From assembly GCA_900088475.1 (NCBI GenBank), contig FLMG01002090.1, positions 1-64,000 of the forward strand: DNA of 64,000 nucleotides, written 5' to 3'. Of this stretch, positions 1 through 64,000 are shown piece after piece. Both the position numbers and the translations under genes were made by a program. The DNA is from Hyphochytrium catenoides (Eukaryota; Protista; Hyphochytriomycota). How positions within the stretch are numbered: the first letter of the stretch is position 1; each line of letters begins with the position of its first letter. The notes under the pieces were generated by a model. That model saw only the letters and a program-made list of their open reading frames with translations. It had not been told where the DNA came from and did not search any database.

Positions 1-1028
1 TCTCTCTCTCTCTCTCTTTCTCTGTGTCCCTTTCCCCGATTCACCTGTCTTCCTCATCTCCTTTGCACCGCAACAGACATTCTACCAGAGTTCGTCCATG
101 CTCCTACGTTTTCTCCTATCTCACCTCGCATCGCCCACACGGACAATCCCACCGCCAGGGAAAGAGAGAGAGAAGGAGAAGAGAGGGAGAAATACCGAAG
201 AGACACTGGAGAAGAGAGAGACGTCCCCCTTCCCTACAACCATTCACGGGCCTGGCCTCCGAGACCCTTCTGGGATCGTGCGCATTGTGTCTCTAGTGAA
301 GAAGAAGAGGAAGATGGGGAAGAAAGGCAAAGAGAGAGAAGAGACCGGAAATGCGGACGGCATCTCTCTCTTTCCCTCTGGGCTGAAGCGAGTCAAGAAG
401 GTGAGGAGACGGCAGACTCCTCTGGCCCAAGACCACTTCCTATAGAAATACTTCCAGATCGAGACGGAGAGGGTCCTGGGGAGAAGAAGCCACTATTTTC
501 TCTCTCTCTCTCATCTTTCGCCTTCTCTCCTGCTAGCCACGTGATGTCTCTCTTGGGCCACTCTACCTCTCTCTCCTTCTCTCGTCCCGAAGACGAGTTC
601 GAGCGAGACAGTCTCGCGTACAGTGAGGACTTTCATTCTGAAGAAGATGAAGCAGGTTGAGGGGCTCAAGGAAGAAGGTTGACCCGGAGGGAGAAAGACA
701 AGAACGAGGGCAGACACGCGATGGAGATGGAATCAAACGAAAGATAGATAGATAGATCGATAGATAGAGAGAGAGGAAGAGAGAAAAAGAGAGAGAGAGG
801 GAGAGAAGGAGGGAGAGAGAGAGCGAGAAAGAGAGAGAGGCAGTGGAGAGATTGGACCTATAAACCACATATTTATGTGAAAAGTATCTATTTATAAAGA
901 CGTTTTTTCCTATTCTCTTCCTTGCGAGACAGAGAGCCGCACGCGCTGAAGTTTAAGGAAAAATGGAGCTGACTCGGGGCATGGAAAGAGAGAAAGAGAG
1001 AGAGAGAGAGAGAAATATGGGGAAGCGG

Positions 1029-2374
1029 TTACTTCAGCATGACAGCAGAGTAAGCGCCCACGGTGCCCCTTGGCTCTGTCTTCCTGCTCTTGAACCAGCA
1101 CGTCCCACCGTTCCAGTTGGTCCAAGTGAAGGCCACGCAGCCCGGTAGCGCCTCGCAGCCGGAGAAGCAAGAGAGAGGAGAGCCGCAGGCAGAAGAGAGA
1201 TCGCCCCTAAAGTAATCCTTTGCCGTCTCCACAAGCCAACCTCTTTGCTCCATTGGAAAAGACATGTTCTCTCTCTCTCTTTTCTCTTCCGCTCCAAGCA
1301 CTCTGCATGAAGAGCCACCCAGATAAGGAGAGGAGCCGGGAGATTCAGGAAGCTTCTTGAACCAGCAAGTTCCTTCTTTCCAGTTCGTCCACGTGAAGCC
1401 ATTGCAGTCCTTCAGGCTCTCACACGCAGCGAAACAGTCACTCTGTTTCCCTCGAGCGCTAGCAATATCAAAGCCATAGAAATCTCTGTCACTCTCACAA
1501 TTCCATCCTTCTGGCTGCTGAGGATTGCTATTGGCAGCCACAGCGTTTCCTCCTCCTCGCTTTCCTGAGAAAGCACCGCTTCTTTCTTCTTCTCTCCGTG
1601 CAGTAGCCTTCAGAAAGCACGTGCCTCCCAAGTAATCTGTCCAGGTGAAGGCGACACAGCCGTCCTTCTTCTCACAGAGAGCTGCACAAGAGGACTGAGG
1701 AGCCAAGACACTTCCTATGTCATTGCCAGGCAGATCAACGCCCTCATGATAGCTCCAAGCGGAAGAGAGAGAAGGGGAGGAAGATGGCGAAGAAGACGCC
1801 TTGACGCCACAAAGAGCACCAGGATAGCCTTTCTTCTCCCCTGCTGCCTTCTTCAGCCAGCAGGTGCCACCGTTGTACCGGTTCCAAGTGAAAGAGAGAC
1901 ATCCTGACTGGCCATTGCAAAGTCCTGGGCACTGATCTCCTTGGCCCGCCGCCGCGATCAAGTCATTTCCCTCGTAGTCACAGTCTGCCTCGATGGTCCA
2001 TCCCTCAGCCGTAGGGAGAGAAGAGGATTGTGCAGCAGGGAGAGAGGGAGAAGAGAGAGAGAGATCCTTATTGCAAATGACAGGGAGAGAGAACTTCAAT
2101 GTTCCATCCGCTCGTGCTAAGCCAAAGAACTGGTTAACGTCAAGGCTCTGAGGCGTCTTCTCGTCGTGATAGATAAAGTATGAGGTCCAGCCTCCGAAGA
2201 AACCGCCGCAGGCCAACCGGGAGAATTGGCCGAAGTAAGTCTCGGCCGTCCGGGTGCTGGGCTGATTGTCAAAGGACGGGGAGCCTTCGGTTGGCCAGCC
2301 AGTCTCCGTAATGTGAAACCTCTGAGAGAAGCAAGAAGAGAAGACGTGGGATGAGGGAGAGAGAGGGAAAAGGA

Positions 2375-2409
<35 letters not shown>

Positions 2410-2512
2410 GAGAAAGGGGAGGGTTAGATGGATGATGAGACGGGAGGAAAGTCCAGGGAAACGGACAAAAGAACAGCCCGCGATGGGAGGCACACTGTCC
2501 TCTCTCTCTCTC

Positions 2513-2546
<34 letters not shown>

Positions 2547-3700
2547 CTTTCTCTTCCCCCCTCTCTCTCTCACTTTTATTGCAACCCGACATTCTCTCCC
2601 TTTGTTTCTACTTCCTCTGCCCCTCAATGTTAGATGTCTGCTCTTACCGATCGCAGGGCGGGGAATCTCTCCCAGAGCTGTCCCATCTGCAGCTCTAACA
2701 TCTCTGCCGGATTGTCGGCCTTGGTTCCAGCAGAGAAGAAAGGATAGATGGTCACGCCATAGAAGTCCAGCTCGTCTTTCTCCAAGAGAGTCGAGAGAGG
2801 ATTGGAAGGAGAGAGATACTCGGCCAGCCGCTGAGAGGTGCCAATGGGCGTCCTCAGACAGCCCTTCTCCCTCAGTTCTCTCACCACGCGCAAGATGTCT
2901 TCCGTACCCTTGATTCCTGCCGGAGCGATGTCCTCGCTGCCGACAATGATCCCAAGGACCGTGTCTCCATGGCTTTTGCAGCTCTCGGCCGCGTGCTCGA
3001 TCTCCGTCTGGGCAAACTCTGAGTCATAGAACACGCCGAGGACGACCTTCAGTCCGTGCTTCTGGGCATACTCGGCCACGTTCTGTCCGAAATACTGGGA
3101 ATAGTAAGTCTTTATACACTGGAAGTGCCTCTTGATCTGAGAGAAATCTTGGTCCAGGACAGCCGGGAGGTCGGCCGGGTAGAGCGGGTGATGGAAGGGA
3201 GAGTAGCCGATACACTGAAGGTCAGGTCCAGAGGAGGAGGAGTGAGGGACATTGAAGGAGAGAGAGAGAGACGATGATGGAGGAAGAGAGGGAGAAGACT
3301 CGTTGGTTTTTTGCGGAGAGAGAGAGATAGCAGCCCCAATAATTGCACCGCAGACTCCCATCGCGGCCACAACTCCTACGAGCAGCTTCTTTCTTCGTGC
3401 AAAGAATGATGAAGAGGCAGGAGATGCCGAAGAGAGAGAAGACTTCCGAGGGACTGCGAAAGTTGGAAGGGAAGAGAGAGAACCTGGCGTTGGAAGCTGC
3501 CCATAGGCGTTCGTTGTACTGCCAGAGTACGGCTGGAAGGGGAAGGTAGGCGTCTCGGGGATGCGAGAAGAGGAAAGACTCTGAGAGTCATGCTTTCCTT
3601 CCTTCCCTTTCTCCCCCGCAGAGGTGGAAGAAGAGGTAGACTCGATCGTGATAGCGCGGCTAAGGGGCGATACCGCCACGGAATGATGCCCGTGAACCAT
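1029..3700 (-). CDS. Type II membrane GH17 beta-1,3-glucanase/glucanosyltransferase with four C-terminal PAN/Apple domains; 2 exons (3700-2648, 2321-1029)
   Basis: A GT..AG intron at 2647-2322 joins ...FPALRS|RFHITETGWPTEG. Both GH17 catalytic motifs are present (IIVGSED acid/base; ITETGWP nucleophile). TM segment LLVGVVAAMGVCGAIIGAAISL follows a basic RRKK patch. Four repeats of D..G.D...C...C....C..FTW....GTC[WF].K. Confidence 0.9.
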
Positions 3701-4323
3701 GTTTGCAAGAGAGTTTATTGGAGAAAGTGGGAGGGAGAGAGAGAGAGAGAGATAACAGATAAAGGAGAGAAACCAGAGGCGGCAGCTTCTAGAGATTGAG
3801 AGAAGCGCACGCTGAGGTCTCGGAGGCTGGTAAGAAGGAGGCTGCCACTCGACAAATGAAGGCAGGAGAGAGAGAGACTAAGAGAGAGTGAGAGAGAGAG
3901 AGAGAGAGAGAGAAGAGAGAGGAGCTTTGTGAAGCCCAGAGCTGCAGCACACTGTCCGAGAGAAGGGAAAGAAGGGAAGAGGATGGAAGAGTAAGAGCAA
4001 CAGAGAAGAGAGAGAAACGCGCGTGGACCGAACTCTACTATCCCTGCGATGTGTCAGAGAAAAGGTCACCGCTCCAAATCTCCACAAGGGACCAAAAAAA
4101 AAGAAAGAAAGGGAGACAGAGAGACAGAGAGACACACAGAGAGAGTGAGAGGTGTGGAGGGAGAGATATCAAAGCGTGAAGGCGAAAAGGAGGTGCTGCG
4201 GATTGAGAGAGAGAGAAAAGAGAGGAAGGCGGAGAGAAAGAGGATAGTAAAACAAGGCTATTGAGTGAAAAAGTTGGGCCCGTTTTCTTCTCTTCGCTGC
4301 TGGGATTGGGCCATTATTGATAG

Positions 4324-4324
<1 letters not shown>

Positions 4325-4381
<57 letters not shown>

Positions 4382-4531
4382 TGTCTCTCTCTCCTCATTG
4401 TCCCTTCCTTGTTCTTTGTACTTGTACTCCCTCTCTCTCCATGTCGCCGCCTTCCTCCAAATTTTTCTCTACGTTACTCTTAACAGTCCATCCTTAGAGC
4501 TCTCGTTTACTGCTTAACAAAGTGCCTCTCG

Positions 4532-4566
<35 letters not shown>

Positions 4567-4846
4567 CCTGCTGGCTCTTTCCGTCTCTCTGATCTCTAAT
4601 AGTTTGCAGTTACAAAGTTCCCTGCCTACACTGCTCGTCGCCAGAAACTGAAGGGGAGCTCTTGAGCACAGTCTGGACAACGGAAAACATCAACCCGAAG
4701 AAAAGCAGGAACTTTTCCAAGCCGATCGTCGCTCTCTTCCTCTGCTCGGGCCTCTCCTCCTTCTCACACTCTCTCCCCTCCTCGTTAATCTCCTCATGAC
4801 GTTCACAAGCTCTCTCTCTCTCTCTCTCCCTCTCTCTCTTCTCCTC

Positions 4847-4902
<56 letters not shown>

Positions 4903-5103
4903 TCTTCTCTCTGCCATGGTGGAGGAAGAGAGGGAGAGCCGTAGTGGGGAGGAGGTGACGGGGAAGGGCGACGCTATTTTTGCACCGCTATTTTTGCCAC
5001 CAAACAGCACAGGTGGCCGTTGGCGGCTTATTATGTAACGACCGCTTCCTCCATCCTCCCCATCTTTCTCTGTCTCTCTCTCTCTCTCTCTCTCTCACAC
5101 AGA

Positions 5104-5139
<36 letters not shown>

Positions 5140-5230
5140 CTCTCTCTCTCTCTCTCTGTCTCTGTCTCTTTCTCTCTTACTCACTCTTCTCTGTTTCTCT
5201 CTCTCATCTCATAGGTCTCTGTCTCTCTCT
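4325..5230. repeat. Cluster of (CT)n microsatellites; similar CT/GA tracts at ~735-840, 3720-4250, 20990-21058, 40420-40620, 43240-43490, 62285-62560
   Basis: Directly visible dinucleotide runs. They generate the many spurious SLSLSL/REREREE ORFs in the track. Confidence 0.95.
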
Positions 5231-6499
5231 TTTCCGTTTGCCTTCCAACGTTTCTTTCTTACGTGAGTCTCTTCTCCTCTCTCTCCTCTCTCAAGCGTCC
5301 CCCACCAAAACCTGTTGGGGCCATCCTACCTTTCTCTCTCAATATCTGTCGCACTTTTCTCTCTATGTCAATGCCTCTTTGCTGCCTGACAAAGAAGCCA
5401 GAAGAGTGAGCTTTCTCTTGGCTTCTCTTCCTATAGAACCTGTTCTTCCCACGTGCCAGCTCGTGTCTTCGGCATGCCTCGGCAGTCGAGGAAGGGGAGA
5501 AGAGGAGACAAGGGAGAGAAGGCCACAAGAGGGACATGGGACGGCATTCCTCTCTCGTCCTCCTTACATCGAGGAGGAGCAGGGTCGTCAAGTCTGGATC
5601 TGTGTATATACACTTATTCACTCATGCTACGACGTTGTGCTTCTTCTTCCAGGGGACGAAGGAGAGAGAGAGAAATGCTGTTGCGGCGTCTGTCTTTCCT
5701 CTCTTTCTTTATTGACAAACATAAGCAGTCACATTCTCTAACTCCTTCTCGACCGATCTTTCCTCTTCTTCTCCTCCGAGGTACGATCCCGATCTGCTCA
5801 TTCCGTTTCTTGATCCTTTTCTCTTAATCTGGCTTATCGCTTCTTAGAGAAGGCTTGAAGCCGGCGGGAGAGAGAAAGAGAGAGAGAAAGATGGGAAGAA
5901 AGAGAACAAAAAGCGAGAGAGAAAAGGCCAAAAAACATGATGGAACGGCGTACAGAGCTGGCCCCTGACAGCGAAATGAGAGACAGAGTGAAAGACTGGA
6001 TATAGAGTGGCATGATGAGAGTGCTACCGGCGGCACTTTATCCATCCTAACCTCCGCCTAGTACTTTCTGCTTGGTAACCTACATTCATCCTAGCCGCGC
6101 ATGGGCCCTTGTGATGCCCTGCGGCCTCCAATGGTCAGCAAAGGACCCTCAGCTGTGGCTCTAGCGTTAAAGCTAAAGAATATATCACATCCAAGAAGTC
6201 AGTATCCTTAGCTCTACCATCTCCTTCTTGATGACCCTGCTTCTTTCTCGTCCTACTTGGTCACTCTTCTTGTCTTTTCTTGGGCATCCATATTCCCTTA
6301 GATGGTGCGTCCAGGGCGGTCAAAGCGAGACAGGTTCCTTCTACAAAGCAAAGCAAAGGTGGCCTCCCTGTTGTTGAGGTTGACTAGCTAGTGCATACTG
6401 AGCGACGTGAGTGGATCTCCCCGCAAGGATGAGACCTAGGCTTTTGAGGCGCTGGGGTTGCGCCTTAAAGGCCGATGTGGGCCGCTATGGGAACGAGCA

Positions 6500-6700
6500 A
6501 GATGAGGCATCGTCAACAAGATGCACACACCAACCGTGCAGCAAACGCACTCCAGACTTCGGGGGATGCTGCTGGGAAGTCCAGGAACAAGTGCTCTCAT
6601 TTTGACCATGATACAGCCAAGATTGCTTAGCGACCGCAACCACCTCGTCTCAAAACTTGCGGTGAAGGTAAGGATAAAGGCACTCATAGTCTAACTCCGA
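6500..6700 (-). mobile_element. Possible degenerate non-LTR retrotransposon (L1/Tx1-like) zf-RVT fragment
   Basis: With a frameshift, the minus strand reads SWLYHGQNE / EHLFLDFPAASPEVWSAF, resembling C..C...E...HLF.DCP.A..VW with the Cys residues mutated. A stop lies nearby. Confidence 0.3.
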
Positions 6701-6771
6701 TCAGGGCCGCTAGGGATTGAGGGTGAGCATGACTGGGACCGCTGCCGCCTATAGGTCTCGAACGCATCGAG

Positions 6772-8142
6772 CTAGGCACTCTGGAGCAGAGATTGGCCTT
6801 GCTGGGTTCTTACAAAGACAATCATTTGGTTTGTGCTCTTGTTCTCACTGTGTGTGAAGCAATGGTGGAGGTCCGCGATCACGTAGTTCAGTTCCTTGGC
6901 CAGAAACGCTATCAACTGGCCTACCAGCCTCCGTGTGCTGGCTCCTCTTCCAACCACGGTCTTCCCTAGCACCTCCACAGCAGGCCAGAAGGAGACATCC
7001 TTCAGGGTAAAAGCTTTAACAGCTCCATCACACGTCTCCAACTCATCCGTGATCCCTGCTGGCCAGTTAGCACGCAGAAACTCTCGGATTGCCAATTGCA
7101 CATCTCTTTTAGCGTCAAGAAGGGCTATATCTGTGCCTGTCAGCTGCATACCGAAGAGTGCATCACGCTGAGCGTCAAACAACGGAGATCCGCGATAGGT
7201 AAAGAAAGAAGTCTGATAGTCCTGCAGGGAAAGCGGAATGGCGGGGCAAAGAGAGCCCCATCCTGCCTCCCAGAATGCTCTGTGCAGCCCCACAAGCAGC
7301 CGGAAGCTTGGCAGAAGATTCTTATAACCTGAAATCTTCCTGAAGGACCCCATCCTCACAAAGGGAAAGCCTCTTAGCTTCACTGTCACTGTGTTCTCGC
7401 TCTGAACTTTCTCTTGCTGAATGGCATCTGGCCTCCAGGTCTCTCTCATCACAGCGCGGAGGCGATCCAGCAGTGACGGAGGCACATCAACAAAGACGAC
7501 AGAGTCATGGCTCACAATCCAAAGACTTGAGATGGGGCTACTAGAGGAGAATGAAGAGTGGGCTGCAACGACTTCACCATACTGTGCAGCTGCTTTCGTA
7601 GTAGGGATCCGGCTTGATGCCGATGCTGATGACACTGCCCATGCTTGGGCAAGAGGAATGCTTGTCACCTCAGCATGATCCTTGTCCGACTCTGCTGCAG
7701 ACGAAGGAGAAGGAGCAAATGCCGCTTGAAGGGGAAGGTGCTGCTCTAATTGTACCACATTACAAGGAGCCCTTGCAGTCCCAGCAGCTGGGAACGTCCC
7801 AGAATCCAGCTGGAGCGCTGCTGTCCCGCCTGTTACGATTGCGGAAGAAGACGAAGAAGAAGCTTCACCACCAGAGCCCCAGGTAGTGGCCCAGCCCACT
7901 GGTGGTGGGCGTGGTGGAGGAGCGTGAGCGCTAGCGTCTATGATGGCCGAGGAGGTGTGAACGGAAGCTGCTGCGCTGTCCAAACGCAAAGCAGAAGCGC
8001 TCTCTTTCCTATCAGAAGCCCGGTAAGACACTGCTAGTGCCACAGAGGACTGCCCTGGATGCTGTTCAGTGCTAGAAGACCTCAGGGAAGATGAGGGCAA
8101 GGGCTTCTCTTCTTCGTCCAGGCCATGGCTTCTGTCCACCAT
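6772..8142 (-). CDS. Uncharacterised intronless 456-aa protein: Ser/Ala-rich disordered N-terminus plus two internal repeats (R..W...I..E......L.G..[FW])
   Basis: Long ATG-initiated ORF. Repeats LRAVMRETWRPDAIQQEKVQSENTVTVKLRGFPF and IREFLRANWPAGITDELETCDGAVKAFTLKDVSFW. Confidence 0.7.
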   Translation of the reverse strand: MVDRSHGLDEEEKPLPSSSLRSSSTEQHPGQSSVALAVSYRASDRKESASALRLDSAAASVHTSSAIIDASAHAPPPRPPPVGWATTWGSGGEASSSSSSAIVTGGTAALQLDSGTFPAAGTARAPCNVVQLEQHLPLQAAFAPSPSSAAESDKDHAEVTSIPLAQAWAVSSASASSRIPTTKAAAQYGEVVAAHSSFSSSSPISSLWIVSHDSVVFVDVPPSLLDRLRAVMRETWRPDAIQQEKVQSENTVTVKLRGFPFVRMGSFRKISGYKNLLPSFRLLVGLHRAFWEAGWGSLCPAIPLSLQDYQTSFFTYRGSPLFDAQRDALFGMQLTGTDIALLDAKRDVQLAIREFLRANWPAGITDELETCDGAVKAFTLKDVSFWPAVEVLGKTVVGRGASTRRLVGQLIAFLAKELNYVIADLHHCFTHSENKSTNQMIVFVRTQQGQSLLQSA

Positions 8143-9304
8143 TCTACTCAGCCTGTGCTCCTCGGCACGACTGCTTGACTTGACTTCCTTGACCTGACTT
8201 CCTTGACCTCTCCTCTGCAGGCAAAGATCTCTGCCCTATTGCGACGACAGACTTCAAGCACCTGCTGAGGACGGACGATGCGTCGGAAATTTGCTGACAA
8301 ATCTGCCCCTGATACTCGTCTCTGAGAACAGAAAACATGTCAAATTGGTATTGTCTCCCCATCCACTAAGCAAAGCTCTTTAGCTTTCCTAGGGTGACAT
8401 ACATTCTCCTGAAGCCTTTATAGAAGAATCGCTGATTTTATAAAGTGCCCGCTGCATATCTTTGTATTCTGACATTGTTTTATCAGGGACCCCTTTAGAA
8501 TACTCAAACTCCATTCCGCAAAGTTCCAGTGGCGAAGAACTAACGGAAGGAATTGGCATCCTGTTATGGTGGTTGAAAGAAGGGGAGACATGTTTCCACG
8601 AAACAAGGAAACATCTGCAATATTGCCTGGAGAAGTTCTGAGAGCCGTGCCATTGAACACAAGCACAAGTGGATTGTGGTATGCTGTGTGCTGTAAACCA
8701 AACCTAGCAGAATAGTATGAGCTCAACCGCCACAATCGCATAATCTCTAATAAGAACCCCAACTCCAACAGCTTTCCGACTAGTTCTACTAGCAGGAGTC
8801 TTTTTTCAATTTGATTGCAATGGCCTTTCTTCTTCTGGCGTCTTTGAGGTCAAAAGACATGGCTTCCTCTTCTCGGACGAGAGGAGAGGGTTATTTGAGT
8901 GAAGGCATGTTTCTCGCAACCCAACCACTGATTCTTCACTGATCCTTCAAAACCGTTCAAATTCTTGTCTACAGGAATGATAACCTGCTATTGTAGGACG
9001 TTGTCAATGAGAACGTTGTGACTCAGAAAGTGCAGAACCTTACAAGGCGTTACTTCTTCTAATAACCAAAATCTTTGTGTAGGGGCTTTTTCTTGTTGAA
9101 GCTTTCTATTGTTCTTCATTCTCACATTTGGTGAGTTCCTGTACTGACTCCTTCTCCTCTAACCCCCCCCCCAAGATCCCTTCCTTGCGATTTCAGAACT
9201 CAGTCTGCATGTTCTGTTGAGAATCTCTTTCTGGAGCACCAAGCTTCAGCAGACGAACTGTGCTTGATATAGCTGTAAAGAAGAAGATAACCTCAGACCG
9301 TAAG

Positions 9305-11479
9305 ATGGCCTCACCACCTCGAAGGGCAAAAGGTACTCCGCCTACACCAATGCAGCAGAGGGAGAACACCAAGCAGGCTAATACCATCTTAAAGAGGTAC
9401 AGAGCTCTTTGGGAGGAAAATCTTCCCGTCTGGAGCGAGCTCAAGACGAAAAGAGGATTTCAGGAGATAAAAGATGACGTCATGACAGAGACGGGCCTTA
9501 CACAAGCCGAGGCGATAACGCATATTAAAAAGGCTTATCGGAATATGCGCCAGTATTGCCAAAGAAGGCGAGATCGATTCATAGCGGAGCTTGATGAGAT
9601 TGACTTTGACGCCGTGCAGCGGGATGATGTCGACTTTCAAGCGGCGTCGGCTCCAGATCAGTTAACTGAGACAGAATGTGTTTGGACCCCAGTACCGCAA
9701 CCGATCATGGCTCTGGCAGCACTTGCTCCCAGCCTAAAGAGACTTGGAGTGTGGAGGAAACTTGGGGACAGAGCGGCAGAAGTCCTTTTTGAGAAGCTTC
9801 TTAAGGGTACGGATAAGCCGAAAACAGAGGAGCTTTTTCTATGGGACAACAATATATCCGACGTAGGTGCTATAGCACTGGCCAGCGCACTAGAAGACAA
9901 CAAGACTTTGAAGACGCTTACCGTATTCCTCAACATGATAGGTCATGAGGGGGTAAGAGCGTTAGCCGAGGTGCTCAGCAACGGCAAGGTTGCTCTTCAA
10001 CAGCTTCGTTTGAAGCTTGGGCGTATCAAAGATGAGGATGTGATAGTCCTGGCAGAGGCACTTCAGAACAACAATACCCTGACAGCTGTAAGCCTACGTA
10101 ATAACCACATTGGCAGAGACGGCGCAGTGGCAATGGCCAATTTAGTAAAGGTAAACACTACCTTAAGAGAGCTAGCGATTGGCCACAGCAGTATTGGTAT
10201 TGGCGATGCGGGTGCGAAGTACTTAGCCGAAGCACTTCAAGGATCAAGGACAGTGTTGGAGTACATCGATCTGGACGGTAACAAGATCGGGGATGAGGGT
10301 GCAGCGGCTATGGCGCGGGTACTTAAGAAAAAAACAAAGGAAAACGGAGCCTTAATGGGTCTCTCTCTAGAATCAAATTGTATTAGTGCGGTTGGTGCGG
10401 AAGAATTGGCCATTAGCCTAAAGGATAACACTAGCCTGCAAGAACTACACCTCTACCGCAATAGAATCGGTGATTGCGGTGCTATTGCCTTTAGAGATGT
10501 ATTAATGGCCAATGAGTCCCTGAAGAAAGTCGATTTAGGGCACAACGAGATCTCTGCAAGAGGTGCACATGCTATAGCCTCCGCGCTCCTCCCAACCTCT
10601 GGACTAACATGGCTTAACTTGTCAGACAACTCTGTGGGTGATGAGGGAGCGAAAGCCTTAGCCCAAGCGCTGAGAGGTTGTCCTTTGGTGTATCTTGATC
10701 TAGGCGAAAGCCAAATCGCTAGGAATGGGGCTGGTTACCTGTCAGACGCTCTCAAGCACAATCGTACTTTGCAGGAGCTCCGCCTCAGCTGCTGCGGTAT
10801 GGCCAACAGCGGTGCGATAGCCCTTAGCGAAGGCCTAGAAGGAAACGTCACCTTACGGTCAATTGACCTACGGGAGAACGCAATCACTGCCAGTGGAGCA
10901 GTAGCACTTGTAAGTGCGCTCGGCGGTACGGATTCTGTGGTACAACATCTTGATTTGGGGACCAATAGCATTGGTGATTATGGCGCAGAGCAATTAAAGG
11001 AGGCAATCCTCAAAAAAAGAAAAAAAGACGGCTCCAGGTTGTTCGGCCTTAGCTTGGTGGAGAATAACGTTAGTGTCAAAGGCGCCACTTCTTTGGCAGA
11101 AGTACTCAAAGCGAATCCTGCATTGCAGCGGCTTGATCTAACTTTGAATCAGCTTGGTGATTTCGGTGTACAACGTCTCGCTGATGCGCTTAAGTTCAAC
11201 AGTCGCCTGCATGAACTCCGTCTCGGAGATGTCGACACTGGTGATTATGGTGTCGAGAGCTTAGCCACGACCCTTGCAGAGAACCACAGCTTAATTGAAC
11301 TCGACCTGGCAGGTAACAAAATTACTGCCAGTGGGGCAAGAAGGCTCGCTTTGGCGCTTCTTCTCGGCAACAAGACCCTGAAGAGACTTAACCTAAGCTA
11401 TAATCCTATCAACGCTGACGAGTTCGAAGCACTAAGCCCAGGAGATTTCAGTCTTTCTCTGGAAGAGCTCGATGTGTGA
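9305..11479 (+). CDS. Intronless ribonuclease-inhibitor-type (NLRC3-like) leucine-rich repeat protein with a short N-terminal helical domain
   Basis: About 19 repeats of ~28 aa, LxxLxLxxNxIGDxGAxALAxAL (e.g. LQELHLYRNRIGDCGAIAFRDVL). First in-frame ATG at 9305. No NACHT/P-loop seen. Confidence 0.9.
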   Translation: MASPPRRAKGTPPTPMQQRENTKQANTILKRYRALWEENLPVWSELKTKRGFQEIKDDVMTETGLTQAEAITHIKKAYRNMRQYCQRRRDRFIAELDEIDFDAVQRDDVDFQAASAPDQLTETECVWTPVPQPIMALAALAPSLKRLGVWRKLGDRAAEVLFEKLLKGTDKPKTEELFLWDNNISDVGAIALASALEDNKTLKTLTVFLNMIGHEGVRALAEVLSNGKVALQQLRLKLGRIKDEDVIVLAEALQNNNTLTAVSLRNNHIGRDGAVAMANLVKVNTTLRELAIGHSSIGIGDAGAKYLAEALQGSRTVLEYIDLDGNKIGDEGAAAMARVLKKKTKENGALMGLSLESNCISAVGAEELAISLKDNTSLQELHLYRNRIGDCGAIAFRDVLMANESLKKVDLGHNEISARGAHAIASALLPTSGLTWLNLSDNSVGDEGAKALAQALRGCPLVYLDLGESQIARNGAGYLSDALKHNRTLQELRLSCCGMANSGAIALSEGLEGNVTLRSIDLRENAITASGAVALVSALGGTDSVVQHLDLGTNSIGDYGAEQLKEAILKKRKKDGSRLFGLSLVENNVSVKGATSLAEVLKANPALQRLDLTLNQLGDFGVQRLADALKFNSRLHELRLGDVDTGDYGVESLATTLAENHSLIELDLAGNKITASGARRLALALLLGNKTLKRLNLSYNPINADEFEALSPGDFSLSLEELDV

Positions 11480-11514
11480 CCTGCTCACCGGCTTCCGCTT
11501 TAGGTAAAAAGGTA

Positions 11515-11596
11515 GTATTGTCAACGCTGGCTCTCCTTGAAATCTTTTGTTTGTAGGTATTGTCAACGCTGGCTCTCCTTGCAATCTTTTTGTTTG
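11515..11596. repeat. Tandem duplication of a ~42-bp unit just 3' of the LRR gene
   Basis: gtattgtcaacgctggctctccttg(a/c)aatctttt(t)gtttg occurs at 11515 and 11557. Confidence 0.9.
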
Positions 11597-11728
11597 CCAT
11601 TCGTAGTTCCCCGCCGTAGCTTATGAGGTAGAAAGCGTTTTGAGTTCACTGCCCTATATGGGTACATCTAAGAAAAGTTTAATAGTTAACCATAGCTAGC
11701 GCCGCATATGGATCAAGTAGTAAATCTT

Positions 11729-12380
11729 CTAAAGCAGCGTCTCAAAGTAGCCTCCCTCGATGCCATGATGGTCGGCCATAGGCGTTCCTCCTCCGTCTTT
11801 ACCGCTTTCATCAGCAGCCAGATCACTGACAAGAGATACTGTTGCTTGTAGACCAATTTCATCGGTGCCTTGACTCATACTTGACTTTGGAGAGTTGGTC
11901 GTGACAATAGGGTTGCTAGGTAGCGGTTGCTTCACCACTACGCCACGACGGCGTATCTCAGTGTACACGACCACACTGAGCTTCACCGTCGCGCCCAAAA
12001 GTAAAAACGTTGTTATTGTCGCGGTTACGGGATCACCGTCGCCTTTGCCATATTGGAGCGCGATGGCTAAAATTCCAAAGACACACTTCAATGTGGTAGC
12101 GATCTTCTCAAAGCAGCCGTCCCTTTCGTGGTGATGGGCATCACAGCCAATCTTCTTTGGACCATATTGCAATGTGTCAACCCGCATAAGGTAGAAAAGG
12201 TACTATATAATGACCTTGAATCCGAGATCTCTTCGAGCCGACTCTGCCTGTGAGTCCGTGCCTGTAGTCTTCAATATATGATTCTTGTCCTTCACCCAGC
12301 TCAGAACTTGCGAAGTGAGCTCGGTTGGACATCTTGCCCCAGCTACAAAAGCAACAGCAAGCAGGTAGCTCGGTCTTCAT
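11729..12380 (-). pseudogene. Small two-TM protein, possibly frameshifted (ORFs 12177-12380 and 11729-12187)
   Basis: Two overlapping same-strand ORFs. The second has two hydrophobic segments (CVFGILAIAL; TITTFLLLGATVKLSVVVY). No recognisable family. Confidence 0.3.
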
Positions 12381-12450
12381 CTTCCTCCAGTGTCAAGGGA
12401 GTCTGTGGTGCACTTTGAGTGAACTTTGATTTATGAATGTCTGCTGCTTG

Positions 12451-12510
12451 TTTGCGTCTTTTTGCGTCTATCTACATTTTTCTGCGTCTTTCTGCGTCTT
12501 TCTGCGTCTC
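12451..12510. repeat. 10-bp minisatellite (T[T/C]TGCGTCTT), about 5 copies with one interruption
   Basis: tttgcgtctt tttgcgtcta ... tctgcgtctt tctgcgtctt tctgcgtctc. Confidence 0.85.
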
Positions 12511-13257
12511 ATCTTCTCGAGGATGCTGTTTGATTGTGATGATTTCTTGGACTTGGTAATCTATCCTAAACGAAAGGGGCATCAACAGCTCTGGTTATTT
12601 TTACCCTTGAAGAGGTTTGATTTAGACTAAGCAATCTTTGATATTTGGAAGGGAGAATGGTTGTCTTTCTATCTATTGCATTTCGCGGTCAGAAGGAGGA
12701 GGAAAGGCGAACTTCTTAGTTCTATAGGACTGGTGGGCCATTCTCAACTTTGCCAAACATGTTCAAAAAGACAGAGAGGAAGAGAAAGCATGAATACCTT
12801 TCATCTCTCTGTAAGGTCATTGGAGAGGAGGGATTGCTGTCTCCTTGATTGCCCCACAGTTGCTCTTTCATCGGTCAATGCCTGGCCCTAGTAGAATCCG
12901 GGTGAGTGAGGTTCTAATTACGCTCTTCTTTTCTTTTTGGCCTATTATTAGTTTAGTTCTTTTAGCGTCGTACATATTTGCATCTCTTCATTTTCTTCGA
13001 ACGGTAGTCGATTATTATTATATTATACACTCCTTTCTAATTTCTAGCCGAGCAAAAAGGCTGCTATCAGAGACGGGCCATCGGGTAGACCTTTCCGCTA
13101 CGGTGAATCCAGTGGCCACGGGAGAGAGCGCTACGTCTTACCCGCCGCGTCAAGCTCATTATCTATATCATGAACAGTATGAGAGGAGGAGAATGCCTGA
13201 CTGGGGTAAGAAAAACGTGCAACAACGTGCGACGCGTCTTGCAGCTTGGAATAGCGT

Positions 13258-13836
13258 TCAGAGCATTGAATTCGGGGCATCAAAATCCGACACCTTTCTT
13301 CCAGTGGAACTTCTTCCTCCTTGGATCATTGATAGCGAGAAGTCCGCGTTGTTCTTTGTCGTCTCGAAGAAGAGCTGACTGAGGAAGCAGTTGACCTCTT
13401 TAAAATTTTTGAGCTCTGCTAGATTTATACGAGTTGTATTATGGTATCTTAAAAATAGAACTAGCAAGTGCTTCAGCCGCTGCAAACCTCCTGAAACTGT
13501 GGAGCTAATCGATCTTGCCCTCGCAAATCTCTGTTAGGACTGTGAGTTGTATCCGGTATATAGTCCCTGGTCACTCTTCCTCTTATCTGTCTGGTGCTCT
13601 TCTTGCTCATCAGCGCTATTGCAACTTTCGTCACTTTCCTTATGTTGTCCTTGTCTAGTCCTCTTCCTCTTGTATCTCAGTTCTCGTTATCACCCGTTCG
13701 TCGCTCTATTTAGCCGTTCAAAGAGGAAGACCTTGACCGCTAGGCGATACTCCTCTTGCTCTTTGTTCTATCTTCTTTCACTCTGATGCAAGGAGTAGAG
13801 TATGGCTAGGAAGTTTTGCTGGTGGAACAACCAGCT
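13258..13836 (-). pseudogene. Possible decayed ORF
   Basis: One frame reads protein-like over ~190 codons, broken by TAG (13770), TGA/TAA (13692/13689) and TAA (13536). No family recognised. Confidence 0.25.
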
Positions 13837-14724
13837 GTTGCTCCTGCCACTACTACTTTGACGACTACTTCTACTACTGTTACTTCTTTTTTTGTCTCTA
13901 GTCATTCTGCAAAGTGTACACCAAAGAAGAATGGCCTCTTCCCCATCTTCTCACCAACGAACACCGCGGCCCTCAGGAGAACTATGCGGTGATGACCAAC
14001 TTAACGGTGATGACGACAATTAGAAGATTAAGTGAGGAAAGGGAAAGAGAAGGTATCTCATATCATCAATCAGTAGTGATATCAGCACTGGCACCTTAGT
14101 TGGTTGGTTAAATATCAAGAAGCCCATCACGCTCGCCTTTATGAGGCGCTTAAGACAGGTGCTGCTTCTAATGGCTGATCATAATAGGAGTCTCCTGGCG
14201 CCAGAAGAGTAAAAGCATGAGACGACACAGCGGCCATTAGGTGATGTCGCAATAACTAATAAGAACTGTGCTTGACTTCAGCGCACTTCGACTTCTGCGC
14301 CAACCGTTTTCAGCGGTCCTAGCTTTATGAGCGACCATCTCAATTGCCATAAACAGGGTTCTGAGGTGGAGGCCGCCTACTCTACGGCAACAGCTGCAGC
14401 TGCCCTTCGCTAGTGTGATCACAGTGCTTGCAACTCATCATTATTTTTTTGTATAGCAAATGTATGGGCATCTCTATTCCCCAATGAGGTAATGCAGTTT
14501 TGTGCCGTTGGAGAGTTGGCTACACTTGGAGAGCGCACAGCAGACTTGGAGGATCTCCACACCAAATGTCGGGACAGCATAACCCTAAGCAGGAGGTACT
14601 CCGGAGTCAGCGCTTTCATAGGAAGACCAGCTGAGCTTCATAATAGAAGGGCTCGAGCTGCAGAATTTCTGGAGCTTCAGCTGGCCTTCTGATCTGTCAT
14701 AATGACATGACAAGGGACTGCTGG

Positions 14725-15045
14725 ATAGTTACAGTAGCAGGGCGGTAGGTCCAATTCACTGTTACAATAATTCCCCAAGTAACAAGTATTCCTTCCTGTT
14801 ACAGTACTTGTACCTGTCACTTACCCACCTACGATCCCCCAGTTCAGTTCCCCCTCTCCCCACCTCTAAAGACAAAACGTTGTTGTAAAAGTACCGACGC
14901 CACAGAGGTGCGTATATGGCAGGTACAAGTACTACAAGTACTTACACCCCCACTGACGCAAGTACAGCTATTGGTCTACTATTCATCACTCCACTTATTC
15001 AAGTCACCCCAACTAACAACTAAACAGAGTACTTGGTACTTAGCC
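14725..15045. mobile_element. Possible DNA-transposon end or MITE relic
   Basis: Perfect 14-bp inverted repeat (agtacttgtacctg 14803-14816; caggtacaagtact 14920-14933) among several CAAGTA/GTTAC motifs. Confidence 0.35.
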
Positions 15046-18000
15046 ATAGCAAGATGTAGCCTTATCTAACAGCAGCTGCACGCGTACGACGCACAATCCC
15101 CACAACTACTTTTTTGGCGGCGGAGATTTGGTCATCGAAGCGGCTCTGAGCCTCAGAAAATAGAGTTCCAGAGACCGAAGACCAGACACGCAGATCCAGA
15201 GATCCAATGAAGATCCAGCAGAGACAGGGTAGGCAGGCAAGGTGGGACGCAGCGATGCTGAGGTGCCCCAGGACAAGGTGGGACAATCAAGGTGTTGTCT
15301 GCTTCCTCTTCCTTGACCAGTCATCTTGTTAGTTGACCTTGACAACCGTGACGTTGTTTGTCTATTGATTTGGCTGGGTTGGTGGGCGATACAACAAGTT
15401 GAAGAGATAAGAAGCATTAATGATAGCGACCTGACCTTCAGGTGTGAAAGGAAGAATAGTGGAGATAAGAGCGGAGGCTAAGGCCAGGTGTCCAATAGCC
15501 GTCAGTGACTCTGCGATGCCGAGAAGCGGACGTGAGAGCACATCATATCAGTGCAGCTGCAATGAACCTTACTGCCTACAAACCATGATAATAGTGCTTC
15601 CTGCATCCGTCGTTGAAGTAGAGTGAGGACGTCTACCGAATCGTCCTCCTCTTCCTTCTTGCCAGCTGCAAGTCCCTTTCTTTTCATCATACTGCCTGCA
15701 AACTCCTTCTTCTTCGCTTCTCTTCTTGCTCCGATCCCGCAACTGCAAGGTGGAGAGATGTGTCGCTTGTTGCTGGTCTTGTTGCCCATCATCCTGCCCT
15801 TAGTATTGTCTCCTTGATATCTCCGTGGTCTTGGGGCTGGGGGCGAGCCATCGTTGGAATAGCACGGCGGTAGTTGTCCTTCCTGGTTTGATAAGGCTTG
15901 CATCTCCATGTATTAGCTGGTCACATTGGCAGCCAACAACGGGCTTGATTCTGCCCCAACAGGTCATCGATCAGAGACCCATGACAGGGACCATGGATGG
16001 AAGATACTGGCTGCCCCATCTCTTACTTGGCACCTACTACTTTTGCAGCTCTTCGCTTGACAGAAGACAAGTGAGGCGCGAAGTAACCCTTATCATGATA
16101 GTAACCGACGAGTGACAAGTTGCCTTGGAAGAGAGGAGAGGAATAAAACCATTTGTGGTTGTTCTTCTTTCTTCCTGACCGACCGACCTTAGAAAGTTGT
16201 GCTTGACTAGGGAAGCAGCCTTGAGACAAGGGCAGGCTAGGATCGATGGTAACAAGCTCAATTCCGCGCTTCTAAATTAGCCCTCGCACGTTTCTGACAA
16301 CAAGGGCAAGACCGACCTTGGGAGGAGGGAGGAGGAGCATTCAGCAAGACGTTTCTGTTCTTGCACTTTGGCGGTTGGTAAGTGAGTGGCTGAGGGCGAA
16401 AACTTGTTAGCCAATTTCCGCTTTCTTCTTAGTGCGTCGTGCTTCCAAAGAGCACATACTTCGAAAGGAATGTGAGGCAGGAATGAGGTGAGAGACCAGG
16501 AGACAAACATCATCGGAAGCAGAGAGAAGAGGCGAGGCGAGGCCGAGTGGCAAGAGTTGACTAAAGGAGGTAGGAAACAGCGCAGAAGCACGAAGAGACA
16601 ATGTCACAGAAAGCAGAAAAAGGGAGACCCAAGTCTTCCTTTCCGACCTACAGCTACGGAAGAAAAGAGGCACTCGCCGACCCTCGTAGGGCCAGGGAGA
16701 GACGTGCCCGTACTAATCAAAAGAAAGAGGCGTTAGAGGGACTAATGAAGAATTAGAGGAGCAAAAGAAGACATCGAGGTACTGTCACACCTGAGACATC
16801 GGCACACATCCATTGCTGTCGAAGAGTTGGGATGACGGACCTTGTGACGCTGTGAGAGACGAAGGAGGAGGACACCAACAAGAGAGCCGTATCGAGAAGA
16901 GAAGAGCGTGAGAGAAGAAAGCTCTCTCCCAAGAGTCCGTCGTCCTCGGCAGGGGTCGATGATGCTGGACCATCAGCCTTCCACTTGCGCTGCTCCTCCA
17001 ATGTCCAAGACACAGATAAATCTGGAAACTATCTAGGGCAATCCAGCGCTGGCACACCCAGTTACTCTTGAGGATCGCTGTCTCGTCCTGCTTGCTCGTC
17101 TGTCCTTGCTTCTTGTTGCTCGACCCGCGGTGCCTTTCTTACCCTAGTGTCGGCACGTCTCTTCTCGTCTTCGTCTGCCCACTATCTCTTGCTCCCTGTC
17201 TCTGTCTTTCCATCTAGATTTCAAGACATACACCTACACGGGAAGAAATCCACTGGCAAGACTTTACTCGTCGAATGGCAATCTCTATCTCTATCTCTTT
17301 CTCTCTCTTTGCCTCAGAGGCACCAACAGGACAAGCTCCATTTGGTCTTTCTTCTGCCTCCCGGTTGCAGGAGGCGGCGGCCCCGTGACCATTCCTCTTC
17401 TCTCTTTTCTCCCTTGTTCCTGTTGCTGTCCATTCTCTCTTGATCTTTTCGGATTCTTCTTGGCCCTTCCTAGTGGATATATCCAGAGCCCCAGAGCCAA
17501 CTATCAAGCAGCAGCAAAGGCCGGGAGTCTCTCCTCTTCTCTTTGTCTTCGTTCGTCTTCTTTCTTCTCTTCCTACCTTTCACTTGTGCCATTGAAGAAG
17601 AACGAAGTTGAAGAGAAAGGCGGGCTTTAGGTGGCGATCTTGAACGGCAAATTGCAGAAGGTGCTCGCCACTACTTCTCGTCAGATCTTCTTGCTGCTGC
17701 TTCTGGGCTACTTTTGAGCTTTCTCTAGTTTAATATTTGTCTCCTTGTTCTTTTCTCTCGTGACTCAAGCTCGAACCCGTCTGTCACTCTCTTCACTCCT
17801 GCAGGTGGCCTTGTATCTTGCTTAAGATCCTGTCAGACAGACAGCGGCGGAGAAAGGAAAGAGAAGAAAAGTCAAGACAGCAGAAGGAAGGAAGAAGCAG
17901 CTCCTCTCTTCTCTTCTCCCGTGGCCATCACAAGTCCTGCTGCTACGCATCTCGTCTCTCCAACAGCTCATTTCCTAATCTTCCGACCAGAGAGAAGAAC

Positions 18001-18100
18001 AACGCTTGAGAAGACCGCCCAACAGCCGAACAACCAGCCCTGCGTGGAGGTTCTCTGTCTCTCGCTCTCTCTCTTCCACCGAGCAGCAGCGGTAAGCAAG

Positions 18101-20620
18101 ATGCAGCTCTCAACGATCACCAGCAGTCTCTTTCTCCTTTCAACGTCATCTCTCCTTTGGGAAGCGTCTCTCGGGCTGAATGACGGGGATGTCTCAAGGA
18201 TCTTCACCTATCTCTCCAGCGATGTAGGGCCTGAAGGCCGCCAGTCTGGAGGTTCCTACCGCTCAGGCACCACTGGCAAACAGCTTCCTCTCTCTTACTG
18301 GGCCTCCCGCGAATACTTTGGTGAGTATGTCTGCAAGAAAGAAGATTGCACTGTCTTGGACGTTTATAACCCGCAAACCTATGAGCTCTTCCCTTCGAAG
18401 ACGACGGAGAAGGGTGGAGAGCTGCAGATTGAGCGAGTGATGACGGTGACAGGGATCAACATCTATGACGCGGCATGCTTCCAGATCGCCACCTCTTTGG
18501 GGGCTGTAAACCACGCAGAGAAGAGAGAGACTCTCCTCTCTCTCTCCAAGAATGTGGACTCCTGGCTGACCGACGGGGTTGCCGGAGAGGAGCCTAACGG
18601 TGTCAAGCATAGCTGGCGTGCTCCTACCCGCTGGGATGGGCTCTTCCACTACGGCACCACGCCTATTAAGACGCCTAACAACGCTTATTTCTTCCGCGCT
18701 TGGCCTCGCCGTTGGCTGCAGTTTGACCCGTTCGCAGGGACGCAATATGAAAAGTATATCACGACGGACCTGTCAGGTGCTACGGATCCTGTCTATCAGA
18801 AGGGAAAGATGACCTGGGCGGACTTCAAGCCAATCACTGGGGAGAACTCGTGGGGCGTGTACCTTGGGCCCCTGCAGTCTATCTACCTGCGGGAGGTTGT
18901 CCTAGGAGGGAAGAAGTGCGTGGATCTCAGTGCTGACGCCGTCCGGAACGCTATCGATGTGCTGGTGGCGGTGAAGGCGATGCAATCTCCCTATGGAGCT
19001 GTGTACTACGCAGCCAGAGGATCTCTAGGGAACCAAGGAGACACGCCAGTGGACGTCGACTCCGTCTCTGTGGAGAACAACGCCTCGCTGTACGCGGGTT
19101 TGAAGGTCCTTCTCTCGCTCTTAGAGATGTTGCAAAAGAACAGCTGCCCTGTCGATGCGTCCCGCCTCTCTGCAGTGCAGAAAACCGTGACGGAGATCCT
19201 GCAGAATATGGAGAAGTTCTTCATTAACTACGCCTGGGATCCAACCACAAAGCTCATCCGTACGGGCGGCTATGCCAGAGCTTCTGGCTTTATCCCGTAT
19301 GATCTTAATGATCCGTCTAACCCGCAGGCTGTGGATGTCATCACATGGGGCATCTCCGCGCTATCTCCACGATTCTTTGAAGAATCCGTAGCCCGATCGG
19401 CTGGAGAATCTGTCCGTGTCTGGCAGAAGCTGAAGAAGATCTCTGGATATTTCTCCGCCTCTAGCGGTAAGTTTATGGGCGTGGGCTATAGCAGCTTGGA
19501 CGGGAACAAGATCTTGTCTGGAGAGTGGACCTTCGGCGCCATCAACTTCTTGAGGATGGTGAAAGCCTACTATGAGGAAGAGAAAGACAAAGTCGCAGAA
19601 TTGGCTGGCTATCTTCCTGAGATAGAGGAGGATATCGCTCTGATGCTGGCGGGAGTGGAGAATCTAAGGACAGACACGTATGCGACAGCTGGTGACGGGC
19701 TGGAGCAGGAGAGACCCGAGGGCTGGGGACAGCTCATCTCTCTGTCTTCCTCGAACCAACTTGCCTATCTCTATGCCTCCAAGAGGTACTTCATCCCCTT
19801 TGGATGGTATGCTAATCCTCTTCCCTCCACGGCCTCCACATCCTGGGCGCTGATGGTGCACTACGGCTTCAACCCTTTCAACCTGGGAGGATCTTACGGC
19901 TCTCCTTCCTCTTCTTCTCCATCTCCTCTCCCTTCTCCTACACCTGTTCCTACGACAGTCTCTCCTTCTGCCGCTCCATCCTCCGCTCCATCCTCTTCTC
20001 TTCCTCCATCTGCTCCCCCATCGCCTTCTCCTCCTAGCCCCGCACCATCGCCTAGCCCGCCGTCTCCCTCTCCTACACTCTCCCCTCCTTCTCCCATTCC
20101 GTCTCCCATTCCCTCTCCCACTCCCTCTCCTCCTTCGCCTACTCCGGTCGTGACTCCTGCTCCTCCTGCTCCAGAACAATGCCCAGGTTACTCTCAGACT
20201 ATCTCGGGCCTCTCGCTCTCTGGTGGTGACATTGGTAAAGCGTCTGCCTCCTCTTCCTCTGGCTGTTGCTCTCTTTGCACGGGCCCATGCGAGGCATTTA
20301 CTTGGTCCTCTGAGAACGGAGGAACGTGCTCTTTCAAGAGCTCTCAGGCAGGCATCTCTGTTCCAGTCACTGACGGTGCAGGAGAGAAGGTGACAGCTTT
20401 CAAGAGCGGGGTACTCTTCAGGAAGACCCTTCTTTCTGGCGAAGAGATGGAGAAGCTCTCCTCCTCCACTCCTACAGAGTGCCTGGCAACCTGTCGAGGA
20501 AGATCTGGATGCAAGGGCGCCACCTGGGACGCCTTCAGCACGGGGAACGTCTGCTGGTTGCTGAAGAGCGTAACAGGTGCGGCTCCAGGCGGAGAGACGC
20601 GCTTTTCGGGCTTTCCTTAG
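18101..20620 (+). CDS. Secreted protein: unclassified ~580-aa domain (putative six-hairpin glycosidase-like), Pro/Ser linker, two PAN/Apple domains; intronless
   Basis: ATG at 18101 gives signal peptide MQLSTITSSLFLLSTSSLLWEASLG. Globular domain ends ...YFIPFGWYANPLPSTASTSW..GFNPF. A ~90-aa P/S/T linker follows, then PAN motifs GCCSLCTGPCEAFTWSSENGGTCSFK and CLATCRGRSGCKGATW...CWLLK. Confidence 0.85.
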   Translation: MQLSTITSSLFLLSTSSLLWEASLGLNDGDVSRIFTYLSSDVGPEGRQSGGSYRSGTTGKQLPLSYWASREYFGEYVCKKEDCTVLDVYNPQTYELFPSKTTEKGGELQIERVMTVTGINIYDAACFQIATSLGAVNHAEKRETLLSLSKNVDSWLTDGVAGEEPNGVKHSWRAPTRWDGLFHYGTTPIKTPNNAYFFRAWPRRWLQFDPFAGTQYEKYITTDLSGATDPVYQKGKMTWADFKPITGENSWGVYLGPLQSIYLREVVLGGKKCVDLSADAVRNAIDVLVAVKAMQSPYGAVYYAARGSLGNQGDTPVDVDSVSVENNASLYAGLKVLLSLLEMLQKNSCPVDASRLSAVQKTVTEILQNMEKFFINYAWDPTTKLIRTGGYARASGFIPYDLNDPSNPQAVDVITWGISALSPRFFEESVARSAGESVRVWQKLKKISGYFSASSGKFMGVGYSSLDGNKILSGEWTFGAINFLRMVKAYYEEEKDKVAELAGYLPEIEEDIALMLAGVENLRTDTYATAGDGLEQERPEGWGQLISLSSSNQLAYLYASKRYFIPFGWYANPLPSTASTSWALMVHYGFNPFNLGGSYGSPSSSSPSPLPSPTPVPTTVSPSAAPSSAPSSSLPPSAPPSPSPPSPAPSPSPPSPSPTLSPPSPIPSPIPSPTPSPPSPTPVVTPAPPAPEQCPGYSQTISGLSLSGGDIGKASASSSSGCCSLCTGPCEAFTWSSENGGTCSFKSSQAGISVPVTDGAGEKVTAFKSGVLFRKTLLSGEEMEKLSSSTPTECLATCRGRSGCKGATWDAFSTGNVCWLLKSVTGAAPGGETRFSGFP

Positions 20621-21013
20621 GGGTTTTTACTTCGTGCCATGCTCGAGCTGGAAGCAGTTCTTCCAAGCTCTTTTAAGGTCCTTGTCCGTTCGTAAGATTC
20701 TATTAACTGAGAAGATAAGAAAAAGTCTTTAAGACTTGACTTTATTGAGTGTCCTGGTTGGCTGTCTGTGCCTTTGGAAAGAGAGAATCAGAGGATACGA
20801 GAGAAGAGAAGGCGTACTAGTAGGGAGAAGAGAAGAGGAAGGAGAGAGAAGAAAGAGAGAAAGACAAGGCATTAGTAGGAAGACATCGGAAGGCAATGGT
20901 AGGATTAGGGATGTGGGCGGCGATGTGGAGGCTACAATCAGACCCACAAGTTGGTTATTAATAGGCCAACAAGAAGAGGAGTTTTTCCCGTTTCTTTCTT
21001 TCTCTCTCCCTCT

Positions 21014-21058
<45 letters not shown>

Positions 21059-21141
21059 NNNNNNNNNNNNNNNNNNNNNNNNNNNNNNNNNNNNNNNNNN
21101 NNNNNNNNNNNNNNNNNNNNNNNNNNNNNNNNNNNNNNNNN
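21059..21141. other. Assembly gap (N run); other gaps at 22517-22600, 23723-23760 and 33321-33371
   Basis: N runs; the first two abut CT/GA microsatellites. Confidence 1.
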
Positions 21142-22091
21142 TAAGCGAAGCACTGGTACTCCAGGATCTCTCCTTTGAAGTAGGTAAACTTCTTGCCTGA
21201 AGGCAGAAGCCAGCTCACTTCCGCCTTGGATGGAAGAAGAAAGCCCTGGAAGTCTTTGTACTCCTTGCACAGCGCCTCCCAGGGCCGGAGAGAGAGAGAA
21301 CCGTCGGGTTCCGTAAAGTTTCTCTCTTCCGTCCACGCTTTGGAGATGAGCCCTCCCTCTCCCTTGAACTCTAAGATCACACTCGCCGTCACGCCGCTGA
21401 CTGTTAAGCTCACCTCAACATTCGTCTGGTCTCTCTCTTTCCACCGAAGAGAAGGAGAGAGAAGACAGAGAGAGGGATAGAAGACAATCTCTGCCAAGTA
21501 TCTCTGCAGCTCTCCCTGCATAAGCTCCTTCGAATGCTCCATCTTCGCGACAGGGAGAACGCCATAGACTCGTGCCTGCAGAGCAGCCTGCCCGTCAATA
21601 ATCCTGTCACACACCGTGACGGACAGGAAAGGACCCAGCATCCTCATCTTCGCTGTCCAGGAGAAAGCAGCGAGGGAGAGAGACACGAACTGAGAGGCTT
21701 CGAAGGGAACATATCTCTCTCCTTTCTCTCCTCCCTCTTTCATTGCAAAGAGTCCTCTCTGTGTGAAGTGCACGTAGCGGGAAGACATTGGATCTCTCCA
21801 TCCGTTTCTCTCCGGGCCCTCAGAAGAGGGAAGAACCCGCTCTAGATACCGCTGAACGAGCTTTGGGAGACAATTCATCCTCTCTTCCTTTCTCTTTCGT
21901 CTTCTCTCCGCTTCTTCTTCCTCTTCCAAGGAAGAGAGAGATGCCGGGGGTCCTTCTGGTGGGCTCTTTATGATGATCCATTCCTCTCCTTTCCTCAGCC
22001 ACTCTGCGTACCGTGTCTTCATGGTAAGCAAGAGTCCCGAGGAGCTGACGACTGCCACTGCGGCGGCAGAGAGTAAGACTGAGATCCACAT
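21141..22091 (-). CDS. DUF6544-like protein with N-terminal signal anchor; intronless
   Basis: Motifs LP..VQRYL, TQRG.F, F.ASQF, FSW.A, D...DG......GVLPV, GELQRYLAE..FYP, W...D, RPW...YK.F.G..LP.KAEV.W match my recollection of this mostly prokaryotic family. Probable stop TAN at the edge of the N gap (...CFA). Confidence 0.75.
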
Positions 22092-22196
22092 AGATACTTT
22101 TTGTCTCCTCTTCCTCTGAGGCTTTCCTTGCTACTTTGGTCTATTGCTTAGCTTATATATCTCCTTTAGCGGCTGCTTTTCTTCTCCTTTCTTTCT

Positions 22197-22238
<42 letters not shown>

Positions 22239-23496
22239 ATCTTCTTCTTTCCGTCTCTTTCTTCTTTGTTGTTCCTGCTGCTGCTGCTGCGTAGCTGACC
22301 AAATGCCATCGCATCTGTTCTGGCTGTTGATCCGGAAAATTGGTCAATGGAAGTCATCTTTTCCGTCGACTTCGTCCCCTTGCTTATTACTGCAGCAGCA
22401 GATAGACGAGGCCGTCTGGATGAGTCTCTGGAACCAGACAGAGAAGGTGATCTCATAAAAGAGGCGTGAGGTCAGCTGGTGAGAGGAACAGAGGAGAGAG
22501 AGGAGAGAGAGAGAGANNNNNNNNNNNNNNNNNNNNNNNNNNNNNNNNNNNNNNNNNNNNNNNNNNNNNNNNNNNNNNNNNNNNNNNNNNNNNNNNNNNN
22601 GAACTGAGCCTCACCACCTGATGTTTCCCCCCTGTCTCTGTGCCCTTTCATACAGCAGAATTCTGATGGACCCATAATACCTCAGCTAACCTGGATGGAT
22701 ACCCATATTCTTGATTCAAAGTTAGAACCTAGAACCTTTATAATGAGTGAATGCCTACGCTACGGCCTGTATGACCACGTACACAGCAGTACAGCTTCTT
22801 ACACCTACCCATATTCGCCATTGAAACCCGGGTCAATGAGCTGCTGCAGCATCCGCAGTGCTCAGGAGGACAAAGTGACTCTAGAACTCTAGAAAGAGGA
22901 AGCACTTCCTCCAGCCCGGGCTCCTGCTGCTCCTGGAGCTGGTGCTCACCACTCCTCCGAGCCGTCTATAACTAGCTCAATATATATATAGAGAGAGGAA
23001 GTGGCAGGTCAATCCTTTGGCTTCCACATTGACTGCTAGGTGGACTGCTGATGCTGCAGCATCAGAGCTGGTGAACAGCGGAGATGCACACTTTGCTCGC
23101 CATCTGCCTAATCTATTTCTAGAACAGATAACCAGGCATTTTTACTTTTGCATCTACTCGGCAATTCATTGGGACTCCGTAGTGGCCAAGTGGGGACGGC
23201 CCCCGCGGGCTGACGAAGAAGGTGTCAATAGATACGAGGGAAGATGAAGGACGAAGGAGAAAGACAGAGATCGCGGCCAGCAGGGGGACAAGGCGGGAAC
23301 ACGGTGGCGAAGGTCGAACGAGGGTAGGTAGTGTGGAGACTGAAAGAAAGTACTGCCATCAGTGCCAAAAGCTCTTCGTTATAATAGAGTTTTGTCAATG
23401 TGTGGAAAGACGCTCGTGGGGTCAGGGAACTATCAGCGGGCGGGGTCAGAAGAAGAGACAGAGGGAGAGAAGTGAGAGAGATATAGAGCTACGGAC

Positions 23497-23535
<39 letters not shown>

Positions 23536-23669
23536 GAGAGAGAGAAAAGAAAAACGAGAAATAACGGAAGCAAGGAAGGGAGTTGTTTGTCCTTGCGTGC
23601 CATCATCCAGAGTCTCCACCGGCTAGTACTATAATACAGGGAAAGAAGAAGAGGGAATCTGCTAGCGGC

Positions 23670-26600
23670 CTAGTTGCCACCTCTCCTGAAGTCAACGCGA
23701 CTAGTGTGCGAGCAGCCACAGANNNNNNNNNNNNNNNNNNNNNNNNNNNNNNNNNNNNNNCTTCATAATGTTCCCGCTTGTTACTTCCCGCACTGGCGGC
23801 CATGGAGCCCTTACTTCCAATGCTATCCAAGGCGTTCTTGCCCCTCTTGGCTTCCGTAAGGAACTGGTCAATGCCAAATGGATCTTCCTCTTTCTCAAAC
23901 TGCACTGGACCATCTCTCCTTGCTTCTTTGCTTCTATCCACGCCCTGGAAGTCCTTGTCGGGCCTGAACTTGTCCGTCTTCTTGAGCTGTTCATACTGCG
24001 TGTCTCCGTCTCCGTAAATTCCAGAGTCTTCCTGCTTTGGTCTGTAGATACCCTGCTTCTCCCCCTTGTCAAAGAGACCCTTGCTATAGACATTATAATC
24101 TGCAATAGAGAGGAACAGATGAGTAAGCGAGGTCCAGAAAGAGGCGGGACGCAAGTCCAAACAGGAAAGCAAAGACAGAAAGAGACACACACACAAGAGA
24201 AGAGCGATAGGGAGGGCCCAGCACCATAACCACGCCGAAGCATGGCAGGTGGAGAGGAAGAGGTCAGTGGGCTGCTTAAGAGCTTTCGCACAGAGGTGAG
24301 CGTGCCCGTTAGCAGAAGTGTTGATAAGAGTGAGTCTTGCTCACGAAGAATGATGGAGAGGTTACGAAAGCATGGAACCAAAACAGAGAGATCATATCTT
24401 TCAACGGTCTATAAATGTGGAGACCGAGAAACAGAGGAGAGGAGAGAGGTTCCATATTTGCCGTACCGTCTTCGGCACCGAAGCCTGCAGACATGCCCTG
24501 GGACTGGTTGAAAAGCCGCGAGTCGAAGATGGCCTCTCCTTGCAGCTTTCCTGTGCCCATATGTTGTCCCAGAGCGATCCTTTCCGAGACATCGCGGTCC
24601 GCATCTCTCGCGAGCTTCCCCTTCTTTCCCAACTTCTCAAGCCTCATCTCTCTTTCTCGCTCTCTCTTCCGCTCATGGCGCAGACGGTCCCTCTGTTTGT
24701 CAAGACATTAGGCGTGCCAGGCGGAACGAAATAAGAGATATACAACATAAGAGAAGAGAGAGAGAAAAGGCCGCGATGTCAGTGAAAGGATAAATGGGGG
24801 ATGAAGTAGGGAGAGAAAGGTTTGTTTACCTCCACAATCGCTCGCCTTTCCTCTCTGTCCATGTTACGGTCACGTCCTGGGCTTTCTTCCTCACTGCTCT
24901 CAGCAGGTCGTCCTCTCCGTGGGGATGGCGATTCGTCTTCGTCAACCTTGAGCCCAGCTCTACAAGATCATCGTTATGAGAAGAGGAGGACTAGCAGGAA
25001 GAAGCGGAGAGGCGAATGTCTGGGGAAGGTTAGAGGGAGAATGTCGGGACGAGAGAAGAAGTGGAGAGAAGGGCACAGCCATCAGGCACTCCTTCCTCTT
25101 ACCTCTCCATCCTCGTCCTCATGGCAAGATTGCGCAACTTCTCCTCTTCCTCCTCCTTCTCCTTCATTGCCAACTTCTTCTGGATCTCATTTCTTATCTA
25201 CGGAGAAGAGAAGAGTGAAAGGTTATGTCAGACCCGAAAATTTTCCCAACGAACTCTCTAACATTTAATAAAAAATCCATGCACCCTGCAAAAAAGTCGA
25301 GCTTGATTGGACGTGACAGCAAAAACAGAATGAAAGGAGACATAAAATGAATCGCTTGATTCCATCGTCCTCCCAACACGCCTTCCAACGATACGAAGCA
25401 GAGAGAGAATAGATGAGATAGAGAGCCAGGATGCCTCTGGCACTTACTCTGACTTCCTCCCGTGCTTGCCTCTCGGCAATGTAGAGAGACTCTGATAGCG
25501 TCGCGAAGTTATCATTGATGGTCACCTACCAAGGGAATGGGTTCGCAAAGAGTCAAAAAGCAACCCCCCGCCCAATGATAAACAGGACCGAGAGGAGAGA
25601 CAGCAGAGAGAGAGTACACAGAGAAAGACCGAAGTAAGACCGAGAGTGGGAGTGTAAAGGGGAACAGAGAGTGTGGCAGGAGACTCCAAGAATGTAGGGA
25701 CCAAGGGAGGTTCGGGTTGTGCTAATCTTACCTCTTGCAGTCCTCTTCCATCTGCTGCCAAACGCTTGTCGAGAGGAATAGTGTAACCCTTCGCATTCTT
25801 CCAGTTGGATACACAGGGAGGGATCTTCCACATCTGCTGCTCTTTTACCGTCACCTTCCGGGGCGGAGAGTGAAGGACGGGAACCGGTGGAGAGGGAGGA
25901 CCTAACGGCAGGATAAAAGAAAATTGAAGTGAAGGAGAGTGAGAGCCGCGCATTTAGTCAGTCACAGAGAAAGGCACGAGGTGGACGAGTTTACTATACA
26001 AGTGGAGGCATACCTCGTGCAACTTTCTTGTGCTTGAACTTCGGGGGTTCTAACGGATCCACCTGGGCTTCTACCATGCGAATGACACGCTGAAGAGGGA
26101 GAGCAGAGAAGTGAGAGACATATCTCACGCGAAATTACTCCTGTGCTCTTTTGCCCATCTTTTCTCTGCCAAACTGTGCCTCTCTTCTTCCCACGCGCTC
26201 TCCCTTATGACTTTTCTTTTGCTGGGATCGCACTGTCCTTAACATTGGTGCATACCTGCCCCACACTAGGATTGTATCCCGGTGCATTAGGATTGGCCGT
26301 GTACTTCACATACGTAGGGTCATTTTTAGCTTGTCCGGGGACCTGCACAGGTTTTGCTGCCTTGATCTTTCCATCAATGAGCTTCTGAAGGGCGCCTCTC
26401 GTCTTCGCTGTGGCCTCCTCCTCTTCTTCTGGGGTGGGCTTCTCTATCTCTTTCTTGGAGACTCTCTTTTCCACAATATCTGTGAAGCCACTATAAATCG
26501 TCTTTTTCTTGTTGCTGCCTTGACGGATAATGTTGTCATAGCTCACGTTGCCTTCTTTGTCGACAGAGAGCGGGACGATGGCACTACTAGCTACCTGAAA

Positions 26601-27068
26601 GAGAAGAGTGCAGAGGGAATGCGAACAGAGAGTCAGACGTGTAACTTAGCGAAGGTCGGAAGAAGATCAAGACGGACAGATTAAAGTGCAAGGCAAGAGA
26701 TGACACCTAAGTGTTAACAACAGCACCTTGTCTGGCCGGCCCATATTCAGCGGGAACTGCGCAACATGAATCTCTGGGAACGCCCCGCCATCTCCAAAAT
26801 CTTCAACCTTTCTAGGAACCCAGCCCTGTCGCTGACCGTACCGAGGCGGCTGAAAGCTAATAAGAGGTTTCAGATGCCTGGCTGATGCCCTCCTCTTTCT
26901 TGATTCCTTACCTCTTGACCGCAGCTGACGTGGCGCCAGGGGCACCTTGGGCTTCAGCATAGCTGCGTTGAGGTGCAGGCAACAAGCTGGGAAAAGCAGA
27001 GACAGTAAGTCGTAGGAAAAACCCAAAGCGGCCGGCATCTTCGCAATCTACCTTGTGAGAGCGCTCAT
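23670..27068 (-). CDS. SNW1: SNW domain-containing splicing factor SKIP/Prp45; about 11 exons, last exon spans an N gap
   Basis: Spliced exons give MSALTSLLPAP..., DFGDGGAFPEIHVAQFPLNMG, VLHSPPRK, WKIPPCVSNWKNAKGYTIPLDKRLAADGRGLQEV, DSRLFNQSQG and RDGPVQFEKEEDPFGIDQFL. Junctions checked were GT..AG. C-terminus SRVDFRRGGN* lies after the gap. Confidence 0.97.
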
Positions 27069-28246
27069 CTTGTCCTAACTATCCTGTACGTTCTTCCACC
27101 TCCGAAGTTAGATCAATGCCTTTGTCCTTCCTTGAGAGGCACACACAATGAATTGGCGGGATGCCACACACGTGACGCTCCTCTTACAGCTTTTAATGGT
27201 CGTCCTTACACCTAAGTCAGGCCTCAAATCGTCTACACCTCTACCAGGATCTGGGCAATCGTTATGAATCTCAGTCCGTGGCCTGTGACTCTCGATCTCT
27301 GCCTCTAACAGAACCCAGAAGGTCGGAAGGTGAAGCTCTGTGCGGCCCAATGACCAGCAATAAAACAGAGATCAACGATACAGAACGAGAACGCAAGAAA
27401 CTCCGATATTTCTGTATCATCAGGTGATGCCTTTGTTCGCAGGACAATAGCTCTTATTGCGGAGTGCGAGCACGTTAGGAAATTGCGTTTTGTGGGCCAA
27501 TATCATGAGAATTGGTAATAGCCTTGATGAGAGGCTGTGGGTAAATCCAATATGGAGTCTCTGATCTCTGATCATTTGATGTGAAGCTCTCACGCAGCTT
27601 GCGTCGCCTTGGATGATGAAGATCAGATTGACACTCCGTTCTCTGCGGAAAGTTCAGAGCTTCAGAAGGAAAGGATAGTCACTCGTGTCAGGCATGATCA
27701 TGTCTGACTACTTTCTGCAGAGACTCATGGTACAGGGCTAGGGCAAGAATGTCAGAGCTTCTGAATTTAGTTGGACAAGGATGTACGAAGGCATGCCTCT
27801 GCTGGCCATGGTCGGGAAAGAAGAGTCAGCAGAGACATGTAAAGTATTAGTTCAGTGCTAAGGGGTGACGCTGAGGCCGATAAACCTCAGAATTTAACTC
27901 TTTAAATGGAGGTGAGCCGTTATGATGATTGAGGCAGTACCTAGCGCAGGCCACAGCGGCGAAGGAGCTAACCCCTATACGGGACCCCGCCATCCAGGTT
28001 TTCTACTTCTGCCCTATCGATTTCACCTTCCATCTCGCGCCCTCAATAGAGTCGTTCAGGAGGACAAAATAAACACTAATTGCCTCAATCAGTTGCCCAA
28101 TATTAGCACCTATAGTCCTTCCCCTGATTAGCTCGATTTCTGGAGAGTGTTAACAGAAAGGTTCCGGATTCAGAGAAGGGAAGATGGCCAGAAGATTGAG
28201 AAGCATCTACTCGGGAGACAACAAGGAGAGGCAAAGAGAAATGACT

Positions 28247-30085
28247 CTATCCTACTCTTTTCCTATTCGCAGTGCTCTTGCTCTGGGGAGACTGTTTCTT
28301 CTTGTCCGATGCAGAGCCTGCTTTCCTTAGCATTCCTTCACTGTGCACTCCACCCATAGACTTTTGTCTCTGTCTGGACTGCAGAAGCTTAGCTCCTTTG
28401 TTCTCGACTCTCTCTATCCTCTTCCTTCTAGCTGCTGCCTTCTGGGTTTCAGCTTTTCTCGCTGCTCTGGCTGCTCTCATTCTTTCCAGGTTAGAGCTGA
28501 GCCTCTTCCTTCTTTGTGCCTCGGTCTCCTGCTCTCTCAAGGCTTTCTGCCGAGCTCTTCCCTTTGCAAGCCTTGCTGCTCTTTCTTCGGGGGTCTCTAG
28601 CCTTCTTCGTTCTCTCTGTCTTGCCGCTTCTCTTGCTAGCCGTGTCTTCCTCTTCTCCTGTCTCTCACTTGCGGTCAAAGCCTTCTCGTCTTGCTTTGTG
28701 ACTTCTTTTGGTACGTGTGTCCCCTCGTTCACCTGGTGGCAATCTGAAAGTCCGTCAGTCAATGTTTGTTTGTCTGGGTTAGGGGCTTGTTCCGCTTGCT
28801 GCAACACTGCTTTTGTCAGTCTCTCTGTACTCGCGCTCTTGATTGTCAGGCTCTCAGCCTTAGTCGTTGAACTCTTCTCACTTCTCAATCTGCGCTGCAG
28901 CCATTCTTTCCTTTCTTCTTCGCTTAATTCCGCAAACCGCACCCGCCTCTTCCTCTCTCTGTCTGCTTGTCGGCGCTTCTCTCTCTCTTCTTCTGTTTCT
29001 CTTGCTCTTCGTCTTCTCGCTGCTTCTGCTGCTTTGGCTCGTCTCCAGAGGAATGGATCAGGATCGTCTGTCTCGGGAGTTATCTGGGTGTGGGTGGGCT
29101 GAGAAAGAGCTAGAGAGCTTTGTCCTCTGCCTTTCCCTTCACTACGCTCTCCTCTGTCTAACAGCTCTGTTTCGGCGGTGGAGATCTCATCTCTGGGCCT
29201 CTTCTTTCCTATTCTTGTCTTGACGCTTCGTCTTCGCTCGTCCTGCTTTTCGCTATTGGCAAGATTAACTCCTGAAGGCAGCCTGCCTCTCTTTCTCCTT
29301 TTCTCAAAAGGACGATCATCTTTCAGCGGCTCCTCGTTCTCTAGCGACGGCAAGCGCTTTGCTTGCTTCCTCTCACGGTCCAACTCCCTAATTCTTGCCT
29401 TCTGCTCTTCAGTCCGACGAGCCCTGCGTCTTCTCTGTCTCTCTCTGTCTTGTTCTCTTTTCCTCAAGAGGCGATTTGCCACAGAAGTAGTATCTCCTGC
29501 TGGACGTGCTCTATCTTCTTCTGTCACCTTCCTCACTATCAATTGTTCTTTGTTCGTCCTCCTTCCTCCAGCTTGAGCTTCGAGCTCAGTGCTATTGTCC
29601 ATATCCGTGCGGTCGTTCTGGGAGCCCTTCCTTTCTCTGCCAGCTGTTTCTCGTCGATCTCTAGGCTCGTGCGCTCCTTGCCTCCTCTTTTTATCATCTG
29701 GCCGTGAAGCTTTGATATCCTTCTTTTCTCTATCCTCCCTCGGTGAGTGGGTGGTTTGCTCTTCCGTCCTGGTGCTTCTATAGCCTCTTTGCCTTTTGGT
29801 GCTTCCCTTTCGGAGCAACGGAACTTCATATGGCTCATCTTCCATCTCTCGCTTCTCTTCCTCTGCCAAAGCCCCAGCGAGCTCAAGTTTTTCTTCAGGC
29901 TTTCGTTTCCTCTCCTTTCGAGCCTCTGTCTCAGGAGAGTGGCCCGTCTTGCCCCTTCTTCCCATCTTGTCCTTAATCTTTCTTCTGCTCATCTTCTCAT
30001 CGATATGCTTTCTCCAATCAATCCCAGCCCCTACCTGCGATCTCTTTCCTTTGACAGCCCCACCTTCCGCGCTGTCCCTCTTCAT
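28247..30085 (-). CDS. Highly basic Arg/Glu/Lys-rich protein with STPR-like 23-aa repeats (putative DNA-binding); intronless
   Basis: 612-aa ORF. ETPEERAARLAKGRARQKALREQ / ETEAQRRKRLSSNLERMRAARAA have 23-aa period. Two further clusters: RETEEEREKRRQADRERKRR and RRTEEQKARIRELDRERKQ. Confidence 0.7.
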   Translation of the reverse strand: MKRDSAEGGAVKGKRSQVGAGIDWRKHIDEKMSRRKIKDKMGRRGKTGHSPETEARKERKRKPEEKLELAGALAEEEKREMEDEPYEVPLLRKGSTKRQRGYRSTRTEEQTTHSPREDREKKDIKASRPDDKKRRQGAHEPRDRRETAGRERKGSQNDRTDMDNSTELEAQAGGRRTNKEQLIVRKVTEEDRARPAGDTTSVANRLLRKREQDRERQRRRRARRTEEQKARIRELDRERKQAKRLPSLENEEPLKDDRPFEKRRKRGRLPSGVNLANSEKQDERRRSVKTRIGKKRPRDEISTAETELLDRGERSEGKGRGQSSLALSQPTHTQITPETDDPDPFLWRRAKAAEAARRRRARETEEEREKRRQADRERKRRVRFAELSEEERKEWLQRRLRSEKSSTTKAESLTIKSASTERLTKAVLQQAEQAPNPDKQTLTDGLSDCHQVNEGTHVPKEVTKQDEKALTASERQEKRKTRLAREAARQRERRRLETPEERAARLAKGRARQKALREQETEAQRRKRLSSNLERMRAARAARKAETQKAAARRKRIERVENKGAKLLQSRQRQKSMGGVHSEGMLRKAGSASDKKKQSPQSKSTANRKRVG

Positions 30086-30766
30086 CTACTTTCTGATGGC
30101 GCAAGAAGACGTAGACTAGAACAGCGAGCAGCTGAGGTTGGCTAGATAACAGAAAGGCCGCTTCCTCGTTATTGGGGAGAAATCTTCGATAGGCAAGCTT
30201 CACAAATAATAAGAAGGTGTTGCCCTACCAAAACGCAATAAATAGCCGCTAACGCTGACTCATGAAGGAAATGGACCGTGAAGCTCCAGGCTCTTATCGG
30301 TAATGATGATGAACATGAGACCGTTGCCCGCTGCCCTTCCGTGGATCTCTGTCACTGTTGCCTCTCGCTGGCTCCTGCTCGAAGGACTCAAAGTGGCTTG
30401 ATATTCTCTGAAGGACAATGTCACCGCCAACCTTCCGCACTCGTCCTATATCCTCTGATTAGGTTAGGGAGGGACCTTTCGAAAGAAAACGCCGCTGTCA
30501 ATAAAGACGAAGAAAAGAAGCGGGAGACTCATCATCTTCATCGTCTTTCACTATCCACGTCTTCCTCTCGGTGCCCGGGGTCTCCTGTTACGTGATTTTT
30601 TTCCAAATCCTATCGTGAAGGTACATTCGATGAGGCGGAGATCTTCCCCTTTGCCATCCACACCGTCCGGAAGTAGAAGAAAGAAGCAGAGAAGAGCTAG
30701 CAATCAACCCCACTATCATCGGTACGATTACTGGGCTGTCTGAGCCCTGATTATAATGGCAGAAGC

Positions 30767-31696
30767 TCATCTATAGGGGTACTCCGAAGCCAAATTCTGT
30801 GCAATCTCTAGCTCCCACTTGTCCCCGTTGTCCAGAAGCTTCTGCTTGTCATAAAGAAGCTCCTCGTGGGTCTCAGTTGCAAACTCAAAATTAGGTCCTT
30901 CCACGATAGCGTCAACAGGGCAAGCCTCCATACAGAAACCGCAATAGATGCACTTGGTCATATCAATATCATAGCGAGTCGTCCTTCTGCTGCCGTCCGC
31001 CCTAGGTTCCTATGAACGTTACACGCAGATGAAATAGCATTGTGAGCGTCGTGAGTCCTAGTGAACATGAGAACTTATGGCTTCGTACAGCTTCAATCTT
31101 GATGGCATTGGCTGGGCAGATAACTTCGCACAGCTTGCACGCAATGCACCTACACATGACGTTAGACATCGTCGTGTATGAATATATGGCAGAGATTTGC
31201 TGACCTTTCTTCACCACTGGGATAACGTCGTAGGGCATGTTCACCTCTGAATCGAGGGCTCAGCTGACCCTTTTCAAAAGGGTAGTTGATCGTCACACGT
31301 CTGCTAAAGAAGACCTCCCCAGTAAGCCACAATCCTCGGACGAGCTCCGTCATGAAGAAAAGCTGAGAGGTTCTGTCGAGTACTGTCGAAAGACGTAAGC
31401 ATATATAGTGAAACCAGCCGTCATCAGACACTACGCTACTCACATTCGGCCCATGTGGTCTTTCCCGGAACATTGATCTGGTTCTTGGGGTCAACGATCT
31501 TTATTTCCTCCTTCGGCTTGTCATCCAACTTCATGACTGAACAGAAGACTCATTAGGTGACCCTTAGAACCTCTATACAGAGCCCAATTTCTATATACTC
31601 ACGGCTTAGGGAACGTGTACCCACTGCCTGCTTTATGGCTGGCGCAAACCGAGCCTTGGTGAGAGCTCGTCTCGCTGCCATATTAGCCAGAGCCAT
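30767..31696 (-). CDS. NDUFS8: Mitochondrial complex I Fe-S subunit TYKY/NuoI; 5 exons
   Basis: Basic N-terminal presequence [63 protein letters not shown] and [38 protein letters not shown] give two 4Fe-4S motifs. Four short GT..AG introns. Confidence 0.97.
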
Positions 31697-33776
31697 GTTC
31701 CTGCCAACCTAATAAGAGGCCTCCACTGCAGAGACGTGACTCTCCCTGCTCCTCAATAACCTCAAGGAAGAGATAAAAGCTGAAGCAAACCGACCCTTCA
31801 GCAGCAGCGAAACATCAAAATTAGGAGAAAGTGCTCACATCTCCTTCCGTCAGGCCACTGCGCCTTGTTATCACATGCAGAGCTCTTCTCTTTGTTTGTG
31901 GAAGCTCCTTCGCGGCGCCACATGACCAAGTGACTGCCGCAGACTTTTTTCCTAGAGGCCGTTTTGGTCCTTTGTCCTTCAACCGCTGGTCGCCAACCCA
32001 CGGACTTCTGCAAGCGCCCTTCGTCGTATCGTTAAATTAAAGTTTCTCCTACCGGTAACCGCTATATCGCCGTCTTGCTTACAGTACAATACGAAGAAAG
32101 TCCCATCCATCTCAACATTGAATCTATTGCCGATTTCATCATCTTCATCTTGAACTCTTGCTGTTCCTGCGGATTGACATCCTACAGCCGGTGGCTTGGG
32201 ATTGGCCGGTGGAAGCAAGCAGTCACTTTCTGCAGCTTTGAGACGGAGGCTTATTTACTGTTTCGAACCATTCGAGCCATTCATCATTCAATCTCAGTAC
32301 ATTCCTGACGTGAGCGAAGAGACACGAACGGTGCCGTGCTGACGACTAATAAGAATCCTTCCGGAGGAGAAAGAAGAGGTGTTCTTCCTTCACTACGATA
32401 CGACGACAGAAGAAGAAGCAGCAGTCTATCGTCTTCGTGATAATGTACTATTAATAGGAAGTGGCTGGCCATCGTCATGGCAAATAACAATAGTACTCAG
32501 CTAATCATCAGCTTCATCAGCTCCCCGCTGCTGCTTCAATTTCCCGCATTCATCAGCTCGCTCCTCCCTCCCAGCTGCTTGGTGGTTATTATTAGTTCTC
32601 CTTTTTGCTGCCCTGCTGCCTCGTAGAAACAACGCATCCATAATCACCAGCATCTGCATAATAATGTTCTTCTTGCATGTTCTTCTTGCTCATAATGACC
32701 TCGTTCAGGCCAATAACCAAACTAAATTCACTACTGGCAGCAGCAGCAGCAGCAGCACTCATTCACAGGTTCAACCACTCTAAAAGCTAGGGGCAGGAGT
32801 GGTTATTTCTTCCCGTTTGTTGATGATGAGTTTGTATGCTGGGAAGCAGCATTGAATGAAGAAGGTCCAGCAACCTTCTTGAATATTCCTTCTCGTCGTC
32901 GCAAGGAGGGCTTCTTCCTTGATTGTGTTAACCGCCGGCTTTCGGCTTTCAACGGACTTATTTCCCTTGTGTAGAGGGCTTGTTGCGTGGTGTTGTTATT
33001 ACCGTTCATTGATACCAAGGGTTGACCATCGAATTGTCGTCGTTTTGCCTTTGACAACCGCCCATCATACCAAGCAAAAAAAAATAACAAATCCCAAGGG
33101 AATGGTAATGAGACGCTGCAATAATAGAGAATGCAGAAAAAGAGAAAAAAGTGAAGAGCTTTATTTTTATTTTTCCCCGAAAGAAGCAAGAAGAAGCTCT
33201 CTATTGAAAATCTCTTTTCGACAAAATCTCGGTACCATAATAACAAGGTTCCACCTGCCGCCGATGGTGGTCGTGCAGTAGAGCAAGCAGCAGACAGAGA
33301 CAATTGAAAAAACCGTAGTANNNNNNNNNNNNNNNNNNNNNNNNNNNNNNNNNNNNNNNNNNNNNNNNNNNCTTGGCTTGTTCCTCTTCTCTAATTACGG
33401 GACAGTTTATTTAGATATACGTAGGTCTCAAATGTAAATTAGAAGGCCTATGGCTATTTATAATAAATCCGGTCCCAGCGGCGAGAAAACGCCTCCCCTA
33501 CTACTAGAGAACAAACGAGCGATGGCAGCAGAGAGGATAAGGAAAAAGGCCATTGATTCGAGGCAATCATTTTTCAAATTGCAGAATACAACGGAAGGCC
33601 ATTCGGAAATACTCTATATTTGTTGACGATAATTACGCGCCCTCGGACATCGATCGGCGGCGCCGTGGCGATCAATGACCAAAGGAGCAATAATAATCAT
33701 AAGTTATTTTGCGGAGGACCGGCGGACTGAGTCAGGGGAAACCGCATATTTGTTGCTGTTTGGGCTGCGACCATCA

Positions 33777-36700
33777 TCAATTTTGCGGCGGCTGCAGCAG
33801 CGAGGCGATTCTGGCGAGCAGTTCCTCTCGTTTGTAGGGTTTAGTGGCATAGCTCGTCATGCCGGCATTAAGCGCTTCCTGTACGTGCTCTTCTCTTGCA
33901 TTGCCAGATAGGCCAATCACCGGTACAGACGGCATACCAAATGCTTGCTCCCATTTTCTTATCTCTTGAACCGCCTCTATACCTGTCAGCACGGGCACTG
34001 AAGAAGAAAACGGAGTCCAATTAACACACTGAACCAACAAGGCATAGGCATAGATACACTGATAACAAAGAACAAAGTGGGTGGCAGAAGAAGGATCATC
34101 AGCACAGAACAGAAACAACATTGCGGAGAACAAAGTCAATTGCAGGTGTAGAAGAACTCCAACCCGCATAATTAGAAAGAGTCCCCAGGAGGAGAAGAAA
34201 CAGTCGGGGCTTGCAATAAGACAGATCACGTCCTCAGAAGAGCCTAGGCATCATGGCGTCTTACTTTCTACATCCAAGAGGACGATGTCCAAACGAGACT
34301 CTGGATAGGGTTGGCTCTTTTGAACAATTTGCACAGCCTCCAGTCCGTTGTCAGCAACTGCAGTGCGCATTCCAACTGCCTTCAGCTGTTTGTCTAGAAT
34401 CTTTTGGTTCAGGACGTTATCGTCTACAATGAGTACGCGCCTTCCCGGAAGGATTGAGAGATCTTCGTCCGAGAGCCGCTGCCTTGCCATTTTAGCAATG
34501 CCCCAGTTTTTAGAAGCAGCGAAGGAGGAGGGTGGGGACAAAGAAGACGAAGAGGTAGTAGTGGCACAGAGCCTACAGGCAGCGGTAAACGTGAATGAGG
34601 TCTCTTGACCCATCTGGCTCTTGACTTGAATTGAACCGCCAAGCCTCTCAACCAGGATTCTGCTTATAAAGAGACCCATACCTGGCAGACAGCATAGAGG
34701 AAGAGAAAAGAGGAAAGATCTGATCGTTAACAAAGATCGTCTGCGGAAGAGCGAGAATTGGGTCACTAAAGTGTTGGAGCAACAGCACTGATCAAGGAGA
34801 ACTTGCTGGACGGAAGCACCAATAGACAGAGCTGGAAAAGTACACTCGGCTGAAGGCAACGACGAAGGGAGAGATCCAGGACATGGACGCACTAAGGAAC
34901 CGAACATTTACGCATGCGAAAAAGAAGGTAAAAAGTTCCTTTTGATAACTCGGCCGCTATGCTTAAGACGATGGCAAGTAAAATCTCATTCATCAATTGC
35001 AGAAGGGCTACTTCGGTACCTGAGCCACCATACTCCTTGTAAGTCTTAATGTTGGCTTGGGAGAACGGACGGAAGAGACCAGCCTGTTCCTCCTGTGTCA
35101 TACCTATACCAGTGTCTGTGACTGTGTACCGGAGCATTCTGACATGGCCTTTATCTCCATTTGCTTCTTCTGCCGTCCGCTGGTCCACAGGGTCCGCTGA
35201 TAGCGAGACTGTGAGCCGCTTCTCCGTCACCTTCGCCATGAACTTCAGTGCGTTAGAGATCAAGTTGATCAGCACTTGGCTAATACGCTTCGAGTCTCCC
35301 AGGACTGCCCTTGGAAGCAGCGACACTTCCTCTTCAGAGGGCATGCAAAGAGACAGCTGGACTCCTTCCTCCTCCAATCTGACCTCGAACATCTTTATAA
35401 CGTCTTTAAGCATCATCCTAGGTTCAAATGGCTCGTCTAGAAGAGTGAACTGGGTACTCTGCAATCGAGAGAGCTCAAGCACATCATCTGCTATTAGGCG
35501 TTGGTGGTTGGCGCAGAGCTCTATGGCTCTGATGAGCTCCATATCCTTCACCAGCTGTGAAAATGTCTTAACTTCCTCCCCATGATCGTGCCACGTGAGG
35601 ATAGCCGGATCTTTGAGCTTTTTGTCTACAGCCTGCAAACGTTGCTTCAGCAGATCGGCAATGTTCAGTATGTTGCTAATGGGATTCCGGATCTCATGTG
35701 AGATGACGTCCACGTAGGTTTGCAATCTATTTCTATTCTCCTCTGCCTCCTCCGCTCTTTTTCGTTGTTCCACTTCTGTCCTCCTGATGGCTTCGATGTT
35801 CTCCTGCTCAAGTGTCCTAATCCTAGTGATGTCCGTCGATACGCCAAAGAAGCCCGTGAATGTCCCATTCTTATAGGTCGGGATTTGTCTGGCGTAGATA
35901 TGGGCGATCGAGCCGTCCGGATAAACGAGACGGACCTCATTTTCCGCCTTCTCTCTGGTGGCCAGCGCCCAATTGAAGATGGTTCTGTTTCTAGCCCGGT
36001 CGTCTGGATGAAGGATCGGCTCCCAAGCGTTGAGATCTGCTTCCTCCCCTTCCTCTTTTTCCTTCGCTTTCATCCCAAACAGAGATTTCCAGCAGTCATT
36101 CGCGTATGTTATATTACCTTCCGGATCCAAGATGTAAATTGCTGCCGGGACATTCTCCGCAAGCTCGCGATATCTCCGCTCGCTCTCCTGCAGTTCTTTA
36201 GTTTGGTCCAGCACCTGTTCTTCAAGCTTCTTCCTCGTTACTGCGATCGAAAGATGGAACTCTACACGCGACAGCAGCTCTTTCTTGGAGAAGGGCTTGA
36301 CAAGATAGTCCTCGGCGCCTTCTTGCAGGCCGTTCAGTCTTGCTTCTTCTCCCGCTCTGGCAGACAGAAGAATGACTGGCATGTGTCGCGTCGTTTTTCC
36401 ATTGATTCCCTGCCTCAACCTTTGAAGGAGTTCAATTCCATCCATGTGCGGCATCATAATGTCCGAAACAATAAGGTCGGGCAAGATGTTACTTTCATCC
36501 TCTAGATACTGGTGGGCTTCTAAACCGTTGGTCTTCAGTATCACCTGGTACCCGTCAGAGACAAGTGCCGACATGATATAGCTCCGCATGTCCGCATTGT
36601 CATCCGCAAGTAGGATCAAGCCTCTGGTCCTAGAAGAGTGGGGTGACACAGGTTTCACGCCCTTTCCGTCCTCTGCGCTAAGACTCGCCCCAAATATCCT

Positions 36701-39686
36701 AGGACTAGCTTTTTTCGGGGAAGGAGAAGAAGATGAAGTTAAAGAGTAACTCTGTTGTTCACCCTTTGGGTCGCCGGTCTTGGCTGAGAGAGCGGAATTA
36801 GTATTGGGTAACCACCGTAGTGCCTCCTCCACATAGGCCTGACGTTGGAGAGACGAGTCCTCCATATGCTTCTGCAAGAGGCTGCTGGGGGGATAGGAAG
36901 AAGACAGAGGCTGCGAAGAGGGTGCAGTGGGAGATGCCTTCCGGACAGGTATCCGCACGATAAAGGTCGTTCCTTTCCCCAAAGTAGAATCTACTTCTAT
37001 GGTCCCCGAAAGAAGCTTCACCAGCTCTTTTACCATGGGACAACCTATCCCAGAGCCCTCAATACTTCGTCCATGTGCACCTTCCACCCGATGGAACCTC
37101 TCAAAAAGACGAGGAAGCTCCTCTTCAGAAATGCCAATCCCGGTGTCTGACACTGTAAGTACAGCCCAATCTCCCTCATACATTGCTTCATTACCATTGT
37201 ACTGCTCTCCATTTGCCGCTGTCTCTTTTCCAAGTCTGACCTCTACCTTGCCTGCTAGGGTATATTTGAAGGCGTTCGACACGAGATTCAAGATAATCTT
37301 CTCCCACATATCCTGGTCCACAAAAACTTCTTCCTCGCCGGGAAAGCCCGTTACGTCTACCAGAAAACCTATGCCCGCATCCTGAAATGCAGATTGGAAC
37401 ATGCTCGCTATGTTCTTCGTTACGGAAGGCAAATCGGTGGGTATAAAGTTAGCCTTTTGTCGATCGGCCTCAATTCGAGAGAACTCTAAAAGTGAGTTCA
37501 CTAGCTTCAGGAGGCGCAGAGAGTTGGTGTACGCCATCTCAAGCTTGTCTGAAGCTTCTGGCGGCAGGATACCGCCAGTACTATCAAGCACATCTCGAAT
37601 ATTGGCCAGACCTGTTCCACATGACGGTGGTGAAATAAAAGAGAGATTGCAGCAGGACCACGGGGGAACAGACGATTGCGTGTAAGGCCCAGCAGGAATA
37701 AACAGGAAGAATCGATCGATGTCTATAAGCGGACGCAGGACTTAGAGGCACAAGAAGAGATATATGCAACAGCCCAACACGAGGAAAGGGTCAGGAATAC
37801 AGTTCAACAGCCAACACGCCCACCCCTGGTCAAACTACTTTGGCTTCAAGATATTGAAAAGAGAAGAGAGTACTCCTTACCGAGATGAATGGGGGTCCTG
37901 AACTCGTGGGAGACTGTGGTGCAGAGACAGAGGAGGGCGTAATATAAGAGGAAACGACCATAGCAAGGCGCAACCAGTAGAGGAGCGGAAACGAAACCGG
38001 ACGTCTAGGACACTGCCTCACACACAGAAAGATACATAGAGATAGAGAACAGGTAAACACGTGAAGAGGGTCCAAAAGACATCTGAGAAGAGTGTCAGTA
38101 GCTTGGTGCTATTACTAGTTCCATGTGCTCTCTCTCCCCATCTTTTTTGCTTTTCTTCCATCACTTACTGTTTTGAAAAAAAGTGGTCTTTGCTCGATCA
38201 ATCTCAGCCAAAGCCTCTGCCCTCAGCTTCTCTTCCTCAAAGGCTCTCGCTGAGGCGATGGAGGTCGCGAGCTGCCGCGCAACCAGATCAATGAAGCCTT
38301 GGTAGTCTTCGTCGCGTCTTTTTTCTGCGTTTAAGCCCAAGACAAGCACGCCCATCGCTCCATCTTCTTCAGAGAGGACGAGAGGCACGGAGACGGCGGA
38401 ATGGGGAGCCTTCTGGCCCTCTGGAGGGGTCATTATCGTTGAAGGAAGGTCCGCTATCTCCGTCATCTTCCCAGACTGGATAACCTGCGCTAAACACCAC
38501 GGGTCCTTGTCCTCGGCTCCTGTCCCTTCTGGCTCTCTATTTTCCTTTGAGAGTGTTACTCTCTTAGGAGCGAGCTGTGCTTGCAACCCACCGGCTATGC
38601 CCTTAAGAATGACGCTATCTCCGCTCTTCATATAGCAAATGGCGAAAGGAACGTCAGGATTCTGTTCATCGGAGAAGACTCGCATTGCTTTGTCCAAAGC
38701 CTCCTCTATTGACCTCACTCCCGCTGTCCGAGCCGCAAGAAGACGGAGAGTATGCATCCTTCTCTCTGCGAGAACTCTTTTGGTTGTTTCCGAAACAGGA
38801 GTGAAAAAGCCGCCAATCTCCCCATTTTCTACCGGTACTGGACCGTAAGAGAAGGTGAAGTAGCATTCCTCGTCGTAGCCATTCCGTGTGAGAATCATCT
38901 TTCTGCAGGGAGCACGAAGATAGACAACGTCAGCAACAGATTGAGGACCAAGGCAGGATGAAGGAGTGAAGAAGAGACACCTCATTTACATATAATCAAG
39001 ACGCTGCCTCTCTTTTTTGTCGCAAGATGTCCTCCAATACTCTCTATTCTCAAGTAGTCCTTGGTCTCTTCGACCGCATAACGACTATTCCTAGACTCGT
39101 TTCACGAATAGATCCACAGGTACGCCCTGTCCCATCATCATTGACAGACAAAAAGCCTGGGGATTACTTACTTGTCCTCACTCCAATGCGCTTCTCTCGT
39201 CTCTCTGATCTGCTGCAAGACAGGATCCATGAAGTCCCAGATCTCAGGGAATATTTCTCTGCACGGCACACCCAAAGCTCGAGGATGTTTCGTCCCTAAG
39301 ATCAAGGTATACGCATCATTGTAGAAGCAGCACGCCTCTGGGCCCCACATAAGGATAATGGCGAACTTGGACGAGAGAGTGAGAGCCAGAGAAGTCATCA
39401 GGCTCTGGGGCCAGCTATGCATAGGCCCAAGCAAAGTTTCTTCCCACTTCTTCGCCTGGATCAGGGGAGCCATTATGGTGCTGCTGCCTGCGAAGGTTAG
39501 AGCGCTAGGCCCAAGAGACTGCTGCTGCTGTAGGAAGGAGGAAGACGAACTGGACGAGGAGAAGCCTAGCCCTAACGGTGGTGAAGAGCCAGTCCTTGGC
39601 AATAAGGTTGAAGAAGAGAATCCCTCCTCCAATTCCCTCTTCTCCTCTTTGCCCTGCTGGCCTCTCTCTTCGCTGAGAAGGGCCAT
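33777..39686 (-). CDS. Dual hybrid sensor histidine kinase HK-A: PAS-like, GAF, HisKA, HATPase, REC, PAS, HisKA, HATPase, REC; exons 39686-39172, 38902-38169, 37913-37881, 37611-35020, 34681-34265, 33997-33777
   Basis: WEETLLGPMHSWPQSL..FYNDAY..KHPRALG; FFQNISHEFRTP; NLVSNAFKYT; DTGIGI; DIMMPHMDG; ISHEIRNP; NLISNALKF; GGSGMGLFIS; LLDVEMPVLTG; YATKPY. All junctions are GT..AG and in frame. Confidence 0.93.
37881..37913 (-). other. 33-nt micro-exon encoding the H-box (I)SHEFRTPIHL(G) of HK-A
   Basis: cacag|tctcccacgagttcaggacccccattcatctcg|gtaagg; phase 1-1. Confidence 0.93.
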
Positions 39687-42600
39687 GCTAACTCGCCCAC
39701 CCCGCCGCCAGGTGGAGCAGTGTAGTGAGATCGTCAAATACGAACGAGAAGAGACCAAGAAAGAGCAACTCTGACAGCGCCCAGAGCTCGGGATAGTCCC
39801 CGACTGAGAACCAACCGCTGTTCCTCTCAGGTCCACTACTAGAGCGCTCACTTAGGAGCTCCAGTAAATTGGGAGAAGTGGCGGTAGATGGGAAAGGAGA
39901 GAGATATCATCGGTCACGATTTGCTTTTGTCCAGGCCTCTTAATCAACGTTGCTGGGTCTCTTTGACGCAGCACTCTATTATCCTTCCTGATCTCCGCAT
40001 TCGAAATAAGGAGCGCCCCAAATGCCACTTCTTCTGGCTGACACAGATGATCCTTGTTGCGGCGGCGATGGTACGTAGGGCCTGCGTCTGATCCTTCCCA
40101 CGCAGAAAAGCAGACAAACAGAGCTAAGCCATGGGAAAGACCATGAAAGGAGGAAAAGTGGAGGAGCATTCTAATTATTAGTTGCCGCAAGCAAGACAAT
40201 GGTTCGGTCTCTCTGCAAGCCAGCCCTTATGCGGTTTATGGGGCCAGAGAGAGAGGTTGCTCGTCGCTTTGGACACCGTGAAAGAGAAAGAGTGATGCGG
40301 CTAATGTGATGAGAGGAGGCTTTTGTACCTCTATCTGTGGGCATAGGTGGGAAGAGTACTGCGGCGTTAATGTTAGGGAAAGGTGGACCCTTCACCCCTT
40401 TCCCTGTCGTTTCGCTGGTCTGTCTGTCTGTTTGTTTGTTTTTCTGTCTCTGTCTCTCTGTCTCTCTGCTCTCTCTCTGTCTCTCTCTCTGTCTCTCTCT
40501 TTCTCTCTCTCTTTTTCTCTCTCTCTCTCTCTCTCTCCGACAGGAACACTCCCAGTCCTCATCTTCTCTTGCTCTGTTTCTCAACCCTTTCTCTGTCACT
40601 CTGTCTCGTCCCAGTTCCCCCTAAATAACCTACAGGTAGTAATTTTTTGAAACCTAAAACCCCTTTAGGTGCATTCCTAGTTCTATATCACAGCTATCAA
40701 GAGTCAATTACCCGTTACTTCTGTTATTTCGAAGATGCCAAGCTGCAAGATGATGAGGAACTTTTAGGAGCTCGAAAGACAGCGCCACAGTGAAGAGATT
40801 CATAGTGCTCTTCATAGTCCGATCGTCCTCTCTCCAACGTCATCATCCTACTAATCCCCCGCAATGCATCCAGCCAACGGGCAGGCAGGCAGTTTAGTTG
40901 CTAGACACTGCCTCCTGGCTGCTGGTAGTTAATCATTAGAAAGCCAGCTGCTTTGTGGCTGCTGCTGGTGGCTGGGTGCTCGCTGGAGGGGAGGATATAG
41001 ACGAGGTGGCTTCCGTTCTCCAATTGTATCGTCTTTCTCCCTGTAGTACTGGTTCCTACGTGACATTGCGGTCACGGTCAGTAGCAGCTGCACGCCTAGC
41101 CTGCCGCAGACTTGCTGCTGGTCGTTGGTGATGTTTGCTGCTTTTTGGTGGAGCGGATATTCATCATCTTTAGTTGATAATTCCTCCTTTCCCGCCTCCC
41201 CAGTGCAGTGAGGGGGGATCCATCGACCACCCTAAGCATTGCAGAAGTAGTCTTGCTTTCCTTTTCTCTTCTTGTCGTCTCCAGACGACGTGCTTTCGTA
41301 GGAGAAGGGACCTAAAGAACATCAAGAGAGCAGAGGACGATGAGGAAGACAACAAGAAAAGTCCCCTCCCCCCACAAGCAACAAGATTCTTTCCTTCTTG
41401 AGATATAGCCAGCACGACAGGAGAAGAAGAGTAGAGTGAGATCGCCCGTAGCAGCTATTAGCTTTCACACCGGTGATGAGCAGGTGATTATTTACCCTTC
41501 CGCCTATTAGCAGCGGATGGGGACTGCGGGTACACTTACTGATTCTGGGGCCCCAGTAATGAGGACAAGTGAGAAGACGGGAGAACGGGGTAAGATGGTC
41601 GATTCCTTATTGTTCATTCATGGACAGCCTCCAACGCCTTCCCTAAAGCAGAGTCAAACTGCTTCACGTCCCACCTGCCCTTAGCTGTTAAAGTCCTCCC
41701 CTACTACCACGTAGCACCTGCAGCAAGCAGCAGCAGAAGGAGAGCGTACAAGGCAAGGAACGCAGAGACAATGAATGTCACCCGGGAGCCACTGCGACAA
41801 AATCTAACAAAAGTCTCTATCACCATCCTCGCCCCGATTCCCTGTGTCACAAGCAAGCAGCAGAAAGCTGCCATAGAGATTATTTTAAAAAGATGACGAT
41901 AAAGAAGAGCAATGGGTGCGACTCCCGCCGCAACGCTGTGCTTGCTCGGGTTGGAGAAAAGTCGTCTTCCTGCCTAGCACAACAAGGACACACTTTTTTG
42001 ATAATAGCTGCTGATACCACGGCCTCTTATGATAAAGCTTACTCTCTCTAGCTGGATAGATGATGATGATTCTTCTTCAGACTCAACTTTACATTCTTGC
42101 GCATACCTTGATTATTAGGGCACTATCCCGTGAAAGAGCCTCTTTCCCCTCCTTTGATGCCCTGCTTAGCCGCACAGCACCCAGCCACTTGAGAGAAGGA
42201 CGGTGTAACAACTTTGGAGCAGCAAGAGAATGGGGATAATAGGTTCATCGTAGTAAGGAAGAACCACTTTTCCTCCCCCTCCTTCCTAGGTAAACCACCT
42301 AGCTACAACTAGTAGACGTTGCCTGTGGGGAAGCAACAGAAGATATAATCAACCACGACAACTTCCATCAGTTAATGATCGACAACCATTCGGTTCCTCG
42401 TCCTCGTGCTCCTCATCATCCGCTTTTCAATCATCGTCCCTTGCTATTATGCTGGTAATAACAACAATGAATACCGGGTCGAGAATGGCAGCCATTTGAA
42501 TGAAGGAGAAGATAAACGACTACTCTTCCTAGCAAGCACCGCCACGGACAACACGACAGACAGGACCCCATCACGCACCAGTCCTCCTGTTCGTTTACCT

Positions 42601-43148
42601 GAAGAAGGCACCCGACGGAGAACGAGAAGGAGAAGAAGACGAGCCCACGCAAGACAGGGAGGAAGGGAGGAGGAAGCAAGAACAACAACGATAAGGACCA
42701 ACGAACGCCCAGCACCATCACCATCACCACGGCCACCTCTCATCCTCCATAGTAGTGAGACAACTAACGGGCGCGGGAGGTGATTAAGGTAAGTGACCGC
42801 CATGGAGATTTATCGGGCGAGGAGCTGAGCCGCAGCAGCAGCAGAAGAAGGAGTGACTGGGCCCACCACCATCTTCTTCTTCTGAAGATGCCGATGAGCC
42901 TGTGAGACGCTATGTATAGGCTTGGCTTACTCTGTCGCCGCTTGATCTCTTGGCTTTGAGGAAGAGGAAGGACGGACGCTCCGACATCAAGTGCAATCTT
43001 CGTCTTTTTCTCTTTCTGACAGTCAATCAACCATCATCATCGAGAGCGGGGCCACCTGACTTTATTCGGGGTTTAATTCTGTGGAGTAAAATATATGTCC
43101 CCAGTAAATAAAGTGAGGCAGCTTTATTAGAAAATTAGAGCTCATTTT

Positions 43149-43173
43149 ACACGTGGGGCCTAACACGTGGGGG
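43149..43173. promoter_or_regulatory. Tandem G-box/E-box-like ACACGTGGGG x2 in an AT-rich patch upstream of HK-B
   Basis: ttacacgtggggcctaacacgtggggga. Function is inferred only. Confidence 0.3.
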
Positions 43174-43324
43174 ATAAAAACTCAATATTTCTTTATAAAA
43201 ACTTTTAACCTTTCCACAACTCTTCTAGATCTATGTCCCTCCCTTGTGTCCTCTCTCGCTCTTCCTCCCTCTCTCTTTCTCTCTCTTAATCCTTTCTCTC
43301 TCTTTAATCCTTTCTCTCTCTTCG

Positions 43325-43385
<61 letters not shown>

Positions 43386-44210
43386 CTCTCTCCTCTCTCT
43401 CCACCTCTTCTCTCTCTCTCCCTCTCTCCCTCTCCCTCTTCCCTCCCTCTCCCCTTTCCTCTCTCTCCTTATCTCTTATCTCTCCCTTTCGAAGATGTGG
43501 CACATTTTTTTCCGTACCTCTGTTTGCCATCAACAGCTTGTAGCTGTTCCTTACCTCCTCTCCTCAAAATGACCCTCCTCGCCCTTTGAATGTGGACCGG
43601 ACACAGACACCACACTCTTCCTGCAACAGCTTCTTTCTATCTACACCTAACCTTACTTCCCCTCCTGCTGCTTCACTTCCTCTGCGCCTAGCCTGCCGTC
43701 TCTCTAGCGATTGAGTGAGCCTCCTAGAGAGAGAAAAGCAGCCCAACGCCAGGCCAATAGTAGGAGACGGAAAGGGACCGCTGGGAGCAGCATTCACTCT
43801 TCTCTCTCTCTCTCCAAGGCTCTGTAGGCAAGCAAGAAGCATCTCCGAAGCGAGCATCGGGGAGGTAACAATAGGAGAGGATAAAAGCAATCTACTGTCC
43901 GCTCGAGGGAAGGAGAGCAGGACCGTTGAGTTAATAATTCGATAGTCGGTCCTACGAGCATGTTGTTGTCCCAGCTCTTGTCCTATGTTCATACCCTCAT
44001 GGCCCCATCAGTCAGGACGATGACCTGAAGGAAAGAGGACGATACGACTATCTTCTTCTCTCCGCTTCGTCCTTGGCGGTGAGAGGAGGCCCCAGCAACC
44101 CCGGCTTCTCCGGAGCAAGAGTCCACTTGTCTCTCTCTCCCTGGTGCCCGACCTTTTGCTCTCTTGCCTCATCGTATAAGGCGGGCGTCTTGGCCCACGA
44201 AGAGAGGAAG

Positions 44211-47200
44211 ATGCAGATCTCAAACGTCCCAACGGGCCAACCTGGTCCAGCTTCTGCAGATGAGGTGCTGAATAGGGCCATACAAACCCTTGCTGATGAC
44301 GCAAAGGCTAATCTGGGCGTAGCTTTCGCGCTTTGCTACGTGTACGATGGAAACACTGCACTGCTTAGGGGAATGACGAGCGAGCTAGACGAGCGTCATG
44401 TACCCAAGCGGATAGCTGTGCAACTTGATGTGCTTGAGAGACAAGAAGAAGAGCAGCATGAGGATCTATGGTCAATAGGGAGGGCTATTTCTTCAAGGAG
44501 GATGACGAAGGTGGTTGACTGCCAGAAGAAGGTGCTAAGGTCTCCTGCATCCTACTCTGCCGTATCCGTGCCTCTTGAGCTCTCCGCCGAGGACGATGGA
44601 GTTCTGGGCGTCCTAGTCTTGGGCTTCGATGCAGGGAAAGAGGTTGACAGGGTCTTGCAAGGCTTTTTAGAGCTGCTTGCTCGGCAGCTCGCTCACTTGA
44701 TCTCCTCAACTCGGACCTACGAAGAACAGAGAATGAGAGCAGAAGCTCTGGCAGAGATTGACCGCGCAAAGACTATCTTCTTCCAAAATAGTAAGTGCCA
44801 GCTGTGCTTGTTGGAGCTTCTCCTCGTCCCCATTGTTCGGCTCCCGATTGGTCTTATTGATAACTACTGACCCAGTCTTCCTGCCTTCTCGTCTCTCTTC
44901 GCCTATTGCTTACGACTGCCACCGGCTGTGTCCCCTGCTGGAACTTCTCTTTGGCGCTTGGCTGGGTCTTCATTAGTCTCCCATGAGTTTAGGACACCGA
45001 TACACTTAGGTAAGGAGACAAGGCATGGATGCTGTGTACTGGTGGCGTTTAACTGCGTCGTCTGCTTTATTAACTCCTAGTGCTGAGCATTTGCCAAGCC
45101 AATTAGGGCACAGTCATCATGTACTATGACACTTCTGGTGTGCCTTTGAGCCGCCGCTGTTCTTCTCTCGGTACCATGATATGAGCATTGCCATGCCATG
45201 CGATTCACTTGTTCACCCTCACTTTCTCTTCTTGAGCTTCATTGCTCTTACTACTTCCTTTTCTTTGGATGCTATGTATGTTGACCTCTCTCTAATCCTA
45301 TCTTCTCTGCTGTCCGTGCACTCCTATTAATAGGGCTTGCGAATATCAGAGACGTGCTAGACAGCACGGCTGGTGTACTGCCTTTGGAAGCCACAGAAAA
45401 GCTAGAAATGGCATACAGCAACTCCCTGCGGCTTCTTAAACTCGTCAACTCTCTTCTAGAGTTCTCCACCATTGAGGCCGACAGGCAGAGAGCCAACTTT
45501 GTACCCGCCAATCTTTCTGCTCTCACTAAAGACGTAGCCAGCATGTTCGAGTCAGCCTTTCAGGAGGCTGGGATAGCCTTCAGTGTAGACGTCGAGAGCT
45601 TTCCGGGGGATGTCGAAGTGTACATAGACAAGGATATGTGGGAGAAGATTGTGCTTAACTTGGTGTCTAATGCCATCAAGTATACTCTAGCGGGCAAGGT
45701 GGGAGTGAGACTAGTCCACGAAGCAGGTAATATGGAAGGCGTAGACCTTGGCCAGACAGATTACGCCGTCCTTACGGTGTCTGATACTGGCATTGGCATC
45801 CCAGAGAAGGACGTCCCGCTTCTCTTTAACCGCTTCTACCGCGTGCAAGGCCCTCAAGGTCGGAGTATCGAGGGCTCCGGAATAGGCTGTCCTCTGGTGA
45901 AAGAAATGGTCAACTTCCACTCAGGGACCATTGAAGTACAGTCCAAGCTCGGTGAAGGGACCACCTTCACGGTGCGGATACCGATGAAAAAGGCTGTCTC
46001 TTCCTCGCCTGCCACTTCTTCTAGTGCTCCCTTATCCTGTCGCCCTTCCCGCAAGGTAGAAGACAATCTTCTTCAACGAAGAGCCTTTGTCGAAGAGGCT
46101 TTAAGGTGGTTGCCTGAGCAGTCTGTTACTCGAAAAAGCAAGGCCTTAGGCACCCTTCGTCCATCTCCTCTATTGATTGCAGAAGGAGAGAGGAGAGGGA
46201 CGGACAGCTGTGCTTCTCCACTCTCACCTTCAGCCAAGGCTGTCATCCTCCTCGTTGACGACAACGCCGATATGCGGAACTATATACGGTCTGCTCTGAC
46301 TAGTGAGGGATACGATGTAGTCCTAAGGAATAATGGGCTGGAAGCATACCAGTATCTGCAGGATGAGAAGAACACGTTGCCTGATCTTATTGTGTCAGAC
46401 ATTATGATGCCCTACATGGATGGGCTGGAACTTCTTGATAAAGTGAGAGCGGGCATAAACAAGAGATTGACATCTCATACACCTGTTATTTTTCTCTCTG
46501 CTAGAGCTGGCAAGGAAGCGAGGTTGAATGGTCTGCAACAGGGAGCCGACGACTACCTGGTCAAGCCTTTCTCAAAGCAAGAGCTCCTCTCCCGTGTAGA
46601 GTTTCATCTGTCAATAGCGGTTACCAGGAAGAGATTGGAAGAACAGGTGTCAGAGCAAACGAAAGAGCTGCAGGAAAGCGAGAGGAGATATCGAGAGCTC
46701 GCAGAAAATGTCCCTGTAGGAATCTACATCTTGGATACTGAGGGAAAAGTCACCTTTGCTAATGATTGTTGGAAGACTCTCTTCGGCCTAAAGCGCAGTC
46801 AAAGCGAAGAAGAAAATCTGGATGCCTGGGAGCCTCAGGTCCATCCTGACGACAGGGCAAAGGCAAAAGATCTATTCATTAACAGAGCTATTGAGATGAG
46901 TAGAGAGAGTTCAATGGAGTTACGACTTGTCAGATCCGATAGCGCGGTGGCGTTTGTCTACGCTAGACAGATTCCTACCTTCAAGGACAGCAGACTCACA
47001 GGTTTCTTCGGGGTGACAACGGATATCACCAAGACAAAGGAGTTAGAAGAGGAGAACATCAGAGCAATCAGGAGGACAGAACTTGAGCAGCGCAAGAGAG
47101 CAGAAGAAGCGGAAGAGAACAGAAGCAGGCTTCAGACGTATGTGGACGTCATCTCTCATGAGATCCGAAATCCCATCAGCAACATTTTGAACATTGCGGA

Positions 47201-49099
47201 TGTGTTGAAGGATCGGTTCCTGGAAGTCGAGAAGATGTTGGCAGATTCTTCTGTGCTTACTTGGCATGATGACAGCAAAAGGAGTAGGACCTTCACTAAC
47301 CTGCAGAATGACGTGGAGCTTCTCAGTGCGTTAGAGCTCTGTGCCAATCATCAGCGTCTTATTACCGACGACGTACTTGAGCTCTCTCGCTTACAGGGCA
47401 CTCAGTTTGTCCTTTCTGACGAGGCATTTGATCCAAGGTTGATGCTGAAAGACGTCATAAAGATGTTCCGAGTTAGATTGGAAGAGGAACAAGTGCAGGT
47501 TTCCCTGCACATGCCCTCTGAAGAAGAAATCTCACTCTTGCCGAAGACCCTCCTTGGAGACTCAAAACGAATCAGTCAAGTGCTGATCAACCTTATCTCC
47601 AACGCTCTCAAGTTCATGGCCAAGGCACAAAGAAAGCATCTAATCATATCTCTCTCTGCTGACCCTGGTAGTCGCATATCGGCGAAAGGGAAGGAGGAAG
47701 AAGGGTCCAGAATACTGAGGTACACTGTGACAGACACGGGCATGGGGATGACCCAGGAAGAACAAGCCAGTCTCTTCCGTCCGTTTTCGCAAGCCAACAT
47801 CAAGACCTACAAGGAGTACGGCGGTTCAGGTAAGCTCGCTTTGTCAGTCTCAGCCTCAATAACTTTTTGACCTTATCCTCTGACTTGCCGCCGTCCCACG
47901 CTGGATGGGCCTTGATCCCACTACTGACTTCAGCTACCTGCTCTGTCTCTTGTCTTCAACATGCAAGCTTAAGAGGTCAGCGGTTTCTCTTGAGTTGGGC
48001 TTGGTATCTTGCTGATAGATCTCATAGATCCTTCTTCGTTATCGTCAAGTGACTCTGTACCTTCTTCTAATGCCTCCTCCTGTAGGCATGGGCCTCTTTA
48101 TCAGTCGCATTCTGGTTGAGAAGCTTGGCGGCTCCATTCAAGTCAAGAGCAAGTTAGGGTGTGAGACCTCTTTCACCTTCACGGCGGTTTGCAAGTGTCT
48201 CGCGACGGCTCCATCCCCTTTGTCCCTATCTTTAGCAACTTCCTCGGCTGCTGACCCGTCACCAGCTCCTGGTAGCTTGAAGACTACGAGCAAGAGAGAC
48301 AGCCTTCCTCTCGAGCAACTTTCTGTGCTTCAAGGAAAGCGAGTATTGATTGTCGATGATAATGTGCTGAACCAGAAAATCCTGAATAAGCAGCTCAGGT
48401 CGGTTGGTATGCGAACAGCGGTAGCAGACAATGGACTTGAGGCGGTACACATCATACAAAGGAGCCAATCTTTTGAGGAATCGCGCTTTGACATCGTCCT
48501 TATGGACGTAGAGAGTAAGTGTCGCTGGGAACACTGCTATCCTAATGTCTCTCGCTCTATCGGAGTCAAACGTCACTTTTTGAGGAAGGGAAGCGCTTTA
48601 TTATATCATTTTGTTCTGCTTTCTTCACGAGCTTGCATGCGGCAGACCAGAAGATGAAGATGTGTGATCCTTAATGCTGGTTTAAATAGCGACTGCTGAC
48701 TGTGCGCGGCATCTGCCGCTTGCTCATTCAGTGTCCGTGCTCTTTTAAGTAGTTTCCTCGCTCCACCATCATCGATGGTTCCTTTCTCAGCTGATGTTCA
48801 GTTCACTTGTCTTCAACATCTACAAGCAAGCAGGCAGCTGACATCCCTTTCTGCCGCATTTGCTGCTCTTCTTAGTGCCTGTACTGAATGGCGTGGAGGC
48901 AGTGCAAGAAATTCGCAAGTGGGAGCGAAGCATTGGACTGCCAGCGGTTGTTGTTATTGGTTTGTCAGGCAATGCACGCGAAGAGCACGTTCAGGAAGCT
49001 CTTCGAGCCGGCATGACGAGCTATGCCACGAAGCCTTACAAGAGAGAGGCATTGATCTCTAGAATTGTCAAGCTGCTGCTTCAGCAGCCGCCTGTGTAA
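44211..49099 (+). CDS. Dual hybrid histidine kinase HK-B, paralog of HK-A lacking the N-terminal PAS-like domain; exons ~44211-44790, 44977-45009, 45334-47829, 48086-48514, 48876-49099; 5' end uncertain
   Basis: Collinear with HK-A from the GAF domain onward with identical intron positions. SHEFRTP, NLVSNAIKYT, DIMMPYMDG, ISHEIRNP and LMDVEMPVLNG are intact. Confidence 0.92.
44977..45009 (+). other. 33-nt micro-exon encoding the H-box (I)SHEFRTPIHL(G) of HK-B
   Basis: cattag|tctcccatgagtttaggacaccgatacacttag|gtaagg; same peptide as HK-A with synonymous differences. Confidence 0.93.
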
Positions 49100-50958
49100 C
49101 TATCCTAACTGCTGCGGAGAATGTAGACAACCTCTCAGTGTAAGGAAGAGAGCTTGGGCTGTCAAATAGAGCTTTAGCCTTTCTGGTTACTAGATTTACC
49201 CCTCGTCTCACGGAATCTATCCGCGTCGCTAGCATGTTACGTTTACCTTATAGAGAGGTAGTATAATAGATTTATTCTAGGAATGCAGCCGCAGCTTGGA
49301 CGTCTCATACGGTCTCAAATTGTCAAGCTCATCAACACATCTCATTGAGTATATGGAGGCGTCAGGGTGTGGAGAAGACGAGCAAACTGATAAATGAAGG
49401 AGCTGCTTCATCTTCAGAGGGCCTACGCTGTCCCGTCCTCCACCTTCCAGGCAGTAAAGGGAGTGTTCCAGAGCAGGATGATGGAAGGAGCCACCATGCA
49501 GCTTATGTCTTCCTTCCCGAGTCCTAGAGGGCTGGGCGAGAGCCTGCCTCATCTAGGATAAGATGCTCCGAGTCCGCGCCCATCCTCGTCGTCTGGGGGA
49601 TTCTTTCGTATCGTTTATCATGTAGCTTTGCACAGGAGGTGACAATGCAAGGAGGTAGCCTGAGGTCACTTGATCATGAGACCTTCCATAGAGAGATAAA
49701 TAGCTGACAAGGGGCAAGGGGTTCCTCAAGCTACTAGCACCTGGGTGCAAGACAGGGTAAGGCTTTCTTGTGGTTCATTCACAGAAAAGAGAAAGCCCTA
49801 CCCCTTACAGCATCATCGTCTTTCTTTTCGTCGCCGCCTATGATTTCCTTGCTTGTAGCTAAGTAAATGCAGATCGCTTGTTCGACGCGACATAACGTAC
49901 CACCAGCAGTAGTACAACGAAGAAGCAACACTCCTGGTAACGTCCAGAATGGTTCGCGTGCCGCCGAGGAAAGCCGACAAGATAATAGCTAAAACCATTG
50001 GACTGTCGTTAAACTTTAAGAGCAGCTGAGATGCTACTGCCAGCAAGGAACGACGTATCTGTCTGGAGATCTCACATCTGGTAACAACATCACGTGTTCG
50101 TGCCTGTAACTAAGGCTAGAAGAAAGAGGGTAGCTCCTTGGTGGTGGGTGATTGCAAAGAGCAGACCAATGCCATGAGAGTCCAAGCAAGTAGCAAAAGT
50201 GCAAATCACTGGCAGCTGTAGCAAATGGCGCCGTCGGCACAGGCACACTCCTTGTGATCTACCTCCTCTCTACGGTCGTGTAGCCACCCAGCTTCGTTAA
50301 CACCTAGCTCAGTAGCATAACTCCTCTTAGCCAGGCAATCGTTGACATACCATTACTTACCACCTCCAAACTGCCATTAAGCCGCCACTCGCGTCACTAG
50401 TGCTTGTCGATATGCTCTCAGCTAGTAGTGGCCTTCTCACAACCTACCATCGGCCGCTGGTCCTAGCAAAAAGAGAAACTCATAGAAACATTAAAATCGT
50501 CCTCGTTCAAACTGTTTCTTGGTGTCTTGTCTGCTTGGACGCACCAGCCTATTTTGAGGGCCATGTCCTAGACCCGGTCCTAGACCCGTCGCCTTTGCTT
50601 GTGGAGTCAAGTGGAAAGAAACTTAGCTAGAAGTAGAAGGCCACCACACACGCACTGGCGGCAGGGGCAGAAGAAGGAGAGATAAAGCCCACCGCAACGA
50701 AAGCGTCAGCGTAACAAGCCAGTCCATGACGTGAAAGGCCTTCCTTTTAGAAGTGAATGATGATGGCTCAAGACGGTGGATGACAGACATACCAAGCACG
50801 TAGTTGCAGACTAAGGGTGGATATTGTGAGTACATGTAGTTAGTGTTTGAAAGGTAGTAGCCCTCCTGGATAACACTTAAGCACTTTAGATGTGTGGGCA
50901 GTGCGACGCTCCTGCTGCTTTCAGCTCCTGTCCCTCTTCTTTCAGTCTATGGTTCCTT

Positions 50959-52608
50959 TCAGATAAGAGTTACATTCTCTGAAAGCTCTTCGTCCTCCTC
51001 TGCATCCGCTTTCGTTGGGGAAAGGAAGCTGACATCCACGGCAGGGATAGCAGCGGCAGGTCCGCCCTTGGGAGGAGGGTCGATCACGATACCCGAGAGC
51101 TTTTCACAGAGCCTCTTGAAGATCTGCTGGAACTGAAGCAAACTTCCACTTCTCCGAGAGACAGAAACAATGCGAAGGTTTTCCTACAAAGAAGGAGAGA
51201 AAAGAGAGGGAAACAGACACAGAGAAAGGGGAATTGTTCAACATCAAAGACACTGAGGGGAGGATAAGCAGACGGAGTTAAGAGAGAGAGAGAGCCATAT
51301 CCCTCTCTTCTCCATCTCCTATAAGACTGCCTTTACCTCCTTGGATTCATAAATATTCGCAACCACTTCAGCTTGAGCTCCTGACTCCTGCACTAAGGCC
51401 TTGATTTTATAATTCTCAGGGTTAACCTTCAGGTTCTGTGCTCCCATGGAGCGAAGACATTCCTCCACGATGCCCAACAGAGATGGAGCGGGAAGGGCGG
51501 AGAAAAAGTGTGTGTATCGGGCCACATGCTCTGTCTGATGCGGCTCATACTGTATGGGCTTTGGTGTCTCTGCTCCGTAGTCGTAGCTTACGGATCGGAC
51601 AAGGTTTGAGGAGAAGGGATCAAACTCGTCGCCTGCTCCTCCACCCCCTGACTGGCGGCCTGCAGCCTTCTGCTCCTTCTCTAACCTCTTCTTCTCCTCC
51701 ACTTGCGCCTTCCTATTCTGTAAATCTTGGACTATGAGGGGCATTGGCGTGCTTCCTGCTTGGTACCAAGGATCGGCCTCAATGTCCGCAATGGTGGCTC
51801 TCCTTTTCGGATCGATGACAAAAATCTTGCTGAGTAACTGCATGGCACCAAGTGAGAACTTTGCATTGCGTCTATGGGCTTCCCAGAAGCGCTGATACCG
51901 CCCGTGGAGGAGCTGACCGAACCACCAGTCGGAAGGATCAGCCGTGTTGAAAGGGGGGAATGCAGCCAACATCACGAAGAGAACACAGCCAGCAGACCAA
52001 ATGTCGGCCGCTGCAGCGTTGTATGGCTTTCTTTGTATCACTTCTGGGGCCATATAACATTGTGTGCCGCACGCTGTGAAGCTGAGAGACATAGCACCCT
52101 CCTCCTCTTCATGAATTGCAGCAAGACCAAAATCTGCGATCTTTAGACTGAAGTCTTGGGCTAATAGAAGATTCTCTGGCTTGATGTCTCTATGATGCAC
52201 TCCTGCTGCATGGCAGGCCTTTAGCCCTTGGATTAGCATCTGGAAGTAGGCTCTAGCGATGTGCTCTGGGAAGCTTCCCGTGTACATCATAAAATCAAAG
52301 AGCTCTCCGCCGCTGGCTAACTCGACCACCAGGCAGAAGATGTCCTTCGTAGTGCCATTCTTCTTAGGGTAGTGCGCACCAAGGATGAAATCGATCATCG
52401 GCAGAACAAAGGGATGAGATACTCTCTTCATGGCAGTGATCTCTCGCTGCAGGTTGCTCATTTGCCGCTGTGTGATGCCTGACTTGTTCATGATCTTCAA
52501 TGCTACATAGTCGCCTGTCACTCGGTGCCGTCCTAACTTGACTTTGCCCGAGATGCCCTTCCCTAATGTGTGAAGCACTTCATATTCTCCTATGTATCGC
52601 CCCGTCAT
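50959..52608 (-). CDS. CAMK-group (CAMKL/SNF1/MARK-like) Ser/Thr kinase with KA1-like C-terminal domain; exons 52608-51337 and 51183-50959
   Basis: LGKGISGKVK, VALK, HRDIKPEN, DFG, CGTQCYMAPE, DIWSAG. The spliced C-terminus reads YESKE|ENLRIVSVSRRSGSLLQFQQIFKRL. Confidence 0.92.
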
Positions 52609-54564
52609 CTTGCACCAACTCTGATACAAAAGTCGTTGATGGTGCTATTTTGATGGACCTGTGCAGTGGCTGGACAATGTGAAAGTGAGCTGCAGTCACA
52701 TAGACGAGTCAGAAGTGGAGAACACGGGATGATGCGATCAGTCACCGGGCTGAGCAGAGAGAAGACAGGAGAGAGATGTCAGATGTGCTGACCTGGTGTC
52801 TGTTATAGACTTCTGTCTTGCCCTGGGAAAGAGAAACTGAGCTTGAACTCCACACCCGCGAGAGTGTCCTGCTGCTCGTCTCCCGCGCTCTTCATCAACA
52901 ACCTGTCTGAGCTGCTCCTGCTCCTGCTCCTGCTTCTGCTCCTGCTGCTACTGCTGCTGCTGCGCTTGTTCATCAGAAAAATTCTGGCGCGACTTTGTCC
53001 GTGGTCTTGGTCATCCTGCTGCTCTCTCTGACATTCTGTCACTTCTTCTCTCGTCTCCTCTGGCTCGTGGGACGCTCTTGTCGCGCTCTCAAATTAGTGG
53101 ACTCTTTCTCTTACGGAATATTGTGTTTTAGAGTATTTAGATATATTTCTTGCACGTCTATCTCTATCTCGTGACCATACTTGAGGGTAGCTCTCGCTTT
53201 ATCTGTCTCACTCTGTCTTGTCTCCAGCTCTACTGGTTTTCCGTACGACTATGAGGAGTTCTACTCCCTGCCCCGCATCCTATTCCTACTCCGCATAGCC
53301 TGACGACCATTGTGGAAAATAGCCTCTTTCTCCAAATAATATTCCGCCTATTGTGGAGGCTGTGTTGAGGGTTGACCATCCCTCTGACATTCACTCTGCG
53401 TGCAATCCCCTTAAAACATGTCAGAATAATATATCAACAACATGCACTCTGCCACATTCTTTGACGGAGAGCAGAATAATATTTGGAACACAGGACCATT
53501 AGGATTCACTATAACTTTAAATATGGAGATATATATCCTGAATGAAGATCTGCATTGTTCAGGTTTGTGCACAGCAGCCAGACGGCGACCTGCTGCTGGT
53601 GCGGCCTGTGTACCGCCGCAGGAGTGATGGTCGATAGATTGATAGATAGATAATAATAGCTTGGCTGTCTGTCTGGTCAGATAAAGCAGGGAGGGCTGGC
53701 GGCGGAGGACAGGATGATGAGGGTGATGGACACGGTAAAGGTGCCTATGATGCGTGGCCCAAGTGACAGAGCAGCTCTTCAGAAGCATGAAGAAGGTGAT
53801 TGGAGAACAGCTCTTTAGCGAAGTCCAAGAAGAGGAAGAAACGTAGTAGTAGACGAAAGCATTCATCAATTATTATGGCGGCGGGGAAGAAGGAGCAGCT
53901 CACATCACGAAAGAGCAAGAGTGAGGAAGCAAGATCATCAAAGAAGAGGAGAGTTGTTTCTTCTAAGAGGAGGAGGGAGGAGGGCCACTTGGCTGCTTGC
54001 ATGACTTGATAATAATAGTAATAACCGTCCATAGTTAGATATATAAGGGCAACTTATCCTCTGCAACCGCTGTCTTCCTTCTTCTAGTAGTAGCATGCCT
54101 TTGTGGAGGCAAGCGAACCGTTCTGGAGCCACATAGAAGAGCGGAAGATATGAGAGAAACGATGTGTGGCAGCAGCAGCGTTGGTGGCGAACGCCATGAT
54201 CCCTTCTATCTAAGAAGAGGAAGGACATTATTGTAGCCAGACCAACATCATACACAGCTCAATGACTAGTAGGAAGGATCATAATAGTAGATGACGACGA
54301 CCGAAGCGAACAATCCACCTACTCATTTCATCGGATTAGCTATAAGCAACAGAGTATAGCATCATCGTACTTTTTTCTAAAGTGCCCACTGGTATTCTCC
54401 AAGTGCGGAGGGCACAATCAATGTTGAGCTCGCTTATGATAGGCAGGGGCATGTCTCTAGGCGACAGTCACCGAAATATTTTGCTTTTCGCAACTACGTC
54501 GCGTCACGTTACGACTCTGTAAGGAAGACACTAGAGTAGAAGGTAGTATAGCTCATAGTTAAAG

Positions 54565-54592
54565 TTAGGGTTAGGGTTAGGGTTAGGGTTAG
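54565..54592 (+). repeat. Interstitial telomere-like repeat (TTAGGG)4TTAG
   Basis: gttagggttagggttagggttagggttagc. Confidence 0.9.
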
Positions 54593-56877
54593 CTAAACGT
54601 ACTGCCGGCGGCGGGCTGTGATATTTATGGAGGTGATGATGAGTAACGGCGGAACGCTCTTGCCCACAACCTTTGTTTAGCCGAGAGCATATTTACTCAA
54701 TGATCAGCTGGAGGAGGGATCAACAAGCAGTGGTCCTGCTGTGTTGATTGCCGACCATCTCTTGTTGCAGTGTGGACACCTTGTAACCACGGATCCAAAA
54801 ATGTAGCCGTGAAGTGCAGTTATTAGCGGAGCCACTTCTTCTATCCTCCTCCTCGGTAATGATGTAAGCGTCACCCGACCAAAAGCATCATCCACCTTCA
54901 CTTCGGGTCAGTCACAGCTTGGGGTTCTCTCTCTCCATCCTTATGTGTGGATGGCTCCCAGTACACTATCCAGAAGACAACAAAAGGGTTAGATTGACAG
55001 GCGAGCTTACCTAGGCGTTCCAGTAGTAGCATAGCAAAAAAAAATGGAAAGTTCAATGAGAGCATCAACATTGTAGAAGGGGAATCAGAGTCTCCGTCCT
55101 GTCAGCTGCTGAACGCAGACCTCTGCTGTACGTGCTTTGCTTTGGGTTGCTCAGCAGAAAGGACGGCTCACAAGGACGATCCATATAATATTGGAGTTGT
55201 TATTTCTCGACAACTTTGTTGGTGATGCAGCTTCATCATCTTCTGATAATTAAGTCTATCAAGAACTTTCCTCCGAAGCAGCATGAGGCAGATGGGCTTA
55301 TACTACCTGGCGGCGGTGTAGTTCATAGGGAAGGTTCTCTCTTCGAATAGATATATCTTGGGCCAAGCGGTTTTTTGTTGATAAGGTCCCCACGTTTTCT
55401 TAGTAGCAACACAAGTCACCACAGTGCCATTTAACGCTGTACACACAAGTGTTCAGTGGATCACATCCTACTGCGCAACTCATGTAGGTTGTCAATGATG
55501 TGATTGGTGGCGGTAAGCCGGCATCCAGGAACTCGTTTTTTGGACTGGAAGCAACGTTGCATTGCCTGAAGTATTGCGAACTTTGACGGTATGAACACCT
55601 GTTTTTGATCGCGTCCACAAGCCTTCCCTCCAGATTATAGTCTGGCAGCAGCGGGCTGGCTCATTGCCTGTTTATTACATTACCTGTGTGATGGAAGGGA
55701 GGAAGACTAAGGCTGTTTCTGCGGCATATCCTACTGAGGACAGCCCATTGACTAGCTTCTTCTGAGGCTTGCCCTCCTGCTCGAATCCTCGTTGCTTAGG
55801 TTTGCTTAGGTCGCCCCCATTGAGACCTTGCGGAATGTTTTTTTGGGCAGCTAGTGAGAAGATGAGGACGCGGTGGGTTTTGGATAACAAGCTCCTTATG
55901 ATCCATCTTCTGGGGCAAAAGACCCACAGACGACTGGGAGTGTTTATGAAGCCATTGAGGGGCAAGAGTAATTCTTGACGGTTGCAAAGAAGTGGTAAAG
56001 GAGTCGATGTGTCTGCGACGGAGGGTCGTCAGAGGAAGAGGAAAAAAGTCAGCTGTCACATCATCCACCAGTCTTCTAGCACTTCTTAGAAGAAGAGGAG
56101 GCTAGGTCATCTGCTATCGCGTAACTCGGCAGTGGCAACAAAAAATCCCTGCAGAAAGAGAACCTAGTCAAGGATAGCAGAGGAGTTAAACGAAGCCTGG
56201 ACTTTCTTATTAGGAGTTGTTGGTCTAAACTATAAAACTTCAAGGGTAACGATGATAATGATGTTTGAAAGGAGTGGTTTGATCTCTAGTAGAAGGATGA
56301 TAATGAGGCGGGCTGTGTACTGATCTCTTCTTTTTATAAAATAGAACAACGTTGGAGTCCATCGAGCTTTCCTAGCGCTTCGAACCTGTCTGTGGTGGAG
56401 CGGCAGCTAGCTAGCGGTCTACGCTAAACAACCACGATGGCAGTGGTGGCTTGTGCCATCATCGATCATCAATTATCAAGATCGCGTGCGATCGTTGATG
56501 ATAAACTCCTCATAATAAACAATAAGCCCACAGTCCCTGTGTAGAGCAGAGCACAACTACCGTTTCATACATTGATAGAGTTGCAGAGTTCTGATTCTAG
56601 CTACAGTACGAATAATTCGTTCCTATTTGGTATTTGACTGCCGAATGAGGGTCCCTATCAGGCCTGTGGAAGAGGCACACATAAATCCTTGGTGTAACGG
56701 ACGTTATGAGTAAGGTGGCACGGAAAGCCAGATTGGGAATAAGAGTGTTTTTCTTGCGGTTCTTAACAATTTGACTATATTGGATTGCAGATACTGACCC
56801 GCTCCGCGCTCAGTGGATCTAACTTTCGCAGGTGTGACGAGGAAGGGGAGAGAAAGAGGACGAGCAAGAAGAGGAAA

Positions 56878-56913
<36 letters not shown>

Positions 56914-57650
56914 CAATAAGAGAGAAGAGAAGAGAGCAGGAACAGACAAGAAAGAAGGGAATAGAGCACGGAGCCTCCTAGCTGAGAAGCAGGAGGAACC
57001 AGGAAGAGAAGGGAGGACAGTTAGAAGGGTGTGAGGCACTGCACAGACACTGTGGGAGGCTCAGGATCATCTTCGATCAAGGTGGCAGAACGAAGACAGA
57101 GGGAAGAATGGGAAAAGATAACGGTGGGCACCGAGAAGCCATGAGGTAAGAGAGTCAGCCGCGAAAACCCGTTGCTTCTCTCTCTAGGCTCTCAGGCTTC
57201 CGTCGCCCTCCTTTACCAAGATTATATACCGGGCCATCACCTACCGTGATTGATTCTACTGCTGCAATGGCTGGGAAAGGAGAGCTGTAAGAAGTATGAG
57301 GACACCCATAGATGGCGAGATCCTGCATCTTGCTCATTGCTGGGCGACAACTAGGACCTAAGAACCTGGGATGATCCTGCTACCATCATAGCGGAACGCT
57401 CCTCTCACACGCTAGTCGTCTTTGTTACTTGGAGCTGAACTAGCAGCCCTTCAGCAAGGCTTCCCCCATGTTTCCATCTAGCAATCAATCGTCCTGTCAT
57501 TCCCTCCTCATGACCAGAAGAGCCACGGCCCTTGCGTTATCAACCGCATCATCTATAACGTATCTTGCCGTTATTATGATCGTCGCTTCCTTCTCCGGAA
57601 CTATTTTTTAGACGATCTTCTGCGCCCAAGCGGCAGGGTCAAAGAGCAAT

Positions 57651-60600
57651 ATGGGCAGGGAGCGAAGAAGCTCTGGTCCTTTCCTTTCCTTCTTTACCTT
57701 TTTGATGCTCCTTGTTATAAGTGCGCGTGCCGCCTCTTCCCCTTCACCCTCAGCCCCTTTACCTATTGCCGATGAATGTGATTGTAAAGATCGCACTGCC
57801 ATCACGATTCACCTCTTCCTGCCCATCGACCCATTCGCGCCCTCTCAGGATGCTCTCTATGCCTTGCGGACTGGCTTCTTAGAGGCCACAAAACGCTCCA
57901 AAGTGCGCTCACAGCTGCACTATCCGTCCGCCACTGACTTTGTCGATCTCTATTTTAGCAACCAGACGATAGCAATGACGGGACTTCTCCATACCTTTCT
58001 ACAAGGCCAAGAGGGAAGAGAAGATGAAGGAAAAACAGATTCTCTCTTGGTCTACTATATCGCAGGCGTTGATGATAGGGTAGCAGCTCTGAGAGAGAGA
58101 GGTTATCGCGTCTTTACCTTGGGTGGCGTGCCCTCGGACATGTCTCATTCGAGGGCCCTACACATCGGAATGGACGACTATGAAGCTGGTCGACTGTTGG
58201 GAGAGTCATTTGTTCATAAGAAGTGCTCCTCGAAGACCATTTGTTTTCAAGACTCTACTCATTCCGCGTCCCGTATGCGCTGTCAAGGCTTTATGGATGC
58301 TATTGCCGCTTCGGGGCCAGAGGAGAGCCCAAAAGTCGTCGTCCTGGATGGACTCTCTGTAGATGAGATGAAGAGGAAGCTGGAAGCTGGCCTCCCCGGT
58401 GCATCTGGAGTTTTCATCCAGAGTCTTCAATCCCTGAACCTCCAGAGCTGGACAGAGGTTCTCAGAGCTTTTCGGGGGCAAGGGAGTACCCTGTTCTCTC
58501 CTTCCTCCTCCCCCTCCTCTTCGTTATCTACGCCTCCAAAATCTTCTTCCTGCGTGGGCAGTGTTGGCCATACAAGGAATGGGGAACTTTTGTTACGGGA
58601 GGGGCTCTTGGACGTCCTCTATACAGACCAGCCGTACCTTCAGGGGTTCCTCTCTCTCTTTCTTATGACGTATTATCACACCACTGGCATGAAGCCACGG
58701 AATATCAATAGTACACTGCACGCCGGACCTCGTCCCTCGTATCCTGGAACAGAGGCGGAAAGTGATGAGAAGGGCAGCGGTCAGAGACAGGGAAAGGGCG
58801 GAGAGATGGCAGGCAAGTGGACCAAGGAGAGCGTACGTTATCGTTTCTTGACTCATGGCAACGGTGCAGATTCTTTCTGGGCCAGTTATAAGAATGCTAC
58901 ACTCACCGCCGTGGAGGATATCGGTCTCCCTTTCACAGACTGCACATCCCTCTCCCTCTCTCCATCCAGTTTATCTTCTTCTCTCTCATCTTCCACGTTT
59001 CCTTCTCTCTCGAACAATGGTGCTTCTTGTACCTCGGCCTCTACGGACTCGTTTCGGTATATCTACGGCGTAGGACACAATGCTGAGCTGGAGCTGATGG
59101 GTCCCCATCTCCAGCGCTTTATAGAAGAAAATGCATCTGCTGTCATACTGTCTATCCCCTCTTTCACAGCACTAAATGCTTCCCTTCAGGCTCTTTCCCG
59201 CTCAGGAATTCCATTCTTCACAGTCAATGCTGGAGACAAGCTAGAGTCCGCGATGGGCATCAAGCCCATACATTATATAGGCCAGGTCGAAACCTATGCG
59301 GGCTTACAGGCAGGCAGGATGATGAAGAATATAACGAAAGGAGATGCTCTTTGCCTCCTTTTTCCTGACCAAGTGAATCAGCAGGAGCGCTGTGATGGCT
59401 TCGAACGGGGCCTAGGAAGGACAGTCCATAGATTATCTTCGAGTTATGACGGGAACATTGTTCAGCAGAATCTTCTCTCCTTTCTTTCTTCTCAGTCCTC
59501 TCTCTCCTCTGACAACTCCTCGACGAATGTATCCGTAGAGTCAATATTGGCCACATCCGGCGCTGTGTCTCTCTCTGTCCTGCATTCCCTCTCGGTCTGG
59601 GGCACATTCTCCCAATACAAAGTGGGGACTTTCGACAACATGCCTAAATTGCGTAGCTCTCTTCAGGAGAAAGAGCTATTTTTCTCCATTGATCAGCAGC
59701 AGGGCCTGCAGGCGTACAGCTCTGTCATTCTGGCGCATTTGTATGCAATGACAGGGCAAAGGCTGGTTGACGATTCAATCTTCACAGGGCCGGCCTTCAT
59801 GCTGCAGTCGGACTCCATTCAGGAACTTGCCTGTCAGTATGAGAGGACATGCGCCTCTATAGGGCTTGCTGCTTCTCTCTCCTCTCCTCATACTTCTTCT
59901 GCCTCTCCGACGGTTGCCTCTTCCGCGTCAGTGCTCCCTTCGGCAACTGGGACGACATCTTGCAGGAAAGATTGGATTGGCGATGGCTGGTGCGATGAGG
60001 AGAATAATAAGAAAGAATGTCAGGTACGGACACAGAAAGAAAGGGAGGAGGGGTCCAGTTGCTACGGGTCCCGGTTTGGCAATGTCCTCTCCTATGGTAC
60101 TTACTTTTCTCTGCACTTACCTCCTCGGCATTCAGTGGGATGGCGGAGACTGCTGTGAGCACAGTTGTAAGAGTTCTAGCTTCCTTTGTGGCACTGACTA
60201 CTTCCAGACCCTTTACAACGCATACGACTGCAAGAAACCTCTATGCACGGCAGGACAAAGGCCAGCGGAGAGAGAAGGAGGAGGAGGAGAGATCTCGTGC
60301 GAGATATGCCCCAAATGTAAGATAATAGATGGAGAAAGATAGCTCTGCCCGGAGAATGCAAGCTCTATCGGTGGCATATCATAACAGCTAAAAGTGGAAG
60401 CTGACGGCGCCTTCCTCTCCTCAGATACGTTCGGCGTTGATGGCCGTAACTGCATTGTCTGTGTGAACAATGTGCTCTCGAGGAGGGTCCAATGTATGGG
60501 AGGAGAGACTCTTCGCCCGGCTGTGGGCTTCTGGATTGACAGGCAGAGCCTGAAGGAGGAGTTAGGTGACGGCCAATCCTCCAACAGCTCGGTAGGTTCC

Positions 60601-63600
60601 TTCATTACTGTTTGGCTTCCTCCTTCTCGCGCTAAACAAGCTATGGAAAGAGGAGTCTCTGAGCTAGCCCCTGTCCATCTTCCCACTTACCAGCAAAGAT
60701 GTCTAATAAATCTCTCCGCTCAGTGGCAGCCAGTCCCCTCGTTCAACGTCTAGATCCCTTTTCTCTCTAAAATGAGAGCGATTTTGCCGCAGCTTCTTAG
60801 CGCGCGGTCCATCTTGCCCGCTTCTTTGGCTTGCTAAGCATCTTCTTTCTCCTGATGTCTCCTGCTTCAGTTTCCTCCTTCTCAGGACTATTATGAGGAG
60901 ATTTTGAGCCGCCATGTCTACCAATGTCACCCCAACTGGTGCACGGGTAAGTGAGGAAGGCGATGCTCTAGAAGCTTTTCACTCTCCTCTCGGCGTATCT
61001 TGCCCAGCGCCGTCTGCCTACTACATCGCTTACAGCTATGACCTAGAAGATAGCGACCTCTTCCTATCATCTGTGCTCTGTGGTGTGTCATCACTGGCTG
61101 GAAGTCTTTGTTCTTGAGGTTACCTGCCATCTCTCTTGTTGCACTCTTCTTGGTCCTCTTGATTTTGACTCTTTTCGAACCTCCTTCCTTCTCTTCACTC
61201 CCTATCGTCGCTATTCTTCTTCAGGCCAGGCTTCCGACGCAGACGACCTCCTGCTTGGATACACTGCCAGCGGCTGCATCAAAGGGACGTTGGAAAGCTC
61301 TCCTCTTTGTATGGCTTGTGATGAGCTCCATGGGTATAGGAAGATGGGCGTGGAATGCCAAGAGCACGAAGGTGAGGGATGATAAGACGAGAACAAACAG
61401 TGAAGAGAAGGACAGCTCGTTCAGGGCGTGAGTTGAGGGAACCCAAGCGAGAGGGACTGAGAGGAGCTAACTAGGGCTTCTCGTCATGTTGCTTCGGAGG
61501 AGTGATGTGTAGAGATTCAGCTCTCTTCTTCAACGCCAGAAGTAGTGCGAACATTCTTCCAAGCTGTTAGAAAGTTGTTACATTCCCTCACCCTCAGTTG
61601 TTTCTTTTGCTTGGCTTGTACACTTCTTCTCTGAGTACTGACATTATCGATGTCTTCTCTTCTCTCCTCTTATGTGACCAGTTTGCTCTGATGTGGGTCG
61701 CCCTTACATCTTTGTGGCCTTTGTCGTTGGAGGCCTCTTTCTCTCTTTCTACGTCTTCACTTTCCAGCTACGGAAGGACCGCATCCGCGATAATGCCAAG
61801 GTCTCTATCCTTCTCTTCTTCTTGCAAGGTAAGCGCCCATTCTTCGGTTCATGAGGCTACTAAGGCGTCGTTAGATCGAAGAGAGCAATTTGCCAGTGAA
61901 TAATGGAAGAACGGCAAGACGTGGAGCAACAGAGAATGAGAGACAGGAAGTAGAGACGGAAAGAGAAGGTGTAGATAGTATAGGAGAAGTTAGACAGTGA
62001 GACGGCAATGAGAGTAGAATAATAGGAAAAACGCTGGACGGAGTTATGGCAGGGCGCTGGAGAACGAAGGTCGTTAGTCCTAAGTTCGACTCTCTCACTC
62101 ACTCTCTTCTTTTCTTCTGGGATCTTGGATGGTTTCTATCAGTCCAACTGAGCTTCAGCTCTGCGGTACCTTCTGCTTCCGAGGAAGGAGCGCTACGATT
62201 CCTTCGCCTCATAATGCTAGATTTGCCTCAGATCGTGATCAAGGATAAGGTACTTCTTCCAGTTTCGTCTTTCTCGTTGTCGGATTCTCTCTCTCTCTCT
62301 GTCTGTTTCCGTCTCTCTTTACTCTCTCCCTTTCTCTCTCTCTTTGTCTCTCCCCCTCTCTCTTTCTCTCTCTGCTCTCTCTGTCTCTTTCGCCTTCTCT
62401 CTCTTCCTCTCTCTCTCTTTCCTTCTCTCTCTTTCTCTCCCATTCATTCTCTCTCCTTCTCTCTCTGTCTCTCTCTCCTTCTCTCTCTGTCTCTCTCTCC
62501 TTCTCACTCTTTCCTTCCTTCTCTTTCTTTCTCTCCCATTCTTTCTCTTCTTTCTCTCCTGCTGCTCGCTACTTCGTGGTATCGCATGAAACTGCTTTCT
62601 CTCTCTGCTTTGGTAAGCCATCGTAGACGCTCGTCTCTTTCTGTCTATTGAATTGAAATAGTCGCGCTCTACCGACATCCAACATGAGGAAGAGATCCTC
62701 TTACTTCCCTAGAGTTCTTCTCACTTCCCTCTTTTTTATTTAGCTGAGCCCTATCAACTTCTCTCGCTCCCTCTTACTTTCCTCGTTAGGGTTGCAGCCC
62801 CTTTGGGTATGGCACGCTTGTGGTTCATCTGGGCCTGCGCTCTCTTTGCGTTCTGTATTTCCTTCTCGTCATCCTCTTCACCTGCGGACTGTACGCCGTG
62901 AAAGAAGGAAGAAAGGTACAACGCTGGCGGAGGACGCCACACAGTGAGCGGAAGAACACATTGATCGCACTGTAAGCGGACAATGACTCTTTCTTCTTGT
63001 CATTCCTTGCATCATTTCTTCATTCTCTCTCCTCTCTCTCTCGTCCCTCTTTCTTTCCGCGTTACTCTTTTTTCAAGCCATGGTCTCCGCCTCATGGTCT
63101 CCTTTACATTCTTCCTGCTATTATCTGTATACTCTGGCACTGTCCACATCGACTCTGTCTTCCCACAAAGAGATCCGCTGATGCCCTCTCTTGCAGCTTG
63201 CTATCAGTGCCTCTGGAGGGCAGAGTTAGAGACAAACTTCTCCTCAAGGTAAGCGCAACCACCAAGGCACAGACTCGCGGCAGATGGAGAACGGCAGACG
63301 AAGACATACCGACACACACAGAGAAAGAGAGAGACAAAGAGAAAGAGAGGGGAGGAAAAGAAAGGGAGAAGAAGAAGTGGAGGAATGGCAAGGAGATGTA
63401 AAAGCGAAAGATGACCACCACATTATCTGTCTCTCTTTCGCTGTCATCCGCCTCATCTCCTCCCCTAACCATTTTTTGCTTCTCATGTCCTTTCCTTCCT
63501 CTATGAGCCTTCTCCTACCTTCCGTTTCCCCTTACGATCAAGCTTTCCTCTCTTCTCCGTTTCCGGGTCTCTAATCACTCTTGTCCTCCGTGCTGACTCT

Positions 63601-64000
63601 CCCTCCTTTGGCTGATCAAAATGACAGACGGCCCAGATCCATATCTATGTGCTTTTCTACCTTCTCTTCCTCCCCGCGTTCCGCATGGCCTCTCAGCTGT
63701 CAACCTGCATAAAGATAGGGAAAGAGAAGGTAGGGGCAAGTTCAATGTGTTCTGCGTGTCCATAATGATATCTGAGCTTAGTCTGCCGTTCGACGTTAGC
63801 ATCTGGAGGTCTCTCTCGTTCTCTCGTTCTCCTCTCTCTTCCCTTTCTCTTAACATTTCTTAGCGTCTCCTCTCCTTCTTCCCATCTCTCCTTCCATCAC
63901 TCCTTCCATCAATCATCGCCGTTCAATGTTGGCATGTCTCAAGGGATCTAGTCATTGTGTGATCCTCTCCTTTAACTGAACTCTGGCAAACCCTCACTTT
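57651..64000 (+). CDS. Receptor-like membrane protein: signal peptide, two type-I periplasmic sugar-binding (RbsB/Peripla_BP_4-like) domains, LNR-like module, Cys-rich stalk, multipass TM domain; multi-exon, probably truncated by the window end
   Basis: PBP motifs HIGMDDYEAGRLLG..RCQGF..DQPYLQG and FLTHGNGADSFW..YIGQVETYAG..ERCDGF..GTFD..IDQQQGLQ. Spliced exons give WIGDGWCDEENNKKECQ|WDGGDCC, CEICPK|YTFGVDGRNC, VYQCHPNWC and PLCMAC. TM segments YIFVAFVVGGLFLSFYVF, VSILLFFLQ and LCVLYFLLVILFTCGL. Confidence 0.85.

What the first reader, a model, noticed from the sequence alone, without database searches (positions are those of the whole stretch)
18101..20620. Candidate unclassified carbohydrate-active enzyme (secreted domain + P/S linker + PAN x2)
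Seen: classic CAZyme layout of signal peptide, large domain, O-glycosylatable linker and binding modules. The large domain matches no GH motif I recognise. Acidic and aromatic motifs NIYDAA, KPITGEN, SVENNASLY, AVDVITWG, GEWTFGA and ASTSW..GFNPF are spaced like an (alpha/alpha)6 barrel. Recollection, unverified: similar sequences occur in trypanosomatid Golgi/lysosome glycoproteins and hypothetical bacterial proteins. Inference: a new GH or transglycosylase family, perhaps acting on beta-glucan.
Basis: partly seen in the sequence, partly recalled or inferred. Interest (0 to 1): 0.7.

Follow-up and report, generated by a model that had tools for sequence, protein, structure and literature searches.

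The report
Secreted six-hairpin enzyme, uncharacterised family
A protist gene encodes a secreted enzyme-like protein whose large domain has a glycosidase fold but belongs to a sizeable, unnamed, mostly bacterial family, and relatives fused to beta-1,3-glucan-binding modules suggest a new kind of beta-glucan-acting enzyme.

Summary
Window 18101-20620 (+) is one intronless 839-codon gene with a signal peptide, a 576-aa domain, a 93-aa linker that is 81% Pro/Ser/Thr, and two PAN domains.

Their core residues are invariant in 69 homologues of about 40% identity.

The large domain has no Pfam, NCBIfam or PDB sequence match. Its AlphaFold model (pLDDT 94) is an (alpha/alpha)6 barrel. The nearest solved structure is the mycobacterial mannosidase MmpH (Z 30, 11% identity), followed by many six-hairpin glycosidase families (Z 20-24).

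An exhaustive profile search finds 423 clusters. They are almost all bacterial "hypothetical proteins": Chlamydiota, Desulfobulbales, Methylococcales and giant Omnitrophota proteins. Two separate small eukaryotic clades also appear, the window's own and a diplonemid one.

Three relatives carry beta-1,3-glucan-binding modules. A Hahella protein and one unnamed protein carry CBM56. A Hemistasia protein carries X8.

Best reading: this is a eukaryotic member of an unclassified glycoside hydrolase or transglycosylase family, probably acting on beta-1,3-glucan. The bacteria-to-protist direction of transfer is inferred and no donor could be named. Catalysis and substrate are untested, and dbCAN could not be run.

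The parts
18101..20620 (+). Whole intronless coding sequence, 839 aa plus stop codon
   Evidence: ORF listing and sequence. Collinear alignment with homologues.
18101..18172 (+). Putative signal peptide, residues 1-24
   Evidence: Hydrophobic N-terminus read directly from the translation. 126 of 142 homologues that start with Met also have an N-terminal hydrophobic segment. No dedicated predictor was run.
18173..19900 (+). Six-hairpin (alpha/alpha)6 glycosidase-like domain of an uncharacterised family, residues 25-600
   Evidence: AF2 model with pLDDT 94.1 and pTM 0.94. VIA Z 30.1 to MmpH and Z 20-24 to GH15/76/94/88/63 and others. 324-423 homologues without Pfam.
18458..18475 (+). Motif NIYDAA (Y122, D123) at the start of inner helix 1
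   Evidence: Y122 and D123 invariant in 69/69. Helix 97-113 of the model.
18827..18847 (+). Motif KPITGEN (E248, N249) at the start of inner helix 2
   Evidence: Invariant in 69/69. E248 is over 90% conserved in the divergent set.
19067..19093 (+). Motif SVENNASLY (E325) at the start of inner helix 3; candidate catalytic carboxylate
   Evidence: E325 invariant in A2 and in the divergent alignment A4.
19328..19351 (+). Motif AVDVITWG (D412, W416) at the start of inner helix 4
   Evidence: D412 and W416 invariant in A2 and A4.
19520..19540 (+). Motif GEWTFGA (E475, W476) at the start of inner helix 5; candidate catalytic carboxylate
   Evidence: E475 invariant in A2 and A4.
19832..19879 (+). Motifs ASTSW (W582) and GFNPF in and after inner helix 6
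   Evidence: W582 and P592 invariant.
19901..20179 (+). Pro/Ser/Thr-rich linker, residues 601-693
   Evidence: 81% P+S+T. 12- and 24-nt tandem repeats lie inside it.
20189..20356 (+). PAN/apple domain 1
   Evidence: Pfam PAN_1 21.5 bits against a cut-off of 21.4 when scanned alone.
20417..20581 (+). PAN/apple domain 2
   Evidence: Pfam PAN_1 23.9 bits and PAN_4 23.3 bits.

Best explanation
The gene encodes a secreted modular protein.

**Catalytic-like domain.** Residues 25-600 form a six-hairpin (alpha/alpha)6 barrel. It belongs to a large protein family that Pfam, NCBIfam and the PDB do not cover. The six invariant motifs each sit in the loop and N-terminal turn of one inner helix. Together they would line the funnel at one end of the barrel, as in other six-hairpin glycosidases.

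**Proposed chemistry.** I infer that the domain cleaves or transfers a glycosidic bond with a pair of carboxylates. The most likely pair comes from E325, E475 and D412, which are invariant even in the most divergent relatives. D123 and E248 would assist. The conserved Trp, Tyr and Arg residues would stack on and hold the sugar.

**Proposed substrate.** The most likely substrate is a beta-1,3-linked glucan, either wall glucan or laminarin-type storage glucan. This rests on relatives that are naturally fused to two unrelated beta-1,3-glucan-binding modules, CBM56 and X8/CBM43.

**Linker and PAN modules.** The Pro/Ser/Thr linker (probably O-glycosylated) and the two PAN/apple modules would tether the enzyme to a wall or target surface.

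**Origin.** The eukaryotic copies form a small clade inside an overwhelmingly bacterial family. I take this to mean the gene reached protists from bacteria and then gained host-type binding modules.

**Shown:** gene structure, domain architecture, fold, family membership and conservation, and the fusions in relatives.
**Inferred:** catalysis, the catalytic residues, the substrate, the role of PAN, and the direction of transfer.
For: **Gene and architecture:**

**Fold:**
- AF2 model with pLDDT 94.1 and twelve alternating helices.
- Foldseek: all significant hits are (alpha/alpha)6 carbohydrate enzymes, with GH116 and GH94 on top.
- VIA-align against 48,161 chains: MmpH at Z 30.1, rmsd 2.8 A over 315 residues. 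Then GH8-like, GH15, GH76, GH94, GH88, GH63 and GH100 at Z 20-24.

**Family:**
- 324 hits at about 40% identity, all without Pfam.
- 423 clusters at 50% identity in an exhaustive search of 1.84 billion representatives.
- Relatives in 140 of 185,579 species genomes.

**Conservation at helix N-termini:**. E325, D412 and E475 remain invariant in a 46-sequence alignment whose members are only 24-47% identical to its first sequence, with 10% mean column identity.

**Not an AGE-type enzyme:** there is no invariant His, which argues against His-dependent AGE-type epimerase chemistry.

**Secretion:** 126 of 142 homologues have N-terminal hydrophobic segments.

**Substrate hints from fusions:**
- Hahella ganghwensis WP_020405514.1 (P0172) is 34% identical to the window domain over 565 residues (E = 3e-81) with all motifs kept. 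It carries two CBM_56 modules (E = 1.3e-30).
- P0177 carries CBM_56 plus fn3.
- The Hemistasia protein P0243 carries an N-terminal X8 (E = 3e-14).
- CBM56 binds beta-1,3-glucan chains and accompanies GH81 and GH64 beta-1,3-glucanases (PMC7915573; PMC9609564).
- CBM43 (the CAZy module that corresponds to Pfam X8, from my own knowledge) binds beta-1,3-glucan (PMC11758075).

**Eukaryotic clade:**
- The window protein groups with P0001, P0007 and P0094 at 98-100% support.
- P0007 lies between CAND1, Rab GDI and GCD14 genes.
- P0094 lies beside FHA and NIF genes.
Against: - No enzyme of this family has been assayed, and I could not run dbCAN.
- I could not measure distances between carboxylates or confirm that they face a cleft, because model coordinates are not exposed.
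- The nearest solved structure (MmpH) and much of the next tier (GH15, GH76, GH125-like, GH63) act on alpha-linked mannose or glucose, not beta-glucan.
- GH81, the known (alpha/alpha)6 beta-1,3-glucanase, is not among the top 50 structural neighbours.
- The beta-1,3-glucan signal rests on only 3 of about 150 inspected relatives.
- Other fusions point elsewhere: LysM, a GT5 starch/glycogen-synthase domain, and PKD and LRR.
- The window protein itself carries PAN, whose ligand is unknown. The PAN region found no relatives in the word search.
- Bacterial gene neighbourhoods are not conserved and give no operon-level clue.
- No RNA run was listed, so expression is unconfirmed.
Confidence: 0.55

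Rival explanations
1. It is a six-hairpin hydrolase, but for an alpha-linked glycan (alpha-mannan or methylmannan, or alpha-glucan/glycogen). It would work by the inverting acid/base mechanism of MmpH, GH15 and GH125. An Asp in the first hairpin loop (D123) would be the acid and a Glu on the fifth inner helix (E475) the base.
For: - MmpH is the clear top structural neighbour (Z 30.1 against 24 or less for the rest).
- In MmpH the acid Asp47/Asp50 lies in the first helix-helix loop and the base is Glu262, with an inverting mechanism (PMC9883506). The window's D123 and E475 occupy topologically similar positions.
- One Omnitrophota relative is fused to a GT5 glycogen/starch-synthase domain.
- Five Desulfobulbales loci place the gene next to sucrose-phosphate synthase and sucrose synthase.
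Against: - Identity to MmpH is only 11%, and a family profile does not find it in the PDB even at E <= 10.
- MmpH is a minimal 345-aa barrel, which may inflate its Z relative to larger targets.
- I could not obtain a residue-level superposition.
- The only carbohydrate-binding modules of known specificity that are fused to family members and point to a polysaccharide substrate are beta-1,3-glucan binders.
- The GT5 fusion lies in the distant subfamily B.
Confidence: 0.2
2. It is a non-hydrolytic (alpha/alpha)6 enzyme acting on sugars: a glycan phosphorylase, epimerase/isomerase, lyase or unsaturated-uronyl hydrolase.
For: AGE-family epimerases and isomerases, GH94 phosphorylases and GH88/GH105 enzymes score Z 21-24, about the same as the true glycosidases.
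Against: - No invariant His is present. From my own knowledge, AGE-type epimerases and isomerases depend on catalytic His residues.
- The protein and most relatives are secreted or periplasmic, which is an unusual place for phosphorylases.
- No polysaccharide lyase appears among the top 50 neighbours.
Confidence: 0.08
3. It is a non-catalytic glycan-binding or structural wall protein that merely keeps a glycosidase-like fold.
For: - No activity data exist.
- The domain occurs in giant multi-domain surface proteins, up to three copies in one 3600-aa protein.
Against: Invariant Asp/Glu, Trp and Arg across hundreds of sequences at 25-45% identity, all at inner-helix N-termini, is the pattern of a conserved active site rather than a scaffold.
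Confidence: 0.07
4. It is a very divergent member of an already defined CAZy family, for example GH81 or one of the recently created (alpha/alpha)6 families, that Pfam, NCBIfam and the PDB do not yet represent.
For: - CAZy/dbCAN could not be queried here.
- New (alpha/alpha)6 families are created regularly.
Against: - No Pfam, NCBIfam or PDB sequence or profile hit.
- The best structural neighbour has 11% identity.
- GH81 is absent from the top 50.
- All named relatives are 'hypothetical' or are named after accessory domains.
- Literature searches found no description.
Confidence: 0.1

Closest known systems
MmpH, endo-alpha-1,4-(3-O-methyl)mannosidase of Mycolicibacterium hassiacum (PDB 7QSJ; PMC9883506)
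   Same: It is the closest solved structure, with Z 30.1 and rmsd 2.8 A over 315 residues. It is also an (alpha/alpha)6 barrel with an acidic central cavity. An Asp in the first inter-helix loop and a Glu late in the chain serve as acid and base.
   Different: - Identity is only 11%, and no sequence or profile similarity is detectable.
- MmpH is a cytosolic 345-aa minimal barrel.
- The window domain has about 230 extra residues, namely an N-terminal segment and beta-rich insertions.
- The window protein also has a signal peptide, a linker and PAN modules.
- The substrates are probably different.
GH81 endo-beta-1,3-glucanases with CBM56 (for example Bacillus halodurans BH0236 and Paenibacillus PsLam81A)
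   Same: The catalytic module is an (alpha/alpha)6 barrel (from my own knowledge of GH81 structures). The architecture is a catalytic domain plus CBM56 (PMC7915573, PMC9609564), mirrored by the Hahella relative P0172. The proposed substrate is the same.
   Different: - No Pfam Glyco_hydro_81 signal at E <= 1.
- GH81 is not among the top 50 structural neighbours.
- From my own knowledge, GH81 also has additional beta-sandwich domains that this family lacks.
Clan GH-L/GH-G type six-hairpin enzymes (GH15 glucoamylase/glucodextranase, GH125, GH63, GH100 invertase) and GH76, GH94, GH116
   Same: They share the fold at Z 20-24. The active site is formed by conserved loops at the N-termini of the inner helices.
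   Different: - No sequence similarity.
- Different motif set.
- This family has its own long insertions.
Oomycete-type modular secreted proteins with PAN/apple modules (CBEL-like) and other catalytic-domain / Pro-Ser-linker / CBM layouts
   Same: The layout is signal peptide, catalytic domain, O-glycosylatable linker and C-terminal binding modules.
   Different: - The PAN modules here are only marginally above the Pfam threshold.
- They have no detectable close relatives.
- Their ligand is unknown.

Membership tests
Six-hairpin (alpha/alpha)6 glycosidase-like superfamily | Twelve helices in six hairpins forming an inner and an outer ring | tested here: met
   The AF2 model (pLDDT 94.1) has alternating helices 76-92, 97-113, 115-134, 222-244, 255-270, 300-322, 329-352, 387-406, 412-424, 450-470, 481-498 and 553-563. 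Z 20-30 to dozens of (alpha/alpha)6 enzymes.
Six-hairpin (alpha/alpha)6 glycosidase-like superfamily | Conserved carboxylates and aromatics in the loops and N-termini of inner helices, lining a funnel | tested here: inconclusive
   Invariant D123, E248, E325, D412, E475 and W582 each sit at the start of one inner helix.
MmpH family | Detectable sequence homology to MmpH | tested here: not met
   A family profile against all PDB sequences at E <= 10 does not retrieve 7QSJ. Structural alignment identity is 11%.
GH81 | Match to Glyco_hydro_81 / Glyco_hydro81C models, or close structural match | tested here: not met
   No Pfam hit at E <= 1 for the protein. No hit at E <= 10 in 69 members. Absent from the top 50 structural neighbours.
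GH15 / GH125 / GH63 / GH76 / GH94 / GH116 | Match to the family's sequence model | tested here: not met
   No Pfam or NCBIfam hit. The resemblance is at fold level only.
AGE (N-acylglucosamine 2-epimerase) superfamily enzymes | Conserved catalytic histidines | tested here: not met
   No His is among the residues conserved in 97% or more of 69 homologues.
PAN/apple domain | Pfam PAN_1 score above the gathering threshold | tested here: met
   34.2 bits for the pair. 21.5 and 23.9 bits individually against a cut-off of 21.4. Four or more Cys per module are visible in the translation.
Any CAZy GH family (dbCAN) | dbCAN HMM or CAZy BLAST assignment | not testable with these tools
   No reference sequence was obtainable. 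No named trypanosomatid protein is among the 120-150 best hits of three searches. Diplonemid (Euglenozoa) relatives do exist.

The most novel reading that the evidence does not exclude
This is a eukaryotic founder-grade member of a genuinely new glycoside hydrolase (or transglycosylase) family for beta-1,3-glucan. The family would be distinct from GH81 and from every other (alpha/alpha)6 family. It would have entered protists from bacteria at least twice, once in the window's clade and once in the diplonemid clade. Each time it would have been fitted with a host-type targeting module: PAN here, and X8 or LRR in the diplonemid-related clade.
Probability: 0.35. Interest if true: 0.72.

Novelty: new variant of a known kind. 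Interest (0 to 1): 0.6.

Why it matters
If the domain is catalytic, it defines a glycoside hydrolase family that current annotation misses. The family has at least 423 sequence clusters.

It is present in environmental Chlamydiota, sulfate reducers, methanotrophs, Omnitrophota giant surface proteins and at least two protist lineages. A beta-1,3-glucan specificity would add a new enzyme class for laminarin, callose, paramylon and wall-glucan turnover. That is relevant to marine carbon cycling and to wall remodelling in fungus-like protists.

The family also looks like a clean case of a bacterial enzyme domain acquired by eukaryotes and then fused to eukaryote-type binding modules.

The proposal is directly testable. 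The Hahella orthologue and residues 25-600 of this protein are single-domain and intronless. The candidate catalytic residues are named.

Tried and rejected
- **Expression check.** No RNA run was listed for 17600-21000, so I did not use read laying. Transcription and the 5' end remain unverified.
- **PAN region.** A word search with residues 690-839 gave no hits, so the PAN subtype and ligand stay open.
- **Profile against the PDB.** Only a spurious MBP-huntingtin match at E = 0.12.
- **Weak-hit Pfam census.** The 69 members show no consistent family.
- **Gene neighbourhood.** I called and clustered ORFs in the 80 bacterial loci fetched and Pfam-scanned cluster representatives.
  - No neighbour is conserved across phyla.
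  - Local patterns exist: a Cache-type chemoreceptor adjacent in about 17 loci; EamA plus sucrose-phosphate synthase plus sucrose synthase in 5 Desulfobulbales loci; a GH18-like/deacetylase/GT2 synthase in 7 Desulfobulbus loci; and envelope genes.
  - I judged these too heterogeneous to assign a function.
- **Donor lineage.**
  - The eukaryotic clade is monophyletic.
  - Its sister is either a long-branch Oligoflexus sequence or unresolved.
  - An AU test rejects 'eukaryotes plus all rows labelled Chlamydiota' as one clade (p = 3.6e-06). This is uninformative, because the labelled Chlamydiota are not one clade themselves.
  - I therefore name no donor.
- **Trypanosomatid claim.** Papers mention the protein only as an organelle marker, and no sequence was available.
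- **Residue-level superposition on MmpH.** Not possible with the outputs given.
- **Contamination.** I rejected this reading for three reasons:
  - The gene sits in a 64-kb eukaryotic window.
  - It is fused in frame to a P/S linker and PAN modules.
  - Its GC3 (0.61) is comparable to its neighbours' (0.49-0.57).
Full report
**The object.** Window 17921-20620 (+) is a single 899-codon open frame. Its first ATG, at 18101, gives an 839-aa protein that ends at the stop 20618-20620. The N-terminus (residues 1-24) is hydrophobic and looks like a signal peptide. I judged this by eye, because no predictor was available. The frame needs no intron, since residues 25-600 align collinearly with bacterial homologues from end to end. 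The surrounding window is eukaryotic according to earlier notes of this scan, which I did not check. Those notes describe multi-exon histidine kinases and a 13-intron receptor gene. The gene's GC3 (0.61) is comparable to its neighbours' (0.49-0.57). There is no second copy in the window.

**Architecture.** Pfam finds only PAN domains (PAN_1 at 34.2 bits, PAN_4 at 26.3 bits). Scanned separately, each C-terminal half passes the PAN_1 gathering score, but only just: 21.5 and 23.9 bits against a cut-off of 21.4. Residues 601-693 are 81% Pro/Ser/Thr and are built partly from 12- and 24-nt repeats.

- All seven motifs are present, at residues 120, 243, 323, 410, 474, 578 and 589.
- Against 69 homologues of about 40% identity, these residues are invariant: Y122, D123, K243, P244, I245, G247, E248, N249, E325, N326, D412, T415, W416, E475, W476, W582 and P592.
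- A deliberately divergent 46-sequence alignment has members only 24-47% identical to its first sequence and 10% mean column identity. In it, the Glu of VENN (E325), the Asp of AVDV (D412), the Glu of GEW (E475) and the Trp residues stay invariant. Y122, D123 and E248 stay above 90%.

**No known family by sequence.**
- NCBIfam gives nothing at E <= 1.
- Pfam gives nothing for the large domain.
- A census of all 69 aligned members at E <= 10 shows no recurring family.
- The protein and a family profile find nothing real in the PDB.
- The protein-language-model and structure atlas list only unnamed bacterial clusters as near neighbours. GH88, MGH1-like and GH15 appear only as distant leads.

**Fold.**
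- With the 69-sequence alignment, AlphaFold2 gives a very confident model: pLDDT 94.1, pTM 0.94, and no segment below 50.
- Its helices alternate as six hairpins.
- Each of the six conserved motifs falls in the loop and first turn of one inner helix. In model numbering these helices start at 97, 222, 300, 387, 450 and 553.
- From established knowledge of glucoamylase-type barrels, this is where six-hairpin enzymes form their active-site funnel.
- Foldseek's significant PDB hits are all (alpha/alpha)6 carbohydrate enzymes, with GH116 and GH94 first. TM-scores are low (about 0.4) and identity is 9-14%.
- VIA-align against 48,161 representative chains puts MmpH of M. hassiacum first: Z 30.1, rmsd 2.8 A, 315 residues aligned, 11% identity.
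- Well below MmpH lies a broad plateau at Z 20-24. It holds GH8-like CPF_2247, dextran dextrinase, GH15, GH76, GH94, GH88/105, GH63, GH100, AGE epimerases and terpene cyclases.
- Only about 315-375 of the 576 residues align to any known structure. The rest are family-specific insertions.
- The MmpH paper describes an inverting mechanism, with the acid Asp47/Asp50 in the first inter-helix loop and the base Glu262 (PMC9883506). The window's D123 and E475 are topologically similar. I could not obtain a residue-level superposition or inter-residue distances.

**The family.**
- The word-indexed search gave 324 hits (E down to 1e-127, 36-42% identity, typically 600-650 aa). All lack Pfam domains. 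Where named, they are 'hypothetical protein' from Chlamydiae, Methylococcaceae, Thiothrix, Desulfobulbus, Desulfopila and others.
- A scan of one genome per species found relatives in 140 of 185,579 species. These include Chlamydiota, Verrucomicrobiota, Desulfobulbales, Methylococcales, Thiodiazotropha, Steroidobacteraceae, Marinimicrobia, Rhodospirillaceae, Legionellales, two cyanobacteria and Oligoflexus. The family is therefore rare and patchy.
- 126 of 142 homologues that start with Met have an N-terminal hydrophobic segment. The family is therefore generally exported.
- An exhaustive HMMER search of 1.84 billion representatives, using a profile of the eukaryotic clade, found 423 clusters at E <= 1e-3 and 175 at E <= 1e-30.
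- A tree of 153 cores splits the family into two halves, each with 97% support.
  - Subfamily A holds the window's clade, Chlamydiota, the gammaproteobacterial and Desulfobulbales proteins, and a Hahella clade.
  - Subfamily B is dominated by giant multidomain Omnitrophota proteins. One 3600-aa bacterial protein in this half carries three copies.

**Eukaryotic members.**
- The window protein groups with three unnamed proteins (P0001, P0007, P0094) at 98-100% support in four trees.
- P0007 lies on metagenomic contigs between CAND1/TIP120, Rab GDI, GCD14 and galactokinase genes.
- P0094 lies beside FHA and NIF-phosphatase genes. These contigs are eukaryotic.
- No further member of this clade exists in either database.
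- The clade carries a Cys at residue 273 of the window protein that the aligned eukaryotic members share and that is otherwise absent from the 69-sequence alignment.
- A second, unrelated eukaryotic group sits in subfamily B. It holds proteins from the diplonemids Hemistasia, Namystynia and Diplonema japonicum (EukProt names).
- The same group holds LRR-bearing proteins. One of them is on a 2.5-Mb contig with Arp2/3 p34, BTB and WD40 genes.
- The sister of the window's clade is unresolved. It is either a long-branch Oligoflexus sequence or a polytomy with Chlamydiota, Methylococcales, Verrucomicrobiota and cyanobacteria.
- An AU test against a chlamydial grouping is uninformative, because the labelled Chlamydiota are not one clade.
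- A bacteria-to-protist direction is inferred from the family's overwhelming bacterial diversity. I name no donor.

**Functional clues.** Bacterial neighbourhoods are not conserved across phyla. The local associations are chemoreceptors, a sucrose-synthesis cluster, a GT2/deacetylase synthase and envelope genes. They are too mixed to use. Domain fusions say more.
- The Hahella ganghwensis protein WP_020405514.1 lies in the window's own subfamily. It is 34% identical to the window domain over 565 residues (E = 3e-81) with every motif retained. It ends in thrombospondin type-3 repeats and two CBM_56 modules (E = 1.3e-30).
- P0177 has fn3 plus CBM_56 (5.9e-21).
- The Hemistasia protein has an N-terminal X8 module (3e-14, above the Pfam cut-off).
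- CBM56 binds beta-1,3-glucan chains and accompanies GH81 and GH64 beta-1,3-glucanases (PMC7915573; PMC9609564).
- CBM43, the CAZy module that corresponds to Pfam X8 (my own knowledge), is a beta-1,3-glucan-binding module of GH72 transglycosylases (PMC11758075).
- So two unrelated beta-1,3-glucan binders are attached in both subfamilies.
- Beta-1,3-glucans are wall and storage polymers of fungus-like stramenopiles and of euglenozoans. That statement is general knowledge and was not tested here.
- Other fusions are counter-signals: LysM, a GT5 starch-synthase domain, PKD and LRR. So is the alpha-mannoside specificity of the closest structure.

**Verdict.**
- What remains inferred is catalysis itself, the identity of the acid/base pair, the substrate and the role of PAN. 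My candidates for the pair are E325, E475 and D412, assisted by D123 and E248.
- I rate it a new sequence family within a known fold class, of moderate-to-good interest.
- dbCAN, activity assays and a structure with ligand are the decisive steps.
- I could not test the trypanosomatid recollection.
- I did not use read laying because no run was listed.

Noticed in passing
window 20958-22091 (-): The convergent downstream ORF (377 aa) matches DUF6920/DUF6544 (E about 1e-47). It is interrupted by an assembly gap (Ns at 21059-21141) next to a (TC)n repeat at 20993-21058.
   Followed up: partly
window 9260-11479 (+): A 739-aa ORF is rich in LRR_6 (RNI-like) repeats (E = 4e-60). It is unrelated to the finding.
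   Followed up: partly
P0151, P0153, P0164, P0169, P0170, P0172, P0174, P0177, P0173, P0179, P0186, P0130 (C-terminal 115-140 aa): Many bacterial subfamily-A members share a module of about 120-135 aa with two Cys directly after the barrel. It occurs two or three times in P0164 and has no Pfam match. It may be an undescribed binding module.
   Followed up: partly
L087:8001-18803 (P0147) and other Omnitrophota proteins (P0175, P0196, P0201, P0208): Giant bacterial proteins of 1,400-5,300 aa embed this domain, up to three copies in one 3600-aa protein. They combine it with PKD, FlgD_ig, Por_Secre_tail, GNAT or a GT5 glycogen/starch-synthase domain.
   Followed up: partly
L026, L027, L030, L048, L056 (Desulfobulbales loci): In these loci the family gene lies next to an EamA transporter, a sucrose-phosphate synthase/phosphatase fusion and, in two of them (L030, L056), a sucrose synthase. 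This local association with compatible-solute sucrose metabolism is unexplained.
   Followed up: partly
L029, L041, L058, L061, L062, L076, L078 (Desulfobulbus-type loci): A protein of about 1155 aa lies a few kb from the family gene. It combines a GH18-like region, a polysaccharide deacetylase and a GT2 (chitin/PNAG-synthase-like) domain.
   Followed up: no
P0243, P0249, P0287 (EukProt: Hemistasia, Namystynia, Diplonema japonicum); P0277 on L090: Diplonemids and an unidentified eukaryote (2.5-Mb contig) carry a separate, divergent clade of this family with Cys-rich, X8 or LRR extensions. This second eukaryotic lineage is independent of the window's.
   Followed up: partly
P0043, P0046, P0051, P0052, P0056, P0122 (about 820-841 aa chlamydial proteins): Several Chlamydiota versions have a C-terminal extension of about 200 aa with no Pfam domain. 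It is alignable among themselves.
   Followed up: no
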